From assembly GCA_016839805.1 (NCBI GenBank), contig JAEOTO010000038.1, forward strand, positions 1 to 35,924: DNA of 35,924 nt, written 5' to 3'. The notes under the pieces were generated by a model that saw only the letters and a list, made by a program, of their open reading frames with translations, was not told the origin of the DNA and did not search any database. Below, in pieces: positions 1 through 35,924 of this stretch. The translations under genes were made by a program, and so were the position numbers. The first letter of the stretch is position 1; every line of letters begins with the position of its first letter. The stretch comes from Candidatus Hermodarchaeota archaeon. Lineage in GTDB: Archaea > Asgardarchaeota > Hermodarchaeia > Hermodarchaeales > Hermodarchaeaceae.

Positions 1-47
1 AACCGATTGGAATTAACAGTCAGCTGCAGCGCCCTGTTAGGCGGCGG
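1..47 (-). repeat. attC-like recombination site (R''/L'' half; remainder runs off the window)
   Basis: Minus strand just after the stop codon reads CCGCC-GCCTAAC-AGGGC-GCTGCAGCTGAC. This is an RYYYAAC box (42..36), a 5-nt spacer and an L''-like box, the usual attC opening. Confidence 0.6.
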
Positions 48-48
48 T

Positions 49-564
49 CTAATTAGGCGCTTGTGGGTCTGCTTGCGAATAGACGAGTTGCACAAGCGCG
101 AATGCGGCTTGAAATAGGTTGAACAATAGTGCGGTTGTGTAGAAGGCGGGTTCTAGATGTGGAAACAAGCCAAGCATGGTTAGAACCAAGGGAACCTGAA
201 GCGGGATCTCAAGCAAGAGCCAAAAAAGCACGGTTATCACGGGGCTGGTTCGCATTCCGTTTTTCATGAGTTCTCTATTCACGGGATCTCGCATAGACAA
301 GATAATGACGACCCAGTTGAAGGTAAAGAAGATGAGACTGGACATAAACCAGAGGATGTGATCAGTGACACCGTAGAAGTTAAGTCCGACCGGTATGAGG
401 GCGTTGATAATCAACCCGAGTCCGATTGTGACCATACCCCGAATCCGCGCGAGTTGGGCAGCCTCGATCTCGTTGGGGCGAATGACACTGATGAGGGCGC
501 CGAAGCCGACAAAGACACCTGCGATTTCTGCTATCGCAATCAACAACGTAGAGTCTAGGGCCAA
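49..564 (-). CDS. Multi-pass membrane protein, integron-cassette-like
   Basis: About 5 hydrophobic helices starting LxAIAEIAGVFVGF. TTG start at 564 follows GGCGGTGG. The ORF-track N-terminal extension to 636 looks non-coding. Confidence 0.8.
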   Translation of the reverse strand: MALDSTLLIAIAEIAGVFVGFGALISVIRPNEIEAAQLARIRGMVTIGLGLIINALIPVGLNFYGVTDHILWFMSSLIFFTFNWVVIILSMRDPVNRELMKNGMRTSPVITVLFWLLLEIPLQVPLVLTMLGLFPHLEPAFYTTALLFNLFQAAFALVQLVYSQADPQAPN

Positions 565-660
565 GTTTCCACCGCCTAAATTGTTATTATCATGATGTGT
601 GTTGTTCCCTGTTTCTCTTCCTATACAACTGGGCATTAAACGTTTTTATCTAAATTCTCG

Positions 661-695
661 AGAAGACCCCACTCCTTTAGGGCGGAGTAGTTCAC
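661..695 (+). mobile_element. IS200/IS605-family right-end relic
   Basis: AGAAGACCCCACTCCTTTAGGGCGGAGTAGTTCAC is a degenerate C-rich/TTTA/G-rich hairpin followed by GTAGTTCAC, typical of tnpB-element right ends. No transposase or tnpB is nearby. Confidence 0.7.
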
Positions 696-757
696 GTATA
701 TCGGGTCATAGTCCACAGTAAAATGAAAGTTATGAGAAAGCAATGAAGCTCAGTAGA

Positions 758-776
758 AGTCAACTAACTTGCTGGC
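758..776 (+). repeat. 19-bp direct repeat, copy 1 (AGTCAACTAACTTGCTGGC)
   Basis: Exact match to 2881..2899. Confidence 0.9.
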
Positions 777-848
777 TAAAATGAATTCATATAAAAATAC
801 TCCCAGGCTTCTAGAAACAGGCTTTTTGATTGTTTCAGTGAAATCAAT

Positions 849-1589
849 TCAAATCGCTTTTCTGCTCTTTTCAAACAACTTCCACTTGCCTTCAGTTATG
901 ACTTCAACTTTTCCATCGATAACTTTCAAAGCGGTTTGATCATCAATCGCATATAAGGGGACATCGATTTTTGTAGCCCATTTTTCGATATTTTCAAGCG
1001 TTAATTGGGGAAGTATAGCGGAATTGAGGTGAGGGCGAATCACAAAATCGACAAAATGCATAGTCTTATCGCTGCCTGCATTGGTTGGTGCTTCCTCGTT
1101 ATATTCATCATCATAGTAGACTCCAGTTTTTTCAAAACGTTCAAGATTAAAATTTAAGCTGTCTGTTAGGATCATACTCCCGGCACTAATACCTACGTAG
1201 GGTTTGCCATTCTCAAGTATCTCAGGTAGAATCTCAAAAAGACCTGATTTTTGCATCCAGAAGCTGAGATAGAAACCGTTTCCTCCTCCGACAATTAAAG
1301 CATTTGCCTCTTCAATTTCTGGTAGCCAAATGTCCTTTTTTAGGCTCGGTAGAGCAGTTAACTCTAGGATCCCAAATTTTTTCCATTCTAAACGGCCAAG
1401 GCTGTGTATTCCATCCATTAAAGCAGATTTCCAAGCATAATAACTTCCATTAGGATACGCACGGATTGCTGTGGGGACAAATAAAGCTGTGGATTGATTG
1501 ATTGGCTTGCCTAGCAGGTCTACAAGTGCTTTTTGAATATGTTCATTTGTAATGCCTGCTGAGGTAAGAAGAAGTTTCATTTGGGTCAT
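849..1589 (-). CDS. Peptidase E (S51, type 1 glutamine amidotransferase-like)
   Basis: MKLLLTSAG start, VGGGN, YVGISAGS nucleophile motif, PH motif, YAIDD. Confidence 0.9.
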   Translation of the reverse strand: MTQMKLLLTSAGITNEHIQKALVDLLGKPINQSTALFVPTAIRAYPNGSYYAWKSALMDGIHSLGRLEWKKFGILELTALPSLKKDIWLPEIEEANALIVGGGNGFYLSFWMQKSGLFEILPEILENGKPYVGISAGSMILTDSLNFNLERFEKTGVYYDDEYNEEAPTNAGSDKTMHFVDFVIRPHLNSAILPQLTLENIEKWATKIDVPLYAIDDQTALKVIDGKVEVITEGKWKLFEKSRKAI

Positions 1590-1637
1590 GATATTTTATA
1601 CCTCTTACTTTTTTCCATTCTTTTCATCATTTTAGTT

Positions 1638-2165
1638 TTAAAAAGATGCATGGCATGCTTCCATGATAGCGCATTGTGTACAGACTTTTCGCCTCATGTA
1701 AAGAAAATTTACCCCCAGCACAACTAAAAAGCCAAATAACGATATTAGAGCAAATATGGAAAAATTCAGAAAGAACGAGATGACGATTAAGATAATAGGT
1801 ATTAGCCATATGGTGAAAAAATTGTACCCCCATCTTTTCGCGCACACTACATGCTTCTGCAAGTGCGATTCTTTCCATTCATCTAAAGGCAACAACTTCG
1901 CAATAGTCTCTCCCTCTTTTGTTGTTTCCTTAACTTTGTAGTAACAGTATTGACAATGGCGTATTGGCATTGCTAGAAAGTAAAACACAGTGGAATATAT
2001 GAGATATACCAATGCTGCCCACAAATTAAGAAAATATATCCCTATCGTGCCAAGAACTATCAGAGCAAGCGTCAAAACCATTACAAGTGCTGATCTATAG
2101 AAGGGACATTTCGGGAATATTCCTAAAAAAGAGAGTTTGGTCTGTTGCTCCACCACCATTTTCAT
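1638..2165 (-). CDS. Four-TM membrane protein with Cys motifs
   Basis: Two pairs of TM helices; HCQYC and VCTQC...C suggest metal binding. Confidence 0.75.
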   Translation of the reverse strand: MKMVVEQQTKLSFLGIFPKCPFYRSALVMVLTLALIVLGTIGIYFLNLWAALVYLIYSTVFYFLAMPIRHCQYCYYKVKETTKEGETIAKLLPLDEWKESHLQKHVVCAKRWGYNFFTIWLIPIILIVISFFLNFSIFALISLFGFLVVLGVNFLYMRRKVCTQCAIMEACHASF

Positions 2166-2252
2166 TCACTACCAGATTAAACCGTGCTAGTCATTTTCTC
2201 TCTTTTGTGCATCAGAACTCTTTTAGGTTTATCCAGTCATTAACATCGGACA

Positions 2253-2879
2253 ATGAAGCTTATGACGAACCCTGTAATTGAAGCTATAAAGAACAGGCGG
2301 TCTTGCAGATCCTTCGAACCTAAACCAATTCCGCGGGATATCATCAATACAATCATCGAGGCTGGCAATCGGGCCCCTTCACAGGGGAGGCTGGAAAAAG
2401 GCAAGAAGGACCCGCTTTTTCAGCCTTGGCGGTTTGTAGTTGTCGAAGACCCAGAGTTCAAACAAAAACTCGTAAAGACCACGTTGCCAATCTGGAAGAA
2501 AAGCACTGAACAAACCAAGGAGATGCTCCCTGAATGGTACGAGAAAGCAATGCGGCTCTATGAGGTGATGGACGAACCCAAAGACATGGTTTACTATTCT
2601 GCACCTGTCATCCTCTTCGTTATAGGTCCAGCTGATTACGCTGTTAGTTGTGCACTTGCCTGCCAGAACATCATGATTGCCGCATCTTCTCTCGGGCTTG
2701 GAAGCTGCTATGTGGGATTCGGTTCACTTGTCAAAGGCGATGCTGATATTGTACAAACTCTCGAGCTAACGGATGATGAACGAATATACGGACCTATCGT
2801 GCTTGGCTATCCAAAGGACATCCCTGAAGCACACGCGATGTTGTCGAAGAAAGACGAACCCAAGATTAAATGGATCTAG
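2253..2879 (+). CDS. Nitroreductase family protein
   Basis: RRSCRSF, APS...QPWRFVVV, NIMIAASSLGLGSC, LGYP motifs. Confidence 0.93.
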   Translation: MKLMTNPVIEAIKNRRSCRSFEPKPIPRDIINTIIEAGNRAPSQGRLEKGKKDPLFQPWRFVVVEDPEFKQKLVKTTLPIWKKSTEQTKEMLPEWYEKAMRLYEVMDEPKDMVYYSAPVILFVIGPADYAVSCALACQNIMIAASSLGLGSCYVGFGSLVKGDADIVQTLELTDDERIYGPIVLGYPKDIPEAHAMLSKKDEPKIKWI

Positions 2880-2880
2880 C

Positions 2881-2899
2881 AGTCAACTAACTTGCTGGC
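2881..2899 (+). repeat. 19-bp direct repeat, copy 2
   Basis: Exact match to 758..776; begins 1 nt after the nitroreductase stop. Confidence 0.9.
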
Positions 2900-3084
2900 G
2901 ATTACGTTAAAGGGTAATGCGGGTACATGAAACCTCAGGATTCCCGTTAATATATCGACGGAGAACACCATATTCTTTCATGCCAAAAATAGCTACTTCC
3001 TTCCCTGCTCGAAGAATCTCTTTAAAACGCATAATTTCCTCAATTTTTACTAGCATCCCCCTTGTAATATCCGGTGTAGTGGCT

Positions 3085-3471
3085 TCATTGGCTCATTTTC
3101 TTGCTACCGTTAGTGAATTCTTGAATCTCTACTTGCGGAGTTGATTCAGTCTGAATGGTTTCTGTGTTGCTATCGGCAGGGATATGAACCAGTATTCGAT
3201 AGGTGTCTGCACGTTCTCGAATTAATCCCGCACTAGTGAGAGATATGCATAAAATGAGGAATAATAGGGCAAAGAGGTTAAAATCGCTAATACGATTTGT
3301 AGACTTCACTTTTGAAATTACTAAAAAAATCGCAAGTGCCAGAATTATCAATGCAGTTCCTCTAATTTGAACAAGCACAGGTGAACTTGGGGGAATTAAA
3401 TCAAGCCCTCCGAGAATTATTAAAAAGATTACAAGTGGAAGGGCAATCTTCGTCGCTGAAGATTTCAACAA
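3085..3471 (-). CDS. Hypothetical 3-TM membrane protein, possibly a gene fragment
   Basis: Three hydrophobic segments; poor start context; flanked by short broken frames. Confidence 0.45.
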   Translation of the reverse strand: MLKSSATKIALPLVIFLIILGGLDLIPPSSPVLVQIRGTALIILALAIFLVISKVKSTNRISDFNLFALLFLILCISLTSAGLIRERADTYRILVHIPADSNTETIQTESTPQVEIQEFTNGSKKMSQ

Positions 3472-3774
3472 TGCATTACGCTTGGTAATATTCGTAGATG
3501 ATTATTCAAAAATAATTCCAACTGGGCACGTTATAATCAATCTTCTCATCAAATTACCCATTTTAATCTTCTTTTACGTTTTATGCGCATACCTCGCCTT
3601 CTTCTTATAAACATACAGCTATTTTTCCTCTTTCTTAGCCTCTGACTTACAACCAGTCAAAGAATTACAAAATCAGGGTAATTAGCGATTAGAATTTGGC
3701 GAGATTCATTTTTATTCAATTAATCTTGCTTGCTTCAGCCGATGTAATTTCATATGAAATTGGTGGGGTAAATC

Positions 3775-4584
3775 ATGATTGATCGGCGTGTGGCTGATTT
3801 CTTCCAATTTTGGCGTGAGCAATATCGGTGGCCTCTTAATCGATCACGGATAAAAACGGAAAAAAAAATCTTCGAGTTTGAAGAAAATGCTAAAGCCGCT
3901 GTTTCTTCTGGAAAAGTGGAAAGGCTAACTAGCTCATTGATGCAAATACACAGGTGGAAGACGCGCAACCAAGCAGGAATTACCGATAAATATGCTAAAC
4001 AACTTGATAAAGAACCCAAACGAGTACGAGAACTCCAAAAACTGCTACCAATCACTAGTGAAACACCAACAATGGTTTTGAAAAGCGCATTAGATTTGAT
4101 GCGATTCCCTGATTGCAACTTAACCGTGTGCACGGCACAATTAAGCTTCCTATCAGGAAGAGTGTTTCCGATTCTAGATCGGTTTCTGGCCCAATTCTTC
4201 AGTCGAAAAGCCCATCCAATGATGCTCCAATGGACAGAATATGACATTTTCAACGTTTTCGAATCAATTGGAAAAATTAACTTCATCCTTGAAGATGATG
4301 GGCGTAGCAAAGGCGTCCCTCGGCTAGCAGTCTATACCGAAACCTCCTATCGTTACAATCGAAATCAGTATGTAGACCAGCTAATTCCTAGACTTCAAAA
4401 TCTTGCAGAAGAACTAAGAAACGCGGATATGACATACCAAGGCATTGATCGAGACCAGCACCATTTTACTAGTGTCGACCTGCAAATGGCCATTTTTATT
4501 TTTGGCAAGAAAAACACACGATTATTCAAAGAATTTTACAAAATACCCCCAATCCCAAACCTGACTATTCAAACCCATGTTTAG
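3775..4584 (+). CDS. Hypothetical protein with HhH/DNA-glycosylase-like features
   Basis: 269-aa ORF with IHRWKT, helix-hairpin-like LMRFPDCNLTVCTAQLSF and FPILDR. Confidence 0.6.
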   Translation: MIDRRVADFFQFWREQYRWPLNRSRIKTEKKIFEFEENAKAAVSSGKVERLTSSLMQIHRWKTRNQAGITDKYAKQLDKEPKRVRELQKLLPITSETPTMVLKSALDLMRFPDCNLTVCTAQLSFLSGRVFPILDRFLAQFFSRKAHPMMLQWTEYDIFNVFESIGKINFILEDDGRSKGVPRLAVYTETSYRYNRNQYVDQLIPRLQNLAEELRNADMTYQGIDRDQHHFTSVDLQMAIFIFGKKNTRLFKEFYKIPPIPNLTIQTHV

Positions 4585-4645
4585 AATGCGAGATATCTCC
4601 AAGAAGGACAGACGGTGCTAAAATATAACAAAGGAGGCGGATAAG

Positions 4646-5233
4646 ATGAAGCGGGTGGAGAGATATAGACAATTGGCGAAGGTCTCGCACTCGGGGGCAA
4701 TTACTCGTCGGTATTTTGCTACCAATGCCTTTGACGGAACCTTGACGATTGTCGGATTAGTTCTTGGAAGCTACTTCGCGTTAATTCAAAATCCAATTAC
4801 CGTTATAAGAGCGGGAATCGGAGCTTGTATTGCTATGATGTTTTCGGGGTTTGCGGGGACTTACTTCGCAGAGCGGCTTATTCAACGTGAACAATTACAG
4901 GAATTGGAAAAGGCTATGGTACGAAAACTGGATAAGACACTTCCCAGCAGAGTATCTAGCTTCGTAATAGTTTTTTCTGCACTTGTGGATGGGGTAGCTC
5001 CGTTTATAACAGGTTTGTTGTGCCTTATTCCGATTATTGCCGCGGTATTAGGGATTACTACATGGAATCTATCTGTGATAATGTCGATTCTAATTGGCTT
5101 AATCATACTCTTCCTATTGGGGTTCTATATTGGAAAAGTCGCACGAATGAATCCCTGGTTCCAAGGTCTTCAGACATTTTTCATCGGAATCGGTACTGCC
5201 ATTGCCATCATTATTGTACAAATCGCTATTTAA
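4646..5233 (+). CDS. VIT1/CCC1 family membrane transporter
   Basis: RRYF..NAFDG, G.YFAE, LE..M, ALVDG.AP; GGAGG RBS. Confidence 0.85.
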   Translation: MKRVERYRQLAKVSHSGAITRRYFATNAFDGTLTIVGLVLGSYFALIQNPITVIRAGIGACIAMMFSGFAGTYFAERLIQREQLQELEKAMVRKLDKTLPSRVSSFVIVFSALVDGVAPFITGLLCLIPIIAAVLGITTWNLSVIMSILIGLIILFLLGFYIGKVARMNPWFQGLQTFFIGIGTAIAIIIVQIAI

Positions 5234-5316
5234 GAAAAAATCAAATAGAAGACAATATCTAATGAAAAACTCGACACACAATTCAAAAAAACCAAAAAAA
5301 ACAGAGGTAATATCTC

Positions 5317-5802
5317 ATGAAAATCGGAGAGATTTTAGCAAAAAGTAGGAAACGCTTGTCACGTTATGGAATACGTTATGGTAAACCGTTTGATGCCTAT
5401 TATGATTTGTTCTTGGCTAACGATAAAATTTCACCTATTCAGATTAACTCTGTGTTAGTGTTAACGGACAAACGTCCCCGTTCACTGATTGCCATCGCAT
5501 ATGCCCTTAGACTGGTTAAAGTGCTAAATGCTAACCTCGTAGCAATAACGATGGGTGTACATCAAGAGCTAATCAAAGGAGAAGCAGAAATCTATGACAT
5601 CAATCTTACTCTCCTAAAAACAGAAAGTAAACAGCCTTCATTAGGCTACCTTCTCAAAGTAATTCAAGACTACAATGTTGGTTTGGTTGTTTTTCATAAT
5701 CTGTATAAACTCTCTGAGGAACTCCAAGAGAGTTCACCGGTTCCGATTTTGCTTGTCAAAATTGATCAATACTTCAGATCCGCAAAGAAATTATCTGAAT
5801 GA
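5317..5802 (+). CDS. Universal-stress-protein-like protein
   Basis: SVLVLTD...S..AI.YA, and C-terminal SPVPILLV; GAGGT RBS. Confidence 0.65.
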   Translation: MKIGEILAKSRKRLSRYGIRYGKPFDAYYDLFLANDKISPIQINSVLVLTDKRPRSLIAIAYALRLVKVLNANLVAITMGVHQELIKGEAEIYDINLTLLKTESKQPSLGYLLKVIQDYNVGLVVFHNLYKLSEELQESSPVPILLVKIDQYFRSAKKLSE

Positions 5803-5824
5803 TATTTCACGTAGAGACACCTGG

Positions 5825-7216
5825 GTGACATATTTGTCTTCAAAACCAAGTCGCTTGACTAAGGCTCAGTTAAGGAGACTCTATGCACCCTTTCAACGCT
5901 TCTTCCGCTTAGAAGCTTCGAGCAGTATCCTTTTGATTATCTGCATTATCGTTGCACTTATCTGGGCGAATTCAATTTGGGGATTCAGTTATTTTGCATT
6001 ATGGGAAACTCATCTAACTGTTGCTATCGGTCCTTTTGTGATTTCTGAACCCCTCCGTTGGTGGATTAATGAGGGATTGATGGCTTTGTTTTTCTTTGTC
6101 GTTGGACTTGAGATAAAACGAGCAGTAGTTGTAGGTGAATTATCTCACATACAGGATGCCCTGTTCCCCATTCTCGCAGCAGTTGGAGGTATGATCGTAC
6201 CTGCTATCATCTATCTCATTATTAATTTTGGAACAATTGGCACAATTGGTTGGCCAATTCCTATGGCAACCGATATTGCCCTAGCATTAGGTGTCCTCGC
6301 GCTGTTAGGAAGCAGAGCACCAGTTTCATTGAAACTTTTTCTAAGCACCCTTGCAATTGCTGATGATATTGGTTCTGTTGTTGTCATTGGAATGTTCTTT
6401 TCAACAATTACCCCACTTCTCCCATTAATCATCGGTATAGTACTAATAATTTTGTTAGTTATTTTGAATCGCACGGGTATTCATTATATCCTTATTTTTG
6501 CAGTTTTGGGTGTGGGAGTGTGGTTTGCATTTCTGCTTTCGGGTGTGCATGCCACATTAGCAGGAGTGATTGTAGCGATGGCTATCCCTGCCATATCTCG
6601 GGTAGATACTGAAGACTTTTGCAGCAAGAGCCATATCCTGCTCAAAGATTTCGAAGAAGCAAAAAAACTTGGAGAAAGTGTCCTCACTAATAAAACTCAG
6701 CGAACAGCAGTTTTAGGCTTGCAAGCCATTTGTCGGGATGTTCAAGCTCCTCTTCAGCGAATAGAGTACTTTTTGCAACCTTGGGTGGGATTTGTTATCA
6801 TCCCCTTATTTGCTTTAGCAAATGCTGGTGTGTTGTTAGCCTTTGATATTTCCATCCCCGCTGCAGGAACTGTAGTTTTAGGTATCATAATGGGATTGAT
6901 CTTAGGAAAGCAAATTGGTATAATGTTCTTTTCGTGGCTAAGTGTACGAACAGGAGTAGCGAAGATGCCTAAGGATTTATCCTGGCATCAGATACATGCT
7001 GTAAGTTGTCTTGCTGGAATAGGATTCACCATGTCACTTTTCATGGCTGATTTAACATTCAGCGGAATTCCATTATTAGACACAGCAAAGATTGCAATTC
7101 TTGGTGCTTCACTTATTGCGGGTCTTCTTGGTTTCTTCTTTCTAGGTGGAGGAAAGATATTATCACAACTCTTCAAAGATACAATGAAAAGACTCAAAAC
7201 GAAGCAAATCCTGTAA
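5825..7216 (+). CDS. nhaA: Na+/H+ antiporter NhaA
   Basis: WIN.GLMALFFF.VGLEIKR, GW.IPMATDIA, LAIADD, SGVHAT, GIGFTMSLF. GTG at 5825 avoids overlap with the upstream gene. Confidence 0.95.
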   Translation: MTYLSSKPSRLTKAQLRRLYAPFQRFFRLEASSSILLIICIIVALIWANSIWGFSYFALWETHLTVAIGPFVISEPLRWWINEGLMALFFFVVGLEIKRAVVVGELSHIQDALFPILAAVGGMIVPAIIYLIINFGTIGTIGWPIPMATDIALALGVLALLGSRAPVSLKLFLSTLAIADDIGSVVVIGMFFSTITPLLPLIIGIVLIILLVILNRTGIHYILIFAVLGVGVWFAFLLSGVHATLAGVIVAMAIPAISRVDTEDFCSKSHILLKDFEEAKKLGESVLTNKTQRTAVLGLQAICRDVQAPLQRIEYFLQPWVGFVIIPLFALANAGVLLAFDISIPAAGTVVLGIIMGLILGKQIGIMFFSWLSVRTGVAKMPKDLSWHQIHAVSCLAGIGFTMSLFMADLTFSGIPLLDTAKIAILGASLIAGLLGFFFLGGGKILSQLFKDTMKRLKTKQIL

Positions 7217-7451
7217 GAAATCGATGTAATAGATGAACAGCTAATATCTATACTTAAAAACACTAAAGCTTGGGGTCCTTTTTGTTTAATAAACTCTTTC
7301 CTGGGTGTTATAGTTTAGGCATTCAACTTGAGCAGCTAGAAGCCATGGCGAATGTAATCATTGATTTTGTAAATGATCCTTAATTATTGTTGAAGGGATT
7401 TAGGTGAACAGCTTTCCCTGAGATAATATTTATTTACGCATTATACGCTTC

Positions 7452-8873
7452 ATGAGTTCAAAAGAATGCTTTATGGAGTGGGATTACCAATCGATGTTTC
7501 CAGCAGTTTTTGCCCTCATTCTCTTTATCTTTATTATTCTTTTGATAATGTTAGATGTGATGGACCATACTGCTGCTGCCTTAATTGGTGGGATAATCGC
7601 TATTTTCTATCTCGCATCAATATGGCCCGTATGGCGAGCCGCTGTAATTCTAGCTGATCCAAGCTCATCCTACCAGTTCCTACCTGAACAATTTAATTCA
7701 ACAGTATTTGCTTTCTTCTTCAATAAATGGGTAGACCTTCCGACATTGATTCTGATTCTATCAATGTTAGTCATTACTGAGGTGTCAAAAGATTCAGGGG
7801 TATTCCAATTCATTGTAATCAAAGCTATTAAATTCAGTAGAGGTGATACTCGAAAACTTCTCATCATTTTTTGTCTGCTTAGCTTTGGTATGACAACGAT
7901 TCTTACACAAATTACAACGATGCTTATTATGGGTACTCTCATTTTCTTAGCTTGTGATGCGTTAGAAACGAATCCAGCGCCTTATTTGATTTCTGTTGCA
8001 CTGGCTGCTAATGTCGGAGGAATTACATCACTTATTGCTAGCGTTCCTGCAATGCTCATTGCTGGAGTCACGTTGTATACCTTTGAATGGTTCATCATCA
8101 ATATGATGCCCCTTGGGCTCACATTATTAGCAATCACTATATTCATTATTTTACGATTATTCAGAAAGGAGTTCATAATTCCCCGACGTTCTCGAGTTGA
8201 AGACCTACTAGAGATTGATGAATGGGAATTAGTCCCAGATCGCTTAGTCTTCTATCGAACCGCAGTGTTACTAATCATAATAATTACGGGGTTCATTACA
8301 ATTGGATCTCTGGGGTTGACTTTTCTTGTAGCACTTGGAGGGGCATTAGCTTTTGTAACTCTTAGTGGTATTCGACCTGGTGAAATATTCAAGGAAATTG
8401 AATGGTCTGTTATTTTCTTCTTTTTGGGGCTTTTCTTTCTTGTTGGTCTCTTGGAAGAATTTGGTGTTCTTGAAACCATTGGACATGGAATATTAGCTTT
8501 GACAGGTGGCAATGCATTCTTAGCGACTTTCTTAATGGTTTGGATATCAGGTCTCACGAGCGGGTTTGTCGATAATATTCCAGTTACACTCACATTCATT
8601 CCAGTGGTGCATGTTCTAGCAACAGGACCACCTGCTCTTCCTGCAGGTAATCTTTGGGCTGCCCTACTGGTAGGGGCCGTTCTAGGTGGTTGCCTTACAC
8701 CAATTGCTAGTGCAGCAAATGTGTTAGCAGTCACTATTGCGGAGAAAGAAGAACGACCTCTTCCAAAAAGCCAGTTTCTTCGAACCGGTGTAATTCTAAC
8801 CTTAGTATTTCTTCTTGTTAGCACTGGTTATCTTTTCCTTCGAATTTTTCTATTTCCAATACCTGCACCTTAG
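7452..8873 (+). CDS. ArsB/NhaD/SLC13 (IT superfamily) permease
   Basis: AANVGG, SGFVDNIP, LGGCLTPIASAAN; about 11-12 TM helices. Confidence 0.9.
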   Translation: MSSKECFMEWDYQSMFPAVFALILFIFIILLIMLDVMDHTAAALIGGIIAIFYLASIWPVWRAAVILADPSSSYQFLPEQFNSTVFAFFFNKWVDLPTLILILSMLVITEVSKDSGVFQFIVIKAIKFSRGDTRKLLIIFCLLSFGMTTILTQITTMLIMGTLIFLACDALETNPAPYLISVALAANVGGITSLIASVPAMLIAGVTLYTFEWFIINMMPLGLTLLAITIFIILRLFRKEFIIPRRSRVEDLLEIDEWELVPDRLVFYRTAVLLIIIITGFITIGSLGLTFLVALGGALAFVTLSGIRPGEIFKEIEWSVIFFFLGLFFLVGLLEEFGVLETIGHGILALTGGNAFLATFLMVWISGLTSGFVDNIPVTLTFIPVVHVLATGPPALPAGNLWAALLVGAVLGGCLTPIASAANVLAVTIAEKEERPLPKSQFLRTGVILTLVFLLVSTGYLFLRIFLFPIPAP

Positions 8874-9037
8874 TCGCCAAATTAACTAAGAGGCTGAAAA
8901 AACAGTGAAAAGCTTTTGTGCATAGTCACCTAATGAGAATCTATAGACCTATACAACATTACAGGAATGATTTAGGAGAAGCTTAAGCATTCTATTCTCG
9001 TTTCCAATTTCAACTCTCGGAATAACTAAGACTAGGA

Positions 9038-9895
9038 TTGCCAATAATGATGGTTGATACTCCCCACAATAGAACGCATTATTCTGTGAAATATTCCCTC
9101 GAGGAACCAATCCTACCAGTTAGTATCCGGCTAACAGGATTTGGAGCATTCTTCCTTACAAATACACCCTTACCTAAACACCATACTAGACTAGTCTTAA
9201 GTCATCTACGACCAGGATTATATGGCATAAAACAGACAAAAAAGAAATTATCAATTCCTGAACTAGAGTCCAAATCAGAGGCTATTGTTCTCATCCCAAG
9301 AAGAGAACTCACTCAACGGGCTAAGAGTCAGAAAGGCACTACAGCAAGCATTGGTGAAAGACGATATGTCCTAATTACATTCTATCCATTCAAAGATGCC
9401 ACCCTCCGACAAAAGGCAAATCGCTTAGTCTGGCAAACACCACTGATACGGATTCGACCCGGGTTGATGATTACTCCTCACATCCGAATCAGCCGTTTCA
9501 GACACTATGAGGGGATATTACTCCGTCCAAGCGAATATGTCCAACAAGTGGTTGAACTTGGGAAAACAGTCTGGTATGCTCCAAAGCTTCAACTATTGAA
9601 GCCAACTCAAGAGCAGACCTTTGAAACATTAATTCAGAATATGTTCGAAGAACGCGCTGAATTCATCATCAGATCAAGTAATAAACTACTTCACGAAGCC
9701 AAAGAGTCATCAAACCGACCAGGGTGGACCAAGTCCGCCAGACAACAATTGAATCTGCTTCGGAAGCGGTTACGACAAATTCGAGTCCAGTCAGCCTTTT
9801 TTCAACGCGAGTTTGGTTTTGACTACCTACCAATTGTCACACGCACTGCAGCCAAAGTAAGTCGTATACGACAAAAAATACTACTGAACGTCTAA
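9038..9895 (+). CDS. Basic hypothetical protein, ChrB-N/PaaX-central-like domain
   Basis: YVLITF...LRQK..R......RIRPGLMITP followed by helical L..LRKRL.QI....FF. Start uncertain. Confidence 0.5.
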   Translation: MPIMMVDTPHNRTHYSVKYSLEEPILPVSIRLTGFGAFFLTNTPLPKHHTRLVLSHLRPGLYGIKQTKKKLSIPELESKSEAIVLIPRRELTQRAKSQKGTTASIGERRYVLITFYPFKDATLRQKANRLVWQTPLIRIRPGLMITPHIRISRFRHYEGILLRPSEYVQQVVELGKTVWYAPKLQLLKPTQEQTFETLIQNMFEERAEFIIRSSNKLLHEAKESSNRPGWTKSARQQLNLLRKRLRQIRVQSAFFQREFGFDYLPIVTRTAAKVSRIRQKILLNV

Positions 9896-10144
9896 ACCTA
9901 ATCAATCACTCAATTCAAAGGGGTTCCTTTTGTGACAACGAAAATACGCTAAAAACACCTCTTTTACCCATTCCATCCCCCCAAAAAATCTGATTTATGA
10001 CATATCGTTGTTATTTCTCCTTGAATTTTATAAAATGTCAAAATTAAGTGACTTTTTACTCATTTCAGTCTGTAATTACGTTCATTTCTAAACCGGTCAT
10101 CTTGAAGTGCAACCTATAGGAGTGCCTTTTCTGCCGTGATTACC

Positions 10145-10219
10145 ATGGCCAAAAAGAAAAAGGGACAAAAGAAATCGGGTGCCAAGAGCAGCGGAAAAGG
10201 AAAGAAAGGTAACAAATAG
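10145..10219 (+). CDS. Lys/Gly-rich 24-aa microprotein (MAKKKKGQKKSGAKSSGKGKKGNK)
   Basis: ATG..TAG; 11 Lys and no acidic residues; weak GTGAT upstream. Confidence 0.55.
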   Translation: MAKKKKGQKKSGAKSSGKGKKGNK

Positions 10220-10360
10220 TTACTCATTTCCAAGCTGCTTTGATGCCTTATGGGTTTAAAATGAGCAGGGATATTTTCTTCTCATGGAAAACCTAGACTG
10301 TCGAATACAAATCATCATATCTAAATCAAGAGGCTTTAACCTTCGAGGTGAATAATTAAG

Positions 10361-10474
10361 ATGGCTCCGCCCCCTCAAAAAAGACAACCGGAAGAGGAAT
10401 GGGAAGAGAAAGATTCCGACGAAGACTACGATGAAGAATACAGCGACGAAGATCTGCCTGAAGAAGATTGGTAA
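10361..10474 (+). CDS. Acidic Trp-ending 37-aa microprotein (MAPPPQKRQPEEEWEEKDSDEDYDEEYSDEDLPEEDW)
   Basis: GAGGTGA RBS at 10345-10351; 18 Asp/Glu; followed by a hairpin. Confidence 0.75.
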   Translation: MAPPPQKRQPEEEWEEKDSDEDYDEEYSDEDLPEEDW

Positions 10475-10495
10475 CCCATTCTAATTCTAGCAATC

Positions 10496-10531
10496 GGGAG
10501 GTGTCAAATGGCACCTCCCTCATTCCTTTTT
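10496..10531 (+). terminator. Stem-loop plus T-tract
   Basis: GGGAGGTGTC-AAAT-GGCACCTCCC, then TCATTCCTTTTT. Confidence 0.6.
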
Positions 10532-10631
10532 CAAAATATGGCTGTGGATCTCGGCTCTTTAACGTTATATTAAATACAGTACCTTGAGAAATTACCTAAC
10601 ACCTAAGTATATTCTCAGAGAGTGAAGTGAG

Positions 10632-11201
10632 ATGGAAAATTCTGAAGTTGCGAAGGTATTGCGGGAGATAGCGGATTTATTAGAATTACAGGAAGTCCCC
10701 TTCAAACCTCGAGCATATCGTCAGGCAGCGCAGTCGATTAATAGGTTATCAGATCGAGTGGTAGATGTTGCCGCACGTGGTGATTTAGATGCGATTCCAG
10801 GCGTGGGTGAGAGTATCGCTAAAAAAATCAATGAGTTAGTCAAGACAGGGCGTTTAAAATATCTGGAGGAACTCCGTAAAGAAACTCATCAAAGAGTCCT
10901 AGTTGCCAAAAGTCAAGGAAAAGAAATTGAAATAGAACTCAATGGACAGAAGGTGATGGCGCGTCTAACTGAGAAGTATGAGCGGATTACTGTGCGTGAC
11001 CCCAAGAACTTCGTTGAGGGGTCTTTCCGAACCGTAGATATTGGACCACCAGGGTATAGTAAACTAATTCGAGGTCGACTCAAGGCAACAGGGGAATGGG
11101 CAACTGTAACATATCTCATTTCAAGAGAAATTCGGGAAGAAACCAAGCAAAAATTGCGTCGGGCCGCCATTAAAGAAATGACAAAGAGTCGAAGACCATA
11201 A
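10632..11201 (+). CDS. PolX N-terminal helix-hairpin-helix domain fused to an unrelated C-terminal domain
   Basis: N.EVA..L.EIADLLE....FK.RAYR.AA, IPGVGESIA.KI.E...TG.L.YLEEL; no nucleotidyltransferase or PHP domain. Confidence 0.8.
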   Translation: MENSEVAKVLREIADLLELQEVPFKPRAYRQAAQSINRLSDRVVDVAARGDLDAIPGVGESIAKKINELVKTGRLKYLEELRKETHQRVLVAKSQGKEIEIELNGQKVMARLTEKYERITVRDPKNFVEGSFRTVDIGPPGYSKLIRGRLKATGEWATVTYLISREIREETKQKLRRAAIKEMTKSRRP

Positions 11202-11318
11202 GTATAGTTTTGGAACTGCATCAACAAAAGATTAGTTATGGTTGCGAATCCGTTCTTTTAATGACCGTCTACTCACATCTCATTTAGGTGATCGAATATT
11301 TAGTTAGTAAAGGTAAAC

Positions 11319-11648
11319 TTAGAAGATGCTGCGATTATCAACTTTTTTCCGCCAAAAGCTTCCCCAACCTAAAAGTATCACTGATACCACTAGTGCACCT
11401 ACTCCGATGAATACCCCAAGAAAAACGGAAATGTCTCCTAATGGAATTCCTAGTGCGATGATCATTAATCCTGCGTAGATAATGCCGATAACACCAATTA
11501 CTACACCAATAACCGAGATAATGATGAAGCGAGTTGCATACCAGTAGATTCTGTCATAGACATGTTCTGCAACTTCATCCCATGAAGGTGTAGGTTTCTT
11601 TACAGATTGTTTTGATTTCTTTTCTTTTTTTTCCTTTACTGTAGTCAT
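11319..11648 (-). CDS. Small 2-TM membrane protein (paralog of neighbour)
   Basis: Lys-rich N-terminus, two TM helices, WG.FW motif. Confidence 0.75.
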   Translation of the reverse strand: MTTVKEKKEKKSKQSVKKPTPSWDEVAEHVYDRIYWYATRFIIISVIGVVIGVIGIIYAGLMIIALGIPLGDISVFLGVFIGVGALVVSVILLGWGSFWRKKVDNRSIF

Positions 11649-11665
11649 TGAGATTCATCTCCTTG

Positions 11666-11956
11666 CTATTTTGGTGGAGTAGATTTGAATCGCTTCTTCA
11701 TACGTTTTCCTTCACTGCGCATCCAGTATAAACCCCAGAACGTAAGAAATACACCGATAACGATGAATGCAACTCCAATAAAGAGTCCTCCAAGTATTGC
11801 CAGTTGAATAGCAACGAAACCATATACTACGAAAGCTAAAATTGAATAAACAAGGCTGACTGCACCTATCGCAACCGCAATAACACTTGCTATGATATAT
11901 TTAGATGCAAGAGAGATGATTTCTGCACTTGCTTCTAAAGCCATCTCATCACTCAA
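11666..11956 (-). CDS. Small 2-TM membrane protein (paralog of neighbour)
   Basis: TTG start after AGGTGA; two TM helices; WG.YW motif. Confidence 0.75.
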   Translation of the reverse strand: MSDEMALEASAEIISLASKYIIASVIAVAIGAVSLVYSILAFVVYGFVAIQLAILGGLFIGVAFIVIGVFLTFWGLYWMRSEGKRMKKRFKSTPPK

Positions 11957-12331
11957 ATTACAAATTCACCTTTAGCGTCTACAGCTTTTTCACATATATT
12001 TAAAGCTAACCACATTTGCCATAATCTCTGTGACGAAGTGCCTGTGACTTTTGTGAGTAAGGATCCAACAATAATTCTTGGAGTTAAGCACTTAAGATCA
12101 CTTATAGATTCAGATTTGTCGAATATGCAACGGGTTATTCTTCATTCAGTATCCAGAATATAACATGATTTTCCAATTAATCAATTAAGATAGATTCAAA
12201 TAATCGGTTGAAAAATAATTGCACATTCTGCTTAAGCTTTATTCTGGCAATAATGATTCAAGATGTTTTTTTCTGAAAAAATACATGGTTTTTTATTATC
12301 TCAGAATAAATAGCAATTTGAGGGAAGCTTT

Positions 12332-12607
12332 GTGACGTTAAAAAAAGAACTTTTCTCATGGGTTAAGCAATTTATTGAACAAACAACGAAAGAATGGGAT
12401 TGGCCGGTAACCTACTCGATTGATGTACCTGAAGAATATCAAATGAGTTATCAAATTTTTCTCACATTGAAAAAACTTCAGCTTTCAGTAGTTATTCTCT
12501 TTGATAAACAAAAAGCTGAAGAAAAGGATGTCGCAGAATTAAAAGATAAGATCAATTTGGGGCTGGTACGACTAAAAGAATTAGCTGAGCAACGAATCAT
12601 AACTTGA
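12332..12607 (+). CDS. Hypothetical protein
   Basis: 91-aa ORF, GAGGG upstream, globular composition. Confidence 0.6.
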   Translation: MTLKKELFSWVKQFIEQTTKEWDWPVTYSIDVPEEYQMSYQIFLTLKKLQLSVVILFDKQKAEEKDVAELKDKINLGLVRLKELAEQRIIT

Positions 12608-12670
12608 AATTACTTTGGAATTACTTCAATTCTGTCTACGAATGAATTGTTTAATATATTGTGAATCTGA

Positions 12671-13090
12671 TTACTTTTCAAGTAATGTTTTGAATATATT
12701 GTGATGGTTTTCTTCGTCAATCAGAAGATCTTCAAAGAGCCGACGAGTCACAACGTCGCCTTCGGATTGGGTTTGCGCGATGATTTCGCGGTAGAACTTG
12801 ATTGTATCCTCTTCAGCTTTCTTATCATGAGTGAGCATTTTTTCTGGTGTAGCACCAACGGTGATTGGAGCCGGTTTTGTTGTAGGTTCGCCACCCAAGT
12901 AATCAACGCGTTCTGCAATCGCTTCAGCATGTTTCATCTCTTCGATTGCAATATCCTTTAGAGTACTTCCAATTGACTCGGAATACATACCATAAACTCG
13001 TACGTGTTGCCACATGTATTGAATAGAAACCTGCAATTCCATTGAAATCGCTTTATTCATCATTTCAAGAAGCTTCGCACTAACCATCAT
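12671..13090 (-). CDS. bfr: Bacterioferritin-like (ferritin-like) protein
   Basis: EL...IQY, EEMKHAE, EEDT..FY, DEENH di-iron ligands. Confidence 0.88.
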   Translation of the reverse strand: MMVSAKLLEMMNKAISMELQVSIQYMWQHVRVYGMYSESIGSTLKDIAIEEMKHAEAIAERVDYLGGEPTTKPAPITVGATPEKMLTHDKKAEEDTIKFYREIIAQTQSEGDVVTRRLFEDLLIDEENHHNIFKTLLEK

Positions 13091-13161
13091 AATCCCTAAT
13101 TTGGGCATAACATTGTTTCATCCTTTTATATCATACTATAAATGGGTTGAAAGCGTAAACT

Positions 13162-14220
13162 TTAGATCCATCTCTTTCGTCTGAAAAATCCAACCAACAC
13201 TAAACCTACAACTAGCATAGATAACCAGACAAGAGGGTAAGCAAAGGGTATTTCCAGTTCTGGCATGAATCTAAAATTCATCCCATATATCCCTGCGATT
13301 AAAGTGAGAGGAATAAAGATCGTAGCAATGATAGTGAGAACCTTCATGACCTCATTCATTCGATTACTGACGCTGGATAGATAGATATCAAGCATACCCG
13401 ACAGCATATCCCGGTAGGTTTCCACTGTTTCCATGACCTGGATGCTATGGTCATAGATGTCACGAATGTAAATGAGGATTTTTTCATCGATAAGTGAATA
13501 TCGACTCCGTTCAATACGGCTAACCACTTCTCTGAATGGCCAAATTGACTTTCGTAGAATAATTAAATTTTGTTTTAAACGGTGAATTTCATGCAAAGTT
13601 TTTTGTGTCGGATCAATTATCAATTCGTCCTCAAGTACTTCAATTTTATCACTTAGCTTTTCCATTACTACAAAGTAATTATCTAAAACAGCATCCAATA
13701 ATGCATAGGCAAGATAGTCATTTCGCATTCGCCGTAAGATTCCTCGCTTATTTCGCATTCTATCCATGATTGGTTCGAAAATGGCTTCTTGATATTCTTG
13801 GAATGAAATAATAAAACTGGGTCCCAAAATTATGCTTATCTGATTCGATTCAATCTCATCCTCCTTATAATCAACATTTTTCACTACAATAAAAAGATAG
13901 TCACCATAATCTTCAATTTTAGATCGTTGAGTTGTATTCAAAATATCTTCAATTACGAGGGGATGAAGATTGAAGCTCTCACCCACTTTCTCAAGAAGAT
14001 TCACTTGTTGAAGACCGACGATTTTTATCCAAGTCACCACAGAACTTTCTTTTCCCTGTAGACATTCTTCGACCGTACTTACTTCCTTTTCAATTAATTG
14101 ATCTTCATCGTATTTGATGACCATTATCCGCGTTTTTTTTGGATGTCTATCTCCGATGTAGATTGGAGTTCCTGGAGGAAGACCTGATTTACTAGATTTT
14201 TTCCGAAATAATCGTGGCAC
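13162..14220 (-). CDS. corA: Magnesium/cobalt transporter CorA
   Basis: GLPPGT, LHPLVIEDI, MNEVMKVLT, YGMNF, MPEL. Confidence 0.97.
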   Translation of the reverse strand: MPRLFRKKSSKSGLPPGTPIYIGDRHPKKTRIMVIKYDEDQLIEKEVSTVEECLQGKESSVVTWIKIVGLQQVNLLEKVGESFNLHPLVIEDILNTTQRSKIEDYGDYLFIVVKNVDYKEDEIESNQISIILGPSFIISFQEYQEAIFEPIMDRMRNKRGILRRMRNDYLAYALLDAVLDNYFVVMEKLSDKIEVLEDELIIDPTQKTLHEIHRLKQNLIILRKSIWPFREVVSRIERSRYSLIDEKILIYIRDIYDHSIQVMETVETYRDMLSGMLDIYLSSVSNRMNEVMKVLTIIATIFIPLTLIAGIYGMNFRFMPELEIPFAYPLVWLSMLVVGLVLVGFFRRKRWI

Positions 14221-14305
14221 CTAACACACCTTTAAGGTTTTATTTGATATCATGAAAAGATTACAGTCTGGGTTCTTAATATTCGCGATCTTGAGAAAAG
14301 ATTTC

Positions 14306-15208
14306 TCATTTATTTTCATTAAGAAATACGGCATTAAGAATCTCGTCCATAAACGCTGGTTTGAATTCAAGGATCTTTCTAGCATTATCTGAAAATATCA
14401 CGAAATTATATGTGAAAGAAAATTGTTCAACTTCAGTGATTTCATATAGCGGGCGGAATCCAAACTCTGTTTTCCACCGCTTACAAACTTGGTCGAAGGC
14501 ACCCCGTAATTTCCGTAAATCTTGGCTTGTATGAAACGCCATCGGAAAAACATATCTTACTATTTTCTCAACTTCGATGACTTTACTAACTTTATGAAGC
14601 ACTCCTCGGTGTGTTGCTTTTGATTTCTCAATCTTATTTAATATACCAGCTAATTTTTCTTTGTCGAACATAAAATTCGTGACATCCGAATCGAGAACAG
14701 CTTTATTCGGTACTAGAATATCTGATCCATCTGGTTGTAGCAGCTTTGTATAATTCATGCTGATTTCTTTAACAATTCCTTCAACATTACCAATTCGGAC
14801 ATAATCTTCAACATGAAATGGTCTTGAAAAAATTACATAAAGTCCTGAAACAAGATTACTAACAGCTTGCCCAATAGCTAACCCAATGGCGGCCCCTATG
14901 ATAAGCGAACTTGTTCCTAGTATTACTACAAAATAAGAATAGATTTCTGGTAAAGCAATTACGAACGCTAAAAACGCAATATATAGAAAAGCTAATCCAA
15001 TTGCCAGATTCAATCCATTTATGGCATCTGGAGGTACTCCTGCCTTCCTTGCCCTCTTCTTCAGATATCGGCGAATTAGCCCATAACTAATAATTAGTAT
15101 TAGCCAAACGATAATTACTCCAATAATTGGTAAGACACGCCAGCCCCACAATTGCAACCATATTATTAGAGCTTGAAAGAATGCTGTAAATTGGTCAGGT
15201 AATTGCAT
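14306..15208 (-). CDS. mscS: Small-conductance mechanosensitive channel
   Basis: GLA.GQ.VSNLVSG, RPF.V.DYV.I..VEG.V.EI, VPN. Confidence 0.9.
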   Translation of the reverse strand: MQLPDQFTAFFQALIIWLQLWGWRVLPIIGVIIVWLILIISYGLIRRYLKKRARKAGVPPDAINGLNLAIGLAFLYIAFLAFVIALPEIYSYFVVILGTSSLIIGAAIGLAIGQAVSNLVSGLYVIFSRPFHVEDYVRIGNVEGIVKEISMNYTKLLQPDGSDILVPNKAVLDSDVTNFMFDKEKLAGILNKIEKSKATHRGVLHKVSKVIEVEKIVRYVFPMAFHTSQDLRKLRGAFDQVCKRWKTEFGFRPLYEITEVEQFSFTYNFVIFSDNARKILEFKPAFMDEILNAVFLNENK

Positions 15209-15333
15209 CCCTTACACCACTGGTTATAATAATGGTTTTACTAAATCAAATCATGAATATCCTGAATTGCGTTTATAATTTCTTTTCATTTTTATATAGG
15301 TCTGCTACCTTTGCTGAATTCTGCGTTTTTATT

Positions 15334-15873
15334 CTATTTAAACCCGAAGAGACCGAGAATAATTCTACCAATTCCTGCCGTAATTAATCCGACTGAAAGA
15401 AGATAGATTACCGACCATCCGATTGTGATAGGAAGAACAAATACCATCAATGCTAGTAATAGTGTTATAGTACCCAGAACAACAAGTGTGTATTTGAGGT
15501 TTCGGGGATAGGCTTTTGCCAGAGCCCCAATAAATATCCGTACGAGCCCAAGGATCATTAAAGCGGCTGCAAGTATCCAGAACAAAAGTAGTATTGAGAA
15601 TGAGGGGTTTAGAATCGTAAACAAAGCTGCAACAAGCAATATAAAACCAACAAATATACTAAACGCACGTTTGACATTCGATAGAACTCTTGAAAAGATG
15701 CCTCTTAAAATCCTAGCAATCCCTAACACCATTAAACCAACTGCAATGATGAGAATAGATAATTCAAGACTGAATACAGGATAAATCAAAACTAATACGC
15801 CTGCAATGATCGCAAAGATGCCTAAAATTACATCCGTTACTCTTAACCAAAGTGGAATCCTGATTTCATTCAT
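15334..15873 (-). CDS. HdeD/DUF308 membrane protein
   Basis: Three repeats of G..AI..G...L..P...G..RI..G; six TM helices. Confidence 0.85.
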   Translation of the reverse strand: MNEIRIPLWLRVTDVILGIFAIIAGVLVLIYPVFSLELSILIIAVGLMVLGIARILRGIFSRVLSNVKRAFSIFVGFILLVAALFTILNPSFSILLLFWILAAALMILGLVRIFIGALAKAYPRNLKYTLVVLGTITLLLALMVFVLPITIGWSVIYLLSVGLITAGIGRIILGLFGFK

Positions 15874-16062
15874 TGGATCCTCAACTCTCATTACTAACAC
15901 TAATGAGTTCTTTAAATTTTTATTGGGATAAATAAAATCAAATGAGAATTGATGAGGAACTGTTCGAGGATTTGTGTATTGGTTATTACATAGTGCAACA
16001 TGCTGAATGGTGAAAGTCTTTTACTGCTTACTTATCTGGAATATAGGAGGAGTTGGAAACAC

Positions 16063-16148
16063 CTAATCCACTCAATTGGCATGTGTTTTTTTGGGCTGTA
16101 GTAACATTATGCTGGGGTGTCTAGAACACGAATATTTGAGTGGATTAG
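16063..16148. repeat. 86-bp element with perfect 13-bp inverted repeats
   Basis: CTAATCCACTCAA (16063-16075) and TTGAGTGGATTAG (16136-16148). Confidence 0.7.
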
Positions 16149-16329
16149 TTTTATACCCGGCAAAAATGTTTAGGTTTTTTAATTTTTTTGCGATTTAGTG
16201 ATTAAATTCACACATCTATGTATGTTATTGTTTGTAGACACTAAAGTTTTCGTTATTGTGCGAATAGTGTTTTTAATTGTAATAAGAACAGGCTATTATA
16301 TTATTCAAGGCATCGGATACATATCCAAA

Positions 16330-16823
16330 TTACTTAACCAATTTAGCTATCCTTATATCTTTATCACCAGAACATACGCTGAACCCCCGTTGGTCATCGG
16401 AGCACACATCCCCTCCTAACAGCAATGTCATCCCTAAATCCAGATATCGCTGAAGTCCCCTGCTGAAATACTCAGTAATTTCACTATTAGTCATCAAGAT
16501 AATGTTACTAGGTAAGAAGACTACCGGCGCTAAACCCGCTTTTTGAAGGGCTTTCGTTACGGCTATTCGAAGGTCAAAGACTTCAATCATCGTTTGTGAG
16601 AGGGCTGGTAATTGTTTGGCGGTTCGAAATCCCACATACAGTTTGCGTTTGATGACGGGTACGTGACCGAAGCTGCCCACGCCATGGACAATCACACAAG
16701 GACCTAAGACTTCAGCAATCTCCTTAGTAACTGAGTTAATACATTTTTCCGAAGCGTATAGGGCTTGCTCTTGCCGGTGATGAGCGCGCCACCCTGTTTG
16801 ATAATCGTGAGTTCTTTTGGCAT
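16330..16823 (-). pseudogene. Isopentenyl phosphate kinase (amino-acid-kinase family), frameshifted and 3'-truncated
   Basis: ATG 16823 gives MPKELTIIKQGGALITGK. A frameshift near 16735 leads into SVTKEIAE..VIVHGVGSFGH...GDV...SGD, then an early stop. Confidence 0.8.
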
Positions 16824-16947
16824 GATTTCTTCACCCCCAAAGGAGTCATGTTGTGTGGCTATCTCAGTTTAACTGCTCATTTATAAGTAAAAAGGTCTCC
16901 AGGGAATACTCTCCTGCCATTAGAGCAGGACAAGGTAAGTGATAATT

Positions 16948-17781
16948 ATGGTCAACCCACTACCGTTGATACTCCCAAACTGGGCTTGGGATATTATTGC
17001 TTTGGTCATCTCGGTTGTACTAATCCTGTTGTTAATTCGAATCAATGATATTCTTCGAAGACGGGAAGCCATTCCCGTCTATGTATCACGAAAGGTCATT
17101 CATATCTTCGCTGGACCTTTATGGTTAATTACCTGGCTCCTATTTTCCAGCGACATGTACAGTCGGTATTTTGCCACGGTCGTTCCTCTGATCTTTATGC
17201 TTCTCTTCCTCGGTATTGGCACAGGTATAATGAAGAACGAGGAATTCGTACGAACAATGTCTCGAAGTGGGGAGCCCCGTGAGCTTCTCAAGGGGACGCT
17301 CTTCTACACCATCATCATGGTACTATCATCAATTCTATTCTGGTTCGTTCCTGTCGACATTGCAAACGTCCCCCAATTTGCAATCTTCGTTCCCACTGTT
17401 ATCCTAGTCTTCGGTCCATTAGCTGGTGGAGATGGCTTTGCTGATATAATTGGTCGCAAATGGGGTAAACGGAAATTTAAAATCTTTGCGGAGAAAAGCC
17501 TCGAAGGCACTATTGCCATGTTCCTCTTTAGTTTCATATTCACCTCTGTCTTACTGGGGATTTTCTGGCTTGTCCTCAATCCCGTCTATCCAACAGCGAT
17601 TGATCCGCTTGATTATTTGATTCCCATCCTCCTCGTCTCACTAGTTGCTACAATTGCTGAACTCATCAGTCCCAAAGGATTTGATAACCTCGTGATTCCC
17701 ATCATCATAATCGTCGTCATCTATCTCTTGGCAATCATAGGATTCTGGCCATTCATGCCTATGAGCCTGTTTCCAGTGTAG
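16948..17781 (+). CDS. Phytol/farnesol/dolichol-kinase-like membrane protein (CTP-dependent)
   Basis: SRKVIHI..GP, MSRSG.PRELLKG.LFY, GDGFADIIG, KSLEG, DNL. Confidence 0.9.
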   Translation: MVNPLPLILPNWAWDIIALVISVVLILLLIRINDILRRREAIPVYVSRKVIHIFAGPLWLITWLLFSSDMYSRYFATVVPLIFMLLFLGIGTGIMKNEEFVRTMSRSGEPRELLKGTLFYTIIMVLSSILFWFVPVDIANVPQFAIFVPTVILVFGPLAGGDGFADIIGRKWGKRKFKIFAEKSLEGTIAMFLFSFIFTSVLLGIFWLVLNPVYPTAIDPLDYLIPILLVSLVATIAELISPKGFDNLVIPIIIIVVIYLLAIIGFWPFMPMSLFPV

Positions 17782-18140
17782 TCCTCTCTGTTTAGCAATC
17801 TTCAGGGAAACCTTCCCAAGTCACCTGACACGTACAAAGGAGTGTGTAAAAGGGAGTCCGGAATCCAAATTCCTACAAAAGATGCATAGGCCTTCCTGTG
17901 AAACCAGCCAAGAACTCTGTGGTGAAGCCGCGTTCTACGGTCCACAAGGCGCCATTCTGTCGAAGTGCGAATCCAAGAAGGATCAGCTGACAACCTATGG
18001 TCGGTACTTCGTGAATGAAGCAGCAACGGTAGGATACGGTGTAAAAGAGGAACAGCAGGTATAAAACAATGGATTGAACCGTATAAAAAATCCAAAAAAT
18101 AGATGAATAATATTAATTCGAAAGAACTTGAGGGTATTCC

Positions 18141-18755
18141 TTGATTACTATTATTGATTATGGCATGGGAAATCTGGGCTCGATTCAAAATATGCTTTCA
18201 CGGTTAGGGTTGGAAACCATTATCACAGCAGATATTACAGAAATTCAGAGAGCAGAGAAACTCATTCTTCCTGGGGTCGGTGCCTTCGATAAGGCTATGA
18301 CCAATCTACAGGATCTAAAATTCATTCCTATCCTGAATGAATTAGTGCTAGAGAAACAGACTCCTATCCTTGGGATATGTCTGGGCATGCAGTTGTTGTC
18401 TAAACGGAGCGAAGAGGGTCAACTCGATGGATTAGGGTGGATTGACGCTGAAACGATTCGGTTTCAATTCAAATCGGAAGATAAGCTCCGTATTCCTCAT
18501 ATGGGTTGGAATACCATCACGATCCAACAGGAGGCCTGTCTCTTCAAAGAAATGTATAAACAACCTAGGTTCTATTTTGTTCACTCCTTTCATGTGAAAT
18601 GCAAATCAAAAGAAACGGTGTTGGCTACCACTGATTATGGGTTTGAGTTTACCTCAGCAGTCATTCAGGATAATATTTATGGGGTGCAATTTCATCCCGA
18701 AAAGAGCCATAAATTCGGAATGCTTTTACTCAAGAATTTCGCGGAATTGTGTTAA
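18141..18755 (+). CDS. hisH: HisH-like glutamine amidotransferase (glycan-modification paralog)
   Basis: IDYGMGNLGS, LPGVGAF, GICLGMQ, PHMGWN, FYFVHS, QFHPEKS. Confidence 0.93.
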   Translation: MITIIDYGMGNLGSIQNMLSRLGLETIITADITEIQRAEKLILPGVGAFDKAMTNLQDLKFIPILNELVLEKQTPILGICLGMQLLSKRSEEGQLDGLGWIDAETIRFQFKSEDKLRIPHMGWNTITIQQEACLFKEMYKQPRFYFVHSFHVKCKSKETVLATTDYGFEFTSAVIQDNIYGVQFHPEKSHKFGMLLLKNFAELC

Positions 18756-19513
18756 TGCTTCGTACACGGGTCATTCCAGTGTTATTACTTCGTGGCCAAG
18801 GATTAGTGAAAACTATCAAGTTTCAGGATCCCACATATGTGGGTGATCCAATCAATGCCGTCCGGATTTTTAACGACAAAGAAGTAGATGAATTAGTTTT
18901 TTTAGATATCACTGCCACGATCGAAAAACACCCACCACAATTTGAATTGATTCAAGACATCGCCACCGAATGTTTTATGCCATTTGGCTATGGCGGGGGT
19001 ATTCATGACATTGAAACTGCAAGCAAGATCCTAAAAATGGGATCAGAAAAGGTTGTGTTCAATTCTGCCGCCGTTAACCTCGATTTAATTAAACAGGCAG
19101 CAGAAACCTTTGGAAACCAAAGTGTCGTTGTGTCTATTGATGCAAAACATGTGGGACGTGACAAATATGAAGTCTTCACGCATTCGGGGACGCTGAATAT
19201 CAAGAAAGATCCTGTTCAGTTTGCTCAGGATGTCGAAGCCGCAGGTGCAGGCGAGATTCTACTCAATTCAATTGATCGCGATGGAACAATGAAAGGATAC
19301 GATCTCATACTTTTAACGAATATCACATCAGTGGTGAATATTCCTGTTGTAGCTGTGGGGGGTGCTGGAATGTTGCAGCACTTCAAAGACGCGGTAAAGG
19401 ATGGAGGTGCTTCCGCTGTGGCCGCGGGGAGCATGTTTGTCTTTCATGGACCCCATCGGGCTGTGTTAATTAATTATCCAACTCAAGAAGACTTAAAGGA
19501 ATATTTAGTGTGA
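18755..19513 (+). CDS. hisF: HisF-like cyclase (AglZ/HisF2 type)
   Basis: RVIPVLL lacks the catalytic Asp of true HisF; GDPINAV.IFN.KEVDE, SIDRDGT, AAGSMFVF; TAATG coupling to the upstream gene. Confidence 0.92.
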   Translation: MLRTRVIPVLLLRGQGLVKTIKFQDPTYVGDPINAVRIFNDKEVDELVFLDITATIEKHPPQFELIQDIATECFMPFGYGGGIHDIETASKILKMGSEKVVFNSAAVNLDLIKQAAETFGNQSVVVSIDAKHVGRDKYEVFTHSGTLNIKKDPVQFAQDVEAAGAGEILLNSIDRDGTMKGYDLILLTNITSVVNIPVVAVGGAGMLQHFKDAVKDGGASAVAAGSMFVFHGPHRAVLINYPTQEDLKEYLV

Positions 19514-19526
19514 ATGGGGGCGGGAA

Positions 19527-20630
19527 GTGACCTTGACCCGCGAATATCAAATATGCACCCGCTGTGTGATGGATACGACTGATTCATTAATCTCCTTCGA
19601 TGAAGCGGGTATCTGTAATCATTGTACCAACTATCTTGAGCTATTAAATCGGTACATCTTACCAGAACCAGAACGAACGACGGAATTGAAACGCATTATT
19701 ACAGAAATTCAACGGAAGGGTAAAGGCAAAGAGTATGATTCGATTCTTGGCGTTTCGGGGGGCGTGGATAGTACCTTCATGGCATACAAAGCCAAGGAGT
19801 TGGGGTTACGACCACTGGCCGTTCATTTAGATAATGGCTGGGACTCGAAACTAGCCGTAACGAATATCGAGCGGGTCTTGAAACGCCTTGACATCTCCCT
19901 TAATACCTACGTCATTGATTGGGAAGAATTCAAGGACTTACAGCACGCGTATTTCAAAGCCTCTGTCGTTGATATTGAAGCAATTACCGATCACGCCATT
20001 TATGCAACAATCTATGATGTAGCAGTAAAACACAAAGTGAAGTACATCATCGATGGATTTAATCTGATTACTGAAGGCATTTTGCCACGAAGTTGGATTT
20101 GGAACAAGAATGATCTAGTAAACCTCAAAGACATTCATCGCCAGTTTGGGACGAAACCGCTCAAGACCTTCCCGATGATGGGATTTCCCCGGTATGCATA
20201 TCTGAGAAAGATACGAGGGTACAGAAGTTTTGCACTACTCAATTATATCGATTATAATCGGGAAAAAGCAAAACAATTTCTCATGAAAAAGTTAGGATGG
20301 GAAGATTACGGTGGGAAACACCTCGAATCACTTTTTACGAAATTTTATCAATCGTACATTCTTCCCAGGAAGTTCAATATTGACAAACGAAAAGCACACC
20401 TCTCCGCTTTGATTTTGTCTGGTCAAACTACGCGTGAATCAGCCTTGAAAGAACTGGAAAAACCACCCTATGAAGAGCAAGAGCTTAAGCGGGACAAGGA
20501 ATACGTGCTAAAAAAGCTTGGTTTCTCTGAGGATGAATTCGAGAGGCTGATGGCACAACCGATAAAGCGTCATGATGAATACAAAACTGATCGCCGACTG
20601 AGAAACTTTCTACTTAAATTCAGATCATAA
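19527..20630 (+). CDS. N-acetyl sugar amidotransferase (WbuX/AglX/PseA-like)
   Basis: C.RCVMDT, CNHC, GVSGGVDS PP-loop, DNGW.S, KH.ES.FT.FYQ, DKRKAHLS. Confidence 0.93.
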   Translation: MTLTREYQICTRCVMDTTDSLISFDEAGICNHCTNYLELLNRYILPEPERTTELKRIITEIQRKGKGKEYDSILGVSGGVDSTFMAYKAKELGLRPLAVHLDNGWDSKLAVTNIERVLKRLDISLNTYVIDWEEFKDLQHAYFKASVVDIEAITDHAIYATIYDVAVKHKVKYIIDGFNLITEGILPRSWIWNKNDLVNLKDIHRQFGTKPLKTFPMMGFPRYAYLRKIRGYRSFALLNYIDYNREKAKQFLMKKLGWEDYGGKHLESLFTKFYQSYILPRKFNIDKRKAHLSALILSGQTTRESALKELEKPPYEEQELKRDKEYVLKKLGFSEDEFERLMAQPIKRHDEYKTDRRLRNFLLKFRS

Positions 20631-20666
20631 TTCGTGAAGTTAGTATACCTAATTAGGATGATTACA

Positions 20667-22289
20667 ATGGGATTGGACATTCTTATCAAAAATGGGCGAA
20701 TAATGGATGGTACTGGTAGCCCGTGGCTTCCTGGCGAACTTGGCATCAAGGATGGAAAAATTACAAAGATTAGGGCAAAATTGGGTGATTCCGCTGAACA
20801 GGTCATTGATGCAGCGGGAGATATTGTCTGTCCAGGATTTATCGATATGCATTCGCATTCTGACACATATTTGCCGCTTTCAGGTGAAATGGAATCCTAT
20901 ATTCGGCAAGGAATAACCACCTGTGTAACGGGAATGTGTGGGTCCAGTCTTGCACCGATTCCTCCAGGTCGCGAGAAAGAAGCGAAACAACACTTCACCG
21001 AGACGTTCCCATTATTTGACCAGGTAACTATCATTTGGAACACATATGCTGAATATCTGCAGGAAATGGCTAAGATTCCCTGTTTTCTTAACACCCTCTA
21101 CTTCGTTGGACTGGATATGCTCTTATTTGCTGGGCAACCAGGATCCGAAAATCGACCGCCGACAACTGAAGAACTCAGTAAAATGAAGGCTTTTCTTGAA
21201 GAAGCCATGAAAGCGGGAACCTTCGGTCTTAGTACTGGTCTTCTTTATCCTCCACAGGCGTATGTGAAAATTGAAGATATCATTGAACTGGCAAGAGTAG
21301 TTGCTGATTACAATGGACTCTATTTTAGTCATATCCGTGATGAAGGGGCACATCTCATCGATGCTGTAAAAGAATGCATCGAAATCGTTGAGAAGTCAGG
21401 GTGCATAGGCGGTCAGATTGCCCATCATAAGGTCGATGGAAAAGCCTACTGGGGGGCCAGTAAGACCACGCTCCAATTGATCGAGGAGGCCAATGATCGG
21501 GGTGTTAGTGTTACCTGTGATCAGTATCCCTATAATCGCAGTATGACAACCTTGAGCACGTTATTACCACCCTGGGCCCATGAAGGTGGCCATGAACAGT
21601 TACTTGAACGCCTACAAGATGCCAAAGTGCTCAATCAAATCCAAAAGGAAATCACGACAAGTCAAGGAAAATGGGAGAATATTATCCAGTTGAATGGATA
21701 TGACCGAATTTATCTTGCTCAAACCTTCACTGGGAAGTGGAAGCCCTATGAAGCAAAAAGTCTAGCTGAGATTACTCGAATCAGGAAAGGTAAGGATGCA
21801 TTTGATACGCTCATTGAGATTCTAGTTGATGAGCAAGCTGCGTGTTGGATGACGGTGGAAGGCATTGGTGATGAAGATATTTGCCGAATTATGACCAGCC
21901 GCTATCAGATGTTTGGTACAGATGGTGCTGGAATTCGCCGTGACCCGAATCACGGGACCGTGCATCCCCGCTTTTATGGGACGTTTCCCCGGGTATTGAG
22001 AAGATATGTACGGGAAGAAAAAATCCTCACCCTTGAAGCTGCAATTCGGAAAATGACTGCATTTCCTGCACAACGTCTTGGGCTCCAAAATCGAGGGCTA
22101 CTCCGGGAGGGAATGTGGGCAGATATCGTCATTTTTGATCCGAACACTGTAGCAGATAAGGCGACTTTTGAGCATTCACACGAGTTTCCAGATGGTATAC
22201 CCTATGTGATTGTGAATGGAAAACTGGTTGTCGAAAATGATACTATCCATAAGGTCTTTCCTGGAAAAGTGATTAGACGGCAAAACTAA
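20667..22289 (+). CDS. N-acyl-D-amino-acid deacylase (D-aminoacylase)
   Basis: PGFIDMHSHSD, GLSTGL.Y.P, SHIRDE, DQYPY, HPR.YGTFPR. Confidence 0.93.
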   Translation: MGLDILIKNGRIMDGTGSPWLPGELGIKDGKITKIRAKLGDSAEQVIDAAGDIVCPGFIDMHSHSDTYLPLSGEMESYIRQGITTCVTGMCGSSLAPIPPGREKEAKQHFTETFPLFDQVTIIWNTYAEYLQEMAKIPCFLNTLYFVGLDMLLFAGQPGSENRPPTTEELSKMKAFLEEAMKAGTFGLSTGLLYPPQAYVKIEDIIELARVVADYNGLYFSHIRDEGAHLIDAVKECIEIVEKSGCIGGQIAHHKVDGKAYWGASKTTLQLIEEANDRGVSVTCDQYPYNRSMTTLSTLLPPWAHEGGHEQLLERLQDAKVLNQIQKEITTSQGKWENIIQLNGYDRIYLAQTFTGKWKPYEAKSLAEITRIRKGKDAFDTLIEILVDEQAACWMTVEGIGDEDICRIMTSRYQMFGTDGAGIRRDPNHGTVHPRFYGTFPRVLRRYVREEKILTLEAAIRKMTAFPAQRLGLQNRGLLREGMWADIVIFDPNTVADKATFEHSHEFPDGIPYVIVNGKLVVENDTIHKVFPGKVIRRQN

Positions 22290-22576
22290 AGCAATTATTG
22301 CGAATCGATACATAGAACCATGTAATTAAAGGCAATGAGTCCAAAATTGACATTCTCAGCTATTAAACCTAGATTCTTAGATATTACATCGGAATATCCA
22401 AAGGGTGTGCCACCACCCTGTTAATGCGCCCTCCGAAGACGACGCTTATATTTACAACGCTTTTTCAACGAGTGTTAAAAACTCAAAAAAATGCTTGATG
22501 AAAATTATCTTATCTGACGTAAGTCGAAAAGATAATAAGCCCGGCTTTGAAGGGTGTCAATGGTAGGTTAACGACT

Positions 22577-23188
22577 ATGTCTGCTATTCGCCGTTTTATG
22601 AATTGGCTGGGCGGCGGTCCCGATTTGAACAAGCTGATCTTCCGTCTGGACGTCTTTTGTCGGAAGCTTGATCTGCAGAGGAAGATGCTAGAAAAAGAGG
22701 CGAGTAAAAGCCGTCAAAGAGCCAAAAAGTACCGTTTGGCAGGGAATATGGATGCCACACGGATGTACCTACAGCACCATTTACGATTCCAAAAATGGGC
22801 TCTAAGTGTTGATGCTTATCGTTTACGAATTGAGGGATTGCAGACCCAATTACGGCAGAGCCAAGCCATGGGCGAAGTCGCAAATATTCTTGGACAGCTT
22901 AATTCTGCTCTGGGTGGTTTGAAGAACCAAGTCAAGGTTCCTGAAGTCGCAAAACTCGTGGACCAAATTGAAGGTAACCTGCGTCACTTCGAGATGACGC
23001 AAGAGGTTGCTGAGGCAGGAATGGAGCGTATGGCGGTCTCCACAGAGGTCACTGATACTGAAGTGAAGGATGCCTTGAAAGAACTGGATTCTGAAATCGA
23101 AGTTGAAACAGGCACATCCCTTCCTGAACCAGAAAAGCGGGTTTCTGAGCTTGAACAAGAAATTCAACGATTGAAGGAGGAGAGCTAG
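22577..23188 (+). CDS. ESCRT-III, Vps2/24/46 (CHMP1-like) class
   Basis: Amphipathic N-helix FMNWL, basic hairpin with GNMD..R, acidic C-half, LP, MIM1-like ELEQEIQRLK. Confidence 0.88.
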   Translation: MSAIRRFMNWLGGGPDLNKLIFRLDVFCRKLDLQRKMLEKEASKSRQRAKKYRLAGNMDATRMYLQHHLRFQKWALSVDAYRLRIEGLQTQLRQSQAMGEVANILGQLNSALGGLKNQVKVPEVAKLVDQIEGNLRHFEMTQEVAEAGMERMAVSTEVTDTEVKDALKELDSEIEVETGTSLPEPEKRVSELEQEIQRLKEES

Positions 23189-23191
23189 TTA

Positions 23192-23824
23192 ATGGTAAAA
23201 TTCTGGGAAAAACTGTTTCCGAAAAAACCTGAACCCAAAGAAGATACCATTGCTCGGATTCATCGAGTGACGGATAAACTCGAAGTTCGTGGTCGCCAGT
23301 ACGAAACGAAAGCAAAAGACTCACGAATTAAAGCCGTTCGGTATGCTCGTCGGGGTGATCGGAAGGCGGCTAAACTCCAATTACGTCGCCGACAGCGGTA
23401 TCTGCGTAAGGCTAGGTTGATTGAGCAAGAAATCGATTTAATGGAACGTGGCGTGGAAGCCATTAATCAAGCTCGTGGCGAAACTGACGTTATCAATGCC
23501 TTGAAAGGTATTGGAAATGAACTGCAGAATCTCCGTGAAACCGCTTCACCCGAAGTGGCCCGTGAAGTCATCCTTGAAACACAAGCGTTAATTGAAGAAG
23601 CCGAAGCCACAGAAGAGATTCTGGGTCTTGGGCTAGACGATGAAGAACTCGATGCGGATGTTGAAGCTGAACTCGAGGATATCGAGACAATGATTGCATT
23701 AGAAGAGGCAGGACAACTGCCCGCGGTACCTGAGGGCGAAGAAGAGCCCTTAGAAACCTCTGAGGAACGCCGCGAACGTACTCGACGAGAATTGGAACGG
23801 CTTAAAAAAGAAGTGAAAGAATAG
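23192..23824 (+). CDS. ESCRT-III, Snf7 (Vps20/32/60) class
   Basis: FWEKLF N-helix, G.RKAA...LRRR, LDDEEL....EAELE, MIM2-like LPAVP, ELERLK. Confidence 0.88.
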   Translation: MVKFWEKLFPKKPEPKEDTIARIHRVTDKLEVRGRQYETKAKDSRIKAVRYARRGDRKAAKLQLRRRQRYLRKARLIEQEIDLMERGVEAINQARGETDVINALKGIGNELQNLRETASPEVAREVILETQALIEEAEATEEILGLGLDDEELDADVEAELEDIETMIALEEAGQLPAVPEGEEEPLETSEERRERTRRELERLKKEVKE

Positions 23825-23845
23825 TTCTTCACGATTCCCAAAACG

Positions 23846-25345
23846 TTACTTTGAATATCGTGGCTCATCGAATCCTCTTCGAGCTCTTAAATCCTGAATC
23901 TGTGCATCGACTAAATAGAGTTCCTGAGTCAATGCGCGATACTGTTTGAAGAATTTCTCATCAGACAGTTTTCCGTCTTCGAACTGACGCTTTAAGACTT
24001 CCATAGTAGATTCGATGCTAAATCGTTGTTGTTCAAGCTGAAACAGTGGATCTCGCTCTAATGTCTCTGTTCGGCGATCTACTAACGAAGATCGGTGAGG
24101 ATAGTATCCCTCATACGGATAAGGACGGGGGATATCCGCAGGACTGGGTTCATCTATCTCTTCAGGCGACACAGCGTAATTGATTAGGATATCCAGTTCA
24201 TTGCGTAGAGAGGACACATCGACTTTCAGGTTTAACACTCGCAGTGAACCTGACGTCGTTACAAGGCTGTGTTCAGAGAAGCTCGTTGCTAAGGTGATTG
24301 CATCCGGGACTTCTTCTAACACCTTGGATGGTCCCCCTATTTTTAGCTCTTCATCCTCAGTGAAGATAACAAGACGGCGACGAATACGACCTTGGAGTTG
24401 AACGTTTTTAATTGTGCTTAAAGACGCTTTATGGACGATCCGCGTTTCTTTCGTGAAAAAGCCTTTTCGTCCCAGAAATAGGAGACGTTTCGTTGTGATG
24501 AAGAGGATTCCGTTACCCATACCTTCATTAACATCGGATTTGTGCAAGTTCACTGGTTGAATAGCAGCAACGGGTCTCTCATTTTCTAAGACTGGTAGAA
24601 ACTCAATGTGGTCGTTGAAGAGCTTGTGCCACTCAGCCATTTGCGTCAGGCGTGTATCAATCATGGCTAATTTGACATCTAATCCATTCACCAAGTCTCG
24701 GCAGTACGCTTGGTAATCCGCGACATCCTCTTGAATTGCCTCAATTAAACCCGCGAGGAGGGGAAAATCGGTAATCGTCCAACGTTCTGGCTGCATAAAT
24801 CGGGTTTTACTCGCGCGGTGCCGTTCAACGACATTTCGGGCTCGAAAGAGAATCCGTTCTTGGACGCTTGTTAGCTCAGTTTTCATCAACTCCAGAAGTT
24901 CCTTCTCTACATCTGGGTCGTGAAGAAAACTTGCCATTCGAAGTTCGCGAATCCGCCACCGTAAGATACGTAAACGTGCTGCAAACCCTGCCAGCAACTC
25001 ATGACCAGTTCGTAACCGATAATATGTTGTTCGAAATCGACCCACCAAATCCTGACGCATGTTATGAATGGGCACGATTTCCTCAGATCCACAATTCGGG
25101 CACAAATGAACCCTTCGTGTAGCCTTTTGGGCGGGTTCTTCGCATTCTGTACAGACCCATTCTTCCTCTTGTTCCTCAATATGATCTGGTCCACAGCGCG
25201 GACAAGTGAAAAATTCACTTAGGTCTTGGCGTGCACAAGGCAGACAAAAGACTTGGCCACATTCTTTACAGTAGCGTTCGGCCATGTTAATGTGGCAGGA
25301 GGGACAGAAACCACTATGTTGTGAATCCACCGCTGGCTGGGACAT
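23846..25345 (-). CDS. B-box/Zn-ribbon, coiled-coil, PH/GRAM-like and steadiness-box (Vps23-core-like) protein
   Basis: CPSC..YCKEC..FCLPC plus three more CxxC; GILFITTKRLLF; Pro/Tyr linker; SIESTM.VL...F.DGKLS...FFKQYR.L.QELY. Confidence 0.8.
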   Translation of the reverse strand: MSQPAVDSQHSGFCPSCHINMAERYCKECGQVFCLPCARQDLSEFFTCPRCGPDHIEEQEEEWVCTECEEPAQKATRRVHLCPNCGSEEIVPIHNMRQDLVGRFRTTYYRLRTGHELLAGFAARLRILRWRIRELRMASFLHDPDVEKELLELMKTELTSVQERILFRARNVVERHRASKTRFMQPERWTITDFPLLAGLIEAIQEDVADYQAYCRDLVNGLDVKLAMIDTRLTQMAEWHKLFNDHIEFLPVLENERPVAAIQPVNLHKSDVNEGMGNGILFITTKRLLFLGRKGFFTKETRIVHKASLSTIKNVQLQGRIRRRLVIFTEDEELKIGGPSKVLEEVPDAITLATSFSEHSLVTTSGSLRVLNLKVDVSSLRNELDILINYAVSPEEIDEPSPADIPRPYPYEGYYPHRSSLVDRRTETLERDPLFQLEQQRFSIESTMEVLKRQFEDGKLSDEKFFKQYRALTQELYLVDAQIQDLRARRGFDEPRYSK

Positions 25346-25478
25346 GAACCTTTCGTCCGTTAGACTCCACATATACTTTTCGTGAAATCCGGTAAACAGT
25401 CTAAAATAGCCTTTAAAACAACTTTAAAGCCGACTAAACTCCTTGAGATGGCGCGGAGCAACCTCAGCTGAGAATTGT

Positions 25479-26171
25479 TTAAGGCTGAAATTTGAATTGC
25501 ACAATTCGACGGTTTAAGGGGAGGGCAACATTATAGATCTGTGTACTAGCAACTTTGGTTTTGCGGACCCCGCGATGTGCGTGACCATGAATTGCCAAAG
25601 GAAGCGAATGTTTGACCAGTAACTCTTCAACGCGTTTACTACCCATCTGGGCAAAGGCTCGTTGGGTCTCACCTCTCAGTGTTGAAAAAGTCGGAGAATA
25701 ATGTGTAAGAAGAATTGTGTAAGGAGTTTTCGTTTTAGCCTTGACCATGAGTGAATCTAAAGTAACGATTCGTTCGGAGTAATGTTCTCGGATTCCCTGG
25801 ATATTCCGTGTTTGCCAAAAGGTGGGCTGATCTAGCACTCCACGGGTGCCAATTAGTGCAACTTCTTTGCCTCGGATAGTGAGATAAACGAGTTCATCAT
25901 CAAGAAAAATAATAGAATCACCAGCGGTAGTCCGTATCGTGTCTTTTATTGAATCGTAGTCGTCGTTTCCAAAACATGAAACAACAGGGCATTCTAATTT
26001 TGCTTCAGTCAGTTTTTTGACTAAGGGACCGATTCCACGAGCATTTCCGCGATTAACTAAATCACCTGCAACCAGAAAGAGATCTGGTTTTTTGCGTAAC
26101 TGACGAAGAGATTGAATAAAGAGTCCCTGGTACTGGGGCCAGTGAATATCGCTGGTGGCAGCTATTCGCAG
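25479..26171 (-). CDS. Calcineurin-like metallophosphoesterase (probable CTG start)
   Basis: The frame is open 111 codons upstream of the ORF-track start: (L)RIAATSDIH, AGDL, FGNDD, THY.P, HGHAH. Confidence 0.88.
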   Translation of the reverse strand: MRIAATSDIHWPQYQGLFIQSLRQLRKKPDLFLVAGDLVNRGNARGIGPLVKKLTEAKLECPVVSCFGNDDYDSIKDTIRTTAGDSIIFLDDELVYLTIRGKEVALIGTRGVLDQPTFWQTRNIQGIREHYSERIVTLDSLMVKAKTKTPYTILLTHYSPTFSTLRGETQRAFAQMGSKRVEELLVKHSLPLAIHGHAHRGVRKTKVASTQIYNVALPLNRRIVQFKFQP

Positions 26172-26185
26172 CCTGACTTCCTCTC

Positions 26186-27103
26186 CTATATTACGATAAA
26201 GATGGTTCCAAGTAGAAAGTTTACCAACCCTTGGTAGGCACCGAGCTTATCCAAAAAACTTGCCCGTGTAGCGTATTTTACGGGATTACGAAGGATTAGA
26301 ACAGCTGACGATGCAACGCAAAGTGAGGCGGGAATCAATAGAACAACATACAGGGGTCCTGTCCAGTTCCATCCTAACCAGTTAGCGATCCATGGTACCC
26401 AGAAACTAATAACGCCGATGATGTTACAGATGGCCGCGAAAATGGCTGCGGCTCGAATTCCGTATTTACGGGCAATGGTCTGAACATTCCGAAGTGCATC
26501 ACCTTCAATATCTTCAATACCTTTGATCGCTTCCCGTCCTTGTAGAACGCTTGCAGCTGTAATAAAGTAGACAAATACAACTAGGGGAATGATGGGAAAA
26601 ACGATCAGTGCACCATAGAATAGGCCTATGGCAAAACTGATCGAAACCGTGAAATTCCCCCAAATTCCCATCACTTTCCCCTTTGCGGCATACGCAAGGC
26701 CCACGAAGGCAAAAAACCCGGCAATAGCTATGGTCCAAATCCCGATGGCTGAATAGCGAATCGTGACTGCTGACAATACCAACCCAATAGTGATCAAAAT
26801 CACGGTCCATGCCCGAGCCTGATTAATTGTAATTTGTCCGCTAGGTAGTGGTCGGTCTGGGCGATTTATTCTATCAACTTCTAAGTCATAGATGTCGTTA
26901 ATTACGTTGCCTGCAGCGGCGATGCACATGTATGTAATGGCTGTAAGGACCAGGACAATTACCAGCTCTAGTAGTGTCCAGCGGACTAGCAATAGGTTAG
27001 ATAGAATAAACCAGTTGGTGGTCAGAACGCCTATAATTGCGGTTAGGCTCCCGAAGAACAGGTTCGTGGGACGAGTGATAGTAATGAAGGCTTTTAGATT
27101 CAT
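26186..27103 (-). CDS. Digeranylgeranylglyceryl phosphate synthase (UbiA family)
   Basis: RP.N, GNVINDIYDLEVDRINRP.RPLPSG, RE.IKGIEDIEGD. Confidence 0.92.
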   Translation of the reverse strand: MNLKAFITITRPTNLFFGSLTAIIGVLTTNWFILSNLLLVRWTLLELVIVLVLTAITYMCIAAAGNVINDIYDLEVDRINRPDRPLPSGQITINQARAWTVILITIGLVLSAVTIRYSAIGIWTIAIAGFFAFVGLAYAAKGKVMGIWGNFTVSISFAIGLFYGALIVFPIIPLVVFVYFITAASVLQGREAIKGIEDIEGDALRNVQTIARKYGIRAAAIFAAICNIIGVISFWVPWIANWLGWNWTGPLYVVLLIPASLCVASSAVLILRNPVKYATRASFLDKLGAYQGLVNFLLGTIFIVI

Positions 27104-27280
27104 TAATAGTTGCCTCGTAAGGGGTGCATTGGAGACTTCTGGTTTAAATAAGAAACGGCAGGCCGATTAACCTAATATATTACTTTCAGTGACCTCCCTA
27201 TTCTATGTCTGTCTATTCAAACAGATAATCACGAATACCTAAAAAAGGGACAGTCACGGCATGAAAGCTGGGGAAACGGC

Positions 27281-28270
27281 TTGTCGGACGAAAGCTCACA
27301 TCCAAATTTTGAGTTCACAAGAAGCGGCAACTTAATCCAACTAGGGTACCTCGTCCAAAACCACTACACTCATCCCTTCTCTCTAACATTTCAAGATCTC
27401 ACGAATCTCTTCGTTCTTGGCACCCGGGCTGAAGATATCTATTACAATCTTCTCATCCAATTATGTGATGATCATCGAAAGTCTGTCATTGTATTCACAG
27501 GAAGCAATTCAAGTAGTTATGAAGAACAGGTTTGTGAAAGTCCATTCTGGTATCTTGATTTGACGACTGATGAAATTACCTTTAACGCCCTGTCCCTTGG
27601 AGACGGGCTGCACCCCTCCCGACAAATTACCATTCTAATTAGTCTGTTTGAAGAGTTTGTTCCTCTCTCCGCTACCGCACGAAACTTACTTCATGTAATA
27701 ATCTGGAAAACCCTATTTACCACTTCCAAACCCTCATTCCAGCATCTTCAAAATATACTCCCCTTTTACAAACACCATGACACTGCTTATCATGAAATTC
27801 AGCGATTGCTTGAAGCACTTCCACATGAATTATTAGAGACAAATTACGACAATCTCCAGCTTTCTCGTATTCAACATCTATCCACTATAATCTCCGGGGA
27901 TAACTTGCCGGTGAATCAGTTTGCATTGAATATGCTTCTACTAAAATTAGTGGCTGAAGAAAATGAGAACCTACCTCCACTCTTTTTAGTTAATCTCCCT
28001 TCACTAAATACCCAGCTCTTTCAATGGCTTTGTGCACGATATGCAGTGGCTAAGTGTCCATTAGTCATCTTTGATGCTCAAAATAATATTTCGACGCCTT
28101 CTGATCAACTGACGTACAACTTCATCTTTACGGATTCTCCGTATTCGGATGGATCTCTTCCTGGTAATCAGCTTACAGAATCCGAACGTTCCGTTATGGA
28201 CAAAAATAATGATTTTGTTGCAGTAAGACTCCGCAGCGAACCCGCAACCCGGATTATCACGATTTTCTAA
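27281..28270 (+). CDS. Hypothetical protein, possibly an inactivated HerA/VirB4-like ATPase
   Basis: I.LG.......F.L...DL.NLFVLG, then V.VF and FNAL; no Walker A GKT. Confidence 0.5.
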   Translation: MSDESSHPNFEFTRSGNLIQLGYLVQNHYTHPFSLTFQDLTNLFVLGTRAEDIYYNLLIQLCDDHRKSVIVFTGSNSSSYEEQVCESPFWYLDLTTDEITFNALSLGDGLHPSRQITILISLFEEFVPLSATARNLLHVIIWKTLFTTSKPSFQHLQNILPFYKHHDTAYHEIQRLLEALPHELLETNYDNLQLSRIQHLSTIISGDNLPVNQFALNMLLLKLVAEENENLPPLFLVNLPSLNTQLFQWLCARYAVAKCPLVIFDAQNNISTPSDQLTYNFIFTDSPYSDGSLPGNQLTESERSVMDKNNDFVAVRLRSEPATRIITIF

Positions 28271-28310
28271 AATATCAAGATGAAACCAACTGGACTAAGC
28301 CTAAGAGGAT

Positions 28311-28511
28311 TTATTTGAGTTTCTTCAATTTTTCGTCAATTCTAGTAATCAAGTCTTGGTTACCAAGTCGTTCAAACATGGCTCGTGCCTGAGTATAGAG
28401 TTCCTTTGCTTCAGAAATTTCACCAATGGAAGCATGGTGATCAGCAAGTTCTTCGAGGTTCTCGCCCTTCCGTTGCACATAGGCGGTCAGTTGATCACTC
28501 GGTTTCGCCAT
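28311..28511 (-). CDS. Small helical TPR-like protein
   Basis: A......G...EA..LY.QA..MF..LG pattern; GGTG RBS. Confidence 0.7.
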   Translation of the reverse strand: MAKPSDQLTAYVQRKGENLEELADHHASIGEISEAKELYTQARAMFERLGNQDLITRIDEKLKKLK

Positions 28512-28595
28512 ATAAACACCATCCTATCCTTGCGTAATTGACTTATTTAATATACCTCGAGAGGACCTTATCCTTCAGGATGAGACTAATTCAAG

Positions 28596-28608
28596 GGGAC
28601 TTTAAATA
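28596..28608 (+). promoter_or_regulatory. Putative TATA box
   Basis: GGGAC-TTTAAATA just upstream of the structured RNA. Confidence 0.45.
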
Positions 28609-28630
28609 ATTCAGCGAGGAGTCAACTAGC

Positions 28631-28790
28631 GAGGTTCCGGTTAGTGGCTGAGAACCAAGGCCATCATGACTGGGCAACATCGCTGGACCAGCGAGTAGAG
28701 CCTGTGGACTAGTTGACAACGGTCGATGGTATGAAGCAGGAAACCTCGGTCTTCGGGTCGAGGTAGTTCACTGAACTTACCTGTGCGGGG
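28631..28790 (+). ncRNA. TnpB reRNA/omegaRNA-like structured RNA without tnpB
   Basis: CGCT-GGACC-AGCG; GCCTG-TGGA-hairpin-GAAG-CAGG-AA; ACCTCGGTC-TTCG-GGTCGAGGT; AGTTCAC. The GGAC loop can pseudoknot with GTTC. Confidence 0.75.
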
Positions 28791-28807
28791 AAATTGTAGG
28801 ATCGCTG

Positions 28808-30175
28808 TTAGGGTACCAAACGTGTGCGGTCTCGCGGGAAAAGAACGGCTTCGCGGATATTCGTATAACCAAGCATTTGCATCGTCAATCGCTCAACGCC
28901 GATGGCTAGACCGCCATGGGGTGGAGCGCCATATTGAAAGGGTTCGATGTAGAAGGCAAACGTTTTCGGATTTAATCCTGCCGCTTTTAATTGAGTTTTA
29001 AGTAGCTCGTATTGATGGATACGCTGACTGCCTGTAGTAACCTCCATCCCCCGATAAACAAGGTCAAACCCGCGAGTCAAGGATTCATCGCTTTCTAACG
29101 GCATCGTATAGAAAGGTCGTATGGCTGCTGGATAGCGGGTGAGAAAGAAGAACTCTTCACCGGATTCCTGCTTTACTAGCTGATGGAGCTTCTCCTCCCC
29201 ATCACTAGGAATATCAGTATCTGGAGGTAAATCAAGGCCTTCAGCTTTAAGCATCTCAACAGCTTCACGATATTCAATCCGCCGGATGGGGACACGTGGA
29301 ATTTTAATCTCAACTTCTAGTTGGTTTAATTCGTCCATACAACTCTTTTTCACCGAAGTAAAGGCGTCTAAAAGCAATTGCTCTTCAAGTTGCATAACAT
29401 CTTCTTCATCTTGAATCCAAGCCATCTCATAATCGAAGCTAGTGTATTCGTTCAAGTGCCGAGGGGTGTTGTGTTTTTCTGCGCGGTAAACGGGGGCGAT
29501 TTCATACACTCGATCAAATCCACCAACCAGGCACAATTGTTTGTAAAATTGTGGGCTTTGAGCGAGGAAGGCCTTTTTCTCAAAGTACTGTACTTCAAAA
29601 AGATCAGCCCCACCCTCCGTGGCAGTTGCGACAATTTTAGGGGTATGAATCTCACGAAAACCATGGGCTTCAAGGAATTTACGCATTTGAGCTATTGTGA
29701 AATGTTGAATTTTGAATAGCAACTGGGCTTCGAGACGGCGTAAATCCATAACACGGTTATCAAATCGAGTGGCGATATCGGCTTCAACTTTTCCAGATGT
29801 ATCTAAAGGCAGAGTGGAGGGTGCAGTATTAACAATCACAATCTGGTCAGGGATAAGTTCGACTCCTCGCCTAGCCTGTTTTTCTAGTTTGATTCGTCCT
29901 TTTACTGAAACCGCATATTCATTATCTAATTGGTCAAGGACCGAGAGTAGTTCAGGATCCGTCGTGGCGTGAGGAAGCGTACATTGAGTTAATCCCTCTC
30001 TGTCTCGAATAATTAGGAAACTGATTTTGCTTAATCGACGGATGCGTTGGACCCATCCTGTAATGATAACTTGTTTTCCTTGAATTTTTGGGGTCAATTC
30101 ATTGGAATAATGTGTCCGTTGAAGGGGTTTCATTCCGTGTTCTGAGGTCGATTTTGATTTGGGTGTGATTGTCAT
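28808..30175 (-). CDS. aspS: Aspartate--tRNA ligase (archaeal type)
   Basis: RTHYS, RDREG, TEGGA.LF, LAQSPQ.YKQ, RAE...T.RHLNE, SQRIH, PPHGG, FPRD. Start may be the later MKPLQ. Confidence 0.96.
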   Translation of the reverse strand: MTITPKSKSTSEHGMKPLQRTHYSNELTPKIQGKQVIITGWVQRIRRLSKISFLIIRDREGLTQCTLPHATTDPELLSVLDQLDNEYAVSVKGRIKLEKQARRGVELIPDQIVIVNTAPSTLPLDTSGKVEADIATRFDNRVMDLRRLEAQLLFKIQHFTIAQMRKFLEAHGFREIHTPKIVATATEGGADLFEVQYFEKKAFLAQSPQFYKQLCLVGGFDRVYEIAPVYRAEKHNTPRHLNEYTSFDYEMAWIQDEEDVMQLEEQLLLDAFTSVKKSCMDELNQLEVEIKIPRVPIRRIEYREAVEMLKAEGLDLPPDTDIPSDGEEKLHQLVKQESGEEFFFLTRYPAAIRPFYTMPLESDESLTRGFDLVYRGMEVTTGSQRIHQYELLKTQLKAAGLNPKTFAFYIEPFQYGAPPHGGLAIGVERLTMQMLGYTNIREAVLFPRDRTRLVP

Positions 30176-30265
30176 TAACCTCCTGCCGTTTCTCAGCTAA
30201 TACGTATCTTAAACATTTCTTCCAGCCATCAATTTTCCTTCTTACTGTTTTTTCGGCATATTATC

Positions 30266-30841
30266 TTAGGAACCAAGCACTTTGCGTAGCTGACTAATGA
30301 TCTTCTCAGTATTTGATATTCCCAAACTAGCTATTGTGGATTCGGCATGATCCAGAAAGGTAATGAAGGGTTCAGCTGGATACCCGCTTTTTACTAATTC
30401 GCCTGCATGAAGTACGGTCGCCAATCGGTCTGCAGCTTCAACCACCCGCGCCTCTAGGGTTTCTCCCTTTAGGTATTCCTTCCAGATTTCTGTCAACTGG
30501 TTGCTTATTCCTTCGGGTAGAAAGGTGAGGATGTTTTTCATAGCTTGTTTCTCTGCGTTTTCCTTTGCCTGCTGGAATTTCGGATCCGTCTTTTGGGCAC
30601 TTATTGGAATATCACCAAGTTGTACCTCTGGGAGATCATGGATGAGGGCCATCAGCAATAAACGACTGACATCGATTTGTTGATTTGATTGGATCGCCAA
30701 AATATAGGCAGTAATTGCAGTGGTGTGCGAATGTGCGGCAACATTTTCCGCCATAGAAGGAGGTATGCCACGGAGGAGCCAGCCTGTTCGGAGAACACGT
30801 TTAAGATGATCACAAATGGTGAGGAAGTGATAAACAGTCAT
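30266..30841 (-). CDS. HD-domain hydrolase (YfbR/HDDC2-like 5'-deoxynucleotidase)
   Basis: LK...RTGW, E.VAAHS, HDLPE...GDIP, EA..V..ADR. Confidence 0.92.
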   Translation of the reverse strand: MTVYHFLTICDHLKRVLRTGWLLRGIPPSMAENVAAHSHTTAITAYILAIQSNQQIDVSRLLLMALIHDLPEVQLGDIPISAQKTDPKFQQAKENAEKQAMKNILTFLPEGISNQLTEIWKEYLKGETLEARVVEAADRLATVLHAGELVKSGYPAEPFITFLDHAESTIASLGISNTEKIISQLRKVLGS

Positions 30842-30877
30842 CCCCCAACCTAGGGGTAGTTCTCGATAAAACGCTCA

Positions 30878-31270
30878 CTATTTAGCAAAAAGTTGGGCAA
30901 TTTCTCGCCCAAAATGACGAAAAACCGATACAACATGACCCAATGACTCGATTTTTACCCCAGCACCTATCAACACCAATGGTCCCGCATCGGTAACAAC
31001 GATTATTCCCTTTTCTCCCCGTACTATTAGTTCGAATAAGGGCTCAAAAGCTAATTTGCTAACTGCTTCAATTCCAGTCTGGAGCAGCACAGCGGAAATC
31101 GCTGATAAGAGATCTGGATCAATGTCTACGCCCTTTGTTGAGCTAAACGCCACACGTCGACCGGCTTTCGTAACTACAGCTAAGGTTTCCAATTCAGTGT
31201 ACAGGGTGATTTCCCGTAGATACATAGCTAATTGTTTGGCTTCTTCTTCGCTCATTGCAAATTGCTGCAT
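30878..31270 (-). CDS. Roadblock/LC7 domain protein
   Basis: AVVT..G, LSAISA, VRGEKG.IVV, LG.V. Confidence 0.85.
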   Translation of the reverse strand: MQQFAMSEEEAKQLAMYLREITLYTELETLAVVTKAGRRVAFSSTKGVDIDPDLLSAISAVLLQTGIEAVSKLAFEPLFELIVRGEKGIIVVTDAGPLVLIGAGVKIESLGHVVSVFRHFGREIAQLFAK

Positions 31271-31328
31271 CGTGTCCCCTCACCATTTTCCTGTTATCTT
31301 TATTATCTAGCTTTATCTAGGTGAACAT

Positions 31329-32168
31329 CTAAGATTTTTGTCGACCCTTTTCACTCCTGGAAGCCTCGATTAAATCAGTAATTTGGCGCGCCATGTCTTC
31401 TTTCACGGAGGGCTTCTCATGAACATATTCTTCTTCCTCTAAATGTTTCAGAAATTCGATTGCTAAAACTTGCCCTTCTTTAATTACTACTCGTGGTGTA
31501 TAACCTTGAGCAAAAATTGTGCCTTCTGGAAGTGAGTCGATTCGCTGAAGTTTTCGTGTAATTGTCGTTTTTCCTAAAACGCTGGTCGTTTCTTCTGTTA
31601 TCCCAAAGGCATCAAATCCTATTAGGACAAATTCTCGTCGGAAACCAGGGACTGGTTCGAGTTGTTCTACTTGTTCGATTATATCTGATGCAGGATGAGG
31701 AACGCTGACAGGTTGTCGTTCAGGTTTTCTTGTTGCTGTAACTACAGCTTGAGTGTAATCACTTGGAGTTGGCTCTTGGGCTGGTGAAGGTAGTGAAGGT
31801 TCTGAAACAGGTCGGGGGGGTGGAGCTGGTGGTTTTTCGACAGCTTGAGTTACACCTTCATCAGGTGTACTCGAGAGCGGTTGACCCATGGCTTCAAGGA
31901 AGGTAGAATCTTCTTGACCTTCATCTTCTGAAATTATCTTGTATACGAGACCACGCTGATCGCGTATTCCGGAGGCTCGACGAGCTGCGATGAATTTGCG
32001 TCGTACAGGTGCCTCTGTACCTTTCCAGATCCAGATTAGTCGTGAATCGTCATCAATGATGATGAGAACCTCATCGGCATTCATGTGAGTCTTCGCTGGA
32101 GCACCATCTGTAATCTGAACTAATTCACCAGTATCGACGACACGGAGCATCACTAATACTCTCGGCAC
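31329..32168 (-). CDS. Gelsolin-domain protein with Pro-rich linker and C-terminal domain (1DGelX-like)
   Basis: VLIIID....IWIWKG..A..RRKFIAAR.A, DEGQE...F. GTG start after GGTGA. Confidence 0.8.
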   Translation of the reverse strand: MPRVLVMLRVVDTGELVQITDGAPAKTHMNADEVLIIIDDDSRLIWIWKGTEAPVRRKFIAARRASGIRDQRGLVYKIISEDEGQEDSTFLEAMGQPLSSTPDEGVTQAVEKPPAPPPRPVSEPSLPSPAQEPTPSDYTQAVVTATRKPERQPVSVPHPASDIIEQVEQLEPVPGFRREFVLIGFDAFGITEETTSVLGKTTITRKLQRIDSLPEGTIFAQGYTPRVVIKEGQVLAIEFLKHLEEEEYVHEKPSVKEDMARQITDLIEASRSEKGRQKS

Positions 32169-32322
32169 GCAGGTCACCAACCCCAACGAACAGTGTAACA
32201 TATCTCTATGTGTTAATAATTGTTTTCTGGCACTGGGAGGAGATATCAATATTTTTAGCGGTCATTAATGCTGTAAGAGAGTAGCATATAAGGTAAACGC
32301 CGATTCCAATTTCTCGAATTCA

Positions 32323-33702
32323 CTATTTTTTCTTCATGTGCATAGGGGTGATATATTTGTCTGGAGCTGATTCGATGGGCTTCAGATAGGGGAGGAGCGG
32401 TTTTGGTATGAGTATTCGACCATCGGGTTGTACGTTATTTTCGAGAATCGTGGTTATGGATCGCGTTGTGGCAATCACTGTGGAGTTTAGGGTGTGGACA
32501 AATCCTTTGGTGGGGTGCCCCCGTTTTTCAGCGAAACGAATATTCAAACGGTAGGACTGGTAGTCAGTGCAATTGCTGCAGGATACGAATTCTCGGTACC
32601 TCCCTTGAGATGGCATCCAGAGTTCGAGATCATAGGTTTTGGATGCAACTCGGCTGAAGTCACCGCTTGGTAATGTCACGATGCGGAAGGGGATATTGAG
32701 GGGTGTCCAGATGGCTTCTTCGATAGCGATCATCTTCTCAATCCAATCCCAGGATTCATCGGGATGACAGAAGACAAACATTTCGACTTTGGAAAATTGG
32801 TGCACGCGAAAAATACCTTTAGTGTCTTTTCCATGAGCTCCTGCCTCTTTGCGGTAACAGGGACTGTAGCCTGCATACCGCAATGGGAGCTCCTTAATTT
32901 CGAGAACTTCATTCATGTGTTGAGCTGCAATGGGGTGTTCAGAGGTAGCAATGAGATACAGATCTTGGTTTTCGAGCTTGTAGAGAGAGTCCTCAAATGC
33001 GGTGATGTCGGTGACACCACTGTAGGCTGCATGATTGAGCATATTTGGTGGGATTAGGGGTTTGAATCCGTGTTTCGTAATGTTATCTAAGGCGTACAAG
33101 GCTAGCCCGAGGTCTAGCCAGACAATATCATCTATTAGGTAATAAAATCGAGATCCTGCGACCTTGGCTGCACGAGCCGTATCAATCAAACCACTCTCTT
33201 CAGAGATGTCGTAGTGACTTTTGGGCTGTTCATCGACGAGTTCATAGTCAACTTTCTTTTCTTGAGCGGATTCAAGAAATTGGTCAAGATGGTCTTTCCA
33301 GATGCGTGGTTTGCCAACGTATTTTTCTGGACGTGCTTCCGTCTCATCGATCCCCTCTGGTACCGATTCATGCACGATATTAGCAATTGTGCGTAACGCA
33401 TCTAGTCGAGTCTTTTCTAATCCCACGAGTCGTTGTTCTCCGACAGACACCTTCTCGGATAGTTGTTTTGATTGCTGGATTAGTTGGTCTTTTTTCTCCT
33501 TGTCTTTAGTTTTCCCAATTTGTTGTGCAACTTGGTTACGTTGCCGTTGTAACTCAGCAAGGTCTGTCCGGGTTTTTCGCCATTCAGTATCTAGGCGAAC
33601 CGCTTCTTCAACAATATCAATATCCAGTCCACGACGTTGTTGAGATACCCGGAGTATTTCAGGGTCCTCACGAATTGCTGTTAGTATAGACCAAGCACTC
33701 AC
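32323..33702 (-). CDS. serS: Serine--tRNA ligase
   Basis: N-terminal coiled coil, GSRFYYL, LIATSE, RKEAG, RVHQF.KVE, SCSNCTDYQ, HTLN.T. Confidence 0.97.
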   Translation of the reverse strand: MSAWSILTAIREDPEILRVSQQRRGLDIDIVEEAVRLDTEWRKTRTDLAELQRQRNQVAQQIGKTKDKEKKDQLIQQSKQLSEKVSVGEQRLVGLEKTRLDALRTIANIVHESVPEGIDETEARPEKYVGKPRIWKDHLDQFLESAQEKKVDYELVDEQPKSHYDISEESGLIDTARAAKVAGSRFYYLIDDIVWLDLGLALYALDNITKHGFKPLIPPNMLNHAAYSGVTDITAFEDSLYKLENQDLYLIATSEHPIAAQHMNEVLEIKELPLRYAGYSPCYRKEAGAHGKDTKGIFRVHQFSKVEMFVFCHPDESWDWIEKMIAIEEAIWTPLNIPFRIVTLPSGDFSRVASKTYDLELWMPSQGRYREFVSCSNCTDYQSYRLNIRFAEKRGHPTKGFVHTLNSTVIATTRSITTILENNVQPDGRILIPKPLLPYLKPIESAPDKYITPMHMKKK

Positions 33703-33790
33703 TTGTTACGCCTCAGGAGCACTCAACCATATACGACTAAAAAACCTTCCTGCCAGCTTTCAGGGAAGCCAGTAGGGTTTTTCGTTGGAT

Positions 33791-34978
33791 TTAGAACCAC
33801 TCTGCTCGACGAGCACAAATTACGAAGAGGATGACTACAACGATGATGATGACGGCAGCAACAATCCACCAGGGAAATATGTAAGGTTCGAGACCAAAGG
33901 GTTCCAACAGGACTTGTAATTGATCGAGAAGGTCAAGTGTCGAAATTGCGAAATTTGTTTGGGGAGCAAACCCTGAGGGGCCCGTTATGTCCGCGAAGCC
34001 GCCATCAGCTGTTTGGGTATTCAGAATCCATGTCGTGATGTCTGCGGTGGAGAGCTGTGAATCAGCGTTAAGAATTTGCAACCCTGCAACTGCATAGAAG
34101 GTGGCTAATTGAGTGGCAACTGGATCGTCCGGAGTTAGGCTAAACCCACCGTAAAATTGTGGGTAATTTGTATCTGTTCGATAGTGCGGAAGAATGTAGT
34201 CTCTTGCGGCGGTTTGATCGATGATGCTAAGTTGACCAAGAATCTCAAGGCTCCGAAGGGCCATGAATGTTGTTTGTAAATCAGCTGTAACACCACCATA
34301 TCCATTTGTGAATCCACCATAACTGGGTGAAGTGGGAGTTGTAAGCATCTGACTGGAATTAAGCCAGGCTATGGCAAGTGATTGGTTAATCTGGGATAAT
34401 TCACCCAGGCTAGCAAGAGTTTGAATTGCAAAATATGTCGCAGCAACTGTAGCATTATTAGTTGCCTTATCCGCAAAACCACCTAACGTATGAGGGTATT
34501 CGGTGACATTGGTTCGTTGGAGATTGACAACGAAATCAACAAGAGTTTCATTGTTGATAACAGAAGTCGTATTCAGCAGATCAAGAGTGTGAAATGCAGA
34601 ATAACTGGCTGATATTGTGGCATTAAGAGCATCCGGGTTAGGTAGAAATCCACCATAACTTGGGTCTGTACTTGGAGAGGTTGCTTGCAGGTCTTTAATC
34701 CATGTTGTGAGATTTTCAATAAGAACACGATCAGGAAGCAGGAGATCAGCTGTAATCCATGCGTTAAGGGTGTTCAGGACGTTTGCAATGTCAAAAGTAT
34801 TCGATAGAGTGGGAACGGTTGCCCCAGAATGTAGGACTGCTCCACCTGAGCCATCGATGCAAGTGACTGAGAAGGTGATTACGACGTCTTGACGGGTTGG
34901 TACGGCCATAGCTGTGAATGGACTCGCCATTACCAAAAGAAAAAGTCCAAGGATCAGGGTGCTAGTGAACCTTCGCAA
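33791..34978 (-). CDS. Secreted, C-terminally anchored prenyltransferase/squalene-oxidase-repeat protein
   Basis: Signal peptide; five W/F...Q...GGF...T..A...L..L repeats; C-terminal TM helix and RRAEWF tail. Confidence 0.8.
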   Translation of the reverse strand: MRRFTSTLILGLFLLVMASPFTAMAVPTRQDVVITFSVTCIDGSGGAVLHSGATVPTLSNTFDIANVLNTLNAWITADLLLPDRVLIENLTTWIKDLQATSPSTDPSYGGFLPNPDALNATISASYSAFHTLDLLNTTSVINNETLVDFVVNLQRTNVTEYPHTLGGFADKATNNATVAATYFAIQTLASLGELSQINQSLAIAWLNSSQMLTTPTSPSYGGFTNGYGGVTADLQTTFMALRSLEILGQLSIIDQTAARDYILPHYRTDTNYPQFYGGFSLTPDDPVATQLATFYAVAGLQILNADSQLSTADITTWILNTQTADGGFADITGPSGFAPQTNFAISTLDLLDQLQVLLEPFGLEPYIFPWWIVAAVIIIVVVILFVICARRAEWF

Positions 34979-35054
34979 GCAATGTTCCTCCAGATTCGGG
35001 TGTAAGGACGTTCACCGCATGATATACCTTAAAACCTTGTGGTTCTGTGCACCT

Positions 35055-35924
35055 TTACTCAATGGGTCTCGTTGTCAACCAGTGGGTCACAGCCTTCACA
35101 GCGTCCCCACAAGCTCGGACGATTTGACGGGGTTCACCTGTAATGTCTCCAGCGGCGTACACACCGGGAACATTGGTTTGTTGATGTCGGTCTACAATGA
35201 TATTTCCCTTATCGTCTAGCTCGATGCCTGCAGGTTCACAAAATGAGCTATTGGGTTGACACCCTACGGCAATAAAGACGCCATCGACCTTCTGAATCCA
35301 TTCTCGCTTGGTCTTTTTGTTTTGTAATTTTACTCCTGTTATCCCTTTTTCTCCTAATACTTCTAACAGGATTGTGTCCCATAGAATCTCAACATTTGAT
35401 AAAGCCATCAATCGATCTGCGTAGGCTTGTTCGGCTCGGAGTTTATCCCGGCGATGAACCAAATACACCTTTTCTGTGATATTGGCTAAGAAAAGAGCAT
35501 CCATCGCCGCAGTATTTCCGCCTCCAATTACTGCCACCGTTCTTCCCCGAAATAGGGGGCCATCACATGTTGCACAATAACTAATTCCTCGGCCATGATA
35601 CTCGGCTTCTCCTGGAACTCCTAGCTCTGCATCGCAAGCTCCCATGGCTAAGATAATCGCAGGGGCATGGTACTCGTCCCCGTCTGCAGTGATGACGACT
35701 TTCATCTTGTCTGAGAATTGGAATTTTTCTACAGTAGTTAGTTCCTGAATTTCCACACCGGCTTTTTCTGCTTGAGTTTTCATTTTAGCAGTGAGATCTC
35801 CACCACTGATGTTCTCGAAACCGGGGTAATTTTCAATCTGCCAGGCGTTCATCATTCGACCTCCACAAATGCCAGATTCAAGTATCACAGCGTTCAATCC
35901 CATTCTTGCAGCATATAGGCCTGC
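35055..35924 (-). CDS. trxB: Thioredoxin reductase (5'-truncated by window edge)
   Basis: IENYPG, GISYCATCDG, GGGNTA, HRRD, AAGD. Confidence 0.95.
   Translation of the reverse strand, partial: AGLYAARMGLNAVILESGICGGRMMNAWQIENYPGFENISGGDLTAKMKTQAEKAGVEIQELTTVEKFQFSDKMKVVITADGDEYHAPAIILAMGACDAELGVPGEAEYHGRGISYCATCDGPLFRGRTVAVIGGGNTAAMDALFLANITEKVYLVHRRDKLRAEQAYADRLMALSNVEILWDTILLEVLGEKGITGVKLQNKKTKREWIQKVDGVFIAVGCQPNSSFCEPAGIELDDKGNIIVDRHQQTNVPGVYAAGDITGEPRQIVRACGDAVKAVTHWLTTRPIE

Follow-up and report, generated by a model that had tools for sequence, protein, structure and literature searches.

What kind of protein faces the two ESCRT-III genes of this Hermodarchaeota locus, and does the trio work apart from the rest of the ESCRT machinery? 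The window analysed is a whole contig of 35,924 nt. Within it, two plus-strand ESCRT-III genes converge on a minus-strand gene whose product, here called the adaptor, combines zinc modules, long helices, a PH domain, and a steadiness box (SB). The features are as follows; residue numbers for the adaptor refer to a 508-aa frame.

22577 to 23188, plus strand: ESCRT-IIIA gene, Vps2/24/46 class, CHMP1/CHMP2-like; 203 aa from an ATG (Pfam Snf7)
23192 to 23824, plus strand: ESCRT-IIIB gene, Vps20/32/60 class; 210 aa (Pfam Snf7)
23825 to 23845, no strand: spacer between the two convergent stop codons, exactly 21 bp
23846 to 25345, minus strand: Znr_CC_PH_SB family protein (the adaptor), 499 aa from the Met at 25345
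25193 to 25306, minus strand: first zinc module, four CxxC pairs (C23-C60), possibly a RING/B-box-like cross-brace
25091 to 25153, minus strand: third zinc site, a zinc ribbon (C74/C77 ... C91/C94)
24611 to 25069, minus strand: coiled-coil-like stretch made of three long helices, residues 102-254 (AF2)
24284 to 24589, minus strand: PH domain (GRAM/GLUE/bacterial-PH type) at residues about 262-363
24065 to 24160, minus strand: disordered, Pro/Tyr-rich linker, residues 405-436 (AF2 pLDDT <50)
23873 to 24064, minus strand: steadiness box, a helical hairpin, residues 437-500

The arrangement claimed in a preliminary description of this DNA, a "CHMP1-like and Snf7-like" pair converging at a distance of 21 bp on a protein of about 500 aa, is borne out by these coordinates and by the matches of the pair. 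The ESCRT-IIIA and ESCRT-IIIB products score 63.2 and 67.2 bits, respectively, against Pfam Snf7 (cut-off 27.3). The solved structures nearest to ESCRT-IIIA are CHMP2A, CHMP1B, and CHMP1A (E 1e-6 to 5e-6), and those nearest to ESCRT-IIIB are the Asgard Vps20/32/60-like ESCRT-IIIB structures 9fn1 and 9ftl (E 3.5e-12). ESCRT-IIIA is 83-99% identical among the Hermodarchaeota loci, and its C-terminal end is an amphipathic helix that is predicted to be MIM1-like. Since ESCRT-IIIB starts 3 bp past the ESCRT-IIIA stop, the two genes are probably co-transcribed. A search of NCBIfam with all three proteins of the trio gave noise only.

The minus-strand ORF of the adaptor extends from 23846 to 25372, and an upstream in-frame ATG at 25372 would yield the 508 aa used for numbering. 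The start is placed at 25345, the end coordinate also given in the preliminary description, because homologues begin at this Met and an AGGT-type ribosome-binding site fits it. Pfam, alignments, profile search, AF2, and Foldseek together give the domain order as zinc, helical, PH, and SB. The long helical region that had been described corresponds to three AF2 helices at residues 102-146, 153-193, and 202-254 (pLDDT 84-98; 81 is also given for the AF2 model of 102-254). The Pro/Tyr linker that had been described is present in the adaptor as a disordered segment, and its richness in these residues is confined, in the alignment of homologues, to close relatives. That the linker is a conserved motif, late-domain-like or proline-rich as in TSG101, was rejected, as the segment is disordered and is not kept in homologues of 50-60% identity.

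The C-terminus had been called steadiness-box-like, and a comparison with Vps23_core did return a match. The profile of the adaptor family finds the C-terminal core of yeast Vps23 (2p22_A, 2caz_A, and 2f66_A) at E 1.5e-5 to 1e-4, and AF2 places the SB hairpin at 442-499 with a pLDDT of about 90. The adaptor itself scores 18.8 bits against Pfam Vps23_core, under the cut-off of 26.8; two of its homologues carry PF09454. The adaptor SB also aligns with the SB of the UEV-Vps23 encoded in the same genome (hhalign E 2.3e-3). The homology of the adaptor C-terminus to Vps23_core is supported at the level of profiles only.

The GILFITTKRLLF strand, previously assigned to a PH/GRAM domain, sits within a PH fold at about 262-363. 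Pfam matches to this region are sub-threshold (bPH_3, E 6e-4; GRAM, 0.15). The Foldseek hits are PH domains with E values from 4e-5 to 3e-4 (2cay_B, 3dcx_A, and 1lw3 are examples); they comprise the PH domain of Vps36 (2cay_B), the bacterial PH domains 3dcx and 3hsa, MTMR2, and Lam6. The match to Vps36 has an E of 3.9e-5 and a TM of 0.57 over the target, and bacterial PH and GRAM domains match no worse. Basic residues are kept at K278, R296, R329, R331, and R333, and the net charge of the domain lies between +1 and +5 in 16 of 17 homologues. Homology to DH/PH RhoGEFs, which Foldseek also offered, was rejected: the rmsd is 17-25 A, and the likeness lies only in the order of parts, a helical bundle and then a PH domain.

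The N-terminal part contains six CxxC pairs (C23/26, 35/38, 43/46, 57/60, 74/77, and 91/94), enough for three Cys4 sites. All six are invariant across Hermodarchaeota and Thorarchaeota homologues of 25-37% identity, in agreement with the earlier claim of further CxxC pairs beside a B-box-like finger. The B-box-like call for the finger is weakly supported. The first zinc module has the spacing CxxC-x8-CxxC-x4-CxxC-x10-CxxC and matches the RING domains of RNF4 and COP1 at E 2e-5 to 2e-3 (phmmer and profile). Pfam zf-B_box is found, sub-threshold, in 14 of 17 homologues, and zinc-ribbon families score equally well. In VIA, RING and B-box domains make up most of the top matches, and some of these structures were solved with an E2 bound; the Z values are 5.4 to 2.6, which by VIA's own rating may reflect a common arrangement. 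With the isolated module, Foldseek gives no match at E <= 1e-3, its top rows being a PriA Cys-rich region and the RING domain of Bre1. On this weak evidence, the first two zinc sites may be joined in a cross-brace like that of RING or B-box domains instead of being a simple ribbon each. The third site consists of beta-hairpins in the AF2 model and has sub-threshold matches to Pfam DZR and HVO_2753_ZBP.

Judged from its sequence and predicted fold, the adaptor is a member of an Asgard-specific family that is already known, Znr_CC_PH_SB (also Znr_PH_CC_SB; asCOG cog.011556), which has been predicted to be an ESCRT-I-like, membrane-associated component (Makarova et al., mBio 2024, PMC10936438). 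The parts listed there are three zinc ribbons, a coiled coil, a PH domain, through which the protein is predicted to associate with the membrane, and a C-terminal steadiness box. The adaptor has each of them: three N-terminal zinc modules of CxxC pairs, long helices (AF2) that lead from these modules to the PH domain, the PH domain, and the C-terminal SB. It also shares the ESCRT neighbourhood of the family, which is restricted to Asgard archaea as far as searched. Unlike the published three ribbons, the first two sites here may be cross-braced. In the published account (PMC10936438), the Lokiarchaeum GC14_75 member, As_004-p_01543, is a 650-aa protein encoded two genes from a Vps20-family gene. 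Set beside it by description, the Hermodarchaeota adaptor is smaller (499 aa) because its linker before the SB is short. Table S3 of the same paper has no row for Znr_CC_PH_SB; elsewhere, cog.011556 has been used as the "Steadiness/Vps23 box" asCOG (bioRxiv 10.1101/2023.07.25.550441). The literature found on the family is a computational description, and the function given in it is a predicted one.

The family is widespread. The adaptor profile finds matches at E <= 1e-10 in 265 of 400 Asgard species genomes. In a representative library it matches 150 clusters, including forms of 600-830 aa with a longer linker. Proteins of that length from genomes labelled Promethearchaeota are reached at E 1e-30 to 1e-50, with matches to both the N-terminal part and the SB. 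In several Asgard families, the profile matched in none of the genomes (0/31, 0/12, and 0/22). If these genomes carry ESCRT genes, the adaptor is not universally required. A closed Asgard genome of 4.4 Mb (G138) holds a homologue; if this genome is that of a cultured strain, localisation and interaction work on the adaptor homologue would be feasible.

Does the trio form a module of its own? Within the 36-kb contig, no vps4, ESCRT-II, or ubiquitin-system gene was found near the trio. To this extent the preliminary description was right, and the observation favours its reading of a non-canonical ESCRT module, one that would be self-contained and function independently of Vps4, ESCRT-II, and ubiquitin. 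However, the ESCRT-III pair represents the only Snf7-family genes found in the whole genome (87% complete), and the rest of the machinery is on a second, short contig of the same genome (C47), which contains E2, UEV-Vps23, Vps28, Vps22, Vps25, and Vps4, and ends just upstream of vps4. In relatives, the cluster is either uninterrupted or differs by an insertion of about 6 kb. In Hermodarchaeota YT1_014, all of the genes are contiguous, ending with Vps25, Vps4, the two ESCRT-III genes (E3A, E3B), and then the adaptor on the opposite strand. In a genome of another family (G011), the order is the same from vps25 onward, with vps25 and vps4 directly upstream of the ESCRT-III genes that face the adaptor, and in Thorarchaeota SMTZ1-45, vps25 and vps4 are directly upstream of a single ESCRT-III gene that faces it. 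Given the Snf7 count, the content of the second contig, and the gene order in relatives, the canonical Asgard ubiquitin-ESCRT cluster is split in this genome, and the trio is its distal end. Since the cluster is merely split, there is no second, non-canonical module here, and we regard the non-canonical reading as very improbable.

The linkage between the adaptor and ESCRT-III, whose conservation was tested across genomes, is kept stop-to-stop in genomes of five GTDB families, a count that includes the Thorarchaeota genome with one ESCRT-III gene, and in a looser form in three more. Among loci with enough flanking sequence, convergent pairing is seen at 14 of 15 in Hermodarchaeota and at all 10 in Thorarchaeota.

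What, then, does the adaptor do? The explanation that we consider likely is that the trio is an ESCRT-III operon plus Znr_CC_PH_SB at the end of the canonical cluster, with the adaptor belonging to an ESCRT-I-like headpiece. The SB hairpin would dock the adaptor into this headpiece next to the corresponding hairpins of UEV-Vps23 and Vps28, and the adaptor would occupy the place held in eukaryotes by Vps37, a protein for which Asgard archaea have been reported to lack a clear homologue (Hatano et al. 2022, PMC9192718). The helical region would serve as a stalk. The PH domain, which is mildly basic, could keep the complex on the membrane, and the acidic zinc module could recognise a partner, ubiquitin, or cargo. 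Once assembled, the complex would act through Vps22/Vps25 on ESCRT-IIIB and ESCRT-IIIA, and Vps4 would recycle ESCRT-III. This mechanism as a whole is inferred. The earlier view of a single adaptor that joins ESCRT-I assembly with membrane or cargo recognition finds agreement here, as its domain calls hold and the same inference was made by Makarova et al. (2024). In hhalign, the adaptor profile gave no match to two unannotated proteins of 97 and 179 aa encoded in the C47 cluster; judged by this comparison, neither is a free-standing SB relative of the adaptor.

Two other readings leave the trio in the canonical cluster and assign the adaptor a different task. It could be a CdvA-like recruiter that, bound through its PH domain, recruits or nucleates ESCRT-III itself and bypasses ESCRT-I and ESCRT-II, as CdvA does with CdvB in TACK archaea. 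The immediate neighbour of the adaptor is ESCRT-III, stop-to-stop in the five families, and never an ESCRT-I gene, an arrangement that agrees no less well with a direct link to ESCRT-III; still, assembly order is not readable from gene order. A closed Thorarchaeota chromosome has the adaptor/ESCRT-III pair with no adjoining vps4, and this genome gave no match to an MIT domain. The SB hairpin has been reported as similar to CdvA by HHpred, and proteins with a Zn ribbon, a coiled coil, and a CdvA-like part have been described in Thermoproteales (both in Makarova et al. 2024, PMC10936438). However, by sequence the hairpin is most closely related to Vps23 cores, and the adaptor has no match to Pfam CdvA (PF18822) at E <= 1. 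In addition, the ESCRT-III proteins here (~205 aa) gave no Pfam match other than Snf7; thus, no winged-helix extension of the kind that binds CdvA is detected in them. We judge such a recruiter to be possible but rather unlikely.

The zinc module suggests a different role, that of a ubiquitin-system part. In this case, the cross-brace finger would be a RING-type E3 (or a B-box-type self-assembly unit) that works with the E2 of the cluster and ubiquitinates or regulates parts of the ESCRT machinery, for example the SB of UEV-Vps23. The matches to RING domains and the E2-bound structures given above point this way, the E2 gene belongs to the same cluster, and an Asgard cascade of E1, E2, and a RING E3 has been reported to ubiquitinate the UEV-Vps23 SB (preprint 10.1101/2023.07.25.550441). 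Against it are the low VIA scores, the absence of a significant Foldseek match, the uniformly sub-threshold Pfam matches, in which zinc ribbons do as well as B-boxes, and the published description of three zinc ribbons (PMC10936438). Furthermore, RNF4 has a basic "linchpin" residue just after its last cysteine; in our reading, this position is occupied by Gly here and by His in Thorarchaeota. This role is improbable.

The preferred explanation, an adaptor in an ESCRT-I-like headpiece, can be extended further. The adaptor could be the third core subunit that Asgard ESCRT-I is missing, a functional stand-in for Vps37/Mvb12 with membrane anchoring through PH and a RING/B-box-type finger of the ubiquitin system. 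Its pairing of zinc fingers with a PH domain could then have preceded the Vps36 GLUE domain in evolution or have arisen in parallel with it. We consider this full version unlikely; if true, functions that are divided among ESCRT-0, ESCRT-I, and ESCRT-II in eukaryotes would be combined in a single archaeal protein, the division having come later. Asgard ESCRT proteins are central to ideas on the origin of eukaryotic membrane trafficking, and the adaptor, a predicted subunit that is widespread in Asgard archaea and confined to them as far as searched, unites zinc fingers and a lipid-binding fold with a hairpin of the kind used in ESCRT-I assembly. To the published account, the present analysis makes modest additions: the conserved terminal position in the cluster, the split of the cluster, and the possible RING/B-box-like nature of the first zinc sites.

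The adaptor resembles several known systems in part. With TRIM proteins it shares a small, cross-brace-like zinc finger followed directly by long helices, and its first three CxxC pairs are spaced like those of B-box1. However, its last ligand pair is CxxC rather than His/His, B-box matches are only sub-threshold, and it has neither a preceding RING domain nor SPRY or another TRIM C-terminal domain. With Vps36, whose GLUE domain carries NZF zinc fingers in yeast, it shares a PH fold and zinc fingers within an ESCRT protein. Unlike those of Vps36, its fingers are N-terminal and not inserted into the PH domain, and the EAP30/winged-helix core is absent; Pfam matches to EAP30 and GLUE families were not found. 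As for membership in ESCRT-II, homologues of Vps22 and Vps25 are separate genes on C47. The TRIM-like and GLUE hints of the preliminary description thus survive as resemblance, not as family membership.

Vps23/TSG101 and the Asgard UEV-Vps23 share with the adaptor a helical stalk followed by the C-terminal SB hairpin. In place of their UEV domain, the adaptor has its zinc module and PH domain; no UEV or UQ_con Pfam match was found at E <= 1, and the UEV-Vps23 of this genome is a separate gene on C47. Vps37 combines a membrane-binding element, a stalk helix, and an SB hairpin. The adaptor gives no Mod(r)/Vps37 Pfam match at E <= 1, and it would share this build, which would make Vps37 a functional analogue only.

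The feature under study comprises two genes on the + strand and a third that converges on them:

22577-23188, + strand, ESCRT-IIIA gene E3A (Vps2/24/46 class, 203 aa)
23192-23824, + strand, ESCRT-IIIB gene E3B (Vps20/32/60 class, 210 aa), starting 3 bp past the E3A stop
23846-25372, - strand, open reading frame of the large adaptor protein, convergent with E3B

Exactly 21 bp separate the stop codons of E3B and the adaptor. Homologue starts place the adaptor start at the Met codon at 25345, preceded by an AGGT-type ribosome-binding site, yielding a protein of 499 aa and agreeing with the end coordinate of the preliminary description (residue numbers below count from the upstream in-frame ATG at 25372). 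Both ESCRT-III proteins exceed the Pfam Snf7 cut-off of 27.3 bits (E3A, 63.2; E3B, 67.2). The pair had been called CHMP1-like and Snf7-like, correctly so, because the nearest solved structures are CHMP2A, CHMP1B, and CHMP1A for E3A (E 1e-6 to 5e-6) and two Asgard Vps20/32/60-type ESCRT-IIIB proteins for E3B (E 3.5e-12 and 1.4e-9); in Asgard nomenclature they are ESCRT-IIIA and ESCRT-IIIB. The C-terminus of each carries an amphipathic helix that may be MIM1-like. Downstream of the adaptor lies a metallophosphoesterase-like gene (25479-26171, - strand), listed at just 119 aa, whose frame is open for ~231 codons with 73% identity to a 234-aa homologue. ATG, GTG, and TTG are all absent at its expected start position; translation probably begins at the CTG at 26171-26169, which follows GGAGAGG by 8 nt.

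Convergent pairing of the adaptor with ESCRT-III is conserved. Among loci with enough flank, it is present at 14 of 15 in Hermodarchaeota and 10 of 10 in Thorarchaeota; genomes of three further GTDB families have the same pairing, and in three more ESCRT-III lies 1-9 kb from the adaptor. The sole exception in synteny is Hermodarchaeota isolate H02S_124, where a 379-aa ORF without a Pfam match (L022:6544-7683, + strand) occupies the place of the ESCRT-III pair.

The genome containing the window as contig C29 (2.31 Mb, 50 contigs, 87% complete) has as its nearest named relatives MAGs labelled Hermodarchaeota, and its adaptor is 97% identical to a protein of isolate H03M_Hermod_104 and 79% identical to that of Ca. 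Hermodarchaeum yapensis. The proposal that the trio forms a non-canonical ESCRT module is refuted: no Snf7-family gene besides the window's two was found in the whole genome, the rest of the ubiquitin-ESCRT cluster lies on contig C47 (locus L008, G000:C47:1-6686, 6.7 kb), and in a related genome, YT1_014, the two parts are contiguous. C47 encodes E2, a 179-aa helical protein, UEV-Vps23, Vps28, a 97-aa ORF, Vps22, Vps25 (-), and Vps4 (-), and ends ~60 bp upstream of vps4. Two of its features are:

L008:230-814, - strand, E2 gene
L008:3664-3957, + strand, 97-aa ORF between vps28 and vps22

The 97-aa ORF lacks any Pfam match and does not resemble the steadiness-box profile. Two other Hermodarchaeota genomes have it in the same place, with 77-87% conservation, and it is possibly an undescribed small ESCRT-cluster protein. 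In Hermodarchaeota YT1_014, a single cluster runs from E2 (-) through the helical protein, UEV-Vps23, Vps28, the 97-aa ORF, and Vps22 (+) to Vps25 and Vps4 (-), E3A and E3B (+), and the adaptor (-), followed by the same downstream genes as in the window. Ca. H. yapensis keeps this order, with an insertion of ~6 kb separating E3A from vps4, and Thorarchaeota SMTZ1-45 has Vps22 (+), Vps25 and Vps4 (-), one ESCRT-III gene (+), and then the adaptor (-). One text on the diversity of ESCRT protein families states that Hermodarchaeia "have none" (PMC10936438, section 6). However, Ca. H. yapensis and YT1_014 (compared at L036 and L038) carry UEV-Vps23, Vps28, Vps22, Vps25, Vps4, both ESCRT-III genes, and the adaptor; the sentence probably refers just to extra multidomain families. 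The closed Thorarchaeota chromosome CP070658.1 (L026/G001) has a single Snf7-family match and, across the whole chromosome, no MIT-domain match; its lone ESCRT-III gene and adaptor ORF end at adjacent bases, and the ESCRT-III gene is followed by a 1086-aa protein without a Pfam match. This may represent a reduced ESCRT set.

The adaptor is assigned to Znr_CC_PH_SB (asCOG cog.011556) by its architecture, which is identical, and because the family profile reaches the long-linker forms of 600-830 aa. The interpretation as an ESCRT adaptor is supported, though already published: Makarova et al. rate the family as a likely ESCRT-I component and expect its PH domain at the membrane (PMC10936438). 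One entry in Table S2 of that paper places a 650-aa Lokiarchaeum GC14_75 member two genes from a Vps20-family gene, and a 2023 preprint uses cog.011556 as a "Steadiness/Vps23 box" asCOG (10.1101/2023.07.25.550441). Full-text searching of the literature turned up neither a further paper describing this architecture nor an experiment on it. At E <= 1e-10, 265 of 400 Asgard species genomes contain a match to the family profile (67/90 high-quality genomes, 49/85 genera), including 16/18 in the window's own family and 125/135 in the largest; three Asgard families have no match at this threshold (0/31, 0/12, and 0/22). Within the adaptor match of four same-genus genomes (G105, G106, G107, G108), the whole-genome search flagged "1 TAG", which may reflect the alignment overrunning the C-terminal stop codon.

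The gene trio and domains of the preliminary description are confirmed. Six CxxC pairs (C23/26, 35/38, 43/46, 57/60, 74/77, and 91/94) are invariant in Hermodarchaeota and Thorarchaeota homologues despite identities of only 25-37%. The first four (CxxC-x8-CxxC-x4-CxxC-x10-CxxC) align with the RING domains of RNF4 and COP1 (E 2e-5 to 2e-3), and a VIA search against all representatives returned almost exclusively RING and B-box domains, at Z values of 5.4 to 2.6 that, the tool warns, may reflect a common arrangement. Residues 20-114, modelled on their own with AF2 (pLDDT 90), had no significant Foldseek hit, and Pfam zf-B_box and DZR (double zinc ribbon) give sub-threshold matches in 14/17 and 17/17 homologues, respectively. 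A putative RING/B-box-like cross-brace is therefore plausible. Ten of 17 zinc modules (window 25031-25315, - strand, and homologues) have sub-threshold matches to PF22586, an ANCHR-like B-box. ANCHR is an abscission-checkpoint protein that binds Vps4; the matches are probably coincidence. The published account of the family describes "three Zn ribbons" (PMC10936438).

When the whole protein is modelled with AF2 from 17 homologues (mean pLDDT 81), three long helices (residues 102-254) are followed by a beta-sandwich with a helix cap (~262-363) and a disordered linker (405-436). By Foldseek, the sandwich groups with PH domains, its matches being 2cay_B, the N-terminal PH domain of Vps36 (E 3.9e-5), two bacterial ones (3dcx and 3hsa), MTMR2 GRAM-PH, Lam6, and BBS5; the Pfam matches to bPH_3 (E 6e-4) and GRAM (0.15) stay below threshold. 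The domain is net positive in 16/17 homologues.

The adaptor is predicted to be a widespread Asgard ESCRT subunit. In the likeliest reading, its steadiness box would dock to the steadiness-box hairpins of UEV-Vps23 and Vps28, placing it in the third ESCRT-I headpiece position, which is held by Vps37 in eukaryotes; a clear Vps37 homologue is reported to be absent from Asgard archaea (Hatano et al. 2022, PMC9192718). The long helices would serve as a stalk, the PH domain would hold the complex on the membrane, and the acidic zinc module may bind cargo, ubiquitin, or a partner. The leading alternative, a CdvA-like protein that would directly recruit the adjacent ESCRT-III, is favored by the gene order. 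The steadiness box is the C-terminal hairpin (residues 442-499). The family profile gives three hits to the C-terminal core of yeast Vps23 (E 1.5e-5 to 1e-4), two homologues carry PF09454, and the hairpin aligns with the steadiness box of the same genome's UEV-Vps23 (hhalign E 2.3e-3). Of the two outcomes that would have refuted the preliminary description, a C-terminus unlike the Vps23 core and ESCRT-III linkage that is not conserved, neither was observed. The hairpin resembles the steadiness box of Vps23 at the profile level, although Pfam Vps23_core, at 18.8 bits, falls short of its cut-off of 26.8.

Follow-up and report, generated by a model that had tools for sequence, protein, structure and literature searches.

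A TnpB-type guide RNA scaffold beside aspS as the right half of a probable miniature IS200/IS605-family transposon in an Asgard archaeon

A TnpB-type guide RNA scaffold that stands without tnpB beside a housekeeping gene raises the question of whether it is a host gene recruited from a transposon or part of a mobile element. Such a scaffold is found in the window analysed here, the whole 35,924-nt stretch of contig JAEOTO010000038.1 (C29) of a Candidatus Hermodarchaeota archaeon (assembly GCA_016839805.1), next to the 3' end of aspS. An initial annotation of the window had interpreted it as a domesticated guide RNA gene of the core genome, acting in trans with a TnpB, TldR-like or Fanzor-related protein encoded elsewhere. 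The comparative evidence leads us to a different reading, to which we assign a probability of slightly below nine in ten: positions 28547-28771 constitute a 225-nt protein-less miniature IS200/IS605-family transposon (palindrome-associated transposable element, PATE, or MITE), which carries a TnpB omegaRNA, was derived from a tnpB-only insertion sequence (IS) by internal deletion and has a guide serving its own retention. In 5' to 3' direction, its anatomy comprises a TTAT motif, a left end (LE) with a hairpin, a TATA box, a spacer and the scaffold, which doubles as the right end (RE).

The scaffold forms the right half of the element (28631..28771, + strand) and terminates with AGTTCAC at 28765-28771, the transposon boundary. 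All elements of a TnpB reRNA scaffold that the initial annotation had placed in order at 28681-28771 are present, including a TCGCTG-GAC-CAGCGA hairpin (28680-28694), a CCTGT/GCAGG helix enclosing an inner hairpin (28701-28740) and a terminal 8-bp hairpin, CCTCGGTC-TTCG-GGTCGAGG (28743-28763). An alignment of 19 scaffold copies from six genomes yielded a consensus structure of 42 pairs in seven helices, with a closing helix that pairs GAGG (from 28631) with AGUUC (to 28769). In these copies, 96.6% of the cells are paired, compared with 27-44% when the partners are slid, and 14 of the 42 pairs show changes on both sides, which provides the covariation that the annotation had proposed to look for. 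None of 500 shuffles reached any of the observed pairing measures, a count that does not represent a probability, as the copies are related. Substitutions in the scaffold are either compensatory or result in G-U pairs, a pattern indicating that the scaffold is under structural constraint. Judged from these sequence comparisons, the object is a TnpB-type guide RNA (omegaRNA or reRNA) unit that lacks its own tnpB. Two further hairpins had been suggested at the 5' side. One of them, GGTTC/GAACC, was rejected, as most copies have GGTCC at this position and GAGAACCAAGG is an invariant loop; covariation supports a TTCCGGT/GACTGGG helix, which encloses the GC/GG pair.

Folding of the single window sequence also yields the named helices, but with an unremarkable energy (z -1.36) and ordinary z-scores on both strands; stability alone thus proves nothing, and the case is made by comparison. 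No Rfam family was matched at gathering scores across the whole window, nor at E-values up to 10 on 28450-28900. A covariance model (R1) built from the scaffold alignment assigned 150-166 bits to the ten copies of this genome, with the lowest score (150 bits) for the window copy, and also matched over its full length at the 3' ends of two tnpB genes of the same genome, on contigs C41 (83 bits) and C22 (69 bits).

The ten protein-less copies are located on nine contigs of the assembly (2.31 Mb, 50 contigs, 86.7% complete) and are 76-82% identical. All of them end with AGTTCAC and then diverge completely into unrelated 3' flanks, and none of the ten is preceded by a tnpB ORF. They are also alike across approximately 85 nt upstream of the scaffold as initially described. 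This upstream part includes the LE (28547..28600, +), which a profile built from the ten copies matches to the LE of a full-length IS on C41, and it is directly preceded by TTAT (28543..28546, +), a motif found in the same position at other copies and in the empty sites of a related genome and considered here as the candidate transposon-adjacent motif (TAM). The initial annotation had recognized the scaffold and the conserved box upstream of it, and missed the LE and the TTAT. The LE contains an imperfect subterminal hairpin, CTTATCC-TTCA-GGATGAG (28567-28584, +), for which 74% pairing across the 19 copies, compared with 32-53% with slid partners, gives weaker support than that for the RE hairpin, in which five of eight pairs show compensatory changes in the same alignment.

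Further miniature copies are present in congeners, and by exact-pattern matching the family was traced to Ca. Hermodarchaeum yapensis and other Promethearchaeota MAGs. The public runs that contain the DNA are marine sediment metagenomes, and no RNA run is listed among them. Among the contigs of four DNA runs, none joins across the element, and the identical right-end (filled) junction is present in one run from a different study. On the scaffold core (28658-28751), many unrelated sediment-metagenome contigs pile up in three of the runs (X1, X2 and X4), with a summed depth of up to about 570 compared with 12.8 for the host contig, so that the family is abundant in these communities beyond this genome.

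The nhmmer profile of the ten copies matches both ends of a full-length tnpB IS at C41:9285-10575. Its first ~70 positions correspond to the LE just upstream of the tnpB start (C41:10502-10569) and its last ~93 positions to the tnpB 3' end plus the RE (C41:9285-9377). As both ends as well as R1 match a tnpB IS, the miniature element is derived from such an IS. The C41 TnpB (P0001; 401 aa, ending ...KQEAPSFRAG) matches ISDra2 TnpB (8H1J, 8EXA) at E 7e-68 and the NCBIfam models IS200_TnpB and guided_TnpB. Inspection of the RuvC domain, which was confined to this protein, showed that the GIDVG, VESLN and DRDLNAA motifs (D/E/D) are kept. The TnpB encoded on C22 is 69% identical to that of C41, and these two P0001-clade proteins are the best candidates for a trans-acting nuclease, their omegaRNAs sharing the predicted structure of the scaffold. 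The C22 tnpB element (C22:21600-23200) has no recognisable left-end hairpin and directly follows a tRNA-like 3' end (...GGTTCGAATCCCGGAGCGGGCGCCA). In total, the genome encodes approximately 12 tnpB genes, all of which are located away from the miniature copies, and no tnpB was matched on the contig of the window, in line with the initial view that the nuclease for this guide RNA must come from elsewhere. No closer tnpB-linked omegaRNA or direct full-length parent was identified in the genus, where none scored above 88 bits with R1 compared with 100-166 bits for the miniature copies. P0001-clade TnpBs were not detected in the copy-bearing congeners G002, G005 and G012, all of which are incomplete MAGs.

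At positions 28632..28766 (+), the final ~45 codons of tnpB persist as a non-coding relic, homologous to the tail of the C41 TnpB (...SPREPRVGPVELSALAEASKQEAPSFRAG). None of the element copies has coding capacity. In the window copy, the relic frame reads ...RVEPVD*LTTVDGMKQETSVFGSR*, so that the initial description of a vestigial tnpB tail broken by a stop, with no tnpB left, is accurate. The stop (28710-28712) results from a C>T change relative to the CAG of most other copies, by which a C-G pair of the scaffold becomes a U-G pair. This change indicates that RNA pairing, not coding, is preserved in the relic tail.

Directly upstream of the scaffold, the element contains TTTAAATA (28601..28608, +), which we take to be a canonical TATA box in an archaeon. 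The box is located at about -30 to -23 relative to G28631, 16 of the 19 copies retain TTTAAAT, and the spacer between box and scaffold (28609..28630, +), which also contains the LE/RE deletion junction, is variable in sequence and fixed in length (22-23 nt in 19/19 copies). Conservation across the 19 copies accordingly differs by segment, with 84% for the scaffold, 79% for the TATA box, 51% for the spacer and 33% for the flank. The full-length C41 element has the same TATA box ~22 nt before the tnpB ATG, from which it follows that the deletion placed the tnpB promoter directly before the guide scaffold. The unit therefore probably has its own promoter, as predicted from the conservation of the TATA box and its appropriate distance from the scaffold. 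A scan for sigma-70 promoters and terminators, a model that is wrong for an archaeon, returned nothing relevant.

The element is inserted between aspS (28808..30175, - strand) and a 66-aa ORF (28311..28511, -). The aspS product is a non-discriminating aspartate-tRNA(Asn) ligase (NCBIfam NF003483, 589 bits; Pfam tRNA-synt_2 plus OB fold), and the gene is convergent with the element, its 3' end facing the RE, as noted initially. The 66-aa ORF has no match to a Pfam family and is conserved across the genus, with 72-86% DNA identity in 14/14 congeners. The aspS/66-aa ORF locus itself is kept in all 14 congeners and lacks the element in each of them; the initial assignment of the guide RNA to the core genome is not supported. 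In the closest congener (G013), in which the locus flanks are 86-88% identical to the window, the sequence ...GCCTAT|TGAACTTACCTGT... corresponds to ...GACTTAT[28547...28771]TGAACTTACCTGT... in the window, and the 3' side of the junction begins with TGAACTTACC (TAT|TGAACTTACC in G013). This clean empty site implies a scarless insertion of 225 nt directly 3' of TTAT without target duplication, and places it in the lineage of this Hermodarchaeum-like archaeon.

G013 is also empty at the sites of the copies on C8 and C4, with the junction right after TTAT, and thus at all three sites tested. TTAT precedes nine of the ten copies as well as the full-length C41 IS. The copy on C8 has TTTT (C8:13923-13926) where the empty site of G013 (contig C311) has TTAT, and a motif mutated in this way would block both re-cutting and excision of that copy. 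Other insertions are shared between species, as orthologous copies were identified in two pairs of genomes (G006:C60 with G002:C104, and G006:C14 with G005:C26), which implies that some copies stayed in place through speciation. The scaffold is 95% identical compared with 90-93% for the flanks in one pair, and 91.5% compared with 87.5-89% in the other. A linker of only 4 nt separates TTAT from the left-end core in the orthologous shared copies. The age of the insertions is therefore mixed, three of three tested sites of this genome being empty in G013 and two insertions being common to other species pairs.

With the aspS stop (28808) on one side and the start of the small ORF (28511) on the other, the element could in principle have as its main consequence a regulatory side effect on these neighbours, either because transcription leaving the element runs antisense to the 3' end of aspS or because the insertion disrupts the promoter that serves the 66-aa ORF. 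The start codon of this ORF is 32 nt from the insertion point, so that the element occupies its presumptive promoter region; the intergenic region is enlarged to 296 nt compared with about 60 nt in relatives, and the predicted transcript heads toward aspS. However, such an effect would be a by-product of insertion and leaves the conserved anatomy across copies unexplained, and we regard it as highly unlikely to be what the element is mainly about.

The guide position, TGAACTTACCTGTGCG (28772..28787, +, with an assumed length of 16 nt), is host DNA 3' of the element, and the annotation was right to let it start at 28772, immediately after the AGTTCAC that ends the scaffold at 28771. In the empty site of G013, this sequence is found immediately after the TAT. 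The guide is thus the original target beside TTAT, which makes it simply the insertion flank. A second genomic target, as expected for a guide in host service, was not identified: apart from its own flank, the window guide has no match in the genome with up to one mismatch, and its single match with two mismatches lacks TTAT. Likewise, the guides of all ten copies and of the two full-length elements have only chance-level near matches in the genome, none of them with TTAT.

These results bear directly on the interpretation as a domesticated host guide RNA, which would have a regulatory or defensive role and steer a TnpB, TldR or Fanzor-like protein to a target in the host or in a virus. A promoter-like box, an intact scaffold and the lack of a nuclease gene in the window are all compatible with it, and TldR-type domestication of TnpB is documented (10.1101/2023.11.30.569447). 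Yet the scaffold is absent from this locus in every one of the 14 congeners, with a precise empty site in the closest; it is one of ten dispersed copies that have unrelated 3' flanks, a transposon left end and the TTAT motif; and its guide is a flank. The initial annotation had itself named absence from relatives beside aspS and dispersed copies with unrelated flanks as observations that speak against domestication, and both were made here. No TldR-like or Fanzor-related link was found either, and we consider domestication extremely improbable.

Miniature elements of this kind, PATEs or MITEs with an omegaRNA, are known from the literature; what this locus adds is an Asgard (Hermodarchaeum-like) host and a compact promoter-guide layout. 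In Haloquadratum walsbyi, PATEs have been described that descend from IS605-type elements and in some cases include the C-terminal region of tnpB, and the same puzzle of a missing TnpA was raised there (PMC3119063). PATE-like elements that 'often encode omegaRNAs', with TnpB acting on them in trans, have been noted in Geobacillus stearothermophilus (10.1101/2023.03.14.532601). The family described here shares with PATEs the absence of an ORF, subterminal hairpins at both ends, insertion by a short motif without target duplication, the occurrence in several diverged copies, and a right end that contains the tnpB C-terminal region and hence the guide scaffold, with the proteins supplied in trans. 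It differs from them in its Asgard host, in the deletion that joins the tnpB TATA promoter to the first base of the scaffold at a fixed 22-23 nt, and in that a search of the genus yielded no matching TnpA. Compared with the TnpB omegaRNA of ISDra2 and the IS605 family (PMC8612924; 8H1J, 8EXA), the RNA is likewise encoded by the right end, in overlap with the 3' end of tnpB, the ~140-nt scaffold also ends at the transposon boundary with the adjacent flank as guide, and a T-rich insertion motif is present 5' of the left end. In contrast to ISDra2, however, the window element contains neither tnpB nor tnpA, the motif is TTAT instead of TTGAT, and no Rfam family matches the scaffold. With TldR, a nuclease-dead TnpB that functions as an RNA-guided repressor, the element has in common a TnpB-type guide scaffold used apart from transposition. 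TldR guides are fixed host loci beside tldR with targets in host promoters, whereas the window unit is mobile, multicopy, absent from relatives at its site and equipped with a guide that has no second genomic target.

In the favoured reading, an internal deletion removed nearly all of tnpB from a tnpB-only IS, so that the left end with its tnpB TATA promoter now adjoins the last ~141 nt, a right end equivalent to the complete omegaRNA scaffold. The resulting element inserted without a scar 3' of TTAT between aspS and the small conserved ORF. Based on the established IS200/IS605 model (PMC8612924; 10.1101/2023.03.14.532601), we infer how a miniature transposon of this design could operate. Transcription would start from the TATA box at about G28631 and yield an RNA consisting of the scaffold and about 16 nt of flanking DNA, which could be bound by a TnpB made elsewhere, with the P0001-clade genes on C41 and C22 as the best candidates. 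After excision of the element by a Y1 TnpA, the complex would cut the vacated joint of TTAT and TGAACTTACC..., and recombination with a sister copy would restore the element. As the guide equals the target at the vacated site, it would serve the retention of the element itself and not a host target.

The excision step requires a TnpA, and no Y1 TnpA (PF01797) was found in the organism's own assembly, which is 87% complete. Among the 14 congeners, a Y1 tnpA was identified in one (G013, contig C208), where it belongs to an unrelated IS without an R1 match. The lack of a matching TnpA in this genome and genus is one reason to ask whether the copies are inert PATE/MITE fossils, no longer transcribed, bound or mobilised, with a decaying structure inherited from active ancestors. 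The copies are also 18-24% diverged, the window copy scores lowest among them and the tip of its left end is altered, and in the two orthologous pairs the scaffold exceeds the flanks in conservation by a small margin only. Against this stand the strong contrast in conservation between segments (84% for the scaffold and 79% for the TATA box, compared with 51% for the spacer), the compensatory or G-U nature of the substitutions, and the intact TATA box and spacing in the window copy. Furthermore, the insertion either occurred after the divergence from G013 or was maintained from then on, all three tested sites being empty there. Overall, we consider an inert fossil unlikely, and favour a retention-serving miniature element.

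An unusual feature was observed at two sister copies of the window element, located at C4:7582-7813 and C41:21389-21620. There, the 8-9 nt directly after TTAT at the left end (AGTGTCCG and AGCCTCCAC, respectively) have the very same sequence as the opening 8-9 nt of the 3' flank, which is the guide. In the empty C4 site of G013 (contig C349) this target is present only once, indicating that it was truly duplicated and that the repeat replaces the normal left-end tip (the first ~10 nt). The repeat is absent from the other eight copies of the genome, including that of the window, and from 25 copies of relatives. Transposition of IS200/IS605 elements is not expected to duplicate the target, and the C4 and C41 repeats are an exception to the rule of no target duplication in this family. 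We conjecture that they are repair scars of a cut vacant site: a site cut by TnpB would have been repaired from a sister copy while part of the TAM-proximal stub was kept, with priming by microhomology within the left end. The further notion that TnpB acts in trans to service the miniature elements of an Asgard archaeon, whose genome bears natural footprints of RNA-guided cutting at C4 and C41, is speculative and, as it stands, doubtful.

The correction of the attractive domestication reading illustrates that a lone guide scaffold by a housekeeping gene is insufficient evidence, and that a claim of domestication requires further copies, a left end and empty sites to be excluded first. The locus provides an Asgard example of a transposon pared down to its ends, a promoter and a guide RNA, and an element of such design needs both TnpA and TnpB to be supplied from elsewhere. 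For work on archaeal TnpB, the family offers an omegaRNA model backed by covariation, TTAT as a candidate TAM, and nucleases that are candidate partners. If the C4 and C41 repeats are indeed footprints of TnpB cutting, the family would represent a field record of guide-RNA homing, and its retention or spread might continue with little or no TnpA.
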